Positions 1 through 55,978 of a DNA stretch of 55,978 nt are shown here, one piece after another (position 1 is the stretch's first letter; each line of letters begins with the position of its first letter). This DNA comes from Candidatus Altiarchaeota archaeon. Lineage in GTDB: Archaea > Altiarchaeota > Altiarchaeia > IMC4 > SCGC-AAA252-I15. The notes under the pieces are model-generated. The model saw only the letters and a list, made by a program, of their open reading frames with translations. It had not been told where the DNA came from and searched no databases. The stretch lies in assembly GCA_043800705.1 (NCBI GenBank), contig JAZDMS010000043.1, positions 1 through 55,978 of the forward strand, read 5' to 3'. A program made the translations under genes and the position numbers.

Positions 1-73
1 AGGTGCCATCTTCGGCTGCGGCCTCGATGCCACATAAAAAGGGGGAAAATCATAATCATCAAAAACCAAAAAC

Positions 74-144
74 GCGGCTGTAGTCTAGTGGTAGGACTCT
101 AGCCTTCCAAGCTGGAAACCCGGGTTCGAATCCCGGCGGCCGCA
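74..144 (+). tRNA. tRNA-Gly (anticodon TCC), no intron, CCA not encoded
   Basis: Cloverleaf: acceptor GCGGCTG/CGGCCGC plus discriminator A, anticodon arm CTAGC-CTTCCAA-GCTGG, T-arm CCGGG-TTCGAAT-CCCGG. Confidence 0.97.
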
Positions 145-230
145 TCCGGAGAAGTCGAAGCGACGAAAGTCGCACGATCCGCCGGGATGTAAAAAGCAAG
201 CGGGCTTTTTCGAGAATCCCGGCGGCCGCA
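145..230 (+). repeat. ~86-nt hairpin unit ending in a duplicate of the tRNA-Gly 3' end
   Basis: GAATCCCGGCGGCCGCA at 214-230 repeats 128-144; CCGCCGGGAT...ATCCCGGCGG inverted repeat; shares TCGAAGCG...CACGA and GGATGTAAAAA...TTTTTC with the units at 2178, 3909 and 3996. Confidence 0.85.
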
Positions 231-233
231 CAC

Positions 234-349
234 CTTTTCTTTCTTTTTGCGAAAAAGAAAGAAAAGCTGTACCAAAAGAAAGAAAAAGCGGCGCATTCGC
301 CTGATGGCGAATGCACCTGGAATAGATGCACTACCCTGCGGGGTAGGAA
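234..349. repeat. cluster of palindromes (REP/terminator-like hairpins)
   Basis: CTTTTCTTTCTTTTT-GCG-AAAAAGAAAGAAAAG, GCATTCGCC-TGAT-GGCGAATGC and CTACCC-TGCG-GGGTAG. Confidence 0.65.
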
Positions 350-378
350 GAATAAGCAGACCATAGACCCAAGGCTGC

Positions 379-407
379 AGACTTCAACACAGCCCCGTAG
401 TGTAGTG
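379..407 (+). repeat. duplicate of the tRNA-Gln leader and 5' end
   Basis: AGACTTCAACACAGCCCCGTAGTGTAGTG matches AGACTTCCAAAACAGCCCCGTAGTGTAGTG at 520-549. Confidence 0.85.
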
Positions 408-532
408 TTCCAGCGGCTCGCTCCGCTGGCGCGCGCTGCGGATGGAGGGTTCTTCGAACCCTCATGCACATGCACCACATACGTGTGGGAAGAGCAGAAA
501 ACGGAAAACTGGAAACAGTAGACTTCCAAAAC

Positions 533-605
533 AGCCCCGTAGTGTAGTGGCCTATCACAGCCGGCTTTGGACCGGCGAACTCAGGTTCGAATCCTGGCGG
601 GGCTA
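533..605 (+). tRNA. tRNA-Gln (anticodon TTG), archaeal A1:U72 type
   Basis: Acceptor AGCCCCG/CGGGGCT plus discriminator A, anticodon arm GCCGG-CTTTGGA-CCGGC, T-arm TCAGG-TTCGAAT-CCTGG. Confidence 0.97.
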
Positions 606-696
606 ATCAAACGAGGTTCGAACCCTACCCTTTTTTAAGGGTAGGAACCCCGATAATATACGCTGGTTTGGTTCCTTCAAAAGGAGGGGACCAAAA

Positions 697-1059
697 ATGG
701 AAGACGACATACACGGGACGCTCGGAACGCTCAAGTCCCTGAGAAACAACCTAGAGGAGTTAGCGCGTTCCGGAAAGATTTCTCAACAGAACTGCCGTCT
801 GATACTAGACCACGACATAGAACATGAAGTATCAGACGACATATCCCCCGGCCGCAGAAAAACCTACCTGACAGTTTTGAAGGAACTGGCCCTGCTGCTT
901 AAGAAAAAATCCTTCAAGGAAGCAACCAAAAAAGATTGGAATAGTATGCAGGCCACTAAAAAGCGAGATGCATACCTGAAATCAGCAATGGCATATCAAC
1001 CCAGATATCTGTTGATGCTGGGTATCCAGACGTTTTTCGTGACATGTCACATCAACTGA
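697..1059 (+). pseudogene. probable truncated tyrosine integrase (N-terminal SAM-like part only)
   Basis: Lies directly after the tRNA; segment ISPGRRKTYL...LKKKSFKEATKKD resembles archaeal integrase N-termini; no catalytic R/HxxR/Y domain follows. Confidence 0.5.
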
Positions 1060-1261
1060 TGAATAGGAGAGATAAAAGAGACTTAGAACCTACCCAATAG
1101 GCTGGGGTATCCCTCCTTGATATCCATAGTCATCAGGTCTGAGTCTACCGGATAGGCTCTTAGAATAATGGATGAGTTTCGAATCAAAACCATGGGCATT
1201 AATCTCAAAAATGTAACAGCCCCTGCTGGTTATAACCACAAAATTGGAGAAACTGAGGTTA

Positions 1262-1699
1262 TTACTTCAATTTTTGTATTTCTAGATTGTGACCTTTGGC
1301 GTAATCTTTGACTTTATTTTTATGCAGGTGTTCGTCCTCAGTCCAGAAAATCGCTGATTTTGTACTGATTGCCGTGGCAAGGTGTACCGCGTCTGCTGCG
1401 TGTAGGCCGAGTTCGATTTCTAGCTCTCTGGCTAGGGGAATCGTATTTGTTACAGGTATCAGTTTTATCGCACCCAATGTTGATAGTTGGTCTAGTACTT
1501 GGATGTGTTCTTCTATGCAGGATTTTCTCATACCCGCTTTAACGAAGGCCCGAACAACTTCTAAGACAAGCCATTCACTGGCGACAAATAAGGATTTCAA
1601 GTCGCTTATTCTGTTATATAATCCTTGAGCCTCTTTGGTTTTTGGCTCGTCATCTCTGAACCATTTCACAACGACACTAGCGTCAAGACATTCAGTCAT
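1262..1699 (-). CDS. vapC: PIN-domain (VapC) toxin
   Basis: N-terminal LDASVVVKW, LHAADAVHLATA, WTED acidic PIN motifs. Confidence 0.92.
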   Translation of the reverse strand: MTECLDASVVVKWFRDDEPKTKEAQGLYNRISDLKSLFVASEWLVLEVVRAFVKAGMRKSCIEEHIQVLDQLSTLGAIKLIPVTNTIPLARELEIELGLHAADAVHLATAISTKSAIFWTEDEHLHKNKVKDYAKGHNLEIQKLK

Positions 1700-1700
1700 T

Positions 1701-1934
1701 TTATTCTTCTTCGTGTGACCTGATGACGGCTTCAGTCAGACTTGGCAATCCCCGATTCTTCTCCCTCAGCTTCTGCATTTTTCCATCAAGTCGCATCATC
1801 TGGTACCTTCTTACTAAAAGTCTCAATGCCTCGTTCACAGCCTCTGTCCTGTTCCTGAAATATCCCTCCATGACAACTTTGTCCAACTCATGTACTAAAA
1901 CGGGGGTAGTCCTAACGTTCAACTGAGTACTCAT
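1701..1934 (-). CDS. ribbon-helix-helix (CopG-like) antitoxin
   Basis: QLNVR...LDKVVMEGYFRNRTEAVNEALR; immediately upstream of the PIN gene. Confidence 0.85.
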   Translation of the reverse strand: MSTQLNVRTTPVLVHELDKVVMEGYFRNRTEAVNEALRLLVRRYQMMRLDGKMQKLREKNRGLPSLTEAVIRSHEEE

Positions 1935-2099
1935 TATGTATCACCATGTATAACAAATGCAACTCAAGTATAAATACTAAAAACTGAGAGCAGGCACTGG
2001 GTTCACCTTACTTTAAGTGGGGGATTATACGCCTGTTTTTGGCATGTTTCAAGGGCCTATCAAATATCATGTATCCAGTACCGCCAAATTGTTAACCTA

Positions 2100-2177
2100 A
2101 TCATCGCCTTTTTTATATACCTTAACCCTATGGTTGGGTAGGAATCAAACCTAAGACGTATATTCCTGGCGGGGCTA
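2100..2177 (+). repeat. cassette right-end sequence ending in the tRNA-Gln 3' end (attR-like)
   Basis: 70/78 identical by manual alignment to 5625-5702; ends TCCTGGCGGGGCTA. Confidence 0.85.
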
Positions 2178-2266
2178 ATAGTATCACGTCGTAGCGGAGT
2201 CGTCTCACGAGCCGCCAGGATGTAAAAAGCGCGAAGCGCTTTTTTCATAGAATCCTGGTGGGGCTA
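2178..2266 (+). repeat. ~88-nt hairpin unit (copy 1) ending in the tRNA-Gln 3' end
   Basis: Near-identical to 3909-3995; inner hairpin AAAAAGCGC-GAA-GCGCTTTTT. Confidence 0.9.
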
Positions 2267-2412
2267 AACAAAATTTTATGCTTGATGTTCAGTCTATTCC
2301 TCTGTTTTATGGAGTATTTTCAGAAATGGGTTTGGGTCTCAAAAGGGCCCTACAGACGCAGGTTCGAATCCCTACTTCAAGCTTAAAAACAAGTAATATA
2401 ATGAAATAATAT

Positions 2413-3756
2413 ATGGATTCAACCGAATTCGTTAAAAGTTCAAGAGTTCTTAATCCTTTGGAGAGTGGAGTCAGAAGGGGGAAAAACTTCCTAAGCAGTT
2501 TGGTCGGGGCGTTAATTGGCTTATTACTATTTTTCCTTGTGGGACCGGGTCTACTCTTCATGTCGGAGTTCCAGTATACAGCAGAAAATCTGGCTAGGGC
2601 TGTGCCTGCGTCAGTTGGCTCGCCAGCCAACGGGTACGTCTATCTATATGGTATTCCCTCCCTTGTTTTGTCAAATCCCTGCATGCTATTGCCCGAAAAA
2701 CAATGTATTTATTACTCATACACTCAAGAGGAACTATTGGAGAAGACTGGTGTAAAATGCGGTTCAGACGCAAATAAACAGGGTGTAGTAAAAATATCTG
2801 ATGCGTCAGATAAATGCAGGACAAGGACAGTCCGAAAGGGTGGGCAGGATGTTGAGGAGCAGGTATGTGAAAAATGCATTAATGCCAAGTGGACTGAATG
2901 GGGGATAGTTTCTTCCAAAGAGAGCCGCCCGGATTTCAAGCTTGGAGTCAACACTGTGAAAACTCCATCCGCCTCATTCAAGGCCCTCAAAGAGCACTCC
3001 CGTGGAGAGTATACAGAACAGAATCGGAAACTCAGGGAGAAACTGAGTTACATAGATAACACAGACAATGTATTGGCGGTGGGTAATGCTGTAAATGGTT
3101 TGATGACAACCGGTAGTCCGTTCATAGTCTCCACAAAGGACTATGAATCGACAAAAGAACAGGTAAAGACTGAGCAAAGCACAAACTCATTAATAATGAA
3201 GGTCATCGGCTTCCTCGCCATCTTAATCGGCATGATGTTAATCCTAAGACCCATAACCGCGTTCGTCGAGATAGCAGGTGCAATCCCTTTCCTTGGTGAC
3301 ATCTTCATTGGTTTATCCAGCATCACCGGAATGGTCATGTTTGGATTCAGCATAGGTATAGCTATTTTGTTAACTATAGTCTACACCCTGGTTTTCAAGC
3401 TATTACGCATATTCGTTGACAACATAATTGTGGCCGTGGTAATAGGCGCCATAATCGGCCTAGTGACTTTAGTGATAGCATCCAAACTCCTGAGAATGAG
3501 GAAACCCCCACAGAACAAAATAGAAGACGAAGCACAAAAGCCCATGCCACAAACATCTTCAAGTCAACAATTAGTGAACCAGCAATCACAGGAGAGTGTC
3601 TCCCCGGTGAAAGTCGTAAATCCCAAAATGGTAGCCTACGTGTCCAAAGCACTTTCTGAGGGCAAGTCAAATGATGAAATCACAGGGAAACTAAGGGAAA
3701 TAGGCTTATCCGATGAAGAGATAACAACCGCACTACTCCAGGCACAAAACCCATAA
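2413..3756 (+). CDS. membrane protein, TMEM43/DUF1625-like topology, with low-complexity linker and small helical C-terminal domain
   Basis: N-terminal TM ending LLFMSE, large Cys-containing soluble domain, then MKVIGFLAILIGMMLILRPI...IPFLGDI multi-TM block. Confidence 0.6.
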   Translation: MDSTEFVKSSRVLNPLESGVRRGKNFLSSLVGALIGLLLFFLVGPGLLFMSEFQYTAENLARAVPASVGSPANGYVYLYGIPSLVLSNPCMLLPEKQCIYYSYTQEELLEKTGVKCGSDANKQGVVKISDASDKCRTRTVRKGGQDVEEQVCEKCINAKWTEWGIVSSKESRPDFKLGVNTVKTPSASFKALKEHSRGEYTEQNRKLREKLSYIDNTDNVLAVGNAVNGLMTTGSPFIVSTKDYESTKEQVKTEQSTNSLIMKVIGFLAILIGMMLILRPITAFVEIAGAIPFLGDIFIGLSSITGMVMFGFSIGIAILLTIVYTLVFKLLRIFVDNIIVAVVIGAIIGLVTLVIASKLLRMRKPPQNKIEDEAQKPMPQTSSSQQLVNQQSQESVSPVKVVNPKMVAYVSKALSEGKSNDEITGKLREIGLSDEEITTALLQAQNP

Positions 3757-3781
3757 GAAATAATAAAGATATCGCATTTAT

Positions 3782-3836
3782 TTAACACGTGCCAACTAAT
3801 TTCTCTCGAAAATAGATTTTTATTAGCACGTGCTAA
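3782..3836. promoter_or_regulatory. pair of palindromic protein-binding-like sites
   Basis: Perfect TTAGCACGTGCTAA at 3823-3836 and degenerate TTAACACGTGCCAA at 3782-3795. Confidence 0.45.
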
Positions 3837-3869
3837 AGAATATCTCGTACCTTACTATCGGAAGGTGCG

Positions 3870-3908
3870 AGGAATCGAACCACGTCTGTTCGAGTTCTGG
3901 CGGGGCTA
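3870..3908 (+). repeat. cassette right-end motif (degenerate attR-like)
   Basis: AGGAATCGAACC...TTCTGGCGGGGCTA; same layout as 2140-2177. Confidence 0.75.
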
Positions 3909-4082
3909 ATAGTATCACGTCGTAGCGGAGTCGTCTCACGAGCCGCCAGGATGTAAAAAGTCCGCAGGACTTTTTCAAGAATCCTGGCGGGGCTAATCAT
4001 ATCACTTCGAAGCGGAGTCGTCTCACGAGCCGTCAGGATGTAAAAAACTCGAAGAGTTTTTTCATAGAATCCTGGCGGGGCT
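3909..4082 (+). repeat. two tandem ~87-nt hairpin units, each ending in the tRNA-Gln 3' end
   Basis: Units 3909-3995 and 3996-4082; 3979-3999 is an exact 21-bp match to 589-609. Confidence 0.9.
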
Positions 4083-4139
4083 GCCTTCTTTTCTGGGTTC
4101 ATTTGCTGAGGACAGTAAACTGGGGACTGGAGACTTCAT

Positions 4140-4156
4140 GAATCTTGGTAGGGCTA
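4140..4156 (+). repeat. degenerate tRNA-Gln 3'-end copy
   Basis: GAATCTTGGTAGGGCTA vs GAATCCTGGCGGGGCTA. Confidence 0.65.
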
Positions 4157-4158
4157 CT

Positions 4159-4533
4159 TTATTTTACATATTCTACGTTTGGTAGGTTTTTGAATTCTTT
4201 GTCGCCTGTGAGGAATTTTATGTTTCGCTGCAGTGAGATTGTATAGCCTATGCAGTCGACATAAGATAAGTTTTTTTCTTTGTGTTGTTTTTTCAGCTTC
4301 ATTGCCTGTTTTATGATGTCATCTGTTATTTCAACAACATAGCCTTTGAAGACATCGTAGTATCTCTCTGCTGTTTTTTCGTCATGTCGTAGGAGTAGTC
4401 CATAATATAGTTCCATTAGGTTTAGATGGGTGGTGATGACAGCTATGCCTGATTTGAATCTATCATAATCCTTGTTTCCTTTGGCAATCTCGTACAATGC
4501 ATATGTGTCAAAGAAATACTCTTTTATTTCCAC
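4159..4533 (-). CDS. vapC: PIN-domain (VapC) toxin
   Basis: FFDTYALYE, LMELYY, LSYVDCIGY, LTGDKEF motifs. Confidence 0.92.
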   Translation of the reverse strand: MEIKEYFFDTYALYEIAKGNKDYDRFKSGIAVITTHLNLMELYYGLLLRHDEKTAERYYDVFKGYVVEITDDIIKQAMKLKKQHKEKNLSYVDCIGYTISLQRNIKFLTGDKEFKNLPNVEYVK

Positions 4534-4733
4534 CCTTTTCTAACCTCATCCTTAAAGTCCTGACCACTGATACTAGATTTTAAGGTTCCAAAGACCCCCC
4601 CTAAATTAGCTTCTCGAACAACATCGACAAGAATCTTCTCGTTCACTTCAATACCCTTCTGCTTAACATAATCCCTTGGGAATACAACCCCGTAGGAGTT
4701 ACCCCATTTGCGGACAAATACCTCAACAGTCAT
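4524..4733 (-). CDS. AbrB/MazE/SpoVT-type antitoxin
   Basis: RKWGNSYGVVFP motif; overlaps the PIN gene start. Confidence 0.9.
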   Translation of the reverse strand: MTVEVFVRKWGNSYGVVFPRDYVKQKGIEVNEKILVDVVREANLGGVFGTLKSSISGQDFKDEVRKGWK

Positions 4734-4746
4734 AAAAACACCAAAT

Positions 4747-4777
4747 AGTTATATGTATATTATACTTAAATATAACT
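4747..4777. promoter_or_regulatory. inverted-repeat operator / AT-rich promoter of the AbrB-PIN operon
   Basis: AGTTATAT...ATATAACT enclosing GTATA-T-TATAC just upstream of the antitoxin start. Confidence 0.5.
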
Positions 4778-4795
4778 TATCCATACTATTGTGTA

Positions 4796-4833
4796 AGGAA
4801 TCGGACCTTAGATGTATATTCCTGGCGGGGCTA
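4796..4833 (+). repeat. cassette right-end motif (attR-like)
   Basis: AGGAATCGGACCTTAGATGTATATTCCTGGCGGGGCTA; 34/38 identical to 2140-2177. Confidence 0.85.
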
Positions 4834-4899
4834 ATATATCCCTTTGCGGCATGACTGCTCCAGTATTCTGCGAGTCTGTAAATCCGACGGCTTAACCGT

Positions 4900-5244
4900 T
4901 CATATCGTGATGGTGATATTCGGTTTTGTGACCGGATGCATCTCTCGGCCGTTTTTCTTAACGTCTACTAATTTTAGGTGTTTCAGCAGGTTTATGTCTC
5001 GGCTGACGTTCTCCCTTTTCCTCTTCAGTTTTGTGGCCAGTTGGTTTATGGTGTAGTCTCCTTTGCGCATCTCGTGTATGAGGCGTATCCTCTCCTCGCT
5101 CAGGAACTTGGGCACGTCCTTGGGCGAAAGGTAGATTACCTGGTCTGGTTCGTTGTCCGCCAGCTTGGGATTGTCGAATATCCGGTTCACATCCTGGCGC
5201 AGGTCTTCCACTGAGCCGACCCTAACCTCTATTTTTGTTGTCAT
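4900..5244 (-). CDS. winged-HTH putative antitoxin (HVO_A0114-like)
   Basis: LSEERIRLI...TINQLATKLKRKRENVSRDINLLKHLKLV; start MTTKIEV overlaps the upstream stop. Confidence 0.75.
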   Translation of the reverse strand: MTTKIEVRVGSVEDLRQDVNRIFDNPKLADNEPDQVIYLSPKDVPKFLSEERIRLIHEMRKGDYTINQLATKLKRKRENVSRDINLLKHLKLVDVKKNGREMHPVTKPNITITI

Positions 5245-5567
5245 GGTTTCCCCTCTTTTTTGATTCTCTTGTGTTGTTGCTTGTATCGCCGCCAATTCTT
5301 TTCTATGTCGTCCAATGCCCGGTTAAACAATTCCTTGTAGGGCAACCTCGGCATATCCTCCTTCTTCGGCGGGTTCGTGCATAATGTGTCTTTGTGTGCG
5401 TGTCCATGGGCGCAGTCGTATCTTACAACCTGGTGGGGTTCCCCCTCTGTCAGGGTGTAATAGATTACTGCGAAGTCTATGACTTCTCCCCGGCATAGGG
5501 TTATCTTCGTGTATATTTCGTCTTCGCCGTAGACGAGCGGCTTAACCCTCTCAAGAACCCTAGTCAC
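5241..5567 (-). CDS. putative toxin (RYDxxHG..H motif; DUF6516/DUF7718-like)
   Basis: VVRYDCAHGHAHKD; toxin-first pairing with an HVO_A0114-like HTH gene. Confidence 0.65.
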   Translation of the reverse strand: MTRVLERVKPLVYGEDEIYTKITLCRGEVIDFAVIYYTLTEGEPHQVVRYDCAHGHAHKDTLCTNPPKKEDMPRLPYKELFNRALDDIEKNWRRYKQQHKRIKKEGKP

Positions 5568-5595
5568 ATATGTATCATAGTAAGATACATATAAA
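5568..5595 (-). promoter_or_regulatory. operator palindrome overlapping a TATA-like box
   Basis: ATATGTATC-N7-GATACATAT directly upstream of the GTG start; TTTATAT on the minus strand. Confidence 0.55.
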
Positions 5596-5624
5596 TACTC
5601 ATTTTTTGGGGGGGGATAGCCCCC

Positions 5625-5702
5625 ATCATCGTCTTTTTTATATACCGTAACCCTATGAATGGGTAGGAATCAAACCTGGTTCGTATATTCCTGGCGGGGC
5701 TA
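5625..5702 (+). repeat. terminal cassette right end (attR-like); island boundary
   Basis: Matches 2100-2177; GC content rises beyond it. Confidence 0.85.
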
Positions 5703-5752
5703 AATCTGTAGTCGAATTCTGCCATGGTGGGTTGAGGTTGATTCGGGGGCTC

Positions 5753-6300
5753 TCATAGGAGAAATGAAATCCCAATAGCAAGGAAAACCGCAGCAGCGGC
5801 CCTTGTCATGGTCTCCTGTTGATCCTTTCGGATATCATCTTGCCGAAGTATGCGGCCGTCGCCGACAGCGCCATCAAGGCTGTCAGTGCGCCTGCAAAGA
5901 CCATCAACGGGTCGTACTTGGTCGCAAGCAGGCCTGCGGCGATCTGCGTCTTGTCTCCGAGTTCCATCAGGAAGATTATGGTGAATCCTGAGACGAGGGG
6001 GTTCTTCATCTCATTCGTTCCTTCGTCCTTGTCTTTTCCTTCCCGCAGCATGAGGAGGCCGAAGAGGATGAACACGGCCGCCGATGCGGTGCGGATGAGT
6101 TGCATCGGCAGGTGCATGGACAGGAAGGAGCCTGCCAGTACCGCAAGTCCGTCCACGACTGCGAAGGCGAGCATGACGCCAAGGAGCATCCTCAGGCGTT
6201 GCTTCGTCTTGGAGGACATCAGCAGGATCGCTATCTGCGTCTTGTCGCCGAGTTCAGCAAGGCCTACCGCGGCCGCGGTTAGGGGGAAATCGTTTATCAT
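5753..6300 (-). CDS. GDT1/TMEM165 (UPF0016) Mn2+/Ca2+ transporter, frameshifted near 5812
   Basis: Two ELGDKTQ motifs; ORF stops at 5806 but the last TM helix (TMTRAAAAVFLAIGISFLL*) continues in another frame to 5753. Confidence 0.88.
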
Positions 6301-6366
6301 GGGTTTATTGTGGTGGAACGGTCGCTTTAGTAGTTGTTGGGTTCGGGCGGCGAGGAATAATTGGAA

Positions 6367-7845
6367 TCATTGGGGGGGTTTGGCTGTTCCTTGCTGGTTG
6401 CCTCCCTTTATTATTACAGTGTTCATCTTGTCTCTTTTCAGCTCTTTGTCTAGGAGTTTGAGCCTGTCTTGTACGAGTTTGTTGAGTTCGTAGAGGATTT
6501 TGTAGTCCGCCTTTAGCTCCTCCTCCTCTTTCGTGATTTCCATACCGAGCTCCTTTTCCTTGTCCTTCTCCTTTTCGACGAAGTTGAGTAGCCTCCACTC
6601 TTGGTCCTGGGCTTTTTCCAGTTTTTCCGCCAATTCTTTGGTTTCCGCCTCCATCCTCTGCGTCTGTTCCCTCAGGGTCTGGTTCTCGGAGGCTGTTTTC
6701 CTCAATTGCTCGTTCTCTTTGGCGATTTCCTGCATTTTCTGGTTCTGCGCCGTGAGCTTAGTCATCTCCTGGCGATGTTGTTCACGCTCGGCTTCAAGGC
6801 TCTTGATCTGTTGGGTTCGGTTTTTTGCCTGCTCCTCAATGTCCTGGTTTTGCCCCCTAAGTGTCTGGTTCTCTGTTTTAAGGTCGCCATTGGCCTCCCT
6901 TAGCCCTCTGTTCTCGTCTTCCAGCTCCTTTACCCTCCTGTTCTGGGTGGTAAGAAGCTGAAGGTCTATCTCATGCTTCTTGACGAGCTGTTGCAGCCTC
7001 TCGTTCTCCCTCCCAAGCTCATTGATCTGTGGGTTGTTCTTCAATGCCTCATTGCTGGCTTTGAGCGATTGTATCTCCCCCCGCATCTGTTGGTTTTCTT
7101 GTTGTAGTTTTGTGGTTTGTTGCTGTAGTGCCGGTATGTTTTGGGCCTGTGTCTTGAGTGTTTGGTTCTCTTGTTGGAGTTTTTGGGTCTGGTCTTTTAT
7201 CTGTTGGTTTTCTTGTTGTAGTTTTGTGGTTTGTTGCTGTAGTGCCGGTATGTTTTGGGCCTGTGCCTTGAGTGTTTGGTTCTCCTCCTGGGCCTTCTGC
7301 AGCTGTTGCAGTTGGGCGGCCTGATTCTGGGTTTGTGCGAGGTTTCTTTTATTGTCTGCTTCAAGGGTTTGGATCTGGGCCTTAAGCTTGGCGGTCTCCT
7401 GTGTGTCGGCGGGGGTTTGCTTTTGCGCTACGGCCTGGCCTTTCTCATGTTCCGCATTTTTCGCCAATGTGGCGTCTGTTATGATCACGATCGCGGCTGC
7501 CGTTTCGTTCCCATCCTTGGCGGCCGCTATCCTTGTCTTGTACCACTGGATCGAGCCGTCTGCAGAGGTTATGTTGAATTCCAACGCCTGTGGCTCGCCA
7601 TTCTGGAACACGGTCTTCAGTGCTTCGGTCATCTTCTGTTTGTGTTGGGGCGGGAAGTATTCGGCGGCGTTCATGCCGAAGGCATGTTTCTGGCTCATGC
7701 CGGGCAGCATCCTGTTGGTGAATATTATCACCTGGTCTTTGCCGACCGTGAGGATGTAGTCCGAGGAGTTGTCTAAGATGGCTTTAACCATCAACTCCAT
7801 CTCTTGGAGTGTTTTTTCGAGCCTTGTTTTGTCGTCTTCGGGCAT
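6367..7845 (-). CDS. PAS-domain protein with long Gln-rich coiled coil
   Basis: AILDNSSDYI...FTN...ADGSIQWY...IITDAT PAS/PAC; heptad-rich tail with a 38-aa internal duplication. Confidence 0.8.
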   Translation of the reverse strand: MPEDDKTRLEKTLQEMELMVKAILDNSSDYILTVGKDQVIIFTNRMLPGMSQKHAFGMNAAEYFPPQHKQKMTEALKTVFQNGEPQALEFNITSADGSIQWYKTRIAAAKDGNETAAAIVIITDATLAKNAEHEKGQAVAQKQTPADTQETAKLKAQIQTLEADNKRNLAQTQNQAAQLQQLQKAQEENQTLKAQAQNIPALQQQTTKLQQENQQIKDQTQKLQQENQTLKTQAQNIPALQQQTTKLQQENQQMRGEIQSLKASNEALKNNPQINELGRENERLQQLVKKHEIDLQLLTTQNRRVKELEDENRGLREANGDLKTENQTLRGQNQDIEEQAKNRTQQIKSLEAEREQHRQEMTKLTAQNQKMQEIAKENEQLRKTASENQTLREQTQRMEAETKELAEKLEKAQDQEWRLLNFVEKEKDKEKELGMEITKEEEELKADYKILYELNKLVQDRLKLLDKELKRDKMNTVIIKGGNQQGTAKPPQ

Positions 7846-8022
7846 TATTCTCTAATTTGTCTTTATCGGTTAAATAGACCACTTCTTTTCGGTCATTTTC
7901 CAGTATTCTGTCCCTCTGGTTTTTATATCCTAACAGTAATAATTAAAGACTTTTTTGAGTTGTTAACCATGTTTGAAGTGATTGTTGCGGCGTTGAAGTA
8001 TCTTAGGGGAATTCCGGTGGAT

Positions 8023-8310
8023 ATGACTGAGGATGCGGTTCTGGCAGGAGAGCTCCGGGCCGGTTCCGTTGTCGGCTTGCTCGTTTCCCCACTCGGAGAT
8101 GAGGCAAATACGGTGATGGTCGATGTCTGTATATCAGAAGACGGCCAGGGAGAGCTTATAAAACCCGGCCAGACGCTTCCCTTGGAGGGACAGGGGGGAG
8201 TATACCACATAAACCCCGAGTGGCGACGGTATCTGCCGCATCCGCTCTGGGACAATACCGATGAAATAAGTGATAAACCATTTAGGGGGGCTAATTCAGG
8301 CATTTTTTAG
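8023..8310 (+). CDS. hypothetical protein (start uncertain, 7969 or 8023)
   Basis: Open frame with a GGTG RBS-like motif before ATG 8023; no recognisable motif. Confidence 0.4.
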   Translation: MTEDAVLAGELRAGSVVGLLVSPLGDEANTVMVDVCISEDGQGELIKPGQTLPLEGQGGVYHINPEWRRYLPHPLWDNTDEISDKPFRGANSGIF

Positions 8311-8341
8311 GTATTTATACATATTGAACATTGTATACTAT

Positions 8342-9235
8342 GTGTGGAAGTATCTTGTCGGTGGGCTGATACTATCTTTTGCGGTCTTTTTGGTCAGCGG
8401 CAGCATCGGTTCCCCAATAGGTGTGGATCAACCCTCTATGGTTGTTGCAGACAGCAATGGGTCCGATCAGCCGGAGGGTGCGCTGGAGTGCGTCATAGAC
8501 CTTGACTGCGGAATCACAGGCTACGGGGATTACATATGCGAAAAGAACTTCGTAGTCCGAGATTACCACATATACCGATGCGTCGGTGTAGGGTCCCGCA
8601 ACGCCACATGCGTAAATGAAACTAAACGGGACGCATATGATCTGTGCAGGCCTGACGAGGTCTGCGAACCCGGCAAACGGATATGCCAACCACTGCTGCC
8701 ATTGCTTGTGCAAAAGCCAGTATACGCGAACTGCGATTATGATGACCTCATCTGCCAGTGTTCGAATGGCATCAAAGACGTCGGCGAAACGGGCGTCGAC
8801 TGCGGAGGCTCATGCAAGTCTTGCGTCATCGAATGCGTATCAAATTCAAGCTGTGGGATACCCCGCTGGAATCCGCCCTACTGCGGCGGCGACGGCTCCG
8901 TATATCAGGACTATGTCGCATACGCCTGCGTGGACCCAGGCACGATAGACTCATACTGCAGACATGACAGGACCACCAGAAGGAGCGACTATTGCGGTCC
9001 CACAAACGTATGTGTCCGGGGGCGTTGCGTAGACGACGACGACCGGGAGCCTTATGCCTACCTTGACGGGGGGCATTTCGGCAGCAATAGGACGAGGCTG
9101 TCCCAGGAATACGTGTGCCAAGTCGGCGACTCATGCTATACGCTGGATCAGGGGTTTTCGACATGTGTCGGTACGTCATGCTACCTGATCAAGCCCATGG
9201 ACGGAGAGGATAAGGGACCGGTCGGGCTGAAGTAG
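8342..9235 (+). CDS. secreted cysteine-rich repeat protein
   Basis: Hydrophobic N-terminus; duplicated ECxxxxxCG...YC modules; CSNGIKDVGETGVDCGGSC motif; start uncertain. Confidence 0.75.
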   Translation: MWKYLVGGLILSFAVFLVSGSIGSPIGVDQPSMVVADSNGSDQPEGALECVIDLDCGITGYGDYICEKNFVVRDYHIYRCVGVGSRNATCVNETKRDAYDLCRPDEVCEPGKRICQPLLPLLVQKPVYANCDYDDLICQCSNGIKDVGETGVDCGGSCKSCVIECVSNSSCGIPRWNPPYCGGDGSVYQDYVAYACVDPGTIDSYCRHDRTTRRSDYCGPTNVCVRGRCVDDDDREPYAYLDGGHFGSNRTRLSQEYVCQVGDSCYTLDQGFSTCVGTSCYLIKPMDGEDKGPVGLK

Positions 9236-9351
9236 CACTGGTGTTAGTCGAACGCATATATATAATAACGCCCCTATAACACGTTTTTAAAGGCTTCTGC
9301 TAATAAGTTAAACATCTCTTTTATGAGATACATACAAAAAAGGTGAAAGAA

Positions 9352-9519
9352 ATGGCAGATTTGATTGTTAAGTCGAAGGTAAAAGAATATGTTGGAGACA
9401 TGAGTGTTGGAGCAGACTTTTACGATGCCTTGAACGGCAGGGTCGCCAAGTTGATTGACGACGCCAAATCCCGCTGCAAGGAGAACAACCGCAGCACACT
9501 CAAGGCTAGGGACGTCTAA
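9352..9519 (+). CDS. 55-aa histone-fold protein (DUF1931-like, short alpha-3 / face-to-face type)
   Basis: MADLIVKSKVKEYVGDMSVGADFYDALNGRVAKLIDDAKSRCKENNRSTLKARDV; AGGTGA RBS; RxTxxxxD motif; absent from the ORF track. Confidence 0.88.
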   Translation: MADLIVKSKVKEYVGDMSVGADFYDALNGRVAKLIDDAKSRCKENNRSTLKARDV

Positions 9520-9529
9520 AAACCCTAAC

Positions 9530-9565
9530 CTTTATTCTTTTTCTTTTTTTTATCTTCTTTTCACA
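9530..9565 (+). terminator. archaeal oligo-T terminator region
   Basis: Long pyrimidine/T tracts directly after the histone gene stop. Confidence 0.55.
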
Positions 9566-9575
9566 TTCTACTCTG

Positions 9576-10313
9576 ATGGACTCCGATGCATTTTTAAGCC
9601 GGTTTTCGGCGGATTTGGGCGATTCCAAAGCCGTCGTATTGATAAGTTCCTGCAGCATAGAATACTGGGGCAGAAGCCGTTCCGTCATCGGCCTCGGCGA
9701 CCGTATACTTATCTTTAAGCCGGATTCCACCATTATCGTCCATTCGCCGACGGGGTTCAAGCCCGTCAACTGGATGAGTGCGCCGTGCGACGCTTCCGCA
9801 GGCATAGAGGCCGGGAAAGTGATAATTTTCGGGCAGAGGACGGTCAAGCCGTTCGAGGAATTGAAGATCAGGGTCGAGAAGATCCTCGGCTACGAGTCGT
9901 ACATGGACCTGTCAGACCTTGAGAAGCTGGAACTTACCCACACCGAACACGACATGCGCGACTACCTCGCCAAGCACCCGGAGGAGGTCGACCCGGCGTT
10001 CAGGCTGAAAAGCGTCGAATACCATACGCCTCTCGGATTCTTCGACCTATATGGCAAGATCGGCGAGACCTACGTCGTGGTGGAGTTGAAGTCCGTCAGG
10101 GCAGGCCTTCCCGCCGTCCTTCAGTTGAAGAGATACCGCGACTGGCTCGCCGAACGCCTGAGGCAGGATGTTCGGGGCATCTTGATGGCCCCCGCGGTCG
10201 CGACGAACCCGCTCGCCCTCCTGAAGAAGGAGGGGCTCGAGTACAGGAAGTTCAACGTCCACAAACTGGAGATAAAACGCAGCAAACAGACCCTCAACCA
10301 GTGGATGGGCTAA
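9576..10313 (+). CDS. nucS: endonuclease NucS/EndoMS
   Basis: CSIEYWGRS, LIFKPDSTIIVH, KPVNW, DLYG...VVELK, QLKRY; C-terminal PIP-like QTLNQW. Confidence 0.93.
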   Translation: MDSDAFLSRFSADLGDSKAVVLISSCSIEYWGRSRSVIGLGDRILIFKPDSTIIVHSPTGFKPVNWMSAPCDASAGIEAGKVIIFGQRTVKPFEELKIRVEKILGYESYMDLSDLEKLELTHTEHDMRDYLAKHPEEVDPAFRLKSVEYHTPLGFFDLYGKIGETYVVVELKSVRAGLPAVLQLKRYRDWLAERLRQDVRGILMAPAVATNPLALLKKEGLEYRKFNVHKLEIKRSKQTLNQWMG

Positions 10314-10331
10314 AGTCTATTTAACGTATCT

Positions 10332-11444
10332 ATGCGTATTCAGTTACCGATGAGGTTCGGCTTACTATTTGCGATCGCCATCGTCCTCTCACAGGCGGTA
10401 TCCGCGTGGGGGCCGGTAACGAGCCGCCACGTCTGCACCGAAAGCGTCAGGTTCGTCTGGGGGGAGGGGGCCATAACGGAGTGCCTGAATGGCGTCGACA
10501 AAGACACCCTCGACGAGTTATGCGCAAGCACCTATAACGTCCTGGGGCAGGAGGCAGAAGCCAGTTGCAGGGCCGCGATGGCTGACGGAAAGGACATAGA
10601 TCCTTCGACCGCATCATCTGGCGTTTTCAAGGACGCGGAAAACCACTACGACTTCAGCCACTGCCCGCTGTCCGGTACCGCAAAGGCCTGGATTTGCGGC
10701 GACGGCAGCCGGCCGGCGTACGATGTCGCGCTCAAATGGTTCGACGAGGCGAAGACCGCATCCGGCCTGTGCTCCAGGATATATTCCTTCTGCATCGGCG
10801 CATCATACTACGCCGACTCAGAGAGTTCGCTGAATTCGCTGAAGTACGGCCAAAGCTGCGTCAAGGACATAGAAGACAGCGTCGACCGCTCCATTGCCGC
10901 AGGGACTGCGGATTGGAGCGCGAACGTCCTGTGCAACTTCAACAACGGGGAGCGCGGGCTCGGCAACCTGTTCTACAAGCAGAGGATCGGGGAATCCTCC
11001 TCAACCCTGAACAGGGCGATAGCCAACATAACCGCCCGAGGATTCGAGCTCAAGGACGTGCCATACACGCCGAAGAAGGGAGTCATCGTCCTTGCCAATA
11101 GCATAGATTCGAAAGCGGCATATATTCTCGTGGATTATCTCAAAGCGAACGGCGTCAAAGCCGTACCTTCGGACTCGACGGATTTCGAGCGGCTGAAGTA
11201 CAATACCCGCATAGTCATAGTCGGGGGACAAAACTCGCCGGAAGGCGTAGGCCAGGCTGCGGCATCCGTATTGTCGCAGGAGCAGGAGGAGGCGCTGCTT
11301 GCACCTTCCGCGATGTACGTGTTCGAGACGTCGGGGATATGGGCTCAAAACCAGAAAGTGGTCATAATAGCGGGCAACGAGGCGGCCGACACGGAACAGG
11401 CCTCGAACGAGTATCGGCAGAAGGTTTTGGAGGCGGTGAAATAA
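10332..11444 (+). CDS. secreted protein: degenerate Zn-PLC/P1-like domain plus alpha/beta surface (S-layer-associated-like) domain
   Basis: Signal peptide then AWG; Cys-rich; C-terminal VIVLANSID...IVIVGGQNSPEGVG domain; paralogue of 11847 and 15265. Confidence 0.65.
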   Translation: MRIQLPMRFGLLFAIAIVLSQAVSAWGPVTSRHVCTESVRFVWGEGAITECLNGVDKDTLDELCASTYNVLGQEAEASCRAAMADGKDIDPSTASSGVFKDAENHYDFSHCPLSGTAKAWICGDGSRPAYDVALKWFDEAKTASGLCSRIYSFCIGASYYADSESSLNSLKYGQSCVKDIEDSVDRSIAAGTADWSANVLCNFNNGERGLGNLFYKQRIGESSSTLNRAIANITARGFELKDVPYTPKKGVIVLANSIDSKAAYILVDYLKANGVKAVPSDSTDFERLKYNTRIVIVGGQNSPEGVGQAAASVLSQEQEEALLAPSAMYVFETSGIWAQNQKVVIIAGNEAADTEQASNEYRQKVLEAVK

Positions 11445-11626
11445 GCATAATCCCCTGCGGGATTATGAATTTCAAACACGATATCCAAAAAAACAAAAGG
11501 AGGTGCGAACGCAGGGCAGACAATAGGGTTGCCTTGCGTGTTTGAAATGAGAGACCAGAAAAAGGACGAAGAAGGCGAGGATCTCAGCCAGAAGGAGAAG
11601 AAGAAAAAGCGGAAGATGCGGATGGC

Positions 11627-11821
11627 ATGGCTCAGTTGAACCTAAGGCTCATATTGCCTTTGCTAGCTGCCTTAGCCTTAGGATACGGGGCATACCACAT
11701 GTTCACGACAGGGAATCAGATATACTCCCTCCTCCTTGTGGGGTTAGCGCTTATGAGCGCATGGTTTGCCTCCGAAGGCATCAGGAAATGGTGGTATGGC
11801 CTTCGCAACCCCTTTTATTGA
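11627..11821 (+). CDS. small two-TM membrane protein (may extend to 11547 via a frameshift)
   Basis: Two hydrophobic segments; upstream Lys/Glu-rich ORF from 11547 runs out of frame at about 11625. Confidence 0.55.
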   Translation: MAQLNLRLILPLLAALALGYGAYHMFTTGNQIYSLLLVGLALMSAWFASEGIRKWWYGLRNPFY

Positions 11822-11846
11822 GCCTCAGGTAATAGTACCCTGGGGG

Positions 11847-13940
11847 ATGATGCAGCGTATACTTATCTTCATACTGGTCGTTTTCGCGCTTTCTTCCGAG
11901 GTTTCGGCTTGGGGGAACTGGACGTATTCCGCTGCTGCGGTCAGGCTCTGCGGCGAATACGGCTGCGGGTGCGAACAGAGCGCTAAGGAGGGCGCCGCAG
12001 CCCCGGACCAGAGGTTCAGGGACGAACCGACACACCACTGCTACAAGCCCATATACGACCTCACACAATATCCTGCCGGCTTATGGGATGCGCCGGCGCT
12101 GATGGAGTGCCCAGCACTGGACAAGACTGCGATATGGCTCGAAGAGGCGGAAAACGACACCTCATGCGAGCGCTGGTATGACCTCGGAGTCGGCCTACAT
12201 TACTTCCTCGACTCGAAGGAGATATGGAACACGGTCGCGGCCGCCAACGTAAGCTGCATGCTTGAACAGGAGGGCGAGATCGACGAATACCTGCGTTTTG
12301 GCGGGCTGACGTGGAAATCCTGCACATGCGGTGTCTGCGTCTTATCCGACGACTTCGCGGGATGGCTTCTGGAATACAGGGAACGGGTGAAATCCCTAGT
12401 GTCGGCGGAGACGGGCACCTCACCCTCCGCAGTCATCCTCTCGAATGAAATGGACCGGCCGGCAGCAGTCAGGCTAGCCGAATATCTCAGCTCCCAAAAC
12501 GTCACAGCCACGCTCTCCGACGCCGCAGGGTTCTCCGGCATGAAGAACCGGCCTTTCATCGTCGTCGCAGGCGGGCAGAACGCGCCGGATGTGGGGCCTC
12601 TTTCAGGGAGCGTTTTCACCGACGAGGACAAGAACCAGGTCCTCAGGTCGGTCCTTACAGGCTCTGTGTTCAAGAAGACGGACGTGTGGGTCGCAGGCCA
12701 GACTGTATATTTCATCGCAGGCTGGGGCTTCAACGAGACTGCCGACGCCTTATGGTCGTCGAGGGAGACAATAAGGGATGAGGCAAGTCTGAGGGTCGCC
12801 CCCGCTGAAGGCGGGCTCATCGCAGAGTGCCTGCACAACGCCGACTGCGGCAGCGCATACTGGGGCCCTTATGTGTGTTCCACGAAGAAGACCTCTGCCA
12901 GAGTCATGTACTCTCCGCTATGTGCCCGGGGCAGATGCATCCAGCGCTCCGGGACGCCTTCGACGAGGGGATGCGGCGAAGGATCATGCCTGCCGTTCAT
13001 CGGATGCGTCTCGCAGTCTCAGCTTGGCGTCTTCGAGGGCGTGAGGACGCCGATGTTCTACAGCTGGCTCAGCGCGGACCGCGGAACCTCCATCGTCGGA
13101 AAGAGCGTCAAACTGGTCCTGTCCGTGAAGACATACCTCAACGAGACCATGAACTGCCAATACTACGGCGACGGATGGGAGGGCATGGGGGAGCTCGCAC
13201 TGAACAGGTCCCTCAACCACACCATCGAGCTCCTCATCAACGTCTCCTCAAACCAAATCGGCTCCCGCACCTTCCTGCAGAGGATACGCTGCGGGAACGA
13301 GTCCACGGATAATTCGGGAGAATTCAACATGCTATACTATGCGGAACACAACTTCACCCTGATGAGCATCGCCCCGCCCCTGGCGTTCACGTTCTCCGTC
13401 CACCCCGGCAACGTCAGCTTCGCAGGCTGCTTCGATCGGGCGAACGTCACTCTCAGGGTGGAGAACCTATGCAGCCATAACATAACCTGCAGATACTCCG
13501 TCGGCGGCATGAGGGGGCAGCTGGACATCCTCCCCGTTGGCAAGACCTACAACCTCACCGGAGGCTACTGGACCTGGGGGCACGTGAACGAGACCACATA
13601 CGATTATCTCGACTACTACAGCGGCGCCGACTTCAGAAACGGGACCTACGTCACATATGATGAGAACGAGACCCCGATAACCCTCAACTACTCGCAGGCC
13701 GAAATCGACAGATACGCGAACGAGCCTTACAATATCACGATACGACTCCCCTACTTCTACAAGAACGTCTCGGACAACAGCACATACCAATGGGACTACC
13801 CCCACTGGTCCGAGAACCGGTTCACAGTCGACTCCAGGGAATGCACAGTCGACAGGATCCCCGTCACCGTCACATGCACCGACAGATACAACCAGACCTC
13901 GACCCTGAAGAAGGACATACCCCTGAAGCTGCCTAGATGA
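11847..13940 (+). CDS. large secreted multidomain protein (Zn-PLC/P1-like, alpha/beta surface, Cys-rich and beta-rich domains)
   Basis: SAWG after the signal peptide; APD...HHCY...LGVGLHYFLD; LSNEMD...AGGQNAP domain; many NxS/T sequons. Confidence 0.7.
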   Translation: MMQRILIFILVVFALSSEVSAWGNWTYSAAAVRLCGEYGCGCEQSAKEGAAAPDQRFRDEPTHHCYKPIYDLTQYPAGLWDAPALMECPALDKTAIWLEEAENDTSCERWYDLGVGLHYFLDSKEIWNTVAAANVSCMLEQEGEIDEYLRFGGLTWKSCTCGVCVLSDDFAGWLLEYRERVKSLVSAETGTSPSAVILSNEMDRPAAVRLAEYLSSQNVTATLSDAAGFSGMKNRPFIVVAGGQNAPDVGPLSGSVFTDEDKNQVLRSVLTGSVFKKTDVWVAGQTVYFIAGWGFNETADALWSSRETIRDEASLRVAPAEGGLIAECLHNADCGSAYWGPYVCSTKKTSARVMYSPLCARGRCIQRSGTPSTRGCGEGSCLPFIGCVSQSQLGVFEGVRTPMFYSWLSADRGTSIVGKSVKLVLSVKTYLNETMNCQYYGDGWEGMGELALNRSLNHTIELLINVSSNQIGSRTFLQRIRCGNESTDNSGEFNMLYYAEHNFTLMSIAPPLAFTFSVHPGNVSFAGCFDRANVTLRVENLCSHNITCRYSVGGMRGQLDILPVGKTYNLTGGYWTWGHVNETTYDYLDYYSGADFRNGTYVTYDENETPITLNYSQAEIDRYANEPYNITIRLPYFYKNVSDNSTYQWDYPHWSENRFTVDSRECTVDRIPVTVTCTDRYNQTSTLKKDIPLKLPR

Positions 13941-14271
13941 CCTTGACGAGGACGTACCGCTTCCGATCATGTTCCAGGCTTTCCACCCTCACCCTGAGCT
14001 TGACGGGCCTGCCGTCCTTCTTCATCGCCGTCACCACCAACGTCTGCTCCCTTGAAAGCAGGCTGAAGAGGATGCCCTTGACCTGCGGCCCGTCGAGGAC
14101 CACGAACTCGCTCAGGTTGACGCCGACCAGGTCTTCGGATGCGTAACCGAGCTCCTCCCTAACCCTATCCCCGGCCCACACGACCCTGAGATCCGAGGCA
14201 TCTATGATGAAATCAGCGGACCACAGCCTGGCCCTGGCGGCCTCCAGGAGCGCCTGGATCCCGACGTCCAT
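13933..14271 (-). CDS. stand-alone PAS-domain protein
   Basis: LGYASEDLVG and KKDGRPV PAS/PAC signatures. Confidence 0.75.
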   Translation of the reverse strand: MDVGIQALLEAARARLWSADFIIDASDLRVVWAGDRVREELGYASEDLVGVNLSEFVVLDGPQVKGILFSLLSREQTLVVTAMKKDGRPVKLRVRVESLEHDRKRYVLVKVI

Positions 14272-14348
14272 AACTAATATTTACCCCCGGCGCTTATATC
14301 CCCCCTTAGCGGATTTATTATTCCCAATCCCATATCTTATCCTATAAA

Positions 14349-15227
14349 ATGGCACAGCGAAAGATCAAGTTGGGGCTCCCGAAGGGGAGTCTGGAGGAGT
14401 CGACGTTCAAGTTGTTCGAGAAGGCGGGTTTCAAGATATCTAAGACGAGCCGCAGCTACTTCCCGACCATCAACGACGAAGAGATCGAGCCTATGATGAT
14501 GCGGGCCCAGGAGATAGCCAGATACGTCGAACAGGGCGTACTGGACTGCGGTCTCACAGGCTGGGACTGGGTCGTAGAGAACAACGCAAAGGTCGTCGAC
14601 GTCGCAGACCTAATCTACTCGAAGGCTTCGATGCGGCCTGTCAAATGGGTGCTGGCCGTTCCGGAAGACGGCAAGATAAGGTCAGTCAAGGACCTCGAAG
14701 GCAAGCGCATCGCCACAGAAGTCGTCAACATAACCAAGAAATACCTCAAAGACAACGGAGTAAAGGCCGACGTCGAATTCAGCTGGGGCGCCACGGAGGC
14801 GAAGCCGCCGCTTCTGGCGGATGCGATAGTCGAAGTCACCGAAACCGGAAGCAGCCTGAGGGCCAACAAGCTCAAGATCATCGACACCATCATGTCCTCC
14901 AACACAAAGGTCATCGCCAACAGGGAGGCATGGGCGGACAGGCAGAAGAGGGAGAAGATCGAGGAGGTCGTCATGCTCCTCAAAGGCGCCCTCATGGCGG
15001 AGGAAAAGGTGGGGCTGAAGATGAACGTCCCATGCAACGAACTCGAAGGCCTCCTGTCGATACTGCCCGCGCTGAACAAGCCGACCGTATCGTCCCTGTC
15101 CGACCCGGACTGGGTGGCGGTGGAGACGATCCTGGACGAGAAACTGGTCCGCGGCCTCATCCCCGTGCTGAAGAGGAAGGGGGCGTCGGGGATAGTCGAA
15201 TACAGCCTAAACAAGATAATCCCCTAG
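14349..15227 (+). CDS. hisG: ATP phosphoribosyltransferase (long form)
   Basis: [31 protein letters not shown]; C-terminal regulatory domain. Confidence 0.96.
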
Positions 15228-15264
15228 GTTTTGGTTTATTATTATCCAACAATAATACATTATC

Positions 15265-16524
15265 ATGAGGCGGATTCTGCTGGCTTTAGTCTCACTTTTA
15301 GCCTTATCCCCGGCCGCATGTGCCTGGGGCCCCGCAGCCAACAAGTTGTTCTGCCAGGCCGCCGTGCAGGACGTCTGGGGCCAGTCTGCCCTCGGCTGCC
15401 TGGACAATCCGGCACAGTACTGCCAGGAACTCGGGCTCATCCTGAACGATTCGATGCGGCAGCAGTGCCAGGACGCATACGCCTCCGGCGTTGAGATACA
15501 TCCCGCGAATGCGCCCTTGACGCTATTCAACGATGTCGAGAACCACTACAACTACGAAAACTGCCCCCTCAAATGGGTGCGGGAAGGCAACAAATGGATC
15601 TGCTCCGGCCAGGGCAACCCCGCCCGCGAACAGGCAATATTCTGGTTCGACGCCTCAGGAAAGTCCGACGACGTCTGCAGGCAGGTCCGGCTCTTCTGCA
15701 CCGGCGCATTCTACTACACCTCCTCGTTCTTCCCGCTGCACAGGGTCAAATACCTCGAAGGCTGCTTAAACGGCCCGTTCGACGACCTTGTCGACAAGGC
15801 CCTCGCATCCGGCCCGGGCAACTGGACAGTGAGCGAACAGTGCACCTTCGCATACATGAAGCCGTTGGCGGGGGTCTCCAGGCTCACGACGCAGCACGTG
15901 ACCTTCGTAATGACGGAGGCCGACTATTCCGCGGTCCTCTCCAACCTCACAGTGGCCGCTCAGTATGTGAGAAACCCGCAGCTGATGCCTGCGACCACAA
16001 CCACTGCGACGAGCACATCAACGACATCGACTACGACAACCCTCACACAGCCGACGGCTACTGTGCTGACGACGATAACGACGCAGACTACTACCCCCAC
16101 AATCGCGCCCACGACGACAACGCCGACCACTACCTCTCCATCATCAACTACTACGCAGACGACAACCTCGCCCACGATCCCGACCACCACGGTCCCGACG
16201 ACGACAACCTCAGCAACAATGACCACGAATGAACCCCCAACCACGACTCAGAAGACCGTCAGCCCGGAAGCGAACAAGTCCATAGAGCAGATAGACTCCC
16301 TCTTCGGAGACCTAGTGTCTTCGATCAACCAGACACAGGCCAAGCAGGAGCCGAAGACAAGCGTCAACAACATCGTCATGTTAGCTGTCATGATGACCGT
16401 AGCCGCACTGTCCATCCTCCTGCTCATATACCTATACACTGCAATGAAGAGGCCGACCATGCACTCCAGCCGGAAGGTGATCCTGCCCCCGAGCGTCAGG
16501 AGAAAGATGCGCAAAGGCCCGTGA
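15265..16524 (+). CDS. membrane-anchored surface protein (degenerate PLC/P1-like domain, Thr-rich stalk, C-terminal TM)
   Basis: AWG after the signal peptide; paralogous to 10332; poly-Thr region; TM plus basic tail. Confidence 0.75.
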   Translation: MRRILLALVSLLALSPAACAWGPAANKLFCQAAVQDVWGQSALGCLDNPAQYCQELGLILNDSMRQQCQDAYASGVEIHPANAPLTLFNDVENHYNYENCPLKWVREGNKWICSGQGNPAREQAIFWFDASGKSDDVCRQVRLFCTGAFYYTSSFFPLHRVKYLEGCLNGPFDDLVDKALASGPGNWTVSEQCTFAYMKPLAGVSRLTTQHVTFVMTEADYSAVLSNLTVAAQYVRNPQLMPATTTTATSTSTTSTTTTLTQPTATVLTTITTQTTTPTIAPTTTTPTTTSPSSTTTQTTTSPTIPTTTVPTTTTSATMTTNEPPTTTQKTVSPEANKSIEQIDSLFGDLVSSINQTQAKQEPKTSVNNIVMLAVMMTVAALSILLLIYLYTAMKRPTMHSSRKVILPPSVRRKMRKGP

Positions 16525-16525
16525 A

Positions 16526-17191
16526 ATGGATATACTAGTCTGCGGAGTCGACGAAGCCGGCCGCGGACCGGTCGTCGGCCCCCTAGTCCTCGGCTGCGTC
16601 CTCGTCGACGGCAACGGCGCCAAGAAACTCAGGGAACTTAAAGTCAGAGACAGCAAGAAGCTCACGCCATCCAGAAGGGAGCACCTGGAGCCCCTGATCA
16701 AATCCATCGCAGTAGAATGGCGGGTCCTGCCCATCTCGCCCGCTGACATAGACCGTCTCAGAAAAAGCCGTTCACTGAACGTGATCGAGGCCCAGAAGAC
16801 CGCCCAAATGATAATCTCCCTCGAAAACAGGCCCTCAAAGATAATCATCGACGCAGCCGACGCAGTCGAAGCCAACTACGACCGGAAGATAAGGGAGTCC
16901 CTCGAGGCGGCCTGCCCCGGCTATCATATAGACGAACTCGTATGCGAGCACAAGGCCGACGACAACTACGTCGAAGTCTCCGCCGCATCGGTCCTCGCCA
17001 AGGTCGCAAGGGACCGCGCAATCGAAGACCTTAAGGGAGAATACGGTGAATTCGGGTCCGGATACCCAAGCGACCCGCGGACGCAGGAATTCGTCAGGAA
17101 GATAATAGCATCTGGAGAATCCCCGGACTGCATCCGCCGAAGCTGGAACACAATGAACCGGCACAGGCAGACCAGCCTAGGAGACTGGTGA
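16526..17191 (+). CDS. rnhB: ribonuclease HII
   Basis: GVDEAGRGPVVG, RDSKKL, HKADD, AASVLAK, GSGYPSDP; PIP box QTSLGDW. Confidence 0.97.
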   Translation: MDILVCGVDEAGRGPVVGPLVLGCVLVDGNGAKKLRELKVRDSKKLTPSRREHLEPLIKSIAVEWRVLPISPADIDRLRKSRSLNVIEAQKTAQMIISLENRPSKIIIDAADAVEANYDRKIRESLEAACPGYHIDELVCEHKADDNYVEVSAASVLAKVARDRAIEDLKGEYGEFGSGYPSDPRTQEFVRKIIASGESPDCIRRSWNTMNRHRQTSLGDW

Positions 17192-17213
17192 TATTTATAA
17201 GCCCCTCCGATAT

Positions 17214-18458
17214 ATGATACCCAAAATGAGGAGCATCATACCCCTGGCAATACTGCTACTGCTTGCCCTTCCAGGCGCCGTTTCAGCCCAGGTTGAGCCA
17301 TCGGCAGCCAACCAGACCGTGAAACTCTACCTCTTCTGGAAAGAAGGCTGCCCCCACTGCGAGGCTGAGCAGGAATTCCTCCAACAGATCAAGCCGAAAT
17401 ACCCGGAACTGGCGGTCTACCAGTATGAGATATCATCCAACCGGCAGATCTTCCAGGAGTTCGCAAGAAGATACAATGCGTCCCCCCAATACGTCCCCGC
17501 CACCTTCATAGGCGACAAATTCATAGGCGGCTTCTCGGACAGCATCGGCAGACAGATAGAGAACCAGATAATCCGCGAACTCGACAAACAGAAAAACGTC
17601 ACCACCTGCCTCCCAGATGAAAATCTCATCGAAATACCGTTCCTAGGGGAACTCGACCCGGCAAGCGTGTCCCTTCCGGTGTTCACGATAGTGATCGGAG
17701 CGCTCGACAGCATCAACCCATGCGCATTCTTCATACTCCTGTTCCTCCTGAGCCTCATGGTCCACGCCCAGTCGAGGACGAGGATGCTCATCATAGGCGT
17801 CACCTTCGTCTTCTTTTCGGGATTCATATACTTCCTCTTCATGGCAGCCTGGCTGAACATGTTCCTCGTACTCGGGCAGGTCGCGCTCATAACCACCCTG
17901 GCGGGCGTCATAGCCCTCGTCATAGGCGGACTCAATGTGAAGGAATTCTTCTTCTTCAAGGAGGGGCCGTCGCTCACGATACCGGACTCGGCAAAACCCA
18001 AGCTGTTCGAGCGGATGCGAAACCTGGTCAGGGCGACGGACTACGCCTCGATGCTCGCTGGCACAGCGGTCCTCGCCATAGCCGCGAACTCGTATGAACT
18101 CCTGTGCACCGCAGGATTCCCCCTCGTATACACCCGCGTCCTGACCCTCAACAACCTCACATCGGGAGAATACTACCTGTACCTAGCCTTCTACAACATC
18201 GTCTACGTCCTGCCGCTTCTTGCCATCGTCCTCATGTTCACATGGACCCTGGGATCGAGGAAACTGAAAGAGGAAGAAGGAAAAGCCCTAAAACTTCTCT
18301 CAGGGATAATGATGGCCCTTTTAGGCTTGATCCTAGTGTTCAATCCAAACCTCCTGAACAACGTCGCAGCCGCAGCCGGCATCCTCGTACTGTCCATCGC
18401 AGCCACGGCGGCGATCTACGCGAAAACAAGGCCGGCAGCCGTTAAAACCACAAGATGA
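17214..18458 (+). CDS. thioredoxin/glutaredoxin domain fused to DsbD/CcdA-like transmembrane domain
   Basis: CPHC; DSINPCAF and ELLCTAG conserved TM cysteines. Confidence 0.85.
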   Translation: MIPKMRSIIPLAILLLLALPGAVSAQVEPSAANQTVKLYLFWKEGCPHCEAEQEFLQQIKPKYPELAVYQYEISSNRQIFQEFARRYNASPQYVPATFIGDKFIGGFSDSIGRQIENQIIRELDKQKNVTTCLPDENLIEIPFLGELDPASVSLPVFTIVIGALDSINPCAFFILLFLLSLMVHAQSRTRMLIIGVTFVFFSGFIYFLFMAAWLNMFLVLGQVALITTLAGVIALVIGGLNVKEFFFFKEGPSLTIPDSAKPKLFERMRNLVRATDYASMLAGTAVLAIAANSYELLCTAGFPLVYTRVLTLNNLTSGEYYLYLAFYNIVYVLPLLAIVLMFTWTLGSRKLKEEEGKALKLLSGIMMALLGLILVFNPNLLNNVAAAAGILVLSIAATAAIYAKTRPAAVKTTR

Positions 18459-18982
18459 GACCCTTGGCCGCTTCGTCTATAGCGCTCCTTCTCATAGCCG
18501 CCTCAACCCCCGTATTTGCGTCATCCCAACAGCAGAACGGGACCGTCACCCTGACGCTCTTCTGGCGCGAAGGATGCGCCCACTGCGAAGAGGAGAAAGA
18601 ATTCCTAACGGGACTCAAAGACAGATACCCTAGCCTCGTCGTCAACGAATACGAGATCGGCGACGAGCCAAACCGCGCACTCTACGAGGAATACGGGCGA
18701 CGATACAATGCAACCCCATCCTTCGTCCCAGGCACCTTCATCGGAGACACCTTCATTCTCGGATACAACAACGAATACCTCATAGGCCGCGACATCGAAG
18801 AGAGGATAAAATGCGAAATCCTCCTGCAGACCGACGGGACCGCATGCACGCCAAGACCGCGAATGGACCTGCCAATCCTCGGCAAAATAGACTACGACAT
18901 CGCAGCATACCTGGCCGCAGCCTTTGCAATAATCGCGGCAGGAACATGGTACCTGTGGAACGAAAGAATAAAGAAAAAATAA
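18455..18982 (+). CDS. membrane-anchored thioredoxin-like protein
   Basis: CAHC; paralogue of the upstream gene's N-terminal domain. Confidence 0.8.
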   Translation: MRPLAASSIALLLIAASTPVFASSQQQNGTVTLTLFWREGCAHCEEEKEFLTGLKDRYPSLVVNEYEIGDEPNRALYEEYGRRYNATPSFVPGTFIGDTFILGYNNEYLIGRDIEERIKCEILLQTDGTACTPRPRMDLPILGKIDYDIAAYLAAAFAIIAAGTWYLWNERIKKK

Positions 18983-19255
18983 TCACAACCTATTCAGCCC
19001 GGTTGTTTCGACTTCGCCAACGCCCTCTATCTTACGTATGGCCTCTTCGATCTCTTCCATGCCGCCCTTCTTGTCGTTCAACAGGATGTTGACTTCCAAG
19101 GCCTTGAGGCCGAATGCGATGGGCTTTATAGTCATGCTATGTATCGCGCACTTGTCTCCCGCCAGCATCTTGACCTTTTCGGCGACCTTTGTCAAATCGA
19201 CGCTGATGTCATCGGGCATTATCCTAAGATTCGCAACGACGTTCCAGTCAGCCAT
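18983..19255 (-). CDS. ef1b: translation elongation factor aEF-1beta
   Basis: LRIMPDD, PIAFGLKAL, IEGVGEVE. Confidence 0.93.
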   Translation of the reverse strand: MADWNVVANLRIMPDDISVDLTKVAEKVKMLAGDKCAIHSMTIKPIAFGLKALEVNILLNDKKGGMEEIEEAIRKIEGVGEVETTGLNRL

Positions 19256-19259
19256 CTTA

Positions 19260-19793
19260 TCACTTCTTCAGCGGCGAGAACCTGACGCTCTTGTTCCCCG
19301 GCAGCTTGTTCACAGCCAGCCTGAGCGCATTCTTTATCTGCTTAACCCTCTGATCATTGGACTCGAACTTGACGGTGAAAATCGTCTGCCCATCAATGAC
19401 CCTAGCAGCCCTGCCGATCGGAGCCCCGAAGGCCTTCCTCATACCCATCGAGACACGGTCCGCACCCGCGCCGGAGGCGGTCACGTTCTGCCTCAGGACA
19501 TGGTGCGGATAAACATTGACCTTGAAATAGTAGTTCGCGAGGCCGATGTCCCTCTCGAGCTTCTTCTGGACGATGATCCTAGCAGCCTCAAGGGCGTTGT
19601 GCCTTACCATGATCTGCTCGTCATAGACTATCTCGGCCTTGGAGTCGTATTCTCCGGCCGGATTGCCCATGTCAAAGTGGACGATCTTGCTCTGCGGAAT
19701 ACCCGTAATATAGGAGTCAGAAGGGCTCCTTGCGACCCTCGTATAGGCCGGACTGTCCCACCTGTAGCATTTTGCAGGGCGTATTGATGCCAT
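19260..19793 (-). CDS. rpl10e: 50S ribosomal protein uL16 (L10e)
   Basis: RPAKCYR, ALEAARI, GAGADRVSMGMRKAFG. Confidence 0.96.
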   Translation of the reverse strand: MASIRPAKCYRWDSPAYTRVARSPSDSYITGIPQSKIVHFDMGNPAGEYDSKAEIVYDEQIMVRHNALEAARIIVQKKLERDIGLANYYFKVNVYPHHVLRQNVTASGAGADRVSMGMRKAFGAPIGRAARVIDGQTIFTVKFESNDQRVKQIKNALRLAVNKLPGNKSVRFSPLKK

Positions 19794-19865
19794 GTTTAAA
19801 CCTCAAAATATGAGGAATAATATACGTCACAATCCTTTATAAGTTGAAAACCACATCGTTCTACT

Positions 19866-20432
19866 ATGGTCGGAGCCGAACCCAGCTTCAGCGAAATCCA
19901 CCTACATCGGACCCTCTACATCCTCGACACAGACACAACCGGCAGGAAGAAGCTAGTGAAGGCACTAGGCCTCGGCGAAGGAAGCGTACGGACGATAATC
20001 AAGAGACTCGCACAAGAAGGGCTCATAGCATCGACAAAACAGGGACACAACCTGACCCCTAAAGGGCGGCAGACAGTGGCCGACAACATCAGAAACCTCG
20101 CAAAACCCGTACAATTCGACCTCGGCGGCCTGGTCGCTGGATCGCAATCGCTGATCGTCGTCTCCGGGGGATCATCATCCACCATCAGTCCAGTATCCAT
20201 ACGGGACGCAGCCCTCAAGGCAGGAGCGGACGGAGCGCTAATATTCACATTCGACGGATCATTCAAGCTCCCCGGCATCGATTTGGAAAAATATCCAGAA
20301 ACCCTAAACCGGCTAAAAACCCTAAAAATAATGCCCAAAGACGCAGTAGTCGTCGGCTTCGGATCAACGCCCCAAAATGCAGAAGACGGAGCGTTTGCAG
20401 CAGCCTTCAAACTGATGAAAAGAGTCTCATAG
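19866..20432 (+). CDS. winged-helix protein with DUF4443-like C-terminus
   Basis: GRKKLVKALGLGEGSVRT; IRDAALKAGADGA. Confidence 0.75.
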   Translation: MVGAEPSFSEIHLHRTLYILDTDTTGRKKLVKALGLGEGSVRTIIKRLAQEGLIASTKQGHNLTPKGRQTVADNIRNLAKPVQFDLGGLVAGSQSLIVVSGGSSSTISPVSIRDAALKAGADGALIFTFDGSFKLPGIDLEKYPETLNRLKTLKIMPKDAVVVGFGSTPQNAEDGAFAAAFKLMKRVS

Positions 20433-20525
20433 ACGCAACTTACAGCCTTTTTTATTGTTTGCCTGCCATAATTCTAATAGTTTCTTCATGTCAGCCAATA
20501 GCCTATTTGTCACTGGGGGGTCGAT

Positions 20526-22274
20526 GTGACCAAGAGGGGGATCATTTTAACATATCTAACCCTCCTACTCCTCTCACAGTGTGTCCTTTCCCTCAAAATC
20601 CCAACCTACATAAGCTTCCAAGGAAAGCTATCCAACTCGTCAAACGGAGACGCATACTACCCCGCATCGGTCAGGCTGACCATAACAAACCAAAGCCAAC
20701 TAACACAGGCCGAATGGGGCCCATACACATACAACGACGTCACCGACAGCCAGGGAGTATTCAGCATCGTCCTCGGACGGGCGAATCAACTAAACCTCAC
20801 CCCCGGATGGCAGTACCAACTTAAAGCAGAAGTCGACATAAACAGCGCCACCTTCAACACCGCAGACCTAACATTCGGAGACCTCAACCCATCAGGCGAC
20901 AGCATCATCATCACAGGAGGAGGACCAAAAGACGCAAGCGAAATCCTCACAACAGACAACGTCACAACAGTACAGGCAGCCCTAGACAACGCAGCCACAG
21001 GCGACATAACAGCAGTCACCACAGCAGCAGAAAGCGGCCTACAAGGCGGCACAGACACAGGCCCAACAACCCTCGCACTACGCACATGCTCCAACGGCCA
21101 AGTCCTGAAAAACCAAAGCGGCGGCTGGGCCTGCGCCGCAGACGACGGAGGAACAACCTACACAGCCCTACTAGAAGGCGGCCTAAACCTCACAGGCAGC
21201 GCATTCCACCTAACAAACCTCTGCACACCAAACCAAATACTAAAAAACCAGACCGGAGGCTGGACATGCGCAAACGACGCCGACACAACCTACACAGCAG
21301 GCGCATCAGGAGGCCTCGAACTATCCGGAACAGTCTTCCGCCTGCTAAGCACATGCTCAGACGGCCAAATACTCAAGAACCAGAGCGGAGGATGGATTTG
21401 CGCAGCCGACGCGACAGGCTCCACAGCCCCAGAAGTAATCAGCAACATCACCGCCCTACAGGCCAACGCCACCGCCCTATGGACCAACGCCACCAACCAG
21501 GATGCCCGCATAAAGACAACCGAGGACAGGTTCGGCACCCTCACCAACGGCATGTGGTGTACCGGCACTGCGACAGGATTCCAGTGTACTTCGTCTGCGC
21601 CTGGTACTGCGGTGGAGGTGATTGCGAACATTACTGCGTTGCAGGCTAATGCGTCGGATCTTTACACTAATGCTACTGGTCAGAATGCGCGGATGTTGGC
21701 TATTGAGTCGGCTGGTTATATTACGGGTGTTCCGGTGGCTTATGTGACGAATATTACTGCGTTGCAGGCTAATGCGTCGGATCTTTACACGAATGCTACT
21801 GGTCAGAATGTGAGGATTGCGGATTTATACACGAATGCTACTGGTCAGAATGCGCGGATGGCAACGTTTGTCTGCGCAATAGGTGGTGGAACTTCCTCAG
21901 TGTTATGTTCCGGGGCAACAAATACAGCTGCCGGCAAATATGCATCTAACCTGGGGGGAAGCACCAATACCGCAAGCGGCGAAAACGCGACCACAGCAGG
22001 CGGCGCAGGCAACATAGCCAGCGGGGCCTACAGTTTCGCGGCAGGCAAGGATGTGAACGTCAACCAGGCCTCCGCAATGGGTCTGGGCCGCAACATCACG
22101 GTGGACAAGGCTGATACGTTGGGTGTCGGTTTCGCTCAGAACATGACCATTTTCGTGAACGCGACCAAGCTGGTCATCACGGACAACAAGGTCCTCTGCT
22201 TCGGAACGAACTGCAATGTCTGCATGTACTGGAATAGCACAGCATTGGTTCAGGAGAGCCCGTGCACTAGGTAG
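20526..22274 (+). CDS. secreted tail-fibre/adhesin-like repeat protein
   Basis: Signal peptide, ISFQGKL, three CxxGQILKNQSGGWxCAxD repeats, NITALQANA coiled-coil repeats, NTASG-type head repeats. Confidence 0.75.
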   Translation: MTKRGIILTYLTLLLLSQCVLSLKIPTYISFQGKLSNSSNGDAYYPASVRLTITNQSQLTQAEWGPYTYNDVTDSQGVFSIVLGRANQLNLTPGWQYQLKAEVDINSATFNTADLTFGDLNPSGDSIIITGGGPKDASEILTTDNVTTVQAALDNAATGDITAVTTAAESGLQGGTDTGPTTLALRTCSNGQVLKNQSGGWACAADDGGTTYTALLEGGLNLTGSAFHLTNLCTPNQILKNQTGGWTCANDADTTYTAGASGGLELSGTVFRLLSTCSDGQILKNQSGGWICAADATGSTAPEVISNITALQANATALWTNATNQDARIKTTEDRFGTLTNGMWCTGTATGFQCTSSAPGTAVEVIANITALQANASDLYTNATGQNARMLAIESAGYITGVPVAYVTNITALQANASDLYTNATGQNVRIADLYTNATGQNARMATFVCAIGGGTSSVLCSGATNTAAGKYASNLGGSTNTASGENATTAGGAGNIASGAYSFAAGKDVNVNQASAMGLGRNITVDKADTLGVGFAQNMTIFVNATKLVITDNKVLCFGTNCNVCMYWNSTALVQESPCTR

Positions 22275-22475
22275 GGCGTATAACGGCGATTTCCGCGATT
22301 CTGGCTGTGATTACTTTTCCTATGCTCTCTACCCATAACTACTTTTAAAGGTCCGGCAAGGTAGTGTATGCGCCTGGGACGGGCCTGGGTGGTTGGCTCA
22401 CAATCCGCTTGGATCCCGGGGTATGGAGAAACCCATGTGGTTTCGATGCGCAGAAGCTGCGCAAGAGGTGAAAAA

Positions 22476-22583
22476 ATGCGAACCCCCCTTAGGAACGTCA
22501 GGGCAGAGATCCAGAAGGCATATATGGAGTGGGACCGGACATACGCCTACGACCAGCTCGGATTCAACCCGAAACTATTCTAA
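22476..22583 (+). CDS. small hypothetical protein (35 aa)
   Basis: GAGGTGA RBS before the ATG; MRTPLRNVRAEIQKAYMEWDRTYAYDQLGFNPKLF. Confidence 0.45.
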   Translation: MRTPLRNVRAEIQKAYMEWDRTYAYDQLGFNPKLF

Positions 22584-22641
22584 CCAACCCCCATATCCCG
22601 GCCCCCTTCTTTATTATTCCGGCGGCATATATGGTACTACG

Positions 22642-23754
22642 ATGAAGCCGCGGGACATACTCATGGACGACGAGACGCTCTTTCGAAGCGAGGAGGTGTT
22701 CGCTCCGGCATACGTCCCGGAGGACTTCATCCATCGCGATGACCAGATCCGGGAGATTTCGCTTTCGCTGAAGCCCGGGCTTCGCGGGATCAACACAGTC
22801 AACACCCTCGTGCATGGTCCGCCGGGCACCGGCAAGACGACTGCCGTGAAATACGTCTTCAACGAGGTCAGGCAGGCGTCCGGGAAGATGGTCGCGGTCT
22901 ACGTCAACTGCGACGACTATAACACCCGCTTCAGCATATTCTCGAGGATCCATGAGGAGGTCATAGGCCATGCGCCGCCTGACACCGGCAAGCCCCTTAG
23001 CGCCGTCAAGGAGAAGGTATTCAAGAAGCTCCAGAAGGATGGGCGGACCTTGGTCGTAGCTTTGGACGAGATCGACCAGCTCTTCCTCAACAACACGATA
23101 GATGCGATCCTGCTCGATCTTCTCAAGGCGCACGCGACCTATGGATACGACAAGGTTGGCATAATAGGGATACTCATAGACGACAGGATAATGCAATCCA
23201 TCGACCCGAAGACATCGAGCGTCTTCAACCCTGTCAAGGTCCATTTTCCTCCCTATAGCCTAAAGGAGGCGCGCGACATCCTTTCGACTAGGGTCAGGTT
23301 TGGCCTCTACGACGGTGTATTGTCTGACGATTTGCTGGGCTACGTGGTCGAGAAGACTGTGGCTGCCGGTGATTTGAGGGTAGGCATAGACCTCATCAGG
23401 CGCAGCGCCCTGTTGGCGGAGAAGGACGCATCGAAGAAGATCACCCGGGAGCATGTCGAGGCGGCGTATGAGCGCGAATCAAAGAACCTGAACCTGAAAA
23501 GGACGGTGGCGGCCTTGGACGAGCCGGAGAAGGCGCTCCTTTCCATCATCGCGGAGGAGGACTGTTTGAGGTCCGGGGAACTCCAGGAGAGGCTGAATAA
23601 GAGGACCGGGACGGGCGTGAAGAAATATAATGAGATGATCGCAAAGCTGGAACATGTGGGCCTGATAGAGACGGTTCCTCTTCCGGGGCGCGGCCAGACG
23701 AGGGAGATACGGCTGAAACACAACTCCACGGACGTCTTGCGGTCTCTGAGCTGA
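22642..23754 (+). CDS. cdc6: Cdc6/Orc1 replication initiator
   Basis: GPPGTGKT Walker A, VALDEID Walker B, GDLRVGIDL sensor, C-terminal winged helix. Confidence 0.95.
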   Translation: MKPRDILMDDETLFRSEEVFAPAYVPEDFIHRDDQIREISLSLKPGLRGINTVNTLVHGPPGTGKTTAVKYVFNEVRQASGKMVAVYVNCDDYNTRFSIFSRIHEEVIGHAPPDTGKPLSAVKEKVFKKLQKDGRTLVVALDEIDQLFLNNTIDAILLDLLKAHATYGYDKVGIIGILIDDRIMQSIDPKTSSVFNPVKVHFPPYSLKEARDILSTRVRFGLYDGVLSDDLLGYVVEKTVAAGDLRVGIDLIRRSALLAEKDASKKITREHVEAAYERESKNLNLKRTVAALDEPEKALLSIIAEEDCLRSGELQERLNKRTGTGVKKYNEMIAKLEHVGLIETVPLPGRGQTREIRLKHNSTDVLRSLS

Positions 23755-23824
23755 TTTGTTGTTTTTCGGCCTAGGCCGAATGATATGTGCCTGCTTTTAT
23801 AGCGTTTAAGTCGAATATTCTCTC

Positions 23825-25246
23825 ATGGATTCAGGAAAGCTTGTGATGGTTCTTTTGCTTACAGCGGCGCTGGCCACTTCAGGGTGCAGCGAAACAGTCC
23901 CTTCGGGCCAAGTCGGTGCTTCAAGCCCCAACGATTCAGGCGGCTTGGAAGTAACGGTATACAACAACAATTTGGGTGTGGTGAAGGAGGGCAGGTCCAT
24001 CGACCTCAGGGACGGGCTCACGTCCTACTCCTTTGAGGGGGTGGCTTCGCAGGTGGATCCGACGAGCGTCAAGCTCAAGTCTGCAGATGGTTCTTTCGCC
24101 GTCTTGGAGCAGAACTACAAGTACGATCTGGTCAGCAAGGAGAAGCTCCTTGAGAAATACATTGGAAAGACAATATCCGGGTTCAAGGTAATGGGGCAGG
24201 CGAAGGAGCCGGTCGACGGCGTGCTCCTTTCGGCGTCGTGGGGTGATTTGATCCTCCAGAGGGCGGACGGCTCGATCGAGGTGGTCTCAGTGAGCGACCT
24301 GATTCTTCCGAGCCTGCCTGAGGGGCTCATAGTCAAGCCGACCCTCGAGTGGCTTTTGACAAACAGGGTAGCCGGCGCCAAGCAGGCCGAGCTCTCGTAT
24401 ATGACTGGGGGAATGAGCTGGTCTGCGGACTATGTAGTCGTAACGAACAAGGACGACGACAGGATGGACCTCAACGGGTGGGTGACGATAACGAACAACG
24501 CAGGCGCGACATTCAAGGATGCGGCTCTGAAGCTGGTGGCGGGCGACGTCAACAGGGTGCAGGCCCCAAGCATGTACGGGGGAAAGGAGATGTATGCCAT
24601 GGAAGATGCGTCGAGTGCGGCCAACCAGTTCCAGGAACAGCAGCTATTCGAATATCACATGTACGATCTCCAGCGGAGGACGACGTTGAACGACAAGCAG
24701 CAGAAGCAGATCAGCCTCCTTGAGGCGAAGAACTCGCCGGTGGAGAAGGAGTACGTCTTCGAAGGCCAGGGCGGCTGGTACAATTATGGATCCACTAACA
24801 CGAAGGTCCAGGTAAAGCTGAACTTCAACAACAGCCAGGCGGGCGGCCTTGGCATGCCTCTGCCAAAGGGCAGGGTGAGGGTATTCAAGGAAGACAGTGC
24901 GGGGAAGCTGCAGTTCGTCGGCGAGGATAGCATTGATCATACCCCCAAAGATGAGACGGTAAGGCTCATTGTAGGCAATGCGTTCGACATAGTCGGGGAA
25001 AGAAAGCAGGTGAAGGTCAACGACCTGGGCTGCCAGTATGAGGTCATCTGGGAGGACACGCTTAGGAACCACAAGGACACTGCTGTGACGGTGACGGTAT
25101 TGGAGAATGCATACTGGGACTGGACCATCACCAGTGAAAACTATCCCCATTTCAAGGAAAGCAACCAAAGGATCAGGTGGAGGATACCTGTGGCGGCCAA
25201 CGGGGAAGCCAAGCTGACATACACCATCCGGTATAACAACTGTTAG
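23825..25246 (+). CDS. DUF4139-domain secreted/lipoprotein
   Basis: LATSGC lipobox-like; VTVYNNNLGVVKE, LSYMTGGMSWSADY, PLPKGRVRVF, IDHTPKDE. Confidence 0.85.
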   Translation: MDSGKLVMVLLLTAALATSGCSETVPSGQVGASSPNDSGGLEVTVYNNNLGVVKEGRSIDLRDGLTSYSFEGVASQVDPTSVKLKSADGSFAVLEQNYKYDLVSKEKLLEKYIGKTISGFKVMGQAKEPVDGVLLSASWGDLILQRADGSIEVVSVSDLILPSLPEGLIVKPTLEWLLTNRVAGAKQAELSYMTGGMSWSADYVVVTNKDDDRMDLNGWVTITNNAGATFKDAALKLVAGDVNRVQAPSMYGGKEMYAMEDASSAANQFQEQQLFEYHMYDLQRRTTLNDKQQKQISLLEAKNSPVEKEYVFEGQGGWYNYGSTNTKVQVKLNFNNSQAGGLGMPLPKGRVRVFKEDSAGKLQFVGEDSIDHTPKDETVRLIVGNAFDIVGERKQVKVNDLGCQYEVIWEDTLRNHKDTAVTVTVLENAYWDWTITSENYPHFKESNQRIRWRIPVAANGEAKLTYTIRYNNC

Positions 25247-25338
25247 CCTATCCTGGGCCCTGCTTCCTTGGCAGGGCCTAAAACCCCTTTTTCCATCCTT
25301 ATAACCCTTTAGGCAAATACAGTTACAGGTGTACTGAT

Positions 25339-25986
25339 ATGGCTCAGCCTCATGTGATTATGGTGACTAAATCCAGCCTGGATTGCAGAGTCGACCAGGA
25401 AAACCCGGATCTGGTCTCTAATCGGCTGGAGGAGGACCGGGTGCAGGGCCTCAGGGCTGATGTGGACGCCATCCTGACCAGTTCGGAGCGGATAATACAG
25501 GAGGATTTGGGCTTCCCCCTCAAGGATCCGAGAGGGCCTGAGCCGGCCATAGTCATCGTCGACAAGAACGCCGACGTTCCCCCTGAAGCGTCGGTCTTCC
25601 GCAATCGCAATAGGAAGGTCCTCCTTGTCACCTGCAAGAAAGCCCATGCCGGCAGGATTAAGAGGATACAGGACATCAGGCCCGACTTGGTCGTCCTGGA
25701 GTTCGGCGAGTTTGCAGTCAACCTGGAGGACATGCTCTGGGACCTCCATCGGGCGGGCCTTAGGACCCTGCTTCTGGAAGGCGACGACGGATTGAACATG
25801 CGGATGCTCGACCGCGGCCTGGTCAACGAAGTCTATTACATGGTCGCCCCCATGTTATTGGGCAAGCCAAACACCGACCTTTTCGAGGACAAGCTGGAGC
25901 GCAGGATAAGCCTCCACCTGGAAGGCATACTCCAATACGGCGACCACGTGGTCCTCCACTACGGCGTAGTCCACCCAAGACGATAA
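25339..25986 (+). CDS. RibD C-terminal (pyrimidine reductase/DHFR-like) domain protein
   Basis: SSLDCRV, LRADVDAIL, LLLEG, GLVNEVYYMVAP. Confidence 0.75.
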   Translation: MAQPHVIMVTKSSLDCRVDQENPDLVSNRLEEDRVQGLRADVDAILTSSERIIQEDLGFPLKDPRGPEPAIVIVDKNADVPPEASVFRNRNRKVLLVTCKKAHAGRIKRIQDIRPDLVVLEFGEFAVNLEDMLWDLHRAGLRTLLLEGDDGLNMRMLDRGLVNEVYYMVAPMLLGKPNTDLFEDKLERRISLHLEGILQYGDHVVLHYGVVHPRR

Positions 25987-25987
25987 T

Positions 25988-26794
25988 TCAACGTTTCCCG
26001 AAGACGTGATAGCTCTCCTTTTCTGATGGATAGGACCCATCCCTTACCTTCTTGATGTATTGGCTCACAGAGTGTTCCGGGCTCTCCCTGTCCCAGAAGT
26101 CGCCGAGGAACTTCGGCGGCCTGCCGTTTGGGAATTTGCTGAAATCCGTCCACCCCAGCAGGTCGTCTAATACTAGGACTTGGCCGTCGGTGCGGGGTCC
26201 GGCGCCTATGCCTATCGTCGGCACGGAGACGGATTCAGTGACCCTTGCTGCGACTTCAGCGTCGGTCAGCTCTATCACGATTGCGAAAACGCCCGCCTTG
26301 TCCAATGCTCTTGCATCGGAGATGAGTCTTTCGGCCTCGGATTCGTCTCTTCCCTCTATGGCGTGTGTCATGTCCGTCTGGGGTGTGTGTCCGATGTGGC
26401 CCATGACGGGGACTCCCGAGCTGATCACAGCCTCGACTATTGAGGCGACCTCCCGCCCGCCTTCGAGCTTCACGGCCTGCGCTCCGGCGCGGATGAGCAC
26501 TCCCGCGTGCTCGAGCGCATCCTGAGCCCTGTCGTATGTGTGGATTGGCATGTCGGCGACTATCAGGGCGTTCGGCCTGGCTGATGCGACTTCTGCGGTG
26601 GCGTCCACCATGTCGTCCAAGGTCACGTATGTGGTGTCCGGGTAACCGAGCCTGACGTTGCCGACGGAGTCGCCGACTAGGATTATGTCGATTCCAAGGG
26701 AGTCAAGAAGCCTGGCGTCTTCGGCGTCGTAGCCTGTCAAAACCGCAATTTTCGTCTCCATTGCCTTTATTTCGGCAGCGGTGCGCAAGGTCAT
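25988..26794 (-). CDS. panB: 3-methyl-2-oxobutanoate hydroxymethyltransferase
   Basis: LTGYD, ILVGDSVG, AVKLEGG, MGHIG, IGIGAG, DGQVLV. Confidence 0.96.
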   Translation of the reverse strand: MTLRTAAEIKAMETKIAVLTGYDAEDARLLDSLGIDIILVGDSVGNVRLGYPDTTYVTLDDMVDATAEVASARPNALIVADMPIHTYDRAQDALEHAGVLIRAGAQAVKLEGGREVASIVEAVISSGVPVMGHIGHTPQTDMTHAIEGRDESEAERLISDARALDKAGVFAIVIELTDAEVAARVTESVSVPTIGIGAGPRTDGQVLVLDDLLGWTDFSKFPNGRPPKFLGDFWDRESPEHSVSQYIKKVRDGSYPSEKESYHVFGKR

Positions 26795-26818
26795 GGTTGG
26801 TAATAGGCGAATACGGTT

Positions 26819-27763
26819 TTAAATGTCCAGGCTGAAGTTGCCGTAAGGCCCCGTTTCGTATCTGTCCAGGTGGGGCGAATATGTGAGCACGTCGACCCTT
26901 CGCTTAGCTGGGGTGAACTCCATTATCCTCAGGTAGCCGCCCCCTCCCATGGGCTCATCCTGGTAGTCCGCCAACAGCTGGTGGACTATCCTTCCGTCGG
27001 CCTTGTCTGACCTCATGGCTTCGGCGTGCTCGTGGCCGCACAGGACAAGGAACACGTTCTCGTTAGGGGCTATTAGGCTGTCCCAGATGTACTGGGTGTT
27101 CGGGCAGAATCTGACTCCCCTTCTGCCCTCGGGGCCTAAGAATCCGTGGGTGACGATGATGGCATTCCTATCCGGGTCGTCGGCAAGCACTATGTTAGCC
27201 CATGCGAGCGTCTCGTTGTCTGGGCAGAAGCCCAGGTGGACGATGATATACTCCTCTCCTGCCGCGGAGAACGTTTGATAGCTGTTTTCCTGCCTGAAGC
27301 CTCCGCCGAACCATTTTTCGCCGATGAACCTGCTTCGCGGAAAATACTCTCCTATAAGCGTCCCCCTGTCGTGGTTGCCTGGTGCGATACCGTACGGCAC
27401 GACCCCGTCCAGTAGGCTCATGCTGGCGTTGACGGCATCCCATTGGCTGCGCGAGGCCCCGGCGTCCACGACGTCGCCGGTGTGGGTCACGAAGGCGATG
27501 TTCAACCGTTGCGCGTTGTCCCTGATCCAGCGCGTCTGCGCAGCGAATATCTCCGGATGATCCCTCGAATAAAACTGCGTGTCAGGCAGGACGATGATGG
27601 AGAACGTGTCCTCCGAAGCATCCATCATGCGGGGTACGGCTGAGGCCTCGTTTGTGATGTCTGCCTTATCGGATGCTTGTTGGGGGCCCATGAGATATAC
27701 GGCACAGGCGAGTAAGACCAGTCCCGTCAGGAGGAACATAAGTCTTCGAGGCATAGGGTGCAC
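26819..27763 (-). CDS. secreted calcineurin-like metallophosphoesterase
   Basis: LPDTQ, HTGDVVD, GNHD, CGHEH motifs; N-terminal hydrophobic segment. Confidence 0.88.
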   Translation of the reverse strand: MHPMPRRLMFLLTGLVLLACAVYLMGPQQASDKADITNEASAVPRMMDASEDTFSIIVLPDTQFYSRDHPEIFAAQTRWIRDNAQRLNIAFVTHTGDVVDAGASRSQWDAVNASMSLLDGVVPYGIAPGNHDRGTLIGEYFPRSRFIGEKWFGGGFRQENSYQTFSAAGEEYIIVHLGFCPDNETLAWANIVLADDPDRNAIIVTHGFLGPEGRRGVRFCPNTQYIWDSLIAPNENVFLVLCGHEHAEAMRSDKADGRIVHQLLADYQDEPMGGGGYLRIMEFTPAKRRVDVLTYSPHLDRYETGPYGNFSLDI

Positions 27764-27766
27764 CCT

Positions 27767-28306
27767 TCACTGCCTTCTTCCCTTGACTATGTTGTATGCC
27801 ATCGCTATGAAGTTAAGGACTATGAAGAAGGCGTAGACCGGTATGAGGCCGTTCATGACGGTGTACGGCGGGAGCGGTTTGGCGTCGTTGGAGTACCACA
27901 TGAAGACGAAGAGGGCCATTATGAAGTAGTTGATGAGGCCTGTGAGTATGAGTATTATGCTGTTTGAGGCGACTTTGAGCCTCCTGAATATCTCCCTGTC
28001 CTGCTCGTCGAAGCTGAGCCTGATTATGTCCCTGTCGGTTTTCAGGTCTGGGGCGAGTTTCCTGTCCACGAGGACCTTCACGGGTATCAGCAGTAGGACG
28101 AGCTCGCCGAAGAAGATCGACATGCTGAAGGTCACGCACATGAGCACCATAGACAGCGTCAATTCGCCGAATCCGAACAATACGCCGTTGAGGACGAATC
28201 CGACAGTGAAGAAGTTTATGAACAGGATCGGGACAAGAATGACGGCCCTTTCGCTCTTTACGGTGTCCATCAGGACGCCGGAATAGCCTCGAGGGTTCAA
28301 CATCAT
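27767..28306 (-). CDS. hypothetical four-TM membrane protein
   Basis: Four hydrophobic segments; fits between neighbouring minus-strand genes. Confidence 0.7.
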   Translation of the reverse strand: MMLNPRGYSGVLMDTVKSERAVILVPILFINFFTVGFVLNGVLFGFGELTLSMVLMCVTFSMSIFFGELVLLLIPVKVLVDRKLAPDLKTDRDIIRLSFDEQDREIFRRLKVASNSIILILTGLINYFIMALFVFMWYSNDAKPLPPYTVMNGLIPVYAFFIVLNFIAMAYNIVKGRRQ

Positions 28307-28345
28307 TTAAGTATCGGTCCCCAAGTTAAAAAAACAGAAAAATGC

Positions 28346-29314
28346 CTAAAACCACTTGGAAAGCGACTGCTGGCTGTTGGCTTTATTTGCGGCCTGAAGC
28401 TCGTTGGAGGCCCTCTTGACCCTCTCCTCTGAGAAGCCGTGATCGATCGACAGAAGCCGGATGAGTCCGTCAGTATCGACGGAACCCCATTTCAGATCAT
28501 AATCGTCCGTGGTGGGGTGGTTGAGGAACACGTCCCTGACGGCCGCGAAATCGAAGTCGACTTCCATCCCGGATACAGTCCCATCCTTCACCGCTTTCAA
28601 GGCCTTTTTCGGCCCGATCCCGTGGACGCCCGGGTCGAAGTCGGTGCCGACGAGGATTGCAAGGTCTATGAGGCCTTCCCTGGAAATTTCAAGGTTTTTC
28701 AGGGCTTCATCGAGTTCGATTATTGTGAGCTCCATTTTCCCGCTCATTGTGAGGCCTCTGACGAGCCTTGGCGCGCCGAACAGCAGGCTGTCGTAGTCTT
28801 GGCTGCCTACCGCCCACGCATCCCCCTTCTGGACCATCCTTGTGCATTGGGCTTCTCCCTCGGAAGGGGCTTGGATGCTGGGTATCCCCATTAGGGCTAG
28901 GAGGAGTTTGCTGTCGTTCACCATATCCCCTGTCAGTCTGGAAGTCCTTTTAGCGAACTTCATCGCATCCCCAATCCTTCCCTCCTGTTTGGCTTTTTCC
29001 CACTCTGCCTGGGCCTCCCGCTTGCGTTCGCCCCTGGCCCTGAGGGTATGGAGCTTGAGGTCCGGGGGTTTGCCGTCGAAGACGTATATGGGCTTGATTC
29101 CGAGCCTGAGGAGGTTGGTGGTGCGGTATAGGAGCCCGGACAGGTGGGAGGTGACGTTTCCTTTGCTGTCTGTCAGGGGCGTCCCGTCAGGCTGCCTGAT
29201 GGATGCGAGAAACTGGTATATGGTATTCAACGCGTCCACTGCGATGGTCTTCCCTGCGAGGTCTGCGAATTCTATCTGCCTGCCTGGAACTATATCCTTC
29301 AGGTTGACTCCCAT
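28346..29314 (-). CDS. fen: flap endonuclease 1
   Basis: MGV, YQFLASIRQPDG, APSEGEAQ, SQDYDSLLFG, GTDF; PIP box QQSLSKWF. Confidence 0.97.
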   Translation of the reverse strand: MGVNLKDIVPGRQIEFADLAGKTIAVDALNTIYQFLASIRQPDGTPLTDSKGNVTSHLSGLLYRTTNLLRLGIKPIYVFDGKPPDLKLHTLRARGERKREAQAEWEKAKQEGRIGDAMKFAKRTSRLTGDMVNDSKLLLALMGIPSIQAPSEGEAQCTRMVQKGDAWAVGSQDYDSLLFGAPRLVRGLTMSGKMELTIIELDEALKNLEISREGLIDLAILVGTDFDPGVHGIGPKKALKAVKDGTVSGMEVDFDFAAVRDVFLNHPTTDDYDLKWGSVDTDGLIRLLSIDHGFSEERVKRASNELQAANKANSQQSLSKWF

Positions 29315-29323
29315 CCTCTCACC

Positions 29324-30211
29324 TCAGTTGTATCCATGGAAGGCCCTCACCCACTCCGGCGATATGACGTCCCTCAGGACTATCGAAGCGGTGTGGGCCG
29401 GATCGCCTGAGCCGGCAAGCACGATCTTCCCGCCATCGATTCGGATCGACGTCTCGTTGGCGTCCAAGAACATTATTGCCGGCGAAATATTGCCGCAGGC
29501 CGCGGACTCGTTCTGCCTCGTCCAATTCTGGACCATGTTGCTCAGGGGCTGCGGAGTGCATACGTCGCCGTCCTTGACGAATGGATAGATGAAGTACTCG
29601 TTTGCGTCGACCTCCGCCTGGTCGATCTGGCCGTCCCCGTTGGCGTCGGCTTTCTGTATCTGATAGTAGCTCAGGGCTCCGATTATCTCCGCGTATCCCC
29701 TCCCGGTGGCCTGGTCGATCCCCTTGTCCAATATCACGCTCATCACCGGCGCATCAGCGAGGTATCCTTCGACGTCCACAATCTGAGAACAGTTGACTCC
29801 ATCCCTCACGCATGCGAACACGTGGCAGGCCCTCAGCATGTCCTCCGGGGTGCGGCCCCTTATGGTGGCCTCCTTCGCCTTAAGGTAGATGCCGGTGTCG
29901 CCCTCCTCGATCCTTATCCTGTAGCCCGTCCGTTCGGGCATTGATATGGCGGAAAGCTCCAGTTTGCAGGTGAGCTCCGCGGGCGTGGCAGTCGTGTTGT
30001 ATAATGCGATCGATGTCATGTACTTCAGCTGGTCCGTCGGTATCTCCGAGACGATCTTGACCCCATAAACATAGCTCTGTTCCGAGGACTTCGGGACGAC
30101 GGCAGCCAATATGAATATGAGCGCCACCGCGGCGGCTGCGCTGAAGACGACCTTCCAGTAGGTGTCCATGCCCTTGTCGTCGTCTTTGTCCCGTTTTACC
30201 TGGCGGACCAT
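29324..30211 (-). CDS. membrane-anchored hypothetical protein with EF-hand-like loop
   Basis: N-terminal TM; DANGDGQID motif; Cys pairs. Confidence 0.7.
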   Translation of the reverse strand: MVRQVKRDKDDDKGMDTYWKVVFSAAAAVALIFILAAVVPKSSEQSYVYGVKIVSEIPTDQLKYMTSIALYNTTATPAELTCKLELSAISMPERTGYRIRIEEGDTGIYLKAKEATIRGRTPEDMLRACHVFACVRDGVNCSQIVDVEGYLADAPVMSVILDKGIDQATGRGYAEIIGALSYYQIQKADANGDGQIDQAEVDANEYFIYPFVKDGDVCTPQPLSNMVQNWTRQNESAACGNISPAIMFLDANETSIRIDGGKIVLAGSGDPAHTASIVLRDVISPEWVRAFHGYN

Positions 30212-30241
30212 GGGTAATAATATGCAGGGCCTATAAATAAT

Positions 30242-30796
30242 ATGCCCTTCTGTGGCCGAAAAACCGATGCTTTGAACAACCTTGCCGCGGCCGAGCGCCT
30301 CGGGGACATGGATGTGGAGCTTAAGCCCCTTCTTGACGCAATCAACTCCATGCCCGACTACTATACGACGTCAAGCTGCGCAGGCCGCGTAGTCCTAATG
30401 GAAGACCTCGGGTCTAAGAAGGACAGCCGATTCGTCGGCAAATGGCACAGTAAGGTCTCCTCAGACGAGGTCTTGGAGCTTCTTACGCCCAAAAAAGGGG
30501 TCGTCTGGTTCAGGTACGAGTCGCCGATACTGCACGTCATGGCCAGGACCATGGAAAAGGCCGAGGAATTCCTCCTACTCTGCCGCGAGTCGGGATTCAA
30601 GAGGGCGGGGATACAGTCCCTGAAGGAGGAGAGGATATTAATAGAGGTGCTGAGCACGGAACGAATCGATGCGCCTGTAATGGCTGGTGAGAAGCTTCTC
30701 GTTCCAGCGGAATATGTCCGCTACCTCGTCGAACAAGCAAACAAGAAACACGAAGCAGGAGCGAAAAAACTGGAGAAGCTGCTCAAGCGGCTGTAG
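30242..30796 (+). CDS. taw3: tRNA wyosine-pathway methyltransferase Taw3/TYW3
   Basis: YYTTSSCAGR, KWH, PILHV, SGFK. Confidence 0.92.
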   Translation: MPFCGRKTDALNNLAAAERLGDMDVELKPLLDAINSMPDYYTTSSCAGRVVLMEDLGSKKDSRFVGKWHSKVSSDEVLELLTPKKGVVWFRYESPILHVMARTMEKAEEFLLLCRESGFKRAGIQSLKEERILIEVLSTERIDAPVMAGEKLLVPAEYVRYLVEQANKKHEAGAKKLEKLLKRL

Positions 30797-31751
30797 TCCC
30801 CCCAACTGATTCGGCACGGTCTGCCAGCTTGGATTTTCTCTCTTGGCGTCTTCTCCTTTTTTCCCGGCTTATCAGCTCATGCGCGGTCGAGGCCAAAAGC
30901 CAAGACGTCATGCTGCTCGGTTCTTTGCTTGCATTGACGGTCGTCGGATTAGTCAGAATCTCCCGCATCACAGTCTCCCCCTCCGGGGTGTTCGGGTCGA
31001 GGCCCATATCCTCCATCATCTTCGAAGGGTCGATGCCGGATCGCTCCTTGAACTCATCTGCCGAGATGCCGTCCGAGGAAAGGGCGTTGAGGTCCCGTCC
31101 CCCATATGTTGAGCCATCTGGTTTAGGGCCTAATCCTCCGTCCTCTGTGTCATCCCCCCTCTCCCTGCTTCTTGCTGCAAACAGTCCGTCGAGAATCATG
31201 AAGCCAAGACCGAGCAATCTGATCCCGTCCTCCCCGGCGAGGACCTTCTTCGCGTATTCGTCCCTCAGGTTTTTATTGTTGAGGAGCGGCAATGCGGCCT
31301 TGAACATGTTGAATCCGGTCTTCTTGTCCATCTCCAAGTCTTCCAGAATCAGCTCGCCAAGTTCGTCCCTTTCTGCATCCGTCAGGTTCTCATTATTCCC
31401 CAACTCGATGACGCGCCTGTATTTTGGGTTGGCTATCAGCCTGAGGTCGTCGTGGAGCCTTTGTTTGACCTTATGGGCGTCATCGTCTTCCATCCCCTCC
31501 TTCTTATACTCGTCGCCTAGGAAACCCCCAACATAGGTTATAAAATGGCTTCTTCCGCCCCGGACGACGCCCTCCATGATCTGGCTCGACGAATCCCCTC
31601 TCTCTATTGCCTTGGCGGCGATATTATCCTGAAGGGCCTTAGGCATCCCGCCGATGCCCAAGATGCTCGTATCCGTCAGCTGAGCCGCTATCCGCATCCT
31701 CTGCGCTTCCACCTCGATAGGGGAAACCTCTACCGACCCTTTGGCTGCCAT
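30783..31751 (-). CDS. hypothetical helical protein (start uncertain)
   Basis: Long open frame divergent from rtcB; no motif recognised. Confidence 0.6.
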   Translation of the reverse strand: MAAKGSVEVSPIEVEAQRMRIAAQLTDTSILGIGGMPKALQDNIAAKAIERGDSSSQIMEGVVRGGRSHFITYVGGFLGDEYKKEGMEDDDAHKVKQRLHDDLRLIANPKYRRVIELGNNENLTDAERDELGELILEDLEMDKKTGFNMFKAALPLLNNKNLRDEYAKKVLAGEDGIRLLGLGFMILDGLFAARSRERGDDTEDGGLGPKPDGSTYGGRDLNALSSDGISADEFKERSGIDPSKMMEDMGLDPNTPEGETVMREILTNPTTVNASKEPSSMTSWLLASTAHELISREKRRRRQERKSKLADRAESVGGTTAA

Positions 31752-31809
31752 TATATCATTTACCTGGAAACATCCGGTTAAATAGCCGTCCTGCAATATC
31801 TCTTCTGCC

Positions 31810-33216
31810 ATGAATGCGACCAAGGTCCGCGACGGCGTGTGGGAGTTCCAGGAGGCGGGGATGAGGGTTCCGGCCAGGATAATCGCATCCGATAAGATGT
31901 ATCCCACCATCGAGGAGGGCGTCTTCAGGCAGATAAGCAACGTCGCAAAGCTCCCTGGCATCGTGGCCCCCGCCCTCGTCATGCCCGACGGCCACTTCGG
32001 CTACGGGTTCCCGATAGGCGGAGTCGCGGCCTTCGACATGGAGGAGGGGATCATAAGCCCCGGCGGAGTCGGCTACGACATAAATTGCGGCGTCCGGATG
32101 ATGACATCGAATCTCACCGCAGACGAGGTGCGGCCGAAGCTGAAGAAGATCGCAGACGACCTCTTCGACGAGGTCCCATCCGGCCTCGGCTCCGAAAGCA
32201 GGCTCAAATACGGGAACAAGGAACTGGAGGAAGTCTGCGTCTCAGGCGCGAAATGGGCTGTCGAGAAAGGCTTCGGAATCAAGGAGGACCTCCGGCACAT
32301 AGAGGAATACGGCGCCATCGAAGGGGCGGATCCCCGGGCGATAAGCGACCGGGCGAAGAAGAGGGGACGGCCGCAGCTTGGTACCCTGGGAAGCGGCAAC
32401 CATTTCCTGGAGGTGGGGAAGGTGGCGGAGATATTCGACCCCGATGCCGCCAGGAGGTTCGGCATAACCTCCGTCGGCCAGGTGACTGTCATGGTCCACT
32501 GCGGGAGCAGGGGTCTCGGCTACCAGGTCGCGGATGAATACATCGGAGTCATGCTGGATGCGGCCAGGAAATACGGGATCACCCTCCCCGACAGGGAGCT
32601 CGCATGCGCCCCGATATCCAGCAAAGAAGCCCAAGAGTATGTGAAGGCGATGTACTGCGCAGTCAACTACGCGTTCGCTAACCGGCAGTTCATAACCCAC
32701 TGGGTCAGGGAGGTGTTCGGGGGGCATTTCCCGGGCTCGAAGCTAGACCTCATGTACGACGTATGCCACAACATCGCCAAATTCGAGGACCACGGCGGAA
32801 AGACGCTCTGCGTCCACAGAAAAGGCGCGACGAGGGCGTTCGCGGCGGGCAGAAAGGAATTGCCCTCGGATTACCGCGAGCTCGGGCAGCCGGTCCTCGT
32901 GCCCGGAGACATGGGGACCTCTTCATATGTTCTGGTGGGTACGGACACAGCCATGACGGAATCGTTCGGCAGCGTATGCCACGGCGCAGGCAGAAAACAG
33001 TCCAGGAGCGCGGCAAAACACGGCATACGCGGAGAAGAAGTCCAAAGGCGCCTGGAGGCGAAAGGCGAGGTCATAAGGGCCGCAAGCTACGAAGTCCTCG
33101 CCGAGGAGCAGCCAGACGCATACAAGGACGTCGACGAAGTCGTCAGGAGCGTCGAATTGGCGGGCCTAGGCAGGCTCGTCGCGAAGGTGGTGCCGATGGG
33201 AGTCGTGAAAGGCTAG
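31810..33216 (+). CDS. rtcB: RNA-splicing ligase RtcB
   Basis: MPDGHFGYGFPIGG, GYDINCG, GSGNHFLE, HCGSRG, CHN, HRKGAT, CHGAGR. Confidence 0.98.
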   Translation: MNATKVRDGVWEFQEAGMRVPARIIASDKMYPTIEEGVFRQISNVAKLPGIVAPALVMPDGHFGYGFPIGGVAAFDMEEGIISPGGVGYDINCGVRMMTSNLTADEVRPKLKKIADDLFDEVPSGLGSESRLKYGNKELEEVCVSGAKWAVEKGFGIKEDLRHIEEYGAIEGADPRAISDRAKKRGRPQLGTLGSGNHFLEVGKVAEIFDPDAARRFGITSVGQVTVMVHCGSRGLGYQVADEYIGVMLDAARKYGITLPDRELACAPISSKEAQEYVKAMYCAVNYAFANRQFITHWVREVFGGHFPGSKLDLMYDVCHNIAKFEDHGGKTLCVHRKGATRAFAAGRKELPSDYRELGQPVLVPGDMGTSSYVLVGTDTAMTESFGSVCHGAGRKQSRSAAKHGIRGEEVQRRLEAKGEVIRAASYEVLAEEQPDAYKDVDEVVRSVELAGLGRLVAKVVPMGVVKG

Positions 33217-33848
33217 ATCTCTATGCTCTCCCCCTTCTTCAGGATGACAGCCTTGGCGGTCTTTTCGGAATTGACCCTGTTCCTGAACATGACCGCATCC
33301 TCCAATGTGCCTGCGACGTCGCCGTAGTGCATGGGAATGACTGTCTTCGGCTTGATTTTAGCCACTGCGTCCGCCGCCTCCCTCCAATCCATCGTATACG
33401 TTCCCCCGACCGGCAGGAGTGCCACGTCGATCTGTCCAAGATCTTTCATCTCAGGGATGTTGTCGGTGTCGCCGGCGTGGTAGACCCTCTTTCCCTCGGC
33501 TTCGACGACGTAGCCGAGGCATGAGTCCGCCTGATGGTTCGTCTTTTCCAGGTTATAGGATGCGACGGCCTCGATCCTCACAGCCCCCAAACTTACCGCA
33601 TCCCCAATACTCAGGCCGTGGGCGTCTGATTCTACCTTCTGCACGCACGAATTCGGGCAGATGACCGTTGTATCGTCCCTGGAGACTGCGGCTATGGAGG
33701 CGGGGTCGAGGTGGTCGTAGTGGCCGTGGGATATGAGGACGATGTCCGCATCATGGGAATCCCTGGCCTTATAGGGGTCGAAGTAGACGGCGAAGCCGCA
33801 ATCCAGCCGGAAGGCCGAATTACCGAACCATGTGAGTCTCATAATCAC
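33213..33848 (-). CDS. MBL-fold metallo-hydrolase
   Basis: SHGHYDH, YHAGDT, PMHY. Confidence 0.9.
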   Translation of the reverse strand: MIMRLTWFGNSAFRLDCGFAVYFDPYKARDSHDADIVLISHGHYDHLDPASIAAVSRDDTTVICPNSCVQKVESDAHGLSIGDAVSLGAVRIEAVASYNLEKTNHQADSCLGYVVEAEGKRVYHAGDTDNIPEMKDLGQIDVALLPVGGTYTMDWREAADAVAKIKPKTVIPMHYGDVAGTLEDAVMFRNRVNSEKTAKAVILKKGESIEI

Positions 33849-34303
33849 GCCCCCCTCCGTTTAATATATTTTATAAAAAATGAAGGAAGCATCCAATTCA
33901 CCGCATTGAAAGTGAAATAAAGAAACAAAAAAGCGGCGACGAGTATTCCTCCGTAAACATCCCTTAAAGTATAATTGAGAAAATCGACCCATAATATGGC
34001 AGTAAGCACTGACGGCAGGAAAAACGGTGTGAATGGGTTGTAAAATAAACATCTAGCAAAGCAGTTCGGGCAGAACATCCCGCTGCAAATAAACATGATT
34101 CCTTGCCCGACAAGGCCATATACTGCGCTAATCCAGATCCTCGCCTTCTCATTGGAAACTTCTGACACGGCATACCATATTATGGCACTTGCCGGGATGG
34201 AGAGAGCAAAGGTGAACAGGACAGGATCCTTGAATACACCCCCTCCCACTATTGCAAAAATGAATAAGATAGTCAACGCTATTGCGACATTACGCCTATT
34301 CAT
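33845..34303 (-). CDS. AT-rich hypothetical membrane protein
   Basis: Multiple hydrophobic segments; CxxxxCxxC; start overlaps the stop codon of the last duplicated unit. Confidence 0.65.
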   Translation of the reverse strand: MNRRNVAIALTILFIFAIVGGGVFKDPVLFTFALSIPASAIIWYAVSEVSNEKARIWISAVYGLVGQGIMFICSGMFCPNCFARCLFYNPFTPFFLPSVLTAILWVDFLNYTLRDVYGGILVAAFLFLYFTFNAVNWMLPSFFIKYIKRRGA

Positions 34304-34500
34304 CTCTCCTCTATGCTCTCCTTGGCATTCATGCCGAAGTCTCTCTCCCTTCGGTCGTCGATTTCGTCATGGATCATTTCTCCTCAATGCTCTCTTTCAC
34401 CTTCATGCCGGAATGCATGCTCCCTCCGGTCGCGCATTTCAGCATGAATCACTTCTCTTCTATGCTCTCTTTTACCTTCATGCCGAAATGTCTTCCGCCC
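34300..34500 (-). repeat. tandem ~75-bp duplications of the DHQ synthase II 3' end
   Basis: Units at 34300-34373 and 34374-34448 re-encode GM(K/N)(V/A)KESIEE(K/R)* like the true gene end at 34449. Confidence 0.85.
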
Positions 34501-35471
34501 TCTTCCACATATGCAAGCACTCTGTCCCCGGTCTTCAGTCTTGCTATGGATACGGGCTTACCGTCCTCCTTGACGAGGAGTATCGTCTCCGCGTTCTGCA
34601 GGAGCGTCTTTATGGACTTCCCATCATGCTCGGCTTCGACCAGTATCAGCGGCCTCTTCTCTATCTTGGAGCGGCCGACTATTACACGTCTTGTGTTTCC
34701 CTTCCAGTCGACTGCCAGAACTTCCTGGCCGGTCTTGAGTTCGCTGAGGTACTTGGTCTTGTTGTCCGGCAACCGGATGTAAGCGTGAACGGCCCCGGCG
34801 TTGACTCTGAAAGGCCTTGCCGCGACGTATTCGGTCTCGATGCTTTCGCTGTGGACAAGGAGCATCGCGCCGCCCTGGCTGCCGACGAGCATCCCCTCCC
34901 CGACGGAGAGCATGCTCGCGGTGTCGACGCATACGCGGTCGCCCATCCCGGCGGCTTTCATTGCCATGATCTTTACCGGCGTCAGCTTCAGCTTCTCTGA
35001 GAACATCGTCTCTATCATGTCCTTCACCCTCCTGATGGCCCTTATGTTGCGGACGAGGACGCCGTCGGCTCCGACCTCAAGGGTCTCCAAGGCGGTCTTC
35101 GCCTCCTTCTCATCAGAGACTTCAACTATTATCCTGCATTTGCCCTGCAGCGCCGCTATGAGGTTCTCAAGCGGTATGACCTTCCAGTCCTTCGCGTTGA
35201 CGATGACATACTGAGCCTTCAGCCCGAGCTTGACGATCTCCTGTTCGTCCGCCTTGCTCTTGATTTCCCTGTAGAATGCGCCCTTTTCGAGGACGAAGTC
35301 GGCCTCTGCGTCGGTGGAAGCTACCTTGATCCGCCCGAGGTTGCGGGCCTTCCCGGTCTCCCCACCCCCAACCAAAACGACGTCGGCACCAGACTCTAAA
35401 GCTGTCGTAACCGCCTTCTTGCGCTCGTCCCAGGGCTTTTCGCCGTCGGCCTTGACCCAAAGCTCTTTCAT
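34449..35471 (-). CDS. aroB': 3-dehydroquinate synthase II
   Basis: DWKVIPLENLIA, GDRVCVDT, RPFRVNAG, LQNAETI, GRHFG. Confidence 0.95.
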   Translation of the reverse strand: MKELWVKADGEKPWDERKKAVTTALESGADVVLVGGGETGKARNLGRIKVASTDAEADFVLEKGAFYREIKSKADEQEIVKLGLKAQYVIVNAKDWKVIPLENLIAALQGKCRIIVEVSDEKEAKTALETLEVGADGVLVRNIRAIRRVKDMIETMFSEKLKLTPVKIMAMKAAGMGDRVCVDTASMLSVGEGMLVGSQGGAMLLVHSESIETEYVAARPFRVNAGAVHAYIRLPDNKTKYLSELKTGQEVLAVDWKGNTRRVIVGRSKIEKRPLILVEAEHDGKSIKTLLQNAETILLVKEDGKPVSIARLKTGDRVLAYVEEGGRHFGMKVKESIEEK

Positions 35472-35525
35472 CGTTGGATATACTATGGGGCCAGACGATA
35501 TTATAAACCCCTCCAATAATATGTT

Positions 35526-36263
35526 ATGCGCGTCCTATTGGCTGTTTCGCTTATCCTATTGTTGTGTGGCTGCATCGGCGGAAAAAAACAGGCGGGAAGC
35601 GAAGACGCAATAGTCTGCCCCCCACCCTACCTCCGGGTAGGCAACGAGTGCTGTCTTGACCGCGACGGCAACGACGTCTGCGACAGGGACGAGACGACCA
35701 CGACCGAGCCTGCGCCAACCACGACTGAGGAGCCGACGACATCCACTGAAGCCCCCACTACGACCGCTCCTGCGACGACGCTCGCTCCGACAACGACCGT
35801 ATCGCCGTCTACGACAGCTCCTTCGACGACCTCGTCCACGACCCTATCGACTACTACTACCTCCACTCTCCCTCTCCCGTGCACCGACACAGACGGCGGC
35901 AAAGTGGTCGAATTGAAGGGGACGGTGACGAGAGGCGCTACGGTACTCACCGACCGCTGCGAGAGCTCAGCCTCGCTGCTCGAATACTACTGCCTCACCA
36001 ATAACCGGACGTCGTCCGAACTCGTCCAATGCCCGAAGGGCTGCTACCTGGGCTCGTGTGGCGGATGCTCAGACACCGACGGCGGAGACTACCCTGAAGT
36101 CTACGGGGAAGTGAGCGTCGGCAAGGAACTGACGAAGAGGGACCGCTGCCAGACCATAGGCGACGGGAAAACCCTACAGGAATACTACTGCCTGAACTCA
36201 ACAGACCTCGGCTCAAGGCAGGTATACTGCGATGCAGGCTGTTCTGACGGAAGATGTATATGA
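35526..36263 (+). CDS. lipoprotein-like surface protein with Thr-rich linker and CxDTDGG repeats
   Basis: LLCGC lipobox-like; CCLDRDGNDVCD; two CxDTDGG...EYYC modules. Confidence 0.8.
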   Translation: MRVLLAVSLILLLCGCIGGKKQAGSEDAIVCPPPYLRVGNECCLDRDGNDVCDRDETTTTEPAPTTTEEPTTSTEAPTTTAPATTLAPTTTVSPSTTAPSTTSSTTLSTTTTSTLPLPCTDTDGGKVVELKGTVTRGATVLTDRCESSASLLEYYCLTNNRTSSELVQCPKGCYLGSCGGCSDTDGGDYPEVYGEVSVGKELTKRDRCQTIGDGKTLQEYYCLNSTDLGSRQVYCDAGCSDGRCI

Positions 36264-36264
36264 G

Positions 36265-36903
36265 CTATTTCTCAGCGGCAATCCAATACCCCTGACGCAT
36301 TTGCTTAAGCTCCCTGGTGTATGGAGTCCTGTCATAATGACTTTCACCGAACTTACTAACTTTAATATCTCCCTCATTGAATCCGGCTAGAAAAAGGCAA
36401 CCCCTGACCAAATCAATCCTCTCCTCGACAACAGACAGCAGTATCTTCCTCTTGTTTTTAAGCTTAGCATAGGCGCCCCTTAGAGTCTCGGTCGTGTAAT
36501 CCCTAAGCGGCTTGCAGTCGGATAACATTATCCCTAACCTGTTATAAAAACCGATTGACATATCTGAGATAATAAGATCTACTGTTCCGTCCTCCAATCT
36601 GTCTAATCCTTCCTTGAAGTTGGCCCGAATCTGTCTCCAGTTTGTCGTCCTTGGAGTGCATTCGTTGAGGTCTATGCCAATGAACTCTGTTTTGGGATAC
36701 CAGTCGTACTTCATCGTTTTGCTTAAATTACGCAATGCGAGCATCTCGGTCCTTTCAGCCAAACATGTGCCGTCTTTGGTGTATCCGACATTGCCTAATA
36801 TGACCACATTTATGGGTCTCCTCAGTTTTCCAATCCCCACAACATTTTCTAAATTGTCATTTAAAACGCTATCCGGACCCGGCTTACACGCATTCCTATG
36901 CAT
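36265..36903 (-). CDS. putative class I SAM-dependent methyltransferase-like protein
   Basis: FIGIDL and TVDLIISD motifs; AT-rich. Confidence 0.5.
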   Translation of the reverse strand: MHRNACKPGPDSVLNDNLENVVGIGKLRRPINVVILGNVGYTKDGTCLAERTEMLALRNLSKTMKYDWYPKTEFIGIDLNECTPRTTNWRQIRANFKEGLDRLEDGTVDLIISDMSIGFYNRLGIMLSDCKPLRDYTTETLRGAYAKLKNKRKILLSVVEERIDLVRGCLFLAGFNEGDIKVSKFGESHYDRTPYTRELKQMRQGYWIAAEK

Positions 36904-36943
36904 AGGACCCCTATTATTAATGCAGCATCATCAATATATCCTG

Positions 36944-37282
36944 GTGGAGTTTAAACAGGTCATAGTCGTTAGAAGCGACCTTGCAATGGGCAAAGGGAAG
37001 ATTGCGGCGCAGGCATCCCATGCAGCGGTCGCCACAGCCGACAAGAGCAGATACAAGGCCGACTGGCTATCTCAGGGGCAGAAAAAGACCGTCGTAAAGG
37101 TCACCGGCGAAAAGGAGCTCTTGACGATCCTCCACGCGGCCAGGGACGCAGGCCTGCCCACCGTGCTCATCGAGGACGCAGGACACACACAAGTCGAGCC
37201 GGGGACGAAGACCTGTGTGGGCATCGGGCCCGCACCCGTTGAGCAGATAGACAAGATAACCGGGAAACTTAAACTACTATAA
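36944..37282 (+). CDS. pth2: peptidyl-tRNA hydrolase Pth2
   Basis: KQVIVVRSDLAMGKGKIAAQASHAA, DAGHTQ, GIGP. Confidence 0.95.
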   Translation: MEFKQVIVVRSDLAMGKGKIAAQASHAAVATADKSRYKADWLSQGQKKTVVKVTGEKELLTILHAARDAGLPTVLIEDAGHTQVEPGTKTCVGIGPAPVEQIDKITGKLKLL

Positions 37283-37283
37283 G

Positions 37284-38720
37284 ATGGCTGAAAGCACGTT
37301 GACGCTCCCGGGAGACCCGAAAGGCGCGGTACTGAGGTTCGCGCCGAACCCGAACGGCCCCCTGAGCATAGGCCACGCAAGGGGCGTCATCACCAACAAC
37401 TACCTCGCCAAGAAATACGGCGGCAAGTTCATACTCCGCTTCGACGACACCGACCCGAAGACGAAGAAGCCGGTGAAGGATGCCTATGGGTGGATACCCG
37501 AAGACTGCAGATGGCTCGGCTGCGAACCGGATATGGTCGTCACAGCATCGGAGAACATGGACACCTACTACTCCTACGCGCAAGAGCTTATCAAGAGCGG
37601 CCACGCCTACATATGCGCCTGCGAGCGGGAGGCGTTCAAGACGCTGAAGGACCAGAAGATGGCCTGCCCCCACCGGAACCAGACGCCCGAGGTTAGCCTT
37701 TCCGGGTGGAAGGGGATGCTGACGAGCACAAAAGAAGGCGAATCGGTCCTTAGGATAAAGACGGACATGGAGAACCCGGACCCGGCGCTGAGGGACTGGG
37801 CCGCGTTCAGGATACTCGAAGCCGAACACCCGCTTGTCGGGAAAAGATACCGGGTGTGGCCCATGCTCGACTTCGAGTCGGCGATAGAGGACCACATCCG
37901 GGCAGTCACCCACATCATACGCGGCATAGACCTCGCAGACTCGGGCCTGAAGCAGAAATACCTGTACGACTACTTCGGCTGGACATACCCGGAGGTCATC
38001 CTATGGGGCAGGCTGCAGATAGAGGAGACCGGCAAATTCTCAACGAGCAAGATGGCCCAGGACATAGCCTCCGGGCTGCTCACAGGATGGGACGACCCAC
38101 GGATACCGACTTTGCGCGCACTCCGCAGGAGGGGGATACAGGCGGAATCCATAAAGGAGCTCATGCTGGGATTCGGCCTCTCCGACAATGCGGCTTCATT
38201 GAGCCTTGAGAATCTCTACTCTATAAATCGCAGGAACCTGGACCAGAAGACGAACAGGTACTTCTTCATCCCGGACCCTGTGAAGCTCCTGGCGGTCGGG
38301 ATGCCTGGCAAGACGGTCAGGATGCCGCTGCACCCCTCCTTCAAGGAAAGGGGTGTGAGGGAGCAGTGCTACGACACGGGCGGATGCCTCTTCATCCCGA
38401 AGAAGGACACCGACCTGAAGGTCGGGGACGTCATCAAACTAATGGGCCTCTCATGCATAGCGGTCGAATCCGTCGACGACGGCATACTGAAGGCGAGATA
38501 CGTCCCGGATGAGAACAAGAAAGCGAAGAAGGTCCAGTGCCTGCAGGACTATGCGCAGTGCGAGGTCATGAAGCCCGACGGAGGCCTAGACACCGGATAC
38601 TGCGACCCCCAATGCAGGGAACTCGACGTCGGCACCATAGTTCAATTCGAGAGGTACGGATTCTGCAGGCTCGACTCAAAAGACGAAAAGAAGCTGACTT
38701 TCGTGTATGGGCACAATTGA
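37284..38720 (+). CDS. gltX: glutamate--tRNA ligase (archaeal type)
   Basis: RFAPNPNGPLSIGH, LRFDDTDP, GWDDPR, QFERYGF. Confidence 0.96.
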   Translation: MAESTLTLPGDPKGAVLRFAPNPNGPLSIGHARGVITNNYLAKKYGGKFILRFDDTDPKTKKPVKDAYGWIPEDCRWLGCEPDMVVTASENMDTYYSYAQELIKSGHAYICACEREAFKTLKDQKMACPHRNQTPEVSLSGWKGMLTSTKEGESVLRIKTDMENPDPALRDWAAFRILEAEHPLVGKRYRVWPMLDFESAIEDHIRAVTHIIRGIDLADSGLKQKYLYDYFGWTYPEVILWGRLQIEETGKFSTSKMAQDIASGLLTGWDDPRIPTLRALRRRGIQAESIKELMLGFGLSDNAASLSLENLYSINRRNLDQKTNRYFFIPDPVKLLAVGMPGKTVRMPLHPSFKERGVREQCYDTGGCLFIPKKDTDLKVGDVIKLMGLSCIAVESVDDGILKARYVPDENKKAKKVQCLQDYAQCEVMKPDGGLDTGYCDPQCRELDVGTIVQFERYGFCRLDSKDEKKLTFVYGHN

Positions 38721-38723
38721 GCC

Positions 38724-40076
38724 CTACCTAAGCGATTCGTTCACCACTTTCACGAAGGCCTTAACTGTGAAGGTCTGCTTTGGCAGATGCTGGACGATTA
38801 TCCCCCCACTCATTAGGGCCTCGACTTCGTCAAGGGTTTTCTTTGACGTGTCGCTGCTGTAGGTTATTATGGGCGGCGGCTTCAGCCCCGCCCCCTTACA
38901 TCTATCATACACCTTCCTTGCGAACTCTAGGCCGCTCATACCAGGCAGCCGTATGTCAGTCAGGATGATGTCTGGGAGCCTTCCTTTGGCGATGCCTTCC
39001 TCCACATCCTTCAACGCAGCTTCTGCGTCCCCCAGGACCATGGACGTGTCCTGATGGTCCCAGATGTCCCGGAAATTCCGCCTTCCGCCTTCGGATGGGC
39101 TGTATGGTGTGATGCCTTCAGGCTCCCCCGGAGAATTCACGAAGCCGAGGTAGTAGCACCAGAACCTGTAGATCGGGTCGTCTTCGACGACCATCAGAGA
39201 CAGGGTTTTGGGCACTGTCAGGTTCTTGAGGTGGAGTGTGTCCCCTATCTCCGTGAGATAGGGATTCCTTCCGATGAAGCCAAACGCATGGCCTGGTTCG
39301 CTCAGGCGCGGAGACCGCTTCTCAATCTGGGACTGTTCGTCATCCTGCCTGCCCGCATCGGTTACATAATCGGCATAACGTCTGAATATATCGTCGACGC
39401 CATATACCATGCCGTGGGCTATGCCATACGCGTATAGAGGGTCTTTTTCAAGGATTTTTAACGCGTCCTCCCACCTTTTCCTGTAGGTTTCCATGGTGTC
39501 TACCGTCACCTCATGGTCTGGGTTCAATCCCCTGGCTGCGAGATATTCCCAGACCTGCCGGCGGTCCTGTTCGTCTTTAATGAAGTATTTCCAGCTGTCC
39601 GCGCGGGGGGATTGGACGAACAGCCGCTTAATCTCCTCCTGCTCGGGTGTCTTGGCCTCTATGGCGGCGTCAAGCTTGTCTGCGTAGAGGCCGTAGAGGA
39701 TTTGCCGCCTCACCTTCACCTTGTCAGCGAAGACGGGGTCGCTTAGGATGAATAAGATGTCTTCGGGCTTCAACTCAAGGCCTGCTAGGCCGTGGGGCCG
39801 CCCTCTCCTGGCCTCCTCCATGTGCTCCCAGACCATCCTGAACGTCTTGAAGCTCGGCCTCTGCTCGGCTTCGGGCAGTCCGTTCAGCCTGAGGTAGAGC
39901 GGCGCGAAGAGCCTGCCGAATTCCGTCTGGTATGGGAACTGCGCAGGCAGATGCACCTGCGGCTCGAGGAACGTCTTGGGGAGGCCTTTGGGGGGCTTCA
40001 TATGCTCCAGATTCATTGGAGGCCCGAAGTCTATTGTCGATTCAGGTGTTTTCCGCACTTTTTCAGATTCAGGCAT
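38724..40076 (-). CDS. protein with C-terminal response-regulator receiver domain
   Basis: MVVEDD, PDIILTDIRLPGMSGLE, LPK. Confidence 0.8.
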   Translation of the reverse strand: MPESEKVRKTPESTIDFGPPMNLEHMKPPKGLPKTFLEPQVHLPAQFPYQTEFGRLFAPLYLRLNGLPEAEQRPSFKTFRMVWEHMEEARRGRPHGLAGLELKPEDILFILSDPVFADKVKVRRQILYGLYADKLDAAIEAKTPEQEEIKRLFVQSPRADSWKYFIKDEQDRRQVWEYLAARGLNPDHEVTVDTMETYRKRWEDALKILEKDPLYAYGIAHGMVYGVDDIFRRYADYVTDAGRQDDEQSQIEKRSPRLSEPGHAFGFIGRNPYLTEIGDTLHLKNLTVPKTLSLMVVEDDPIYRFWCYYLGFVNSPGEPEGITPYSPSEGGRRNFRDIWDHQDTSMVLGDAEAALKDVEEGIAKGRLPDIILTDIRLPGMSGLEFARKVYDRCKGAGLKPPPIITYSSDTSKKTLDEVEALMSGGIIVQHLPKQTFTVKAFVKVVNESLR

Positions 40077-40150
40077 AATATACCCTCAGCAAGTTCAGGT
40101 AAAAAAGTCAAATTCCATGCGAATGCGACTATTTTTTTATCATTCCCTGC

Positions 40151-40699
40151 TCAGTTTGTTTTTCCACAGAGGGCTGCGAACTCTGCCAAGGTTCTAGAGA
40201 CTGCACTAGTCTTTTTATCGATTTCATCGGAAAATTCTGGGAAAAGGTCGGGTGCTTTGATGAATGCCAAGCCTTTGAGGTTGTAGGCTGGAGAGGAGAT
40301 TTGCACACCGGTGTCCTCAGATTTCCCACAGGATATCAACCCCCTACAGAATTTGGTGACTTTTGCTCTGAGATTGTCCGAGTCAATTGAACCCGGCCTC
40401 GCGTAGGGTGTGTATAGGCTGATGATGTCAGGCACTTTGTCGTGTCTAAAGACCGTGCCTATGAGGCATTGGTCAAAATCCAGACGATGCTCAAACAGCA
40501 ACCATGGATGTCCCAGAGTTGGAGATCCAGAAAATAACCTACCGAAATCATCCACGACGAATGGGACAATGTCATCCTCGATTTTCGCCAAATCAGCCAA
40601 ACCAGCCCTTATGTTTCTGTCGTATTCTGTTTCAGCCTCTCTGGGTTCGGGAATCGGTGGGCTGCTATTAGTTGTGATTCTTGGTATTTCAGGCTGCAT
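40151..40699 (-). CDS. hypothetical protein
   Basis: Open frame between pfkB and the receiver gene; no motif recognised. Confidence 0.5.
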   Translation of the reverse strand: MQPEIPRITTNSSPPIPEPREAETEYDRNIRAGLADLAKIEDDIVPFVVDDFGRLFSGSPTLGHPWLLFEHRLDFDQCLIGTVFRHDKVPDIISLYTPYARPGSIDSDNLRAKVTKFCRGLISCGKSEDTGVQISSPAYNLKGLAFIKAPDLFPEFSDEIDKKTSAVSRTLAEFAALCGKTN

Positions 40700-40709
40700 T
40701 TTGCCTATT

Positions 40710-41615
40710 TTATTCGAACATTACTATGTCTCTGAAGGCCTTGTATCTCCTGGAGACGTCCTCCTGCGTCTTGTCACGTATCCCGTCTATGCTGAATCCT
40801 TCGACGACGAAACTAGCTATGACGGATCCGCACACCATGCTCTTCTTTATGGCCGCATCCGTGAGATTGCCGTGCTTGGCCAGGTGGCCGAGGGTGCCGC
40901 CTGCGAAGCTGTCGCCTGCGCCTGTGGGGTCGACTACGTTGGATATCGGGTACCCGGGGGCTGCGAAGAAGTCGTCGCCTGAGAAGAACAGGGCCCCGTG
41001 TTCGCCCTTCTTGATGATCACACGGCCTCCGCTGACGTCTGTGAGCATCCTGCCGGCCTTGATGAGGTTCGGGGTTTCGCAGTATTGGCGCGCCTCCCCG
41101 TCGTTGATTATTATCCCGTCGACGGCCTCGAAGACCTTTGTCAGCTCCTCCTTCTTGGACGATATCCAGTAGTTCATGGTGTCGCAGAGGGAGTATTTCG
41201 GCTTCACCTCCTTCAGCACCTGCAGCTGGAGGACGGGGTCTATGTTGGCAAGAAAAAGGTAGTCGCAGCCGCGGTATTCCCTGGGAATCTTCGGCTTGAA
41301 CGTTGCAAGGACGTTAAGGTCGGTCCTCAAAGTCTTGGCTGCGTTCATGTCAAGCTCATAGGAACCCTCCCAGTGGAAGGTCTTTCCGTCCGTCCGCTCT
41401 ATTCCCCTGACGTCGATGTCGCGGCCTTCGAGGAATTCGATGTGTTTCTTCGGGAAATCCCCCCCGACAACTCCGACGACGCCGCATCTGGTGAAGAAGC
41501 TCGCAGCCAGGCTGAAATACGTCCCCGAGCCGCCGAGGACGTTGTCGACCTTCCCGAACGGCGTTTCGATCGAATCCAAGGCGACGGTACCCAATGCGAC
41601 AAGGGGCAAAGGCAT
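40710..41615 (-). CDS. PfkB-family carbohydrate/nucleoside kinase
   Basis: LGGSGTY, GVVGGDF, KKGEHG, DPTGAGDSFAGG. Confidence 0.93.
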   Translation of the reverse strand: MPLPLVALGTVALDSIETPFGKVDNVLGGSGTYFSLAASFFTRCGVVGVVGGDFPKKHIEFLEGRDIDVRGIERTDGKTFHWEGSYELDMNAAKTLRTDLNVLATFKPKIPREYRGCDYLFLANIDPVLQLQVLKEVKPKYSLCDTMNYWISSKKEELTKVFEAVDGIIINDGEARQYCETPNLIKAGRMLTDVSGGRVIIKKGEHGALFFSGDDFFAAPGYPISNVVDPTGAGDSFAGGTLGHLAKHGNLTDAAIKKSMVCGSVIASFVVEGFSIDGIRDKTQEDVSRRYKAFRDIVMFE

Positions 41616-41719
41616 GATATAAACATCGGGGCAAGGTTTAATAACTGCCGAAATTAACACGCCCACTGCGGGATTCACGATACGGACATACAATAGCCGC
41701 CCTACAATCATAAACCAAG

Positions 41720-41862
41720 CTTTATATACCCCCTGTCCCTATTACTTAGTCACTTAGGCTAATCCCCCGGTACGTCCTGCCATTTTTCGGGCTACGGACG
41801 GCGGACCGCGGTCCGTCAGGGGTTTTCTTAGCTGATGAGCCGATGATATGAGGTGAAGTAAG
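41720..41862 (+). promoter_or_regulatory. TATA box and structured leader of the L7Ae operon (candidate K-turn autoregulatory element)
   Basis: TTTATATA; paired GGCTAA/TTAGCT and CCCC/GGGG; CTGATGA...GATGA before the GAGGTGA RBS. Confidence 0.5.
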
Positions 41863-42222
41863 ATGGGTTACGTCAAATTTGAGGTCCCAAAGGAGCTCCA
41901 GGAGAAGGCCCTAGAGGCGCTGGAGAAGGCGAGGGACACGGGGAAGATACGCAAGGGCACGAACGAAGTGACGAAGGCAGTCGAGCGCGGAAACGCCAAA
42001 CTCGTCCTGATAGGCGGGGATGTCGAGCCGCCGGAGATCGTCATGCACCTTCCGATGCTCTGCGAAGAGAAGAAGATACCGTACCTTTACGTTCCGAAGG
42101 CCGAGATAGGCTCCGCGGTGGGCATACACGTCCCGACGGCTGCGGGCTGCATAGTCGAGGAAGGCAAGGCCAAGGACGACGTCGCAGACGTCGCAGAGAA
42201 GATAAAGGAACTGAAGAAGTAA
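41863..42222 (+). CDS. rpl7ae: 50S ribosomal protein L7Ae
   Basis: [28 protein letters not shown]. Confidence 0.97.
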
Positions 42223-42223
42223 A

Positions 42224-42415
42224 ATGGTCAAAGCTGAAGTCGTCAAGATCATCGGCAGGACCGGCATCTACGGAGAAGTGATGCAGGTGATGTGCAAGGT
42301 CAACGAAGGGGACAACAAAGGCCGCATCATCCGCAGGAACGTCCGGACGCCGGTGCGCGAGAACGACATAATAGACCTGATGGAGACGGAGCGGGAGGCT
42401 AAGCCCCTCACTTGA
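42224..42415 (+). CDS. rps28e: 30S ribosomal protein S28e
   Basis: IIGRTG, RIIRRNV, ETEREA. Confidence 0.95.
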   Translation: MVKAEVVKIIGRTGIYGEVMQVMCKVNEGDNKGRIIRRNVRTPVRENDIIDLMETEREAKPLT

Positions 42416-42771
42416 ACATGGACTGCAACTTCTGCGGAGAAAGGATACCGGCGGGGACGGAGTACATACACGTAAGCAACAAGGGCAAAGCCAACTACTT
42501 CTGCTCCAGCAAATGCCACAAGAACCTCATCGTATTGGACCGCAAGCCGAGGGACGTCAAGTGGACGAAGGCATACGCCGACGAGAAGGAGGCGAGGCTG
42601 AAGTCCATCGGCCACAAGGTAAGCGAAGAACCGAAGGAGGCTCCAAAGGCCGAGGGCGAGAAAAAGCCCCCCCAGAAGGAACATAATGTCGAAGCGGCCC
42701 CAAAGCATGCGAAGAAGGAGGCTGCAGAATCAGAGAAGGCGAAGAAACCCAAGAAGCCCGCCAAAAAATGA
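42412..42771 (+). CDS. rpl24e: 50S ribosomal protein L24e with Lys/Glu-rich tail
   Basis: CNFCG, FCSSKC, RKPRDVKWT. Confidence 0.94.
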   Translation: MNMDCNFCGERIPAGTEYIHVSNKGKANYFCSSKCHKNLIVLDRKPRDVKWTKAYADEKEARLKSIGHKVSEEPKEAPKAEGEKKPPQKEHNVEAAPKHAKKEAAESEKAKKPKKPAKK

Positions 42772-43205
42772 AGACTCTGATCATCATTAGGCCGGATGCG
42801 GTCATTAGGGGCCTTGTCGGCGAGATCATCACAAGGTTCGAAAAACACGGCATTCGCGTCGCAGGCCTGAAGATCACCCAGCTTGGCAGGAAACATGCGG
42901 AGGAGCTTTACAACATGCACAAGGGCAAGCCCTTCTATGAGCCCCTAATACAGACAATGACTGCGAATCCGTGCGTGATAGTGGTCCTGGACACGGACGT
43001 CCTCGACCAGGCAAGCGCAATCGCACTCGTGCGGAAGATCGTCGGAAACACCGACCCCGCGAAGGCCGACATGGGAACCATCCGCGGCGACTTCGGCCTC
43101 CGGATCGACCAGAACATCATACACGCGGCGGACACGAAGGACTCCGCAGAGCGCGAGATACCGTTGTTCTTCAAAAAGGAGGAATTGTTCACATACAAGG
43201 AATAA
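42768..43205 (+). CDS. ndk: nucleoside diphosphate kinase
   Basis: IRPDAV, HKGKPFY, GTIRGDF, NIIHAAD. Confidence 0.96.
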   Translation: MKTLIIIRPDAVIRGLVGEIITRFEKHGIRVAGLKITQLGRKHAEELYNMHKGKPFYEPLIQTMTANPCVIVVLDTDVLDQASAIALVRKIVGNTDPAKADMGTIRGDFGLRIDQNIIHAADTKDSAEREIPLFFKKEELFTYKE

Positions 43206-43206
43206 A

Positions 43207-43626
43207 ATGGCTACAGTATACGACGTACCTACGGACGCGCTGATCAAGGAGACGGCGCAGGACCTGAAAGACAACATGAAGATCGAGCGGCCTGAGTGGG
43301 CCCTCATCGTCAAGACCGGAGTCAGCCGCGAACGCAAGCCCCAGGACCAGAACTGGTGGTGGGTGCGCGCAGCATCGATCCTGAGGCGGATCTACATAGA
43401 GGGCCCGGTGGGTGTCCAGAGGCTTCGGACCTACTACGGCGGCAAGAAGAACTGCGGCCACAAGCCCAACGAGTTCAGAAGGGCGAGCGGCAAGGTCATA
43501 CGGACCCTCCTTAAGGAATTGGACACTAAGGGGCTTACTGAGTCCTCGAGGGACGGACGCAAACTGACCAATCAAGGCCGCTCCTACCTGGACAAGCTAG
43601 CATCCAAGATCTCCCAGCGCAAATAG
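43207..43626 (+). CDS. rps19e: 30S ribosomal protein S19e
   Basis: TVYDVP, VKTG, WWWVRAASILR, YGG. Confidence 0.96.
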   Translation: MATVYDVPTDALIKETAQDLKDNMKIERPEWALIVKTGVSRERKPQDQNWWWVRAASILRRIYIEGPVGVQRLRTYYGGKKNCGHKPNEFRRASGKVIRTLLKELDTKGLTESSRDGRKLTNQGRSYLDKLASKISQRK

Positions 43627-43629
43627 AAG

Positions 43630-43962
43630 ATGTCTGAATTGGATGAGCTGCGGCAGAAGAGGCTGCGGCAGCTACAGGGCATGCAACAACAGGGTTCGCA
43701 GCAGGCATTCCAGCAGCAGATCCAGGCCCAGCAGATGGAGGAGCAGATCAACCTGATCATGCACCAGATCATGTCTGCCGAGGCCAGGGAGCGCCTTGCC
43801 AACATACGGATGGCCAGGCCGGAATTCGCAAGACAGGTCGAGATGCTCCTAATCCAGCTCTACCAAGGCGGCAGGCTCAAACAGCTGACCGACGAGCAGT
43901 TCAAAGCGCTCCTAACGAAGATCTCCGGGTCGAAGAGGGAGCCGAAGATAAATGTGCGGTGA
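43630..43962 (+). CDS. PDCD5-like DNA-binding protein
   Basis: ELDELRQKRL, EARERLANI, LIQL; usual position after rps19e. Confidence 0.9.
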   Translation: MSELDELRQKRLRQLQGMQQQGSQQAFQQQIQAQQMEEQINLIMHQIMSAEARERLANIRMARPEFARQVEMLLIQLYQGGRLKQLTDEQFKALLTKISGSKREPKINVR

Positions 43963-43965
43963 TCC

Positions 43966-45099
43966 CTACTTCTTTTCCTGGGCGGCATCGCTCGGTTTCT
44001 CGCCTTCAAGCTCGTATCCTAGCTCGTTGAGGATGTCCTCGTCCTTGATATTGATGTCAGTCGACTTCTTCTTAGTAGAGTAGAATATCGCAGCCATCAG
44101 TATGCAGACCCCGAGCACTATGATCACCCAGTTCTGCCTGTCGAGGCCCATTATCTTGCTGTTTTCGCTCTCATCCAGCATGACCTTTACTTCCTCGAGA
44201 TCGACGCTGCATTGGCTGTACCTATCCGTTATCACCTTCCTCTCGATATTCAGCTGATTGATCTGCTGGTCCATCCTCATATTCTGCAGCCTCATGTCCT
44301 TGATCTGCAGGACGTAGTCGGTGTTGTTCAGCTCGTCCACTGGTATGACCTCGCTCGGTATGCCCAGCCAGTCGATTATGTTATGGCCGAACGCCTTGTT
44401 GTTGTAGTCATCGATGTACTTGTTGCTCAGCATTTCGGGGTCGCTAAGCGTGAACGCGAGGCCGCCTCCGAACCTCGACGCCGCCGCTACGCACGGCTGC
44501 ACCCCCGCCGAGAACGATCCCGTGTCGGAGTATGTGCTCGGATTGCCTGAGGCGACGCACATGCTCGTGCCCGAGACGTACAGTCCGGCGGTCTTGTAGA
44601 CGCCGACCTTTGACACCCCCTGCTTCAGTATCCTTGTGAGCGGGTACTCGTAGAAGTTGTCGATTATGAAACTGCTTCTGTCCTTCAGGGCCGGGATCTG
44701 GTTCTGGGCGTCTATGAGGATGCCGTTGTCGACGGTGACTCCGAATATTATGGTCAACTGATTAGCCTTCCCCTGGCCTCCGCCCATTATGAAGAGGCCT
44801 CTGCCCTTCTGCAGGACGAACCAGATGATGGCGGTTATCTCGTCGGTCGTGAACTGCTTGCTGGGGTTCATTATGATGAGTATGTCGTAGTTTTCCAGCT
44901 TATCCTTGGTTATGTCGCCTTTTTCTATGGTGGCGACCTCGTAGCTCTTCTTCCTCAGTTCCTCTGCGAGCTTGCTGTAGTCGTTCTGGATGGAGTATTG
45001 CTGGGTTCCCGCCTCGTAGAACACGATCTTCTTGGCTGAAGCGTCAAGGGAAAGGGCGTAAATAGCCAAAATGAGCAGGGTAATTAACTGTTTTTTCAT
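43966..45099 (-). CDS. secreted GIFT/DUF4350-like domain protein with coiled coil and C-terminal TM
   Basis: YSKLAEEL, LENYDILII, FVLQKGRGL, DYNNKAFGHNIIDWL. Confidence 0.7.
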   Translation of the reverse strand: MKKQLITLLILAIYALSLDASAKKIVFYEAGTQQYSIQNDYSKLAEELRKKSYEVATIEKGDITKDKLENYDILIIMNPSKQFTTDEITAIIWFVLQKGRGLFIMGGGQGKANQLTIIFGVTVDNGILIDAQNQIPALKDRSSFIIDNFYEYPLTRILKQGVSKVGVYKTAGLYVSGTSMCVASGNPSTYSDTGSFSAGVQPCVAAASRFGGGLAFTLSDPEMLSNKYIDDYNNKAFGHNIIDWLGIPSEVIPVDELNNTDYVLQIKDMRLQNMRMDQQINQLNIERKVITDRYSQCSVDLEEVKVMLDESENSKIMGLDRQNWVIIVLGVCILMAAIFYSTKKKSTDINIKDEDILNELGYELEGEKPSDAAQEKK

Positions 45100-45132
45100 C
45101 CCATTAACAATAGTCTTATGTTTTTAAATATC

Positions 45133-45804
45133 CTATCCGACGAAGAATTCAACATTTATCTCATCTCCGGCATCCAAAACGTAGGCTCTGCCGTCAGAGA
45201 GCCTCCCGAGGTTCAGGATCTTCGTCTTCTTGATATTGTCCTCGAGCCCCCCAGCCTCGTGTATATGAGCGCAAAGGACCAGTTCCGGCCTTTTCGCGTC
45301 TATGAAATCCCTCAGAGCCTGGGAACCTACGTGTACGCCGCCTGCGATCACGTCACATTTGGTGTCCTTCGGCGGGAAATGCGCCACGACTATGGTCTTG
45401 GCGTCCTTATCAGACAGATCGTAAAGGTCGTTCAGGCTCTTGGCGATATCTGCTTCCGAATATTCGAACGGCGTCGCGAACGGGGTCGCATTGGAGCCGC
45501 CGAAGCCTATTATATTGAGGCCCGGGAGCATCATGACCGTGTTGTGGAGGTTCGCACCCCTTGAGACAAATGTCTGCACCGACTCCCTCTGGTCGCAGTT
45601 ACCCGGTATGGCCTTAACATTGAACCCTGTCAGGGCGTCCAATATCATCTTGATGTCGGCCCTGTTCTCGGCGGGGTCCTTGTATCCCCTGCTGTAGTCT
45701 CCAAGGAGGAAAAAATAGTCCGGGTTGAGCATTGTGGCGGCATTCCTGAGCTTGATGAGGGCTCCGACGTCCCCGTGGATGTCCGCAACGCATACGGCCT
45801 TCAT
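45133..45804 (-). CDS. metallophosphoesterase
   Basis: ADIHG, GD, PGNCD, HFPP, CAHIHE. Confidence 0.9.
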   Translation of the reverse strand: MKAVCVADIHGDVGALIKLRNAATMLNPDYFFLLGDYSRGYKDPAENRADIKMILDALTGFNVKAIPGNCDQRESVQTFVSRGANLHNTVMMLPGLNIIGFGGSNATPFATPFEYSEADIAKSLNDLYDLSDKDAKTIVVAHFPPKDTKCDVIAGGVHVGSQALRDFIDAKRPELVLCAHIHEAGGLEDNIKKTKILNLGRLSDGRAYVLDAGDEINVEFFVG

Positions 45805-45840
45805 GAATACACTTAAAACTCAGCTCTTAAATACTATCCG

Positions 45841-46740
45841 ATGGATTCTGTGACGTTCCTCGGTTCGGGCGGCGGGCGTTTCGTCTTCCTAGCCCAGCGG
45901 AGGTACTCCGGGGGGATATGGCTCGAAATGGGCGGGGCCAGGTTCATAGTCGACCCGGGGCCAGGCGCCTTGGTGCGCGCCCTGCAGTTTCAAAAGGATC
46001 CGGGCCTCCTGGACTGCGTCATGGCCAGCCACATGCACCTGGACCACTACAACGACGCGGAGGTCATGGTCGAGGCGATGACGCACGGCCTCAACCGCAG
46101 GCACGGCATCCTCGTCCTGCAGGAGGGCGTGGCGAAGTACATTTCCGAATACCACCGGGGGGCTGTAAAGACCATAGTGCCGAAGGCAGGCGACTCGTTC
46201 GATGTGGGCAAGGTCGGGGTCGAAGCGATTCCGACGACGAAGCATGTCGGGGGCCTCGGGTTCAGGTTCGATTCCGGCTCGGGGACGGTCACCTACTCCG
46301 GTGACACATCCCTGGACGGGTCTGTCATCAAGCACTATAAGGATTCGCGGCTTCTCATCCTCAACACGATCTTCCCGCATGAGCGGGGGTCTGACACCCA
46401 CCTCAACACCGATGACGCGCTCGAGATAGCGAAGAAGGTTAAACCAGACCACCTTGTCATAACTCACTTCGGCGTGAGGCTCTTGGCCTTAGGCCCCGAG
46501 AAGGAGGCTAGGCGGATAGAGGAGGAAACAGGGGTTCCGACGACGGCAGCCGAGGACGGGATGACGATATCGGTCTCCAGTCTCAGGACTGCGGTCTCCA
46601 GTCCCAGGTCCACTGTATACGGTCTGCAGTCCTCGGTCTACGGCCTTGAAGATCGAAAACCGAAGACGGAAAACCGAGAACTGATAACCGAAAATCGAAA
46701 ACCGAGAACTGATAACCGAAAATCGAAAACCGAGAACTGA
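45841..46740 (+). CDS. MBL-fold hydrolase; C-terminus runs into heptamer repeats
   Basis: FLGSGG, DPGPG, SHMHLDH, YSGDT, THFG. Confidence 0.88.
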   Translation: MDSVTFLGSGGGRFVFLAQRRYSGGIWLEMGGARFIVDPGPGALVRALQFQKDPGLLDCVMASHMHLDHYNDAEVMVEAMTHGLNRRHGILVLQEGVAKYISEYHRGAVKTIVPKAGDSFDVGKVGVEAIPTTKHVGGLGFRFDSGSGTVTYSGDTSLDGSVIKHYKDSRLLILNTIFPHERGSDTHLNTDDALEIAKKVKPDHLVITHFGVRLLALGPEKEARRIEEETGVPTTAAEDGMTISVSSLRTAVSSPRSTVYGLQSSVYGLEDRKPKTENRELITENRKPRTDNRKSKTEN

Positions 46741-46856
46741 TATCCGAAAACCGAGAACTGATAACCGAAAACTGATAATCGAAAACCGAGAACTGATATC
46801 CGAAAACCGAGAACCGAAGACTGAATACTGAGAACTGAAAACGGGAGACTGATGAC
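46571..46856. repeat. 7-bp degenerate tandem repeats in two oppositely oriented blocks
   Basis: CGGTCTC/CAGTCTC-type units to about 46647, then GAAAACC/GAGAACT/GATAACC units. Confidence 0.85.
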
Positions 46857-46891
46857 AAAAGGCCTTTAAGGATCTTGCCCTATATTATACT

Positions 46892-47530
46892 ATGGCTAAG
46901 GTCCTTGTGGACGTCCTGAAGGAGGGCACACGTGTCGACGCCGTCGTGGACGGCGTATGGGTCTCGAAGGCCATCTGCTCCGCGGTCGTGCTTCTGAGGA
47001 CCGCAGGTCACAGTGTCGTCGTCGACCCCGGAGCCATGGGCTACGCCGATGAAGTCCTCAGGCAGCTGAAGGAGAAGGGCGTGGAGCCCGGGGACGTCGA
47101 CATCGTCGTCAACACCCACCTTCACCTCGACCACACATACAACAACTACCTCTTCTCCAATGCGGTGATATACACTCCCACCTCCATCTGGCACATCGAT
47201 AAAGGGAACAAGGTGGAGATGTTCTCCCACATGACCGACCCCCATGTTCCTGGAATCACCTTCCTCGCCACCCCCGGCCACATGGACAAGCACATCTCGG
47301 TCCTGGCGAAGACGGACCGGGGGAGGATCGTCATAGCAGGCGATGCGATCAGGCAGGAGCTGATCGAATCGGGGAAGAAGCCGGACAGGTACCAGAATCC
47401 GGACATGTATGTCGCATCCATGCGCAGGATTTTCGAAGTCGCCGACGTGATAGTCCCGGGCCACGGCCCGGTCATCAAGGGGGAAAGGCTGAAGGCGCTG
47501 AAGAAGAAGCTCGACTCCTTCAAGGATTAG
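46892..47530 (+). CDS. MBL-fold hydrolase (MBLAC1-like)
   Basis: VVDPG, THLHLDH, TPGH, AGDA, PGHG. Confidence 0.88.
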   Translation: MAKVLVDVLKEGTRVDAVVDGVWVSKAICSAVVLLRTAGHSVVVDPGAMGYADEVLRQLKEKGVEPGDVDIVVNTHLHLDHTYNNYLFSNAVIYTPTSIWHIDKGNKVEMFSHMTDPHVPGITFLATPGHMDKHISVLAKTDRGRIVIAGDAIRQELIESGKKPDRYQNPDMYVASMRRIFEVADVIVPGHGPVIKGERLKALKKKLDSFKD

Positions 47531-48717
47531 ACCTTTATCACATACTGCGGCACGAGCTTCGCGGCGATGTCCGCCAGGCCCACATCCAAGAGGCGCATGA
47601 GGACCGAGCGTCCGCGGTATTCGAAGGCGAGTTCGTTGGTGTCCGATACGACCTGTATGCCCATGTCATCCTGCATCTGGACTTCGAAGTACCTGATGCC
47701 CTCCACGGTTATCACCTTGCTGACCCCGAGGATCTCGGGGAACGTCTGGCCGCCGCCGTGGGGCACGATGTCGGCTTTCAGGAGCCTGTCGTATACTCCG
47801 AGCTTCCTGGCCCTCTTCTCGAAGCCGAGCCTCTCTATCGCATCGGGGGAGAGGCTGTGTCTGCCCCTGACGAGGTATGCCGGCAGGTCTCCCCTCAGGG
47901 TCAGCGGATATATGCCGCCTTCCTCGATGTGGTGGCATCCGAGGACGACTTCGTTGGGGTTCACCATTCCCTGGTGGCAGTTGTTCGCTATCTCCTCGTG
48001 TTCGCCGAACAGGAGTTTGGCTACGAGGCTCCTCTTCTTCTTCGTGAACTCGTCGACCATCATGAACTTCTCATGATAAGCCCTGGCGTCCGCCCCGGTC
48101 AGGTAGAGGGTCTTGCCGAACGGGCCGTCCGACTCCTTTGCCATCTCCCTGAGGGCATCGCTCTTGTCATGGTATAGGCCGAAACCAGTCGCATTGTCCC
48201 CCTTGAATTCCGGCGCGGACCCGTGGATTATGAACGCGTAAGGCGGCAGGTCGATGCCCCCCTCAGCAGGCTCGACCTTGAGGACGTCGATGAAGTGGTT
48301 GCTCTGATTGAAGTTCCAGGCGACCTCCACTCCCCCTATGTCATGTCTCTCGTTCTTGAGCTCATGCATCCTCTTGACGACGGCCATGATGTCTGGAAGC
48401 TCGTCTAATCCTCCGACGAGCATGCCGCAGCCGTTCGGCTTGACGTCGAGGACTACGAGGCCGTCGTCTCCGCCGCCCCATGTGACCTTTCCGCCGTAGC
48501 CGAAGCCGCTCCTCCATCTGACGGAGTTGCGGCTCACGGTCATGTCGGGCGTGGAGATGAATGTCGCGTCTGGCTTCAGCCCAAGGCTCTCCTGGAGGTG
48601 GTGTATCTGCGCGATGCCGTAGGGGATGTTGGCTTTGCAAAGCTGCGAGCCGCTGTCGTTGGCCTCCGTGAAGAAGCAGTGTTCGGCTCCTCTATCCAGC
48701 GACTCTTTCTTGTCCAT
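47527..48717 (-). CDS. divergent RtcB-family protein
   Basis: TPD, DVKPNGCGM, SNHFIDV, IHGS, CHQ, PHGGG and terminal VIK parallel the RtcB catalytic motifs. Confidence 0.75.
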   Translation of the reverse strand: MDKKESLDRGAEHCFFTEANDSGSQLCKANIPYGIAQIHHLQESLGLKPDATFISTPDMTVSRNSVRWRSGFGYGGKVTWGGGDDGLVVLDVKPNGCGMLVGGLDELPDIMAVVKRMHELKNERHDIGGVEVAWNFNQSNHFIDVLKVEPAEGGIDLPPYAFIIHGSAPEFKGDNATGFGLYHDKSDALREMAKESDGPFGKTLYLTGADARAYHEKFMMVDEFTKKKRSLVAKLLFGEHEEIANNCHQGMVNPNEVVLGCHHIEEGGIYPLTLRGDLPAYLVRGRHSLSPDAIERLGFEKRARKLGVYDRLLKADIVPHGGGQTFPEILGVSKVITVEGIRYFEVQMQDDMGIQVVSDTNELAFEYRGRSVLMRLLDVGLADIAAKLVPQYVIKV

Positions 48718-48785
48718 CGGGCTGCCTCAGGAGAATATTATACTCGGCGATATAAGTATCCCCCCAGCCAGGCGAGGGCTTCGGC

Positions 48786-49636
48786 CTAGTTATTCCCGCG
48801 CAGAGTCGGCCTATTCGCAGGAGCATGTCCCTCTATCGAATCCGGCGGCAGCGTATGCATCGGCTGCGGCCTGTCCCGGACCTTGTCCCGTATCTGTTTC
48901 GCATAGCCTGATGCCTTGTGGCCTTCGCCCCACATCTCGATGGCATCATCCAGGGCCCTCGTCACTTCGGCTGGCCTTCTCTTCCCCTGGGCGAATAGGG
49001 CTATGGAAGCGCCTTTCACCGTCTCCTGCCCTTCGTCGTTCAGCGCGAACGAAGTGCGCTCAGGTACGGTGCGAGCGCCTCCAGCCTGCTGCCGAGCATC
49101 CTCGAGCCTGCCAGATTGTAAAAATATGCGGCCGCCCCTCTTCTGATCCCGGGTTCGCTGTCTTTCAGCAGGCTTAGCATCCCGTCGAGCAGGGCATCAG
49201 GATACCTCTCCTGATATGTCCTGTCCAATTCCGGCAATCGGCTTCCCGCATGCTCCCGTATCCTGTCATATCCTATGAATGTGGGGTCTGCGACGTCCAT
49301 GTCCCTCAGGACCGCGTGGCTCGTCTTACCCGTCAAACTCCCTAACGTCTCTACCACGCCGTCTTTGCTGCAAAGCATCTGGGTGTCCGCGACCAATGCT
49401 TCCAAGGCGATGTCTCTGACCCTTTTCCCTGCATTCCCATGCGAGTCCAAGGCTATGTCCCTGTCGTTCAGCCTATCGAGGAGCGCCAGCCTGACATCGA
49501 CGGAAAGACCGTCGGATTCGGCGATTTTTACGGCCTTTTGAGCGCTTTCAGCCCTTTTAGGAGGTTCTTTCGACCCAAGGCCTGCCAATATCTCATCCAA
49601 TCTGTCTTGGGGCATATGATAAAATGAGGCATCCAT
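48786..49636 (-). CDS. HEAT-repeat-like protein split by a frameshift near 49060
   Basis: LLDRLND and LLKDSEPGIRRGAA repeats; alternative frame TSFALNDEGQETVKGAS joins ORF 48786-49019. Confidence 0.6.
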
Positions 49637-49652
49637 CGGTAAAAAACCAGGA

Positions 49653-51422
49653 TTATTCTACTGTCACGCTCTTCGCAAGATTTCTCGGCTTGTCCGGGTC
49701 GAGTCCCTTCAGTACGCTGATGTAGTATGCGAACAGGTGGAGGGGGACGATGTCGAGTATGGGGGAGAATATCGGCTCGGTCTGGGGTATCCTGATGTCA
49801 CCCGCTGAGCCTACCCTTATCACCCTGGCGCCCCGCGCCTTGATCTCCATGACGTTGCTTTCCAGTTTGGGGGCCAGCTCGTCGTCGGGGACGATGGCCA
49901 TCACGGTGACGTCCTCGTTCATGAGCGCGAGCGGGCCGTGCTTCAGCTCCCCTGCGGCGTAGCCTTCCGCGTGGACATAGCTTATCTCCTTCAGCTTCAG
50001 AGCGCCCTCCAGGGCGGTCGGATAATTCTCCCTGCGTCCGACGAAGAAGAAGGTCTGCGTGTTCGCCTCCGCCTCGGCCAGGCCCCTGATGGAGTTCGCG
50101 TCGAGGATGTGCTGCACCTTCTGTCCCATCCCGTCCAGTTCATGGAAGAGCCTGGCGAGCTCCTTCTCTTCGAGCCTCATCGTCGCCTTGGCTGCGTAAA
50201 GGGCGAGTTCCCCCATGCACATGAGCTGGCCAACATACGCCTTCGTGGATGCGACCGCTATCTCGGGGCCGGAGTGGGTGTATGCGACGTCGTCTGCGAG
50301 TCTCGTGATGCTGGAGCCCAGCACGTTCACGACCGCCGCCACATAAGCTCCCCTCTTGCGGGCCTCCTTCATCGCCGCGATGGTGTCCGCAGTCTCACCT
50401 GACTGGGATATGGCGAGGACGCCGCATCCTTCGTCGAGCGTTTGGACCGTCGAATACCTGAACTCGGAGGCGACCGCCGCCTCGGCGCTGAGGCCGAAAT
50501 GCTCCATGAGGTATTTCCCGTAGAGGCCCGCGTGGTATGCGGTCCCGCAGGCGACGAAATACACCCTCCTGCACTTCGTCAGCTTGTCCGCTATCTTCCT
50601 GAGGCCTTCCGTGTCCTTGAGCGCGTTCTGGCAGGCTTTGGGCTCCTCGTGTATCTCCTTTAGCATGAAGTGGTGGTAGCCGGCCCTCTCTGCCTCCTTG
50701 AAGTCCCAGGTCAGCTCCTGATACTGCTTTTTGAGCTTTTTCCCGGTCTTCAGGTCGTAGAATTCCGCATTGTCCCTCGTCACGAGGCCGTATTCGAAGT
50801 CTTCGAGTATGATGGCCTTCTTCGTCTGAGCCAGGAAGGCGGGCGCATCCGACGCTATGTAGTTCTCTCCCTCTCCGAGGCCTATCAGCAGGGGGCTTTC
50901 GTTCCTGGCAACGGCTATCCTGTCCGGCTCCTTTGCCGATAGGACCGTGATGGCGTAGCTGCCCTTGAGCTTGGCAAGCGTCCTGGCGAGGGCCTGCAGT
51001 ATGTCTCCGTCGTATTGCTCCTCGATGAGGTGCGCTATCACTTCGGTGTCTGTCTCGCTTCTGAACGTGTGGCCGTGCTCTATCAGCTCGGCCTTCAGCT
51101 CCAGGTAGTTCTCTATTATGCCGTTGTGGCATACGACGAAGTCGCCAGTGCAGTCCGGGTGGGGGTGGGCGTTCAGCTTCGAGGGGGCCCCGTGAGTCGC
51201 CCAACGGGTGTGGCCGACGCCTATGGTGCTGTGCAGGCCTTCAGGCTTCAGCTTTGCCCTGACTTCGTCGACCTTCCCCTTGTCCTTCGGGACCTCTATC
51301 CTGCCGTCCGTTATGTATGCTATTCCCGCCGAGTCGTAGCCCCTGTACTCCAGCCTCTTGAGCATGTCGAAAAGCACGACCGGGGCGTTCTTCCCTCCGA
51401 TGTATCCCGCTATCCCGCACAT
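49653..51422 (-). CDS. glmS: glutamine--fructose-6-phosphate aminotransferase
   Basis: MCGIAG, GHTRWATHG, SQSGETADT, ELKHGP, PRNLAKSVTVE. Confidence 0.98.
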   Translation of the reverse strand: MCGIAGYIGGKNAPVVLFDMLKRLEYRGYDSAGIAYITDGRIEVPKDKGKVDEVRAKLKPEGLHSTIGVGHTRWATHGAPSKLNAHPHPDCTGDFVVCHNGIIENYLELKAELIEHGHTFRSETDTEVIAHLIEEQYDGDILQALARTLAKLKGSYAITVLSAKEPDRIAVARNESPLLIGLGEGENYIASDAPAFLAQTKKAIILEDFEYGLVTRDNAEFYDLKTGKKLKKQYQELTWDFKEAERAGYHHFMLKEIHEEPKACQNALKDTEGLRKIADKLTKCRRVYFVACGTAYHAGLYGKYLMEHFGLSAEAAVASEFRYSTVQTLDEGCGVLAISQSGETADTIAAMKEARKRGAYVAAVVNVLGSSITRLADDVAYTHSGPEIAVASTKAYVGQLMCMGELALYAAKATMRLEEKELARLFHELDGMGQKVQHILDANSIRGLAEAEANTQTFFFVGRRENYPTALEGALKLKEISYVHAEGYAAGELKHGPLALMNEDVTVMAIVPDDELAPKLESNVMEIKARGARVIRVGSAGDIRIPQTEPIFSPILDIVPLHLFAYYISVLKGLDPDKPRNLAKSVTVE

Positions 51423-51591
51423 TTTTTCTAGGATTATCTCTTTCCTCTATTCCCTTCCCTGCCATAAAAATCACGAGGTATCAGAATATATACCCTATTT
51501 TCTCTGCGGCTGCGGACGGAGATAGCTCGAGGGCGGCTTCATCGTCTTGCGGCCGATTCCCCCGTCGTTTTTAAGATTGGCTTCAATATAG

Positions 51592-52659
51592 TTGAGGATT
51601 GGTATCGTGAACGAGAAATATCGCGGCTGTTGGACCGCGCTTGTCACCCCGTTCCATCCTGACAACTCCGTGAACTGGGAGGAGTACGAGAGGAACGTCG
51701 GTTTCCAGGTCGAAGAGGGGCTGACCGGTGTCCTGCCGATGGGCACCACCGGCGAGTCGCCTTCGGTGACTCATCAGGAGCATGCCAAGATAATCTCGAG
51801 CGCCGTCGAATACGTCGGCGGCAGGTGCGCGGTGCTTGCCGGCACCGGCTCCAACAGCACGGACGAGGCGCTGTTCGAGACCGGGCGCGCGGTCGAGGCC
51901 GGGGTCGACTGCTGCCTCCTCGTCGACTGCTACTATAACAAGCCCTCCTCGCTGGAGCTGCGGAACGAGTACTACGGGCCGATACTGTCGGAGTTCCCGG
52001 ATATGGATTTCATAACGTATTCTATCCCGGGAAGGACGAACACCGTCCTCACTCCCGAAGACATAGCAATGATACGGTCCAAGCACAGGAACCTCGTGGC
52101 TGTGAAGGAGGCTTCCGGCGACTTCGAGAGGATGAGGCGGATCCGCAGCATCCTTCCCAAGGACTTCAACATACTCTCCGGAGACGACCCCAACACCTAT
52201 GCGATGATGACAGATAAGACCATCGGCGCCGCAGGGGTCATATCCGTCATCAGCAACATCACGCCCGGGCCGATAGAGCGGTACACGCGATTGATTCTGG
52301 AAGGGAAAGCAGACAAGGCGAAGGCGATAGACGATGCCCTGATGCCGCTCTTCAAGGTCGTCATGGTATCCTGCACGGAGGAGGTATGCCTGCAAGGGGG
52401 GGAGAGATGCAGGGTCACCTACAAGTTCCCGAACCCGGTGCCGATAAAGACGATGATGGCAGGCCTTGGGATGATAACCGGCTCTACCAAGAGGCCGCTT
52501 GGCAGGCTCACTAGGCAGGGGGTCGCTCAGGTGAGGGACGCGCTCAGGACGGTCTGGGCGAAGGACCCGAAACTCCTCGAACCCGTGGCGAAGTACTACG
52601 ACGTAGACATAACCAAGCGCCTGAAGGACGACAATATCTGGGAGAAGCTCAGCTATTGA
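51592..52659 (+). CDS. dapA: 4-hydroxy-tetrahydrodipicolinate synthase
   Basis: TALVTPF, GTTGES, GTGSNST, YYNKPS, KEASG, SGDD, NPVPIK. Confidence 0.93.
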   Translation: MRIGIVNEKYRGCWTALVTPFHPDNSVNWEEYERNVGFQVEEGLTGVLPMGTTGESPSVTHQEHAKIISSAVEYVGGRCAVLAGTGSNSTDEALFETGRAVEAGVDCCLLVDCYYNKPSSLELRNEYYGPILSEFPDMDFITYSIPGRTNTVLTPEDIAMIRSKHRNLVAVKEASGDFERMRRIRSILPKDFNILSGDDPNTYAMMTDKTIGAAGVISVISNITPGPIERYTRLILEGKADKAKAIDDALMPLFKVVMVSCTEEVCLQGGERCRVTYKFPNPVPIKTMMAGLGMITGSTKRPLGRLTRQGVAQVRDALRTVWAKDPKLLEPVAKYYDVDITKRLKDDNIWEKLSY

Positions 52660-52680
52660 GCCTGTGAAAGACAGCCAAAT

Positions 52681-53274
52681 CTAGCGTGAAACCGTCTCCA
52701 ATGCATGGGCCACTGCACCGGACATAAGCGTCATCCTGCCCTTTGAGACCTGGATGTTCATAAGCCTGGGACCGTCCGAAAGATATGGGGACCCGTATGC
52801 GTATCTGACAAGCGGTGCGATGCCTGAGACGACCCTGCTGTATGTGCGTGCGCCGGCGGGCGGGTCTTCGCCGAAATAAAGCGAGTGGAGCTGGGTCTCG
52901 GATGTCATGAGGAGGATTCGGAGGGGCGCTCCTTCGGCCTTGCATTCAGCCTCTATCCGTGCAAGCTCCTCGTCGGACATCTGCGGCATATCGTTTGCGG
53001 ACTCGAAACCGTATTTGACGGATTCGATGATTTCGCACAGTTGAAGCGTCGTCTTTGCGGACTCGGCCCCATCGTCGAAGTCGATATCGTCCTTGAGCCT
53101 CTGCCAGTGGGTCTTGCATTCGGCTACCGTACGTAGTTGCTGGCCACAGAAGAGGTTGGCGAGGAAGAGAGGTGCTGGTCTCGCATCGACGGTGCCCGAT
53201 TCCTCGGCCAGGCGCAGCTTCGTCCAAGTGAGTGAAAAGAGCTTCTTCAGGCCTTTCCGGGCATATACATCCAT
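52681..53274 (-). CDS. hypothetical protein
   Basis: Open frame divergent from infB; no motif recognised. Confidence 0.5.
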   Translation of the reverse strand: MDVYARKGLKKLFSLTWTKLRLAEESGTVDARPAPLFLANLFCGQQLRTVAECKTHWQRLKDDIDFDDGAESAKTTLQLCEIIESVKYGFESANDMPQMSDEELARIEAECKAEGAPLRILLMTSETQLHSLYFGEDPPAGARTYSRVVSGIAPLVRYAYGSPYLSDGPRLMNIQVSKGRMTLMSGAVAHALETVSR

Positions 53275-53311
53275 CGATACCTTTTTACCGTCTTCTGCCT
53301 TATATAAGAGC

Positions 53312-55039
53312 ATGTCCGACCATACCCGTGAGCCCATCATCAGCGTCCTCGGCCACGTAGACCACGGGAAGACGACGCTTCTGGACTACATCAGAAGCAG
53401 CGTCGTCGCATCCCGTGAGGCGGGGGGGATAACGCAGCACATCGGAGCCACGGACGTCCCGTTCGAGGTCATACAGGAGCTGTGCGGCAGCCTCATCGAC
53501 AAGACCAAGATAACGATTCCGATAAGGGGCCTTCTGTTCATCGACACGCCCGGCCACGCCGCGTTCACGAACCTGAGAAAGAGGGGCGGGAGCGTCGCGG
53601 ACCTTGCGGTCCTAGTCGTGGACCTCAACGAGGGCCTGATGCCCCAGACCCTTGAATCCATCGAGATCCTGAAGCAGTACAAGACCCCATTCATAGTCGC
53701 AGCCAACAAAGTCGACATGATAATGGGCTGGCAGCCTGGGGTGAAGCTCAATGACCAACTCACCCACGTCCAGAAGGAGTTCTACGACAAGGTATACCGG
53801 CTCATAGGGGACCTCTCCACCCACGGCTTCGACTTCGACCTCTACACCAACATAACGGACTTCACGAAGGCAGTGGCAGTCATACCCGTCTCGGGAAAGA
53901 CGGGAGACGGGATCAAGGAGCTTCTGATGATGCTCATCGGACTGTCCCAGTCATTCCTGGTCAAACAGCTCACCGTTGGTTTGGATTCCCCCGCAAAGGG
54001 AACGATCCTCGAGGTCAAGGAGACCAAAGGCCTCGGGACGACGATCGACGCCATAATATATGACGGAACCATCCATGTCAACGACCCGATAGTCGTGGCG
54101 GCGCGGGAGCCGATCATGACCAAAGTCAAGGCCCTGCTTCGGCCGAGGCCGCTTGACGAGATGCGGGACCCGAAGAAGCAGTTCAAGAGCGTCAGGAGCG
54201 TCTATGCCGCCTCAGGGGTGAAGATAGTCGCCCCCCGGCTGGAGAACGCCATGCCCGGCGGCCCCATATACGTCGGCGGCGCTGAGATGGTCGACAAGAT
54301 GAAGACCGAGATAGGGGAGGTAGAATTCGCCAGGGACGACCTCGGCGTGATAGTGAAGGCCGACACTCTCGGCTCCCTTGAGGCGATGGTGAATATACTC
54401 GAAGGGGAAGGCATTCCCGTCAGGAAGGGGAGTATCGGGAAGATATCTAAGCAGGATGTCATGGAGGCGTCCGCCGTGTCCAAGGAGAACAAGCTGCTTG
54501 GCGTCATCCTCGCGTTCAACGCAGCCACGCTGCCCGACGCAGAGACCATGGCGCAGGACTGCAACACTCCGATAATAGCCAGCGAAATAATCTACACGCT
54601 CGTAGACGACTACACGGAATGGGTCGCCAAGACGAGGGATGCGGACCGGAAAGAGCTGGCAAAATGCGTCGCATCCCCCTGCAAGATAAGGCTCCTGCCC
54701 GGCCACACCTTCCGCCAGAGCAAGCCCGCCATAGCGGGCGTGGAGGTTAAGGCCGGGACGCTGCACTCCGGATGCAGGCTAATGCGGCAGGACGGGAAGG
54801 TTGTGGGCAGCATAAGGGGGATACAGTCCGGGGGGGAGAAGATAGACGAGGCCAAAGCCGGACAGCAGGTAGCGGTGTCGATGGACGATGTCGTGCTAGG
54901 GCGCCACATGAGCGAAGGAGACGTCCTCTACACGTTCCTCAGCAATGACGACGCAGCCAAACTGAAGGTGGAGGACCTCACAGACGACGAGAAGCAGGTG
55001 CTTAGGGAGATCAGGCAGATAAAGAAGGCGAACAACTGA
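53312..55039 (+). CDS. infB: translation initiation factor IF-2 (aIF5B)
   Basis: GHVDHGKTT, EAGGITQHIGA, DTPGH, NKVD, ADTLGSLEA. Confidence 0.97.
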   Translation: MSDHTREPIISVLGHVDHGKTTLLDYIRSSVVASREAGGITQHIGATDVPFEVIQELCGSLIDKTKITIPIRGLLFIDTPGHAAFTNLRKRGGSVADLAVLVVDLNEGLMPQTLESIEILKQYKTPFIVAANKVDMIMGWQPGVKLNDQLTHVQKEFYDKVYRLIGDLSTHGFDFDLYTNITDFTKAVAVIPVSGKTGDGIKELLMMLIGLSQSFLVKQLTVGLDSPAKGTILEVKETKGLGTTIDAIIYDGTIHVNDPIVVAAREPIMTKVKALLRPRPLDEMRDPKKQFKSVRSVYAASGVKIVAPRLENAMPGGPIYVGGAEMVDKMKTEIGEVEFARDDLGVIVKADTLGSLEAMVNILEGEGIPVRKGSIGKISKQDVMEASAVSKENKLLGVILAFNAATLPDAETMAQDCNTPIIASEIIYTLVDDYTEWVAKTRDADRKELAKCVASPCKIRLLPGHTFRQSKPAIAGVEVKAGTLHSGCRLMRQDGKVVGSIRGIQSGGEKIDEAKAGQQVAVSMDDVVLGRHMSEGDVLYTFLSNDDAAKLKVEDLTDDEKQVLREIRQIKKANN

Positions 55040-55040
55040 A

Positions 55041-55292
55041 ATGGAATATGACCTCGAACTCGAACGGGTGATGCTGGAGGTGCGAAGGACGGGAGCCAAA
55101 AGGGCGGGCCTCCAGTTCCCGGAAGGCCTCAAGGACCAGGCCCTTGATATCGCGGCATTGGTCGAATCATCCACGAAAGCCAAGGTGATAGTCCTTGCAG
55201 ACCCGACATACGGGGCCTGCGACCTGAAACGGGACATGCTCAAGAAGCTGGGCATCGACCTGCTGATCCATTTTGGCCACACGCGATTCTGA
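55041..55292 (+). CDS. short Dph1/Dph2-family protein (N-terminal domain only)
   Basis: LQFPEGLK, DPTYGACD, LIHFGH; only 83 aa. Confidence 0.8.
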   Translation: MEYDLELERVMLEVRRTGAKRAGLQFPEGLKDQALDIAALVESSTKAKVIVLADPTYGACDLKRDMLKKLGIDLLIHFGHTRF

Positions 55293-55297
55293 GACGT

Positions 55298-55978
55298 CTA
55301 CTTCTTGAACGGTATCGTGAACGTCATCGACGTGCCCTTCTTCAGCGCGCTTCTGACCGATATCGTGCCTCCGTGCAGTTCGACCAGCCTCTTGCAGATT
55401 GCGAGGCCGAGACCCGTGCCCTTGTATTTCCTCTGGATCGTGGAATCCACCTGGTAGAATCGCTGGAATATGTTCCCAAGCTCGTTCTTTTTTATGCCAA
55501 TCCCGTTGTCGGAGACGCTCACCGCCAGTTGGCCGTTTTTTTCGTGGGCGGACACATGTATCGTCCCCCCGTTGGGCGTGAATTTGAGGGAGTTGTCGAT
55601 CAGGTTCACGAGGACCTGTTTGATTCTGCTGCGGTCGGCGACGATCTTGGGCGTCGCTTTGGCTGCCGTGACGAGCCTTATATTCCTCTCCTTCGCCAAC
55701 TGCCTCATGTCGTCGACGACTTCCTCTATGAGGGGCTTCGGCATGAACCTGTTCCTGGCGAGCCTAAGCTCCCCTGCGTCGATCTTCGCCATGTCCAGGA
55801 TGTTGTTCACGAGCTCGTTCAGGTGTTCGGCGTTGCTGACGATTCTCTCGAGCTTGCCCCTTTGCTCCGAATTCAGCCCTCCGATGTTTTCCGACGCCAG
55901 TATGTCCGCGTAGCCCATGATTATCGAAAGCGGAGTCCGAAGCTCATGGGAGGCGACGGCAAGGAATTCGGTCTTCAT
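55298..55978 (-). CDS. sensor histidine kinase, C-terminal HisKA + HATPase (5' part outside the window)
   Basis: SHELRTPL, NLIDNSLKFT, DNGIG, GTGLGLAI. Confidence 0.95.
   Translation of the reverse strand: MKTEFLAVASHELRTPLSIIMGYADILASENIGGLNSEQRGKLERIVSNAEHLNELVNNILDMAKIDAGELRLARNRFMPKPLIEEVVDDMRQLAKERNIRLVTAAKATPKIVADRSRIKQVLVNLIDNSLKFTPNGGTIHVSAHEKNGQLAVSVSDNGIGIKKNELGNIFQRFYQVDSTIQRKYKGTGLGLAICKRLVELHGGTISVRSALKKGTSMTFTIPFKK

Follow-up and report, generated by a model that had tools for sequence, protein, structure and literature searches.

Gene-less hairpin units behind archaeal tRNA genes that carry an antisense arm to the tRNA end and look like miniature insertion cassettes

The DNA analysed here, called the window, is a stretch of 55,978 nucleotides from a Candidatus Altiarchaeota archaeon (genome G000, contig JAZDMS010000043.1). 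Two tRNA genes on the plus strand lie near its left end. The first, tRNA-Gly(tcc), occupies positions 74..144 (ARAGORN; Rfam tRNA, 71.1 bits) and hosts H unit 1 at 145..230 on the same strand (covariance model 67.2 bits; fold z -3.8), which consists of a linker (145-178), an arm (179-188), the dinucleotide GT, an inner hairpin (191-210), the sequence CGAG and a copy of the end of tRNA-Gly (215-230). The second, tRNA-Gln(ttg) at 533..605 (ARAGORN; Rfam tRNA), is the anchor of a cassette array.

Cassette 1 (606..2177, no strand assigned, GC 0.41-0.48) holds an ORF on the plus strand (697-1059) and, on the minus strand, a PIN toxin gene (1262-1699) and a VapB-like ORF (1701-1934); it ends in a different right-end module (2100-2160) and a copy of the tRNA-Gln end (2161-2177). 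Then comes H unit 2 (2178..2266, plus strand, 79.8 bits by the covariance model), with linker 2178-2211, arm 2212-2221, inner hairpin 2224-2245 and a tRNA-Gln end copy with one C>T change at 2251-2266. Cassette 2 (2267..3908, plus strand) carries the gene of a 447-aa membrane protein (2413-3756) and closes with a tRNA-Gln end copy at 3892-3908. It is followed on the plus strand by H unit 3 (3909..3995, 88.1 bits, fold z -4.0; linker 3909-3942, arm 3943-3952, inner hairpin 3955-3975, copy 3980-3995) and H unit 4 (3996..4082, 82.2 bits; linker 3996-4029, arm 4030-4039 with one T.G wobble, inner hairpin 4042-4062, copy 4068-4082). The remainder of the array (4083..5703, no strand assigned) contains a decayed copy (4140-4157), a PIN gene (4159-4533, minus strand), a further copy (4820-4833), the HVO_A0114 and DUF7718 genes (4900-5567, minus strand) and the final tRNA-Gln end copy (5689-5703).

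The tRNA-Gln end occurs in 9 copies within 5.1 kb of the window. Between these copies lie three H units and five cassettes of low GC, which carry PIN/VapB-like, HVO_A0114/DUF7718 and membrane-protein genes. The remaining array cassettes have other terminal modules, in which a long arm is lacking, and the array contains no integrase gene. It is particular to this genome: after its tRNA-Gln, the congener G001 has a single unit, and synteny resumes at about window position 8486. The Gln units a and b are mosaic, their first 52 nt being identical and their apices different at most positions.

The initial annotation, made from the sequence, had recognized the four units as homologous, and both their coordinates and their homology hold. 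Each closes, as claimed, with a copy of the last 15-17 nt of the adjacent tRNA: the tRNA-Gly end GAATCCCGGCGGCCGCA is found at 128-144 and 214-230, and tRNA-Gln ends start at 589, 2161, 2250, 3892, 3979, 4067 and further sites. The arms are also those given there, namely CCGCCGGGAT at 179-188, CCGCCAGGAT at 2212-2221 and 3943-3952, and CCGTCAGGAT at 4030-4039. The inner stems GCGC-GAA-GCGC, GTCC-GCA-GGAC and ACTC-GAA-GAGT were correctly read, but unit 1 differs from them and has GC-AAGCGG-GC. All four units fold better than their shuffles (z from -2.9 to -4.0), in agreement with the proposal of a non-coding family conserved in structure.

The suggested covariance-model scan of this and related genomes yields further units, the outer arm of which follows the host tRNA: this genome and the congener have 17 matches each, metagenome contigs have 23 and two sister genera a few, all of them next to a tRNA gene or a copy of a tRNA end. 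The unit is gene-less and about 87 bases long. Its linker is followed by an arm of 11 nt, an inner hairpin that varies, and a copy of tRNA positions ~58-73. In every unit the last 16-17 nt of the host tRNA form direct repeats at both ends, and the borders fall exactly after tRNA position 73. The arm is internal: 34 nt separate it from the left border of the unit and 2 nt from the inner hairpin. Its sequence is that of acceptor positions 4-7, the 5' strand of the T-stem and AT, and it is complementary to the upstream tRNA end as well as to the downstream copy. The predicted fold of the core is a hairpin of two storeys with an internal loop, where the lower 10-11 bp pair the arm with the tRNA-end copy. 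Across about 15 tRNA species and several genomes the family keeps its consensus, of which GGATG and the linker (TAGTATC, CGAAGCGA, TCACGAA) are part; most units have a run of T5-6 before the copy, and all share the orientation of their tRNA.

All matches in G000, by nhmmer and by the covariance model, sit at tRNA loci or tRNA-end copies, and the same tRNAs carry units across three genera. The units behave like elements, as had been supposed, in that they occupy tRNA 3' ends and multiply there. They stack in tandem, interspersed with small gene cassettes that have the same repeats at their ends. At a given tRNA, relatives vary in copy number and apex, and exact tandem duplicates occur (a,a,c,c at Val(tac) of G001; L106), as do decayed units (C5 b-d, C9 b and the C20 orphan). 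At L015 (837-923) an H module stands at the end of a cargo-bearing insert, after ~470 nt. Relic alleles of tRNA ends adjoin some units, an Arg(gcg) end of the G001 type being present both in G000 and in L109; at L109 the live tRNA allele is the one that the two arms fit, whereas the two downstream copies are of a different allele. For only 9 of 48 linkers does the nearest neighbour from another source have the same host tRNA. Locus-specific vertical descent of the linkers is therefore not supported, and their lack of clustering by host points to one module lineage residing at different tRNAs with different arms.

Among species-representative genomes, 17 pattern loci were found, where the units are the two from one Altiarchaeota MAG and the rest are single chance matches in bacteria. 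The 36 pattern loci on viral contigs gave partial chance matches to the covariance model and no full unit. A regular-expression search for the architecture away from tRNAs was too strict, its 4 matches all being known units, and a cmscan of window 1-6000 against Rfam at E<=1 returned the two tRNAs and no family that matches the units.

The initial annotation had worried that the matching of arm to target rested on a single base pair. This worry is removed, since the arm tracks 18 + 12 distinct 12-nt ends. For 37 units the arm matches its own tRNA end at 9.76 of 12 positions and other ends at 7.52 of 12, and in 21 of these 37 the own end is neither tied nor beaten by any other. In the metagenome set of 20 units the corresponding values are 10.85 and 7.78 of 12, with the own end strictly best in 19. 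When 49 distinct units are considered, 94.5% of the outer-stem cells are paired, compared with 80.2% in shuffles, and 74 cells are changed on both sides, compared with 18.8; neither value is reached by any of 500 shuffles, and slid controls have 29-57% of the cells paired. From this follows that the outer arm covaries with the host tRNA end over about 15 tRNA species, as had been proposed. Additional copies with a non-matching arm had been named as evidence against such matching: most copies match their own end, but unit d behind tRNA-Arg(gcg) matches at 7/12 and a Val unit of G003 has a 1-nt deletion in its arm. In 12 of 14 informative cases (our own tally), the arm fits the upstream copy, on the side of the tRNA, better than the downstream copy. 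The orthologous Gly(tcc) units of G000 and G001 differ by compensatory changes in both stems.

RNAalifold on a MAFFT alignment recovered only 7 outer pairs, and because the inner stem was misaligned, it was tested instead by own-versus-chimeric folding. The claimed covariation of the inner hairpin stands: 53 of 55 inner regions fold, though 54 of the 55 sequences differ.

The tRNA-sense strand is the strand that is predicted to fold. The apex is, as had been noted, rich in C-GNA-G triloops: GNA triloops occur on this strand in 21 of 58 units and their complement, TNC, in none, CGNAG occurs 24 times and CTNCG never, and the outer stem has 18 G.T and 7 A.C oppositions. Predicted RNA folds favour the sense strand over its reverse complement in 32 of 38 units, with a mean difference of -2.35 kcal/mol. 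As described in PMC13037366, C-GNA-G triloops form very stable hairpins in single-stranded DNA, and GNA mini-hairpins, which mark signals in single-stranded DNA, have a far higher stability in DNA than in RNA. Purine-rich loops could in part reflect the A-rich sense strand, which has an AT skew of +0.23 to +0.28 in window 1-1000, and for this reason they are no proof of folding as DNA.

The attC sites of integrons, with their sedentary cassette arrays, are among the closest known parallels. Like attC, the unit is a gene-less folded site at the 3' end of a cassette, where an inverse core pairs with a core and where an unpaired spacer and a variable top make the hairpin imperfect; folding on one strand, which in the account of PMC2727003 is the bottom strand of attC, is predicted for the units too. 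The units differ in that the array has no IntI-type integrase beside it and no attI, that the anchor is a tRNA gene, that the host is an archaeon and that only some cassettes carry the site. Integron arrays are, similarly, rich in toxin-antitoxin cassettes, and empty cassettes occur in them; their core consensus is RYYYAAC ... GTTRRRY (R''/R'). The core of the units, in contrast, is not GTTRRRY but the 3' segment of the host tRNA, which differs from array to array, and instead of conserved R''/R' boxes the paired boxes are tRNA-specific, as in CCGCCAGGAT / ATCCTGGCGG.

The reading that we favour, tentatively and as one that may well be wrong, is that each unit is an insertion module that resembles a cassette but is empty, and that it carries a folded single-strand site which is like attC and is matched to the tRNA. 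Judged by their sequences, they look like miniature insertion cassettes of a kind not described before, with predicted mobility. They would belong, as its smallest members or "empty cassettes", to a family of non-autonomous insertion modules that is specific to the lineage and occupies the segment between the T-loop and position 73, in the 3' part of tRNA genes. When the tRNA-sense strand is single-stranded DNA, the hairpin would present the recombination core, a segment of the tRNA gene, as a duplex, which is how the core is presented in attC and in the attP(+) hairpin of CTX phage, the latter used by XerCD. A putative recombinase would exchange strands near the T-loop edge of the repeat. Arrays may then grow by further insertion into any of the copies and by unequal crossing-over between them, and the match of the arms would persist because a module has to pair its arm with the local core before it can fold and take part in another recombination.

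The better fit of the arm to the upstream copy is what one would expect of a crossover at the T-loop edge, and the relic tRNA-end alleles are such as would be left by elements that bring their own tRNA end. The insertion-module reading is further favoured by the tandem and interleaved layout, the genome-specific array, the cargo insert of L015 and the variable copy number, and by the tracking of the arm, the strand asymmetry, the stability of GNA hairpins as DNA and the linkers not clustered by host. Against it stand the empty enzyme searches, the lack of units on viral contigs and of an excised form, the other array cassettes without a long arm, and L109, which misfits simple serial insertion. 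Each locus has its own arm and copy, which a single element moved by simple cut-and-paste cannot produce, and since both are host-specific, a jump to a new tRNA needs extra steps. A bolder version, which we find doubtful, is that Altiarchaeota have an integron-like gene-capture system on tRNA genes, where the inverse core of a folded site at the cassette end base-pairs with the 3' segment of the host tRNA, so that the choice of target lies, guide-like, in 11 nt, and where the recombinase belongs to no known family or is a host enzyme.

The initial annotation had suggested looking for a co-occurring HUH/Y1 or tyrosine recombinase. A profile search of G000, which is 87.6% complete, gave no Y1 HUH transposase (PF01797; the control matched 6 of 14 reference genomes) and no Cas1 (PF01867). 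There is one XerA-like PF00589 gene in G000, on a contig other than that of the array, and no PF00589 tyrosine recombinase in G001 (92% complete, with 17 units) nor in G003, G004 or G007; family-wide, PF00589 is present in 10 of 21 genomes with no link to unit content. Two IS110-type genes on contig C35 of G000 are absent from the 20 relatives (1 of 21 genomes). No integrase of the same att specificity was found at the tRNA loci examined or in G000 and G001, the genomes being 74-92% complete, and no circular or excised forms of the unit were seen.

An alternative that we consider rather unlikely is that the unit acts as RNA, as a trailer co-transcribed with the tRNA or within an rRNA operon, in which the hairpin copies the helix of the T-stem and inner acceptor. 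Enzymes that act on tRNA, such as RNase P or tRNase Z, could recognize the unit as a minihelix-like processing signal or be diverted by it as a decoy; alternatively, it could mask the spare 3' end against mispairing with the tRNA body. Such a role would agree with the tRNA orientation of all units, with asymmetries on the sense strand and its greater stability as RNA, with the compensatory changes at Gly(tcc), and with the L109 arms, which agree with the live tRNA allele rather than with the copies next to them. The presence of units at the same tRNAs in three genera fits a host function as well. In the population L088, the interval from tRNA-Ala(tgc) to the start of 23S holds two units; this tRNA is located in the 16S-23S spacer of G000, and the L088 units should therefore be transcribed as part of the pre-rRNA. 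Two known systems are similar in form: t-elements and tRNA-like minihelices, e.g., at Haloferax 5S rRNA, are processing signals in which a hairpin in the precursor copies the acceptor/T-arm helix, as the unit does, but the unit lacks the T-loop and the first three acceptor pairs. The 178-bp repeats of E. coli tyrT/tyrV (rtT RNA, RF00391) are co-transcribed tandem units after a tRNA, each ending in the tRNA 3' terminal sequence; the window search gave no match to the RF00391 model, rtT is found at one locus and the units at about 15 tRNA species, and we know of no target-matched inverted arm in rtT. As for the window, three of its four units cannot be the trailer of tRNA-Gln, from which minus-strand genes and a distance of 1.6-3.4 kb separate them. 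The T5-6 run, an archaeal termination signal, would cut the RNA before the outer stem forms, copy number is unstable, no Rfam family matches, and GNA triloops are weak in RNA according to PMC13037366.

We find it improbable that the units have no function and are inert scars left at a recombination hot spot by old integrations and unequal crossing-over, with stems kept complementary by DNA-level processes such as template switching in quasi-palindromes and gene conversion between repeats. The empty recombinase searches, the many decayed units, the exact tandem duplicates and the mosaic Gln units speak for scars, but these would account poorly for a consensus conserved across so many tRNA species or for inner regions that fold despite their different sequences, and strand-asymmetric loops are not expected from a symmetric DNA process. 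CIMEs and tandem accretion, described in PMC5704250 as gene-less or decayed elements stacked in tandem with direct repeats of tRNA 3' ends, likewise have each element bounded by such repeats. CIMEs, however, are kilobases long and derive from integrase-bearing elements, whereas the unit has ~87 nt, a conserved hairpin and a target-antisense arm.

A miniature single-strand transposon of the IS200/IS605 type is very improbable. The arm would be a long guide that pairs the cleavage site, i.e., the tRNA end in the flank and the element's own 3' end, and it does lie directly 5' of the hairpin foot, complementary to both; the borders fall exactly after position 73, and an element end that recreates its target would explain tandem stacking. 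IS608 uses such base pairing at its sites, and its ends, like REP/BIME, are described as hairpins of single-stranded DNA next to which a guide pairs with the flank (PMC3201880, PMC5934647). Yet known guides have 4 nt and not 11, neither TnpA nor RAYT was found in G000, the direct repeats are tRNA-derived, and an element-borne copy would travel with the element, while the copies are host-specific. The units differ from MITEs in having no terminal inverted repeats with a short target-site duplication, the arm being internal and the repeats 16-17 nt of tRNA, and from casposon-derived elements in that no Cas1-type casposase was found in G000. A T-loop intron (first copy, linker, arm and hairpin, with a bulge-helix-bulge) was rejected on inspection of the sequence, its splice-site flanks being non-complementary and forming a three-way junction, as was a C/D-box or H/ACA guide RNA, which would require boxes at a set distance from the arm, where there are none.

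The 3' ends of tRNA genes are classic landing sites of mobile DNA, the known players of which carry integrases and fixed att sites. In the present case a tiny gene-less module stands behind about 15 tRNA species and has an 11-nt antisense of each tRNA end inside a conserved hairpin. If the arm is functional, the module would be either a site-specific element with a target encoded by base pairing, of interest for programmable insertion, or a precursor element, of tRNA or rRNA, that represents a new class. In both cases, tRNA loci in small archaeal genomes are seen to take up cassettes, among them toxin-antitoxin cassettes, with no integrase in view, and the units offer a testable model for similar unexplained repeats, from E. 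coli rtT to elements of candidate phyla.

A further repeat is found on the other side of tRNA-Gln: a spare copy of the first 17 nt of the gene lies at 391..407 on the plus strand, 142 nt upstream of it, as the 5'-side counterpart of the tRNA-Gln 3' copies.

The four homologous hairpin units listed in the initial annotation were all confirmed in place, at positions 145-230, 2178-2266, 3909-3995 and 3996-4082 of the window. The first lies behind tRNA-Gly(tcc) (74-144) and the other three in an array behind tRNA-Gln(ttg) (533-605); besides these two tRNA genes, ARAGORN and Rfam find no known element in positions 1-6000. Each H unit consists, in order, of a 34-nt linker, a 10-nt arm, GT, an inner hairpin of 20-22 nt, another 4-5 nt, and a copy of the tRNA end, which in the window units comprises the last 15-16 nt of the tRNA. 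The inner hairpin is built from A5-6, a GC-rich stem with a loop of 3-6 nt, and T5-6, and the arm and the copy together make up the outer stem. The end of tRNA-Gly is repeated exactly (128-144 and 214-230), and the end of tRNA-Gln occurs nine times between 589 and 5708. Compared with shuffled sequence, folding is far stronger in all four window units (z from -2.9 to -4.0).

The arm follows the tRNA gene ahead of the unit, its host. It is made up of acceptor positions 4-7, the T-stem 5' strand and AT, and from this follows that it is the reverse complement of tRNA positions 59-69; it ends after about 11 nt, mostly beside an A. Each unit was searched, without gaps, for the stretch most similar to the reverse complement of a 12-nt tRNA end; by this score the own host gave 9.76/12 and 17 other ends 7.52/12 (37 distinct units from five genomes, 629 comparisons), and in 21 of the 37 units the own end was neither tied nor beaten by any other. 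For 20 distinct metagenome units, compared over 12 ends, the own end reached 10.85/12 and other ends 7.78/12, and in 19 units the own end was strictly best. This test is independent of any alignment. When 49 distinct units were aligned with the model as guide, 94.5% of the outer-stem cells paired; shuffles gave 80.2%, and 0/500 came up to the observed value. Both sides have changed in 74 outer-stem cells compared with 18.8, and such double changes occur in seven of the ten pairs; these shuffle counts are not probabilities, since related sequences entered an alignment that was itself fitted to the stem. With the partner shifted by 1-3 columns, pairing falls to 29-57%. The match between outer arm and adjacent tRNA end, which had been proposed from the window units, is thus borne out by both the own-versus-other test and the covariation. 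There are misfits: the fourth unit behind Arg(gcg) matches at 7/12, a Val unit in a relative (G003) has one base deleted, and one Val(tac) unit carries a Gln-type arm.

The inner stem covaries as well, as the initial annotation had claimed. Inner regions fold in 53 of 55 cases, with 54 of the 55 sequences distinct, and when 5' and 3' halves come from the same unit the mean folding energy is -8.66 kcal/mol, compared with -4.93 kcal/mol for 2970 chimeras. Between the orthologous Gly(tcc) units of this genome (G000) and its congener (G001), compensatory changes occur in both stems. Of 58 units, 21 have a C:G-closed GNA triloop at the apex and none has the complementary TNC loop; there are 24 occurrences of CGNAG and 0 of CTNCG. 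G.T juxtapositions outnumber A.C in the outer stem (18 versus 7; binomial p ~0.04, with units that are not independent), and for 32 of 38 units folding favours the sense strand over its complement. From these three asymmetries follows that the structural constraint acts on the tRNA-sense strand, whether in RNA or in single-stranded DNA. Published work describes mini-hairpins of the GCGNAGC type as exceptionally stable in DNA and much weaker in their RNA versions, and as marks of single-strand DNA signals, e.g., primase sites and phage N4 promoters (PMC13037366). The sense strand here is rich in A, however, and this too could favour purine loops at the apex.

After an nhmmer profile of the four window units, a covariance model from 16 units (R1) was used for the scan of this and related genomes that had been suggested as a check, and it gave 17 matches in G000 (43 contigs, 87.6% complete) and further units in relatives. 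Every G000 match immediately follows a tRNA gene or comes after an additional tRNA-end copy. The hosts are Gly(tcc), Gln, Val(gac), Val(tac), Ala(ggc), Arg(tct), Arg(gcg), Gly(gcc), the intron-bearing Arg(tcg) and a truncated Ile(gat); an orphan unit is found 2.6 kb behind Arg(cct). In a set of 60 relatives, the model matches 5 of 20 same-family genomes and 0 of 40 from other families, orders or classes, and in the family-only search 7 of 21 genomes including G000 were matched, in 3 of 11 genera. The congener has 17 units. Metagenomes yielded 28 loci holding 23 full-length units, and these add Ala(tgc), Lys(ttt) and further Arg types as hosts. A pattern scan of species-representative genomes gave 17 loci, of which two, both in one Altiarchaeota MAG, are units and 15 are single chance matches, and 36 pattern loci in viral contigs are partial matches only, with no unit. 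No account of such elements in Altiarchaeota or any other archaeon turned up in the open-access literature, searched with a few word sets.

Different hosts share a common linker consensus, and linkers do not cluster by host (9/48), so one module lineage resides at different tRNAs with different arms. Two Gln units (a and b) are identical over 52 nt with unrelated apexes, and a Val(gac) pair in G001 has a common apex and different linkers; from such patchworks follows that the units are mosaics. Fourteen cases have tRNA-side and downstream copies that differ; in 12 the arm agrees better with the tRNA-side copy, in one with the downstream copy, and one is a tie (tallied by hand).

Positions 606-5703 of the window form an array in which every segment ends in a copy of the tRNA-Gln end: an ORF with a pair formed by a PIN toxin gene and a VapB-like ORF, one H unit, the gene of a 447-aa membrane protein, two H units, a second PIN toxin gene, and an HVO_A0114/DUF7718 pair. 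The array has a GC content of 0.40-0.47, compared with about 0.55 genome-wide, and contains no integrase. G001 has one unit at the corresponding tRNA-Gln, and synteny with the window returns only at ~8486, so the array is specific to the G000 lineage. At another G001 locus (L015) an H module closes an insert of ~470 nt.

DNA-level insertion modules match the layout in the window best, and this is the reading we tentatively prefer. The units act here as segments of their own in a cassette array, at a distance from the tRNA and with opposite-strand genes in between. The strand-specific hairpin resembles folded single-strand attachment sites such as integron attC and CTX phage attP, and we infer that it might serve as a recombination substrate, for which the candidate enzyme is missing. 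The co-occurring HUH/Y1 or tyrosine recombinase that the initial annotation had looked towards did not emerge: G000 has neither a Y1 HUH transposase nor Cas1, and PF00589 has no match in G001, where units are as numerous as in G000, although with incomplete assemblies the absence of enzymes is not proven. G000 does encode one XerA-like tyrosine recombinase at C17:175-993 and two IS110-family transposases, the latter close together at C35:71750-73755 (L028, L029, L031); no IS110-type gene occurs in 20 family relatives, and recombinase content across the family does not follow unit content.

The main rival, somewhat less probable, is that the units act as RNA. It is favoured by their persistence across genera and by two metagenome contigs. 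In one (L088), two units separate tRNA-Ala(tgc) from a stretch that can be aligned to the G000 23S leader and 5' end, and in G000 tRNA-Ala(tgc) lies between the 16S and 23S genes; given the way archaeal rRNA operons are transcribed, the L088 units should belong to pre-rRNA, and if they do, the T5 runs there cannot be efficient terminators. The other contig (L109) carries an Arg(gcg) array, and such arrays hold relic ends of another tRNA allele. Both L109 arms fit the live Arg(gcg) allele, and both downstream copies and an upstream 5' relic have the allele used by G001, a case explained by no simple model. The next reading, passive scars that DNA processes keep palindromic, seems unlikely. A guide mechanism like that of IS200/IS605 fits in form, but lacks its enzyme and is highly improbable.

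In Arg(gcg), acceptor and T-stem alleles differ between the live gene and relic 5' and 3' copies both in L109 and in G000 (C5:61460-61700). At other tRNA loci, different conserved right-end modules precede the tRNA-end copies. Spare copies of the 5' end (first 13-27 nt) lie 50-260 nt upstream of the live gene at 9 of 21 G000 tRNAs (those found without the intron option): at 391-407 in the window, and upstream of Arg(gcg), Arg(cct), Val(tac), Ile, iMet (two copies), Asn and Phe. A conserved CAGCCTTAYTAAGGCTGGCGAAGG module often follows them and, in relatives (L103, L104), is found within tRNA introns too. In G001 a class II tRNA has a mirror form on its 5' side, with a 5'-end copy, a hairpin and an arm complementary to the copy, present twice upstream of the gene (L019, G001:C28, ~15-190).

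A ~75-nt structured module, GTTTCGGGGGAATCAGGGGTAAC...GGGGGCGGTAGCCCCC...GGTGGA, stands either directly before a tRNA 5' end, as it does at the tRNA-Gln of G001 (L017) and the tRNA-Ala(tgc) of both G000 and L088, or at the end of gene cassettes, where it is joined to a bare tRNA 3'-end copy; G000 copies lie at C42:30040-30104, C14:103830-103918 and C24:30387-30470. A second abundant small element, the long palindrome CTTTCTTTCTTTT...AAAAGAAAGAAAG, is found after tRNAs, within tRNA introns and after spare 5' copies: at 230-270 in the window, in G000 at C22:58870-58990, on C29 and at C14:126640-126830 (inside the tRNA-Ala intron and after the gene), and in L090, L091 and L094. On C22, at tRNA-Ile, copies of the tRNA end flank it as well. 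The tRNA-Ala(tgc) of the G000 16S-23S spacer (C14:126605-126769) has an 89-nt intron that is mostly CTTTCTTTC palindrome element; in the L088 population the same tRNA has no intron, and H units lie behind the gene.

Follow-up and report, generated by a model that had tools for sequence, protein, structure and literature searches.

What process leaves a tRNA-Gln gene followed by a string of copies of its own 3' end, with small gene modules set between them? The locus lies in a metagenome-assembled genome of Altiarchaeota (2.0 Mb, 87.55% complete), in the first kilobases of the window, i.e. the whole 55,978-nt stretch of DNA analysed. The original prediction read it as an archaeal integron analogue, with recombinase-less cassettes serially inserted at the tRNA by an integrase acting in trans. 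We consider it, with a probability of about 0.6, to be a tRNA-Gln 3'-end integration hotspot, where tandem accretion of mobile elements followed by their decay left att-flanked modules deprived of integrase.

The repeats on which any reading depends are real. With up to two mismatches, TCCTGGCGGGGCTA, which occupies positions 592-605 of the tRNA-Gln itself, was matched nine times in the window against a chance expectation of 0.51, a count reached by none of 100 shuffled sequences. Copies listed without a mismatch end at 2177, 3995, 4833 and 5702, and copies with a single mismatch at 2266, 3908 and 4083. The eighth downstream copy announced by the original prediction, ending at 4156, is degenerate (3 mismatches over 14 nt) and visible only through repeat family D1. 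A further match with two mismatches lies outside the array, at 55753-55766. The tRNA stands intact at the proximal end of the island, and its 3' part recurs as a direct repeat at the distal end. The island comprises four gene modules and four miniature elements (Table 1), and its GC content (0.37-0.45) is lower than that of the surrounding DNA (0.50-0.58; genome ~0.55).

Table 1. Features of the tRNA-Gln array and its upstream neighbourhood (positions in the window)
Feature	Position	Strand	Basis and details
tRNA-Gly(tcc)	74..144	+	ARAGORN; Rfam RF00005, 71.1 bits
Type A hairpin unit fitted to tRNA-Gly	145..230	+	Repeats D17, D3; model R1, 66.4 bits; folding
Duplicated tRNA-Gln 5' end (385-407, again at 527-549), then structured insert of ~125 nt	385..532	+	Repeat D14
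tRNA-Gln(ttg), anchor, attL side	533..605	+	ARAGORN and Rfam
Module 1	606..2177	+	Left-arm hairpin 622-647; right arm 2100-2163; tRNA 3'-end copy 2164-2177; Pfam; BLASTP; hhalign; repeats D4, D5, D8
Integrase N-terminal remnant, ORF 697-1059, Module 1	697-1059	+	
PIN, Module 1	1262-1699	-	Pfam
Weak VapB-like RHH paired with PIN, Module 1	1701-1934	-	Pfam
Type A hairpin unit Gln a	2178..2266	+	R1, 83.4 bits; D2; folding
Module 2	2267..3908	+	Right arm with inverted T-arm-like repeat ~3814-3894; diverged 3'-end copy 3895-3908
447-aa membrane protein, Module 2	2413-3756	+	Pfam TMEM43, below cut-off
Type A hairpin unit Gln b, in tandem with Gln c	3909-3995	+	R1, 90.2 bits; D2
Type A hairpin unit Gln c	3996-4083	+	R1, 86.4 bits; D2
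Further miniature element	4084..4156	+	Degenerate 3'-end copy 4143-4156; D1
Module 3	4157..4833	+	Arm 4796-4819; 3'-end copy 4820-4833; Pfam; D4
PIN, Module 3	4159-4533	-	Pfam
Weak MazE/AbrB-like protein paired with PIN, Module 3	4524-4733	-	Pfam
Module 4	4834..5702	+	Arm 5625-5688; 3'-end copy 5689-5702; D5
HVO_A0114 HTH protein, Module 4	4900-5295	-	Pfam; PADLOC
DUF7718, Module 4	5241-5567	-	Pfam

The gene modules are bounded by attL/attR-type repeats, their boundaries coincide exactly with the tRNA copies, and their right arms are conserved, with an inverted repeat adjoining the copy. The extended motif AGGAATC-RR-ACC, said to close each of them, was indeed found four times in the window, once ahead of each gene-module end, and only once elsewhere in the 2.0-Mb genome. 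Modules 1 and 4 have a 79-nt right end in common (90% identity, D5), while homologues of the Module 2 arm occur on a metagenome contig (85% over 164 nt) and in the congener G003, both with different cargo. The genes of Modules 1, 3 and 4 lie opposite to the tRNA and face it, with 86-230 nt of upstream DNA of their own. The 447-aa protein of Module 2 scored 18.9 bits against TMEM43, under the curated Pfam cut-off of 23.3; PADLOC assigned no defence system, the 4900-5295 product matching only the HTH part of CasR/Csa3-type regulators. As originally stated, none of these 0.68-1.6 kb modules carries a working recombinase (Pfam), and conjugation genes are likewise absent from them.

Module 1 does retain a fragment of integrase. 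ORF 697-1059 is a 120-aa N-terminal part of a tyrosine integrase, of which about the first 100 codons persist: its residues 13-115 aligned collinearly by BLASTP with residues 12-118 of a 418-aa PF00589 integrase from the related genome G019 (E 1e-6), and hhalign against a profile of six family integrases gave a probability of 79% (E 1.6e-5), in agreement with the remnant originally proposed. The homology is weak: the 49 genomes of the order yielded three weak matches, phmmer recovered the query only out of 1.8 billion representatives, and no homologue emerged from a word-based comparison with longer proteins. The full-length homologue to be sought in the same genome according to the original prediction was not found: the elements of the array hold this N-terminal domain and no catalytic domain, and tblastn with three intact integrases matched a single contig of the assembly, C17. 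There, outside the window, the sole PF00589 gene of the genome encodes a 272-aa XerA-like protein beside a triosephosphate isomerase gene.

Intact relatives of the fragmented integrase (394-418 aa) adjoin tRNAs in the related genomes G016 and G019. The 418-aa integrase follows a tRNA at a distance of ~110 nt and is oriented like ORF 697-1059 here, with no 3'-end copy within 13.8 kb to mark the far end of its element. In G016, a complete element of ~7 kb runs from a tRNA-Asp through a 394-aa integrase and five ORFs to a 3'-end copy at +6973, with a GC content of 0.39 against 0.55; behind it lies a ~100-nt miniature element built from its two ends. The same genome holds a homologue of the RHH-PIN pair with a homologous arm, ending in the 3' end of a different tRNA. 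The intact integrase relatives belong to ordinary self-integrating elements, so that accretion and subsequent decay suffice to account for the gene modules and no new mechanism is needed. Mobile DNA would enter the tRNA-Gln 3' end through site-specific recombination, presumably by a tyrosine integrase, each insertion restoring the tRNA and shifting older inserts downstream together with the displaced 3'-end copy. The gene modules would be low-GC, att-flanked pieces of tyrosine-integrase elements whose integrase has been lost: Module 1 still contains the beginning of the gene and both arm hairpins, and all that is left in Modules 2 to 4 is a tRNA copy, a conserved right arm and cargo. Across the array, the cargo comprises a membrane protein and predicted pairs resembling toxin-antitoxin systems. 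Such modules would be movable only with a matching integrase supplied in trans, and this mobilisation is possible. A look-up of public sequencing runs covering positions 300-6300 of the window listed none. A separate family of ~87-nt hairpins would insert directly after the tRNA 3' end or one of its copies, providing extra landing sites.

Comparison with relatives is consistent with this serial insertion at the tRNA-Gln, as originally proposed. The tRNA-Gln 3' end is repeated downstream 8, 1, 1, 2 and 0 times across the five congeners, with different cargo, and the content of the locus varies in all five of them. The phenomenon extends well beyond one tRNA, an aspect overlooked in the original prediction: 17 of the 35 predicted tRNAs of the genome have downstream copies of their 3' end, including a tRNA-Met with four of them on contig C18. 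Cargo at these other tRNAs includes PIN, GNAT, DUF6036, Mrr_N and vWA proteins, and no integrase. The toxin-antitoxin pair of the tRNA-Gln array of G003 recurs in the tRNA-Met array of the present genome; toxin-antitoxin homologues in three other genomes (G014, G021 and G017) have no tRNA-like repeats flanking them.

Also overlooked was a duplication of the tRNA-Gln 5' end upstream of the anchor. A portion (414-477) of the insert behind it recurs in other genomes, and similar 5'-end duplicates occur upstream of 7 of the 35 predicted tRNAs of this genome.

Several observations fit accretion and decay poorly. Modules 3 and 4 begin within 3 and 66 nt of a tRNA copy, with no trace of a left arm or integrase, and a 1.07-kb RHH-PIN module of G016, also integrase-less, begins at a tRNA copy as well; random decay does not predict such starts, whereas one-site cassettes would. 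No element-type integrase was found in this genome nor in four congeners (0/4), despite abundant arrays and hairpin units there, and the homology of the remnant is slight. Furthermore, the direct repeats (13-17 nt) are short for classical tRNA att sites. The module starts at tRNA copies would suit a true integron-like system. In it, a single recombinase acting in trans would capture non-autonomous cassettes (cargo, arm and tRNA copy) with a single site and shuffle them at the 3' ends of tRNAs; it would recognise the conserved T-arm-like inverted repeat, the acceptor-stem sequence needing only to match between partners. The small size of the recombinase-less modules, the pairing of an inverted T-loop-like arm with a tRNA copy at module ends of many different tRNAs, the homologous arm and cargo tied to different tRNAs, the single arm found with different cargo, and the toxin-antitoxin pair common to the tRNA-Gln array of G003 and the tRNA-Met array of this genome all point that way. 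We nevertheless regard such a system as unlikely: no candidate platform integrase lies beside any array of the genome, the XerA-like protein being its only PF00589 member, module genes point towards the tRNA and each carry an upstream region, and Module 1 together with the 7-kb element of G016 shows that ordinary self-integrating parents exist. Of the integron analogy, the serial insertion, the integrase remnant and the recombinase-less modules stand, whereas its resident integrase/attI platform and common promoter are lacking.

Nor do all the copies delimit cassettes of one system, as had been assumed. Three of the eight end members of the 87-nt hairpin family, and one ends another miniature element (4084-4156), formerly taken for a short spacer. 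The latter carries a GGACTGGAGACTTC motif, which also precedes a tRNA-Leu 3'-end copy on contig C35, and does not match model R1. The hairpin units form a family of ~87-nt elements with 17 copies in this genome and 17 in the congener G001, located straight after a tRNA (discriminator base) or another copy, in the orientation of the tRNA, and occurring in tandem runs of 2-4. Each ends in the adjacent tRNA's own 3' end and contains an internal arm complementary to that end. The unit behind the tRNA-Gly, unnoticed previously, illustrates this organisation, its last 17 nt being the tRNA-Gly 3' end, to which its internal arm is complementary; in G003, the trailer found after this unit follows the tRNA directly, which represents an empty site. 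A hairpin-type pattern was detected in only two genome contigs, both from one related MAG, the arm-plus-tRNA-copy pattern in one metagenome contig, and the hairpin-unit pattern in no stretch of the viral contigs scanned. Fitted each to its own tRNA, these units appear to be new.

The hairpin units could instead be host elements that do not move. In this view, each would be a folded tRNA trailer or a terminator, and its antisense arm and second 3'-end copy would contribute to the folding or processing of the pre-tRNA or to termination. Their invariable position and orientation, their terminator-like hairpin (A-run, GC-stem and T-run) with compensatory changes between copies in folding analyses, and their common presence at seven tRNA species in this genome and G001 agree with such a role, as does the tRNA-Gly unit of G001, in which 3'-end copy and internal arm are both altered to suit the acceptor stem of that genome. 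However, units were found in just 6 of the 49 genomes of the order (17, 17, 2, 1, 2 and 1 copies), with 34 of 40 copies in two congeners; orthologous tRNAs of congeners are empty sites, the units stand in tandem, and two different tRNA-Val genes of G003 carry identical 86-nt copies. Moreover, a search of Rfam 15 over positions 1-6000 (E up to 1) matched the two tRNAs only, with no family for the units. We therefore hold a host function to be quite improbable. On sequence grounds only, four other readings (tRNA minihelix mimics, split-tRNA halves, T-loop introns and BHB substrates) were discarded for the units: their final 4-5 nt stay outside the stem, their 5' portion is not long enough to form a tRNA body, and they lack a bulge-helix-bulge.

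The complementary arm also raises the idea that a transposase, or a recombinase working with a guide (IS200/IS605-, TnpB- or IS110-type), generated the tRNA copies by duplicating its target site, with the arm as guide. Averaged over 34 units, 10 of 11 positions pair between the arm and its target copy, compared with 8.45 when arms from other tRNAs are taken, a modest specificity margin given that 19% of control pairings reach 10. The sequences of the targeted tRNA ends differ at few bases, so stepwise retargeting is conceivable. Yet neither a Y1 transposase (IS200/IS605) nor a TnpB-type domain was found in this genome, and IS110 genes are confined to it among 21 family genomes, being absent from G001 with its 17 units, so they seem unlinked to the hairpin units. 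This explanation is the least probable of those weighed here. Rather doubtful, although somewhat less remote, is that the units represent a novel type of miniature site-specific element, in which structure or base pairing, and no invariant sequence, defines the recombination site. Once folded into a stem, the internal arm would mimic the target duplex, from the end of the T-loop through the 3' strand of the T-stem to the first part of the acceptor 3' strand, in an attC-like or guide-like manner, re-tuned to at least 11 tRNA species, and together with the one-armed gene modules these units would form a trans-mobilised cassette system operating at tRNA 3' ends genome-wide.

On the hotspot reading, tRNA-anchored accretion of tiny integrase-less modules, most of them carrying toxin-antitoxin genes, would shape the flexible genome in a phylum of uncultivated archaea, affecting about half of the predicted tRNA genes. 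The puzzle lies in a single 87-nt family carrying, for each tRNA, a copy of its 3' end and the complement of that copy. Should the internal arm determine the target, the family would amount to an insertion system that is re-targeted in nature; if not, the units would still be useful markers of integration sites. They are also likely to cause contig breaks at the tRNA genes of these MAGs.

How do these structures compare with known systems? Miniature inverted-repeat transposable elements (MITEs) have inverted repeats at their termini and a short target-site duplication that results from the action of a transposase. Like them, the hairpin units are short structured sequences without coding capacity, present in multiple copies, unevenly distributed among close relatives and flanked by direct repeats; unlike them, their flanking repeat measures 16-17 nt and is always the adjacent tRNA 3' end, while their inverted repeat lies inside the unit, as arm, hairpin and target copy, and varies by tRNA. 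Neither a parent element nor an enzyme was found for them, Y1 and TnpB transposases included in the search of this genome. Integrons consist of an intI/attI/Pc platform and co-oriented, mostly promoterless cassettes with one attC each. The present array resembles them in its small, recombinase-less and toxin-antitoxin-rich modules and in the imperfect inverted repeat next to the crossover site, but it has no intI, attI or Pc, its genes are not co-oriented, and the repeated site is a tRNA 3' end and not an attC.

Closer counterparts are found among elements that accumulate at the 3' ends of target genes, and the accretion-and-decay model is already in print in three reports (10.1101/2020.12.28.424599, PMC5704250, PMC9897764). 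In the tycheposon islands of Prochlorococcus, as presented in 10.1101/2020.12.28.424599, elements at tRNA genes each leave a partial tRNA, newcomers push older ones inward, and fragmented integrases and scattered partial tRNAs stay behind. Integration at a tRNA, partial tRNA copies and an integrase fragment are all found in our array, which differs by its archaeal host, the 0.7-1.6 kb size of its modules, the lack of an intact element integrase in the assembly, the proportion of tRNAs affected and the interspersed 87-nt hairpin elements. Streptococcal CIMEs, according to PMC5704250, have lost their integration genes, are bounded by att sites and share the 3' end of a target gene with other elements in a tandem arrangement, and their mobilisation in cis or trans has been shown experimentally. 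The present modules, known here from their sequence, are similarly att-bounded, integrase-less and in tandem at a 3' end, although conjugation genes are missing from the array and Modules 3 and 4 are one-armed. Because Modules 2 to 4 keep only cargo, right arm and tRNA copy, they are integrase-less in the manner of CIMEs and tycheposon remnants, and the array looks like an integration hotspot of this already described type and not like an integron.

We read the gene array that follows tRNA-Gln as the product of accretion and subsequent decay at this tRNA, with a probability of roughly 0.6: incoming elements would integrate at the tRNA and displace older ones inward, leaving fragmented integrases and partial tRNAs behind. 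The window corresponds to contig C30 in a metagenome-assembled genome (MAG; G000) of 2.0 Mb, 43 contigs and 87.55% completeness, and ARAGORN predicted two tRNAs in it, beside which Rfam gave no further match over positions 1-6000. Searching for the last 14 nt of tRNA-Gln at up to 2 mismatches returned 9 matches in the window, against 0.51 expected by chance and with 0 of 100 shuffles reaching this number; 8 of the 9 fall within 592-5702. The eight downstream copies of the original prediction proved real, seven having at most 1 mismatch and one, a degenerate copy ending at 4156 (repeat family D1), having 3. Likewise confirmed was the motif AGGAATC-RR-ACC before every gene-module end, found four times in the window and once elsewhere in the genome. 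Over 600-5100 the GC content is 0.37-0.45, lower than in the flanks (0.50-0.58) and in the contigs (~0.55).

Features of the tRNA-Gln locus and its surroundings
Feature	Positions	Description
tRNA-Gly(tcc)	74-144	ARAGORN + Rfam
Hairpin unit	145-230	Adjoins tRNA-Gly
Polypurine/polypyrimidine palindrome	230-290	CTTTTCTTTCTTTTT...AAAAAGAAAGAAAAG, after the tRNA-Gly hairpin unit
Upstream repeat and insert	385-532	First 17 nt of tRNA-Gln repeated 142 nt upstream; highly structured insert between the copies
Recurrent part of insert	414-477	
tRNA-Gln(ttg)	533-605	ARAGORN + Rfam
Module 1	606-2177	ORF 697-1059, PIN protein, weak VapB-like RHH
Hairpin motif (D8)	622-647	CCCTA...GGGTAGGAA, just 3' of the tRNA
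Hairpin unit	2178-2266	~87 nt
Module 2	2267-3908	447-aa membrane protein; TMEM43 match under Pfam cut-off
Hairpin unit	3909-3995	~87 nt
Hairpin unit	3996-4083	~87 nt
Small element	4084-4156	73 nt, unlike hairpin units
Module 3	4157-4833	PIN + AbrB/MazE-like protein
Module 4	4834-5702	DUF7718 + HVO_A0114 HTH protein (Pfam)
Ninth tRNA-Gln 3'-end match	55753-55766	2 mismatches; near the window's far end, no tRNA predicted

Several features lie beside the array. The recurrent part of the upstream insert was found again, at 80-89% identity, on contig C13 of G000 and in three other genomes, and 5'-end duplicates occur 100-320 nt upstream of 7 of the 35 predicted tRNAs of G000. Palindromes of the kind following the tRNA-Gly unit stand directly 3' of tRNA genes in numerous relatives as well as on other contigs, and are probably native tRNA terminators. 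Uninterrupted in G000 and its congeners G001 and G004, tRNA-Gln carries introns in the congeners G002 (L024) and G003 (L023), with inserts of ~60 and ~90 nt respectively after the anticodon region, that of G003 holding a polypurine palindrome.

The modules share their ends to varying degrees. The right ends of modules 1 and 4 are 90% identical over 79 nt (family D5), and 41 nt of the module 3 right end are common with them (D4). The CCCTA...GGGTAGGAA motif also precedes the tRNA copies that end modules 1 and 4; module 1, having it at both ends, has therefore kept both arms. Modules 3 and 4 lack a left arm, their starts lying 3 and 66 nt past a tRNA copy. On module 4, PADLOC gave HTH-level matches and nothing more.

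Such arrays extend across the genome. With the last 13 nt of each tRNA, at most 1 mismatch and 15 kb of downstream sequence (chance ~0.01 per tRNA), 17 of 35 G000 tRNAs, which are predictions with introns allowed and include a few doubtful ones, had at least one downstream copy, for 33 copies in total. At tRNA-Met on C18, four copies bound modules 0.9-3.5 kb long. As cargo, these arrays carry PIN, GNAT, DUF6036, Mrr_N and vWA proteins together with unknowns, and no integrase, and modules at other tRNAs likewise end in an inverted T-loop-like arm and a tRNA copy. G000 also holds a second family of small elements, GGGTTGATAAGGGC-hairpin-GCCCTTATG, at C22 (~58957), C29 (~31585) and C39 (8213, 8431) as well as on C14, C19, C36 and C37, with 10 matches to its core at ≤1 mismatch; its members at tRNA-Ile, tRNA-Leu(tag) and tRNA-Thr lead into a T-loop-like GTTCA and a 3'-end copy of the tRNA concerned.

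The original prediction regarded ORF 697-1059 of module 1 as an integrase remnant, which is likely but not certain from its sequence relationships. It has no Pfam match, and the search for a full-length homologue in G000 yielded no other copy. Searching 49 genomes of the order in six frames gave three weak matches, the best to the N-terminus of a 418-aa protein of G019 that carries PF00589 (65 bits), with which BLASTP aligned the ORF collinearly (aa 13-115 against aa 12-118, E 1e-6) and whose gene starts ~110 nt 3' of a tRNA containing an intron, with the orientation seen for the ORF. Against a profile of six integrases of the family (394-488 aa), hhalign placed aa 23-85 on aa 21-83 (probability 79%, E 1.6e-5). 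On the other side, database homology is weak, phmmer against 1.8 billion representatives returning the query alone and a word-based search of longer proteins giving no match.

PF00589 matched in 10 of 21 family genomes, in two classes of ~270 aa and 380-500 aa, the latter being the element class. The one match in G000 is a 272-aa XerA-like protein on C17, adjoining a triosephosphate isomerase gene; tblastn with three intact element integrases reached this gene only and no intact element integrase, and none of the four congeners had a PF00589 match. Given that the MAGs are incomplete and arrays often lie at contig ends, these absences are provisional. Five MAGs (G000, C17:175-993; G008; G013; G015; G018) have the ~270-aa XerA-like gene inside the first ~1.1 kb of a contig, which suggests that a repeat or a region difficult to assemble precedes it immediately. 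In addition, two IS110-family (DEDD) recombinase genes in opposite orientation, ~1 kb apart on C35 of G000 (71213-74400), are the sole ones found across the 21 family genomes.

The hairpin units behave like target-specific, multi-copy insertions, as their positions, targets, empty and filled sites and copying indicate. Their core GGATGTAAAAA occurs 15 times in G000, mostly just 3' of tRNAs, and units adjoin at least 9 different tRNA genes (in the window and on C5, C9, C15, C20, C22, C23 and C35). Alignment of 14 copies revealed a variable 5' part with recurring motifs (TATC...CGAAGCG...TC.CG). Behind it come an arm complementary to the end of the tRNA, the sequence GGATG, a hairpin of A-run, GC-stem and T-run, AATCC and finally the 3' end of that tRNA as far as the discriminator base. 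Every copy folded was predicted to form an outer stem of 10-11 bp and an inner hairpin; double compensatory changes at 4 of 10 outer pairs follow from the variation of the tRNA-specific ends, and still show the internal arm changing along with them. Over 34 units, this arm pairs on average at 10 of 11 positions, against 8.45 in controls that use arms from other tRNAs, a modest margin since 19% of these controls reach 10. A covariance model under strict filters detected 17 copies each in G000 and G001, two in G003, one in G004, two in G006 and one in G007; the remaining 43 genomes of the order gave no copy. All 21 copies listed in relatives lie directly 3' of a tRNA or another copy, in the tRNA's orientation, and at least 11 tRNA species carry units (Gly-tcc, Gly-gcc, Gln, Ala-ggc, Val-gac, Val-tac, Arg-gcg, Arg-tcg, Arg-tct, Arg-cct and Ile).

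After tRNA-Gly, the trailer ACGAACCC... follows directly in G003 (empty site), and a hairpin unit with a 17-nt copy intervenes in G001 (filled site), copy and arm both fitting the G001 acceptor stem (GAACGCA, versus GGCCGCA in G000). Two identical 86-nt units after two different G003 tRNA-Val genes sharing one 3' end indicate recent copying. Among Y1, TnpB, IS110 and element integrases, no enzyme co-occurred with the units: Y1 and TnpB transposases were not found in G000, the assemblies of unit-rich genomes held no element integrase, and IS110, present in G000 only, was rejected. Selection for a foldable site, replication-time correction of palindromes that are imperfect, or a guide role could each account for the match of the internal arm to its target. 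The literature searched, on tRNAs, integrases or mobile elements of Altiarchaeota/Altiarchaeales, tRNA-downstream hairpin repeats and miniature non-autonomous tyrosine-recombinase elements, described no tRNA-fitted hairpin elements, the nearest feature being a palindrome 3' of Methanopyrus tRNA genes, unrelated to the units, in a passage of PMC5217627.

An intact counterpart occurs in G016, a related genome, at 583-7660 of L089 (C4), where an integrative element of ~7 kb (GC 0.39 versus 0.55) comprises tRNA-Asp, a 394-aa tyrosine integrase, five ORFs and a 3'-end copy at +6973. The ~100-nt element that follows is made up of the left and right ends of the large one and closes on a further tRNA copy, which is degenerate; here an autonomous element and its miniature derivative clearly stand in tandem.

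Among G000 and its four congeners, all compared as MAGs, the content at tRNA-Gln varies as the original prediction anticipated: eight downstream copies in G000, one hairpin unit in G001, one other element of 140 nt in G002, two modules in G003 and no copies within 5.4 kb in G004. The first G003 module joins the right arm of module 2 to other cargo (a 408-aa secreted protein), and the second, an 87 + 115-aa pair, is homologous to the first module of the tRNA-Met array of G000. On the metagenome contig L088, an arm matching that of module 2 (85% over 164 nt) neighbours yet another gene and is followed by one decayed hairpin unit and host flank. A 1.07-kb module of G016 carries an RHH-PIN pair 71% identical to that of module 1 and a homologous arm; it terminates in the 3' end of a different tRNA, and a copy of that same end stands at its very start. 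That arms, cargo and tRNA ends combine freely from genome to genome, and that one-armed modules begin right at a tRNA copy, keeps alive the idea of a true cassette system served by a trans-acting recombinase, which we nevertheless consider improbable: integrons possess a platform integrase and co-oriented promoterless cassettes, the tRNA-Gln locus has neither, and the proposed integron analogue thus failed its defining tests. Accretion followed by decay has published parallels. Part of the tycheposon preprint (10.1101/2020.12.28.424599) draws the same picture, a section of PMC9897764 presents partial tRNA genes as common integration products in archaea, and CIMEs, as outlined in an excerpt of PMC5704250, are elements that retain att sites, have lost their integration genes and can be mobilised by a relative.
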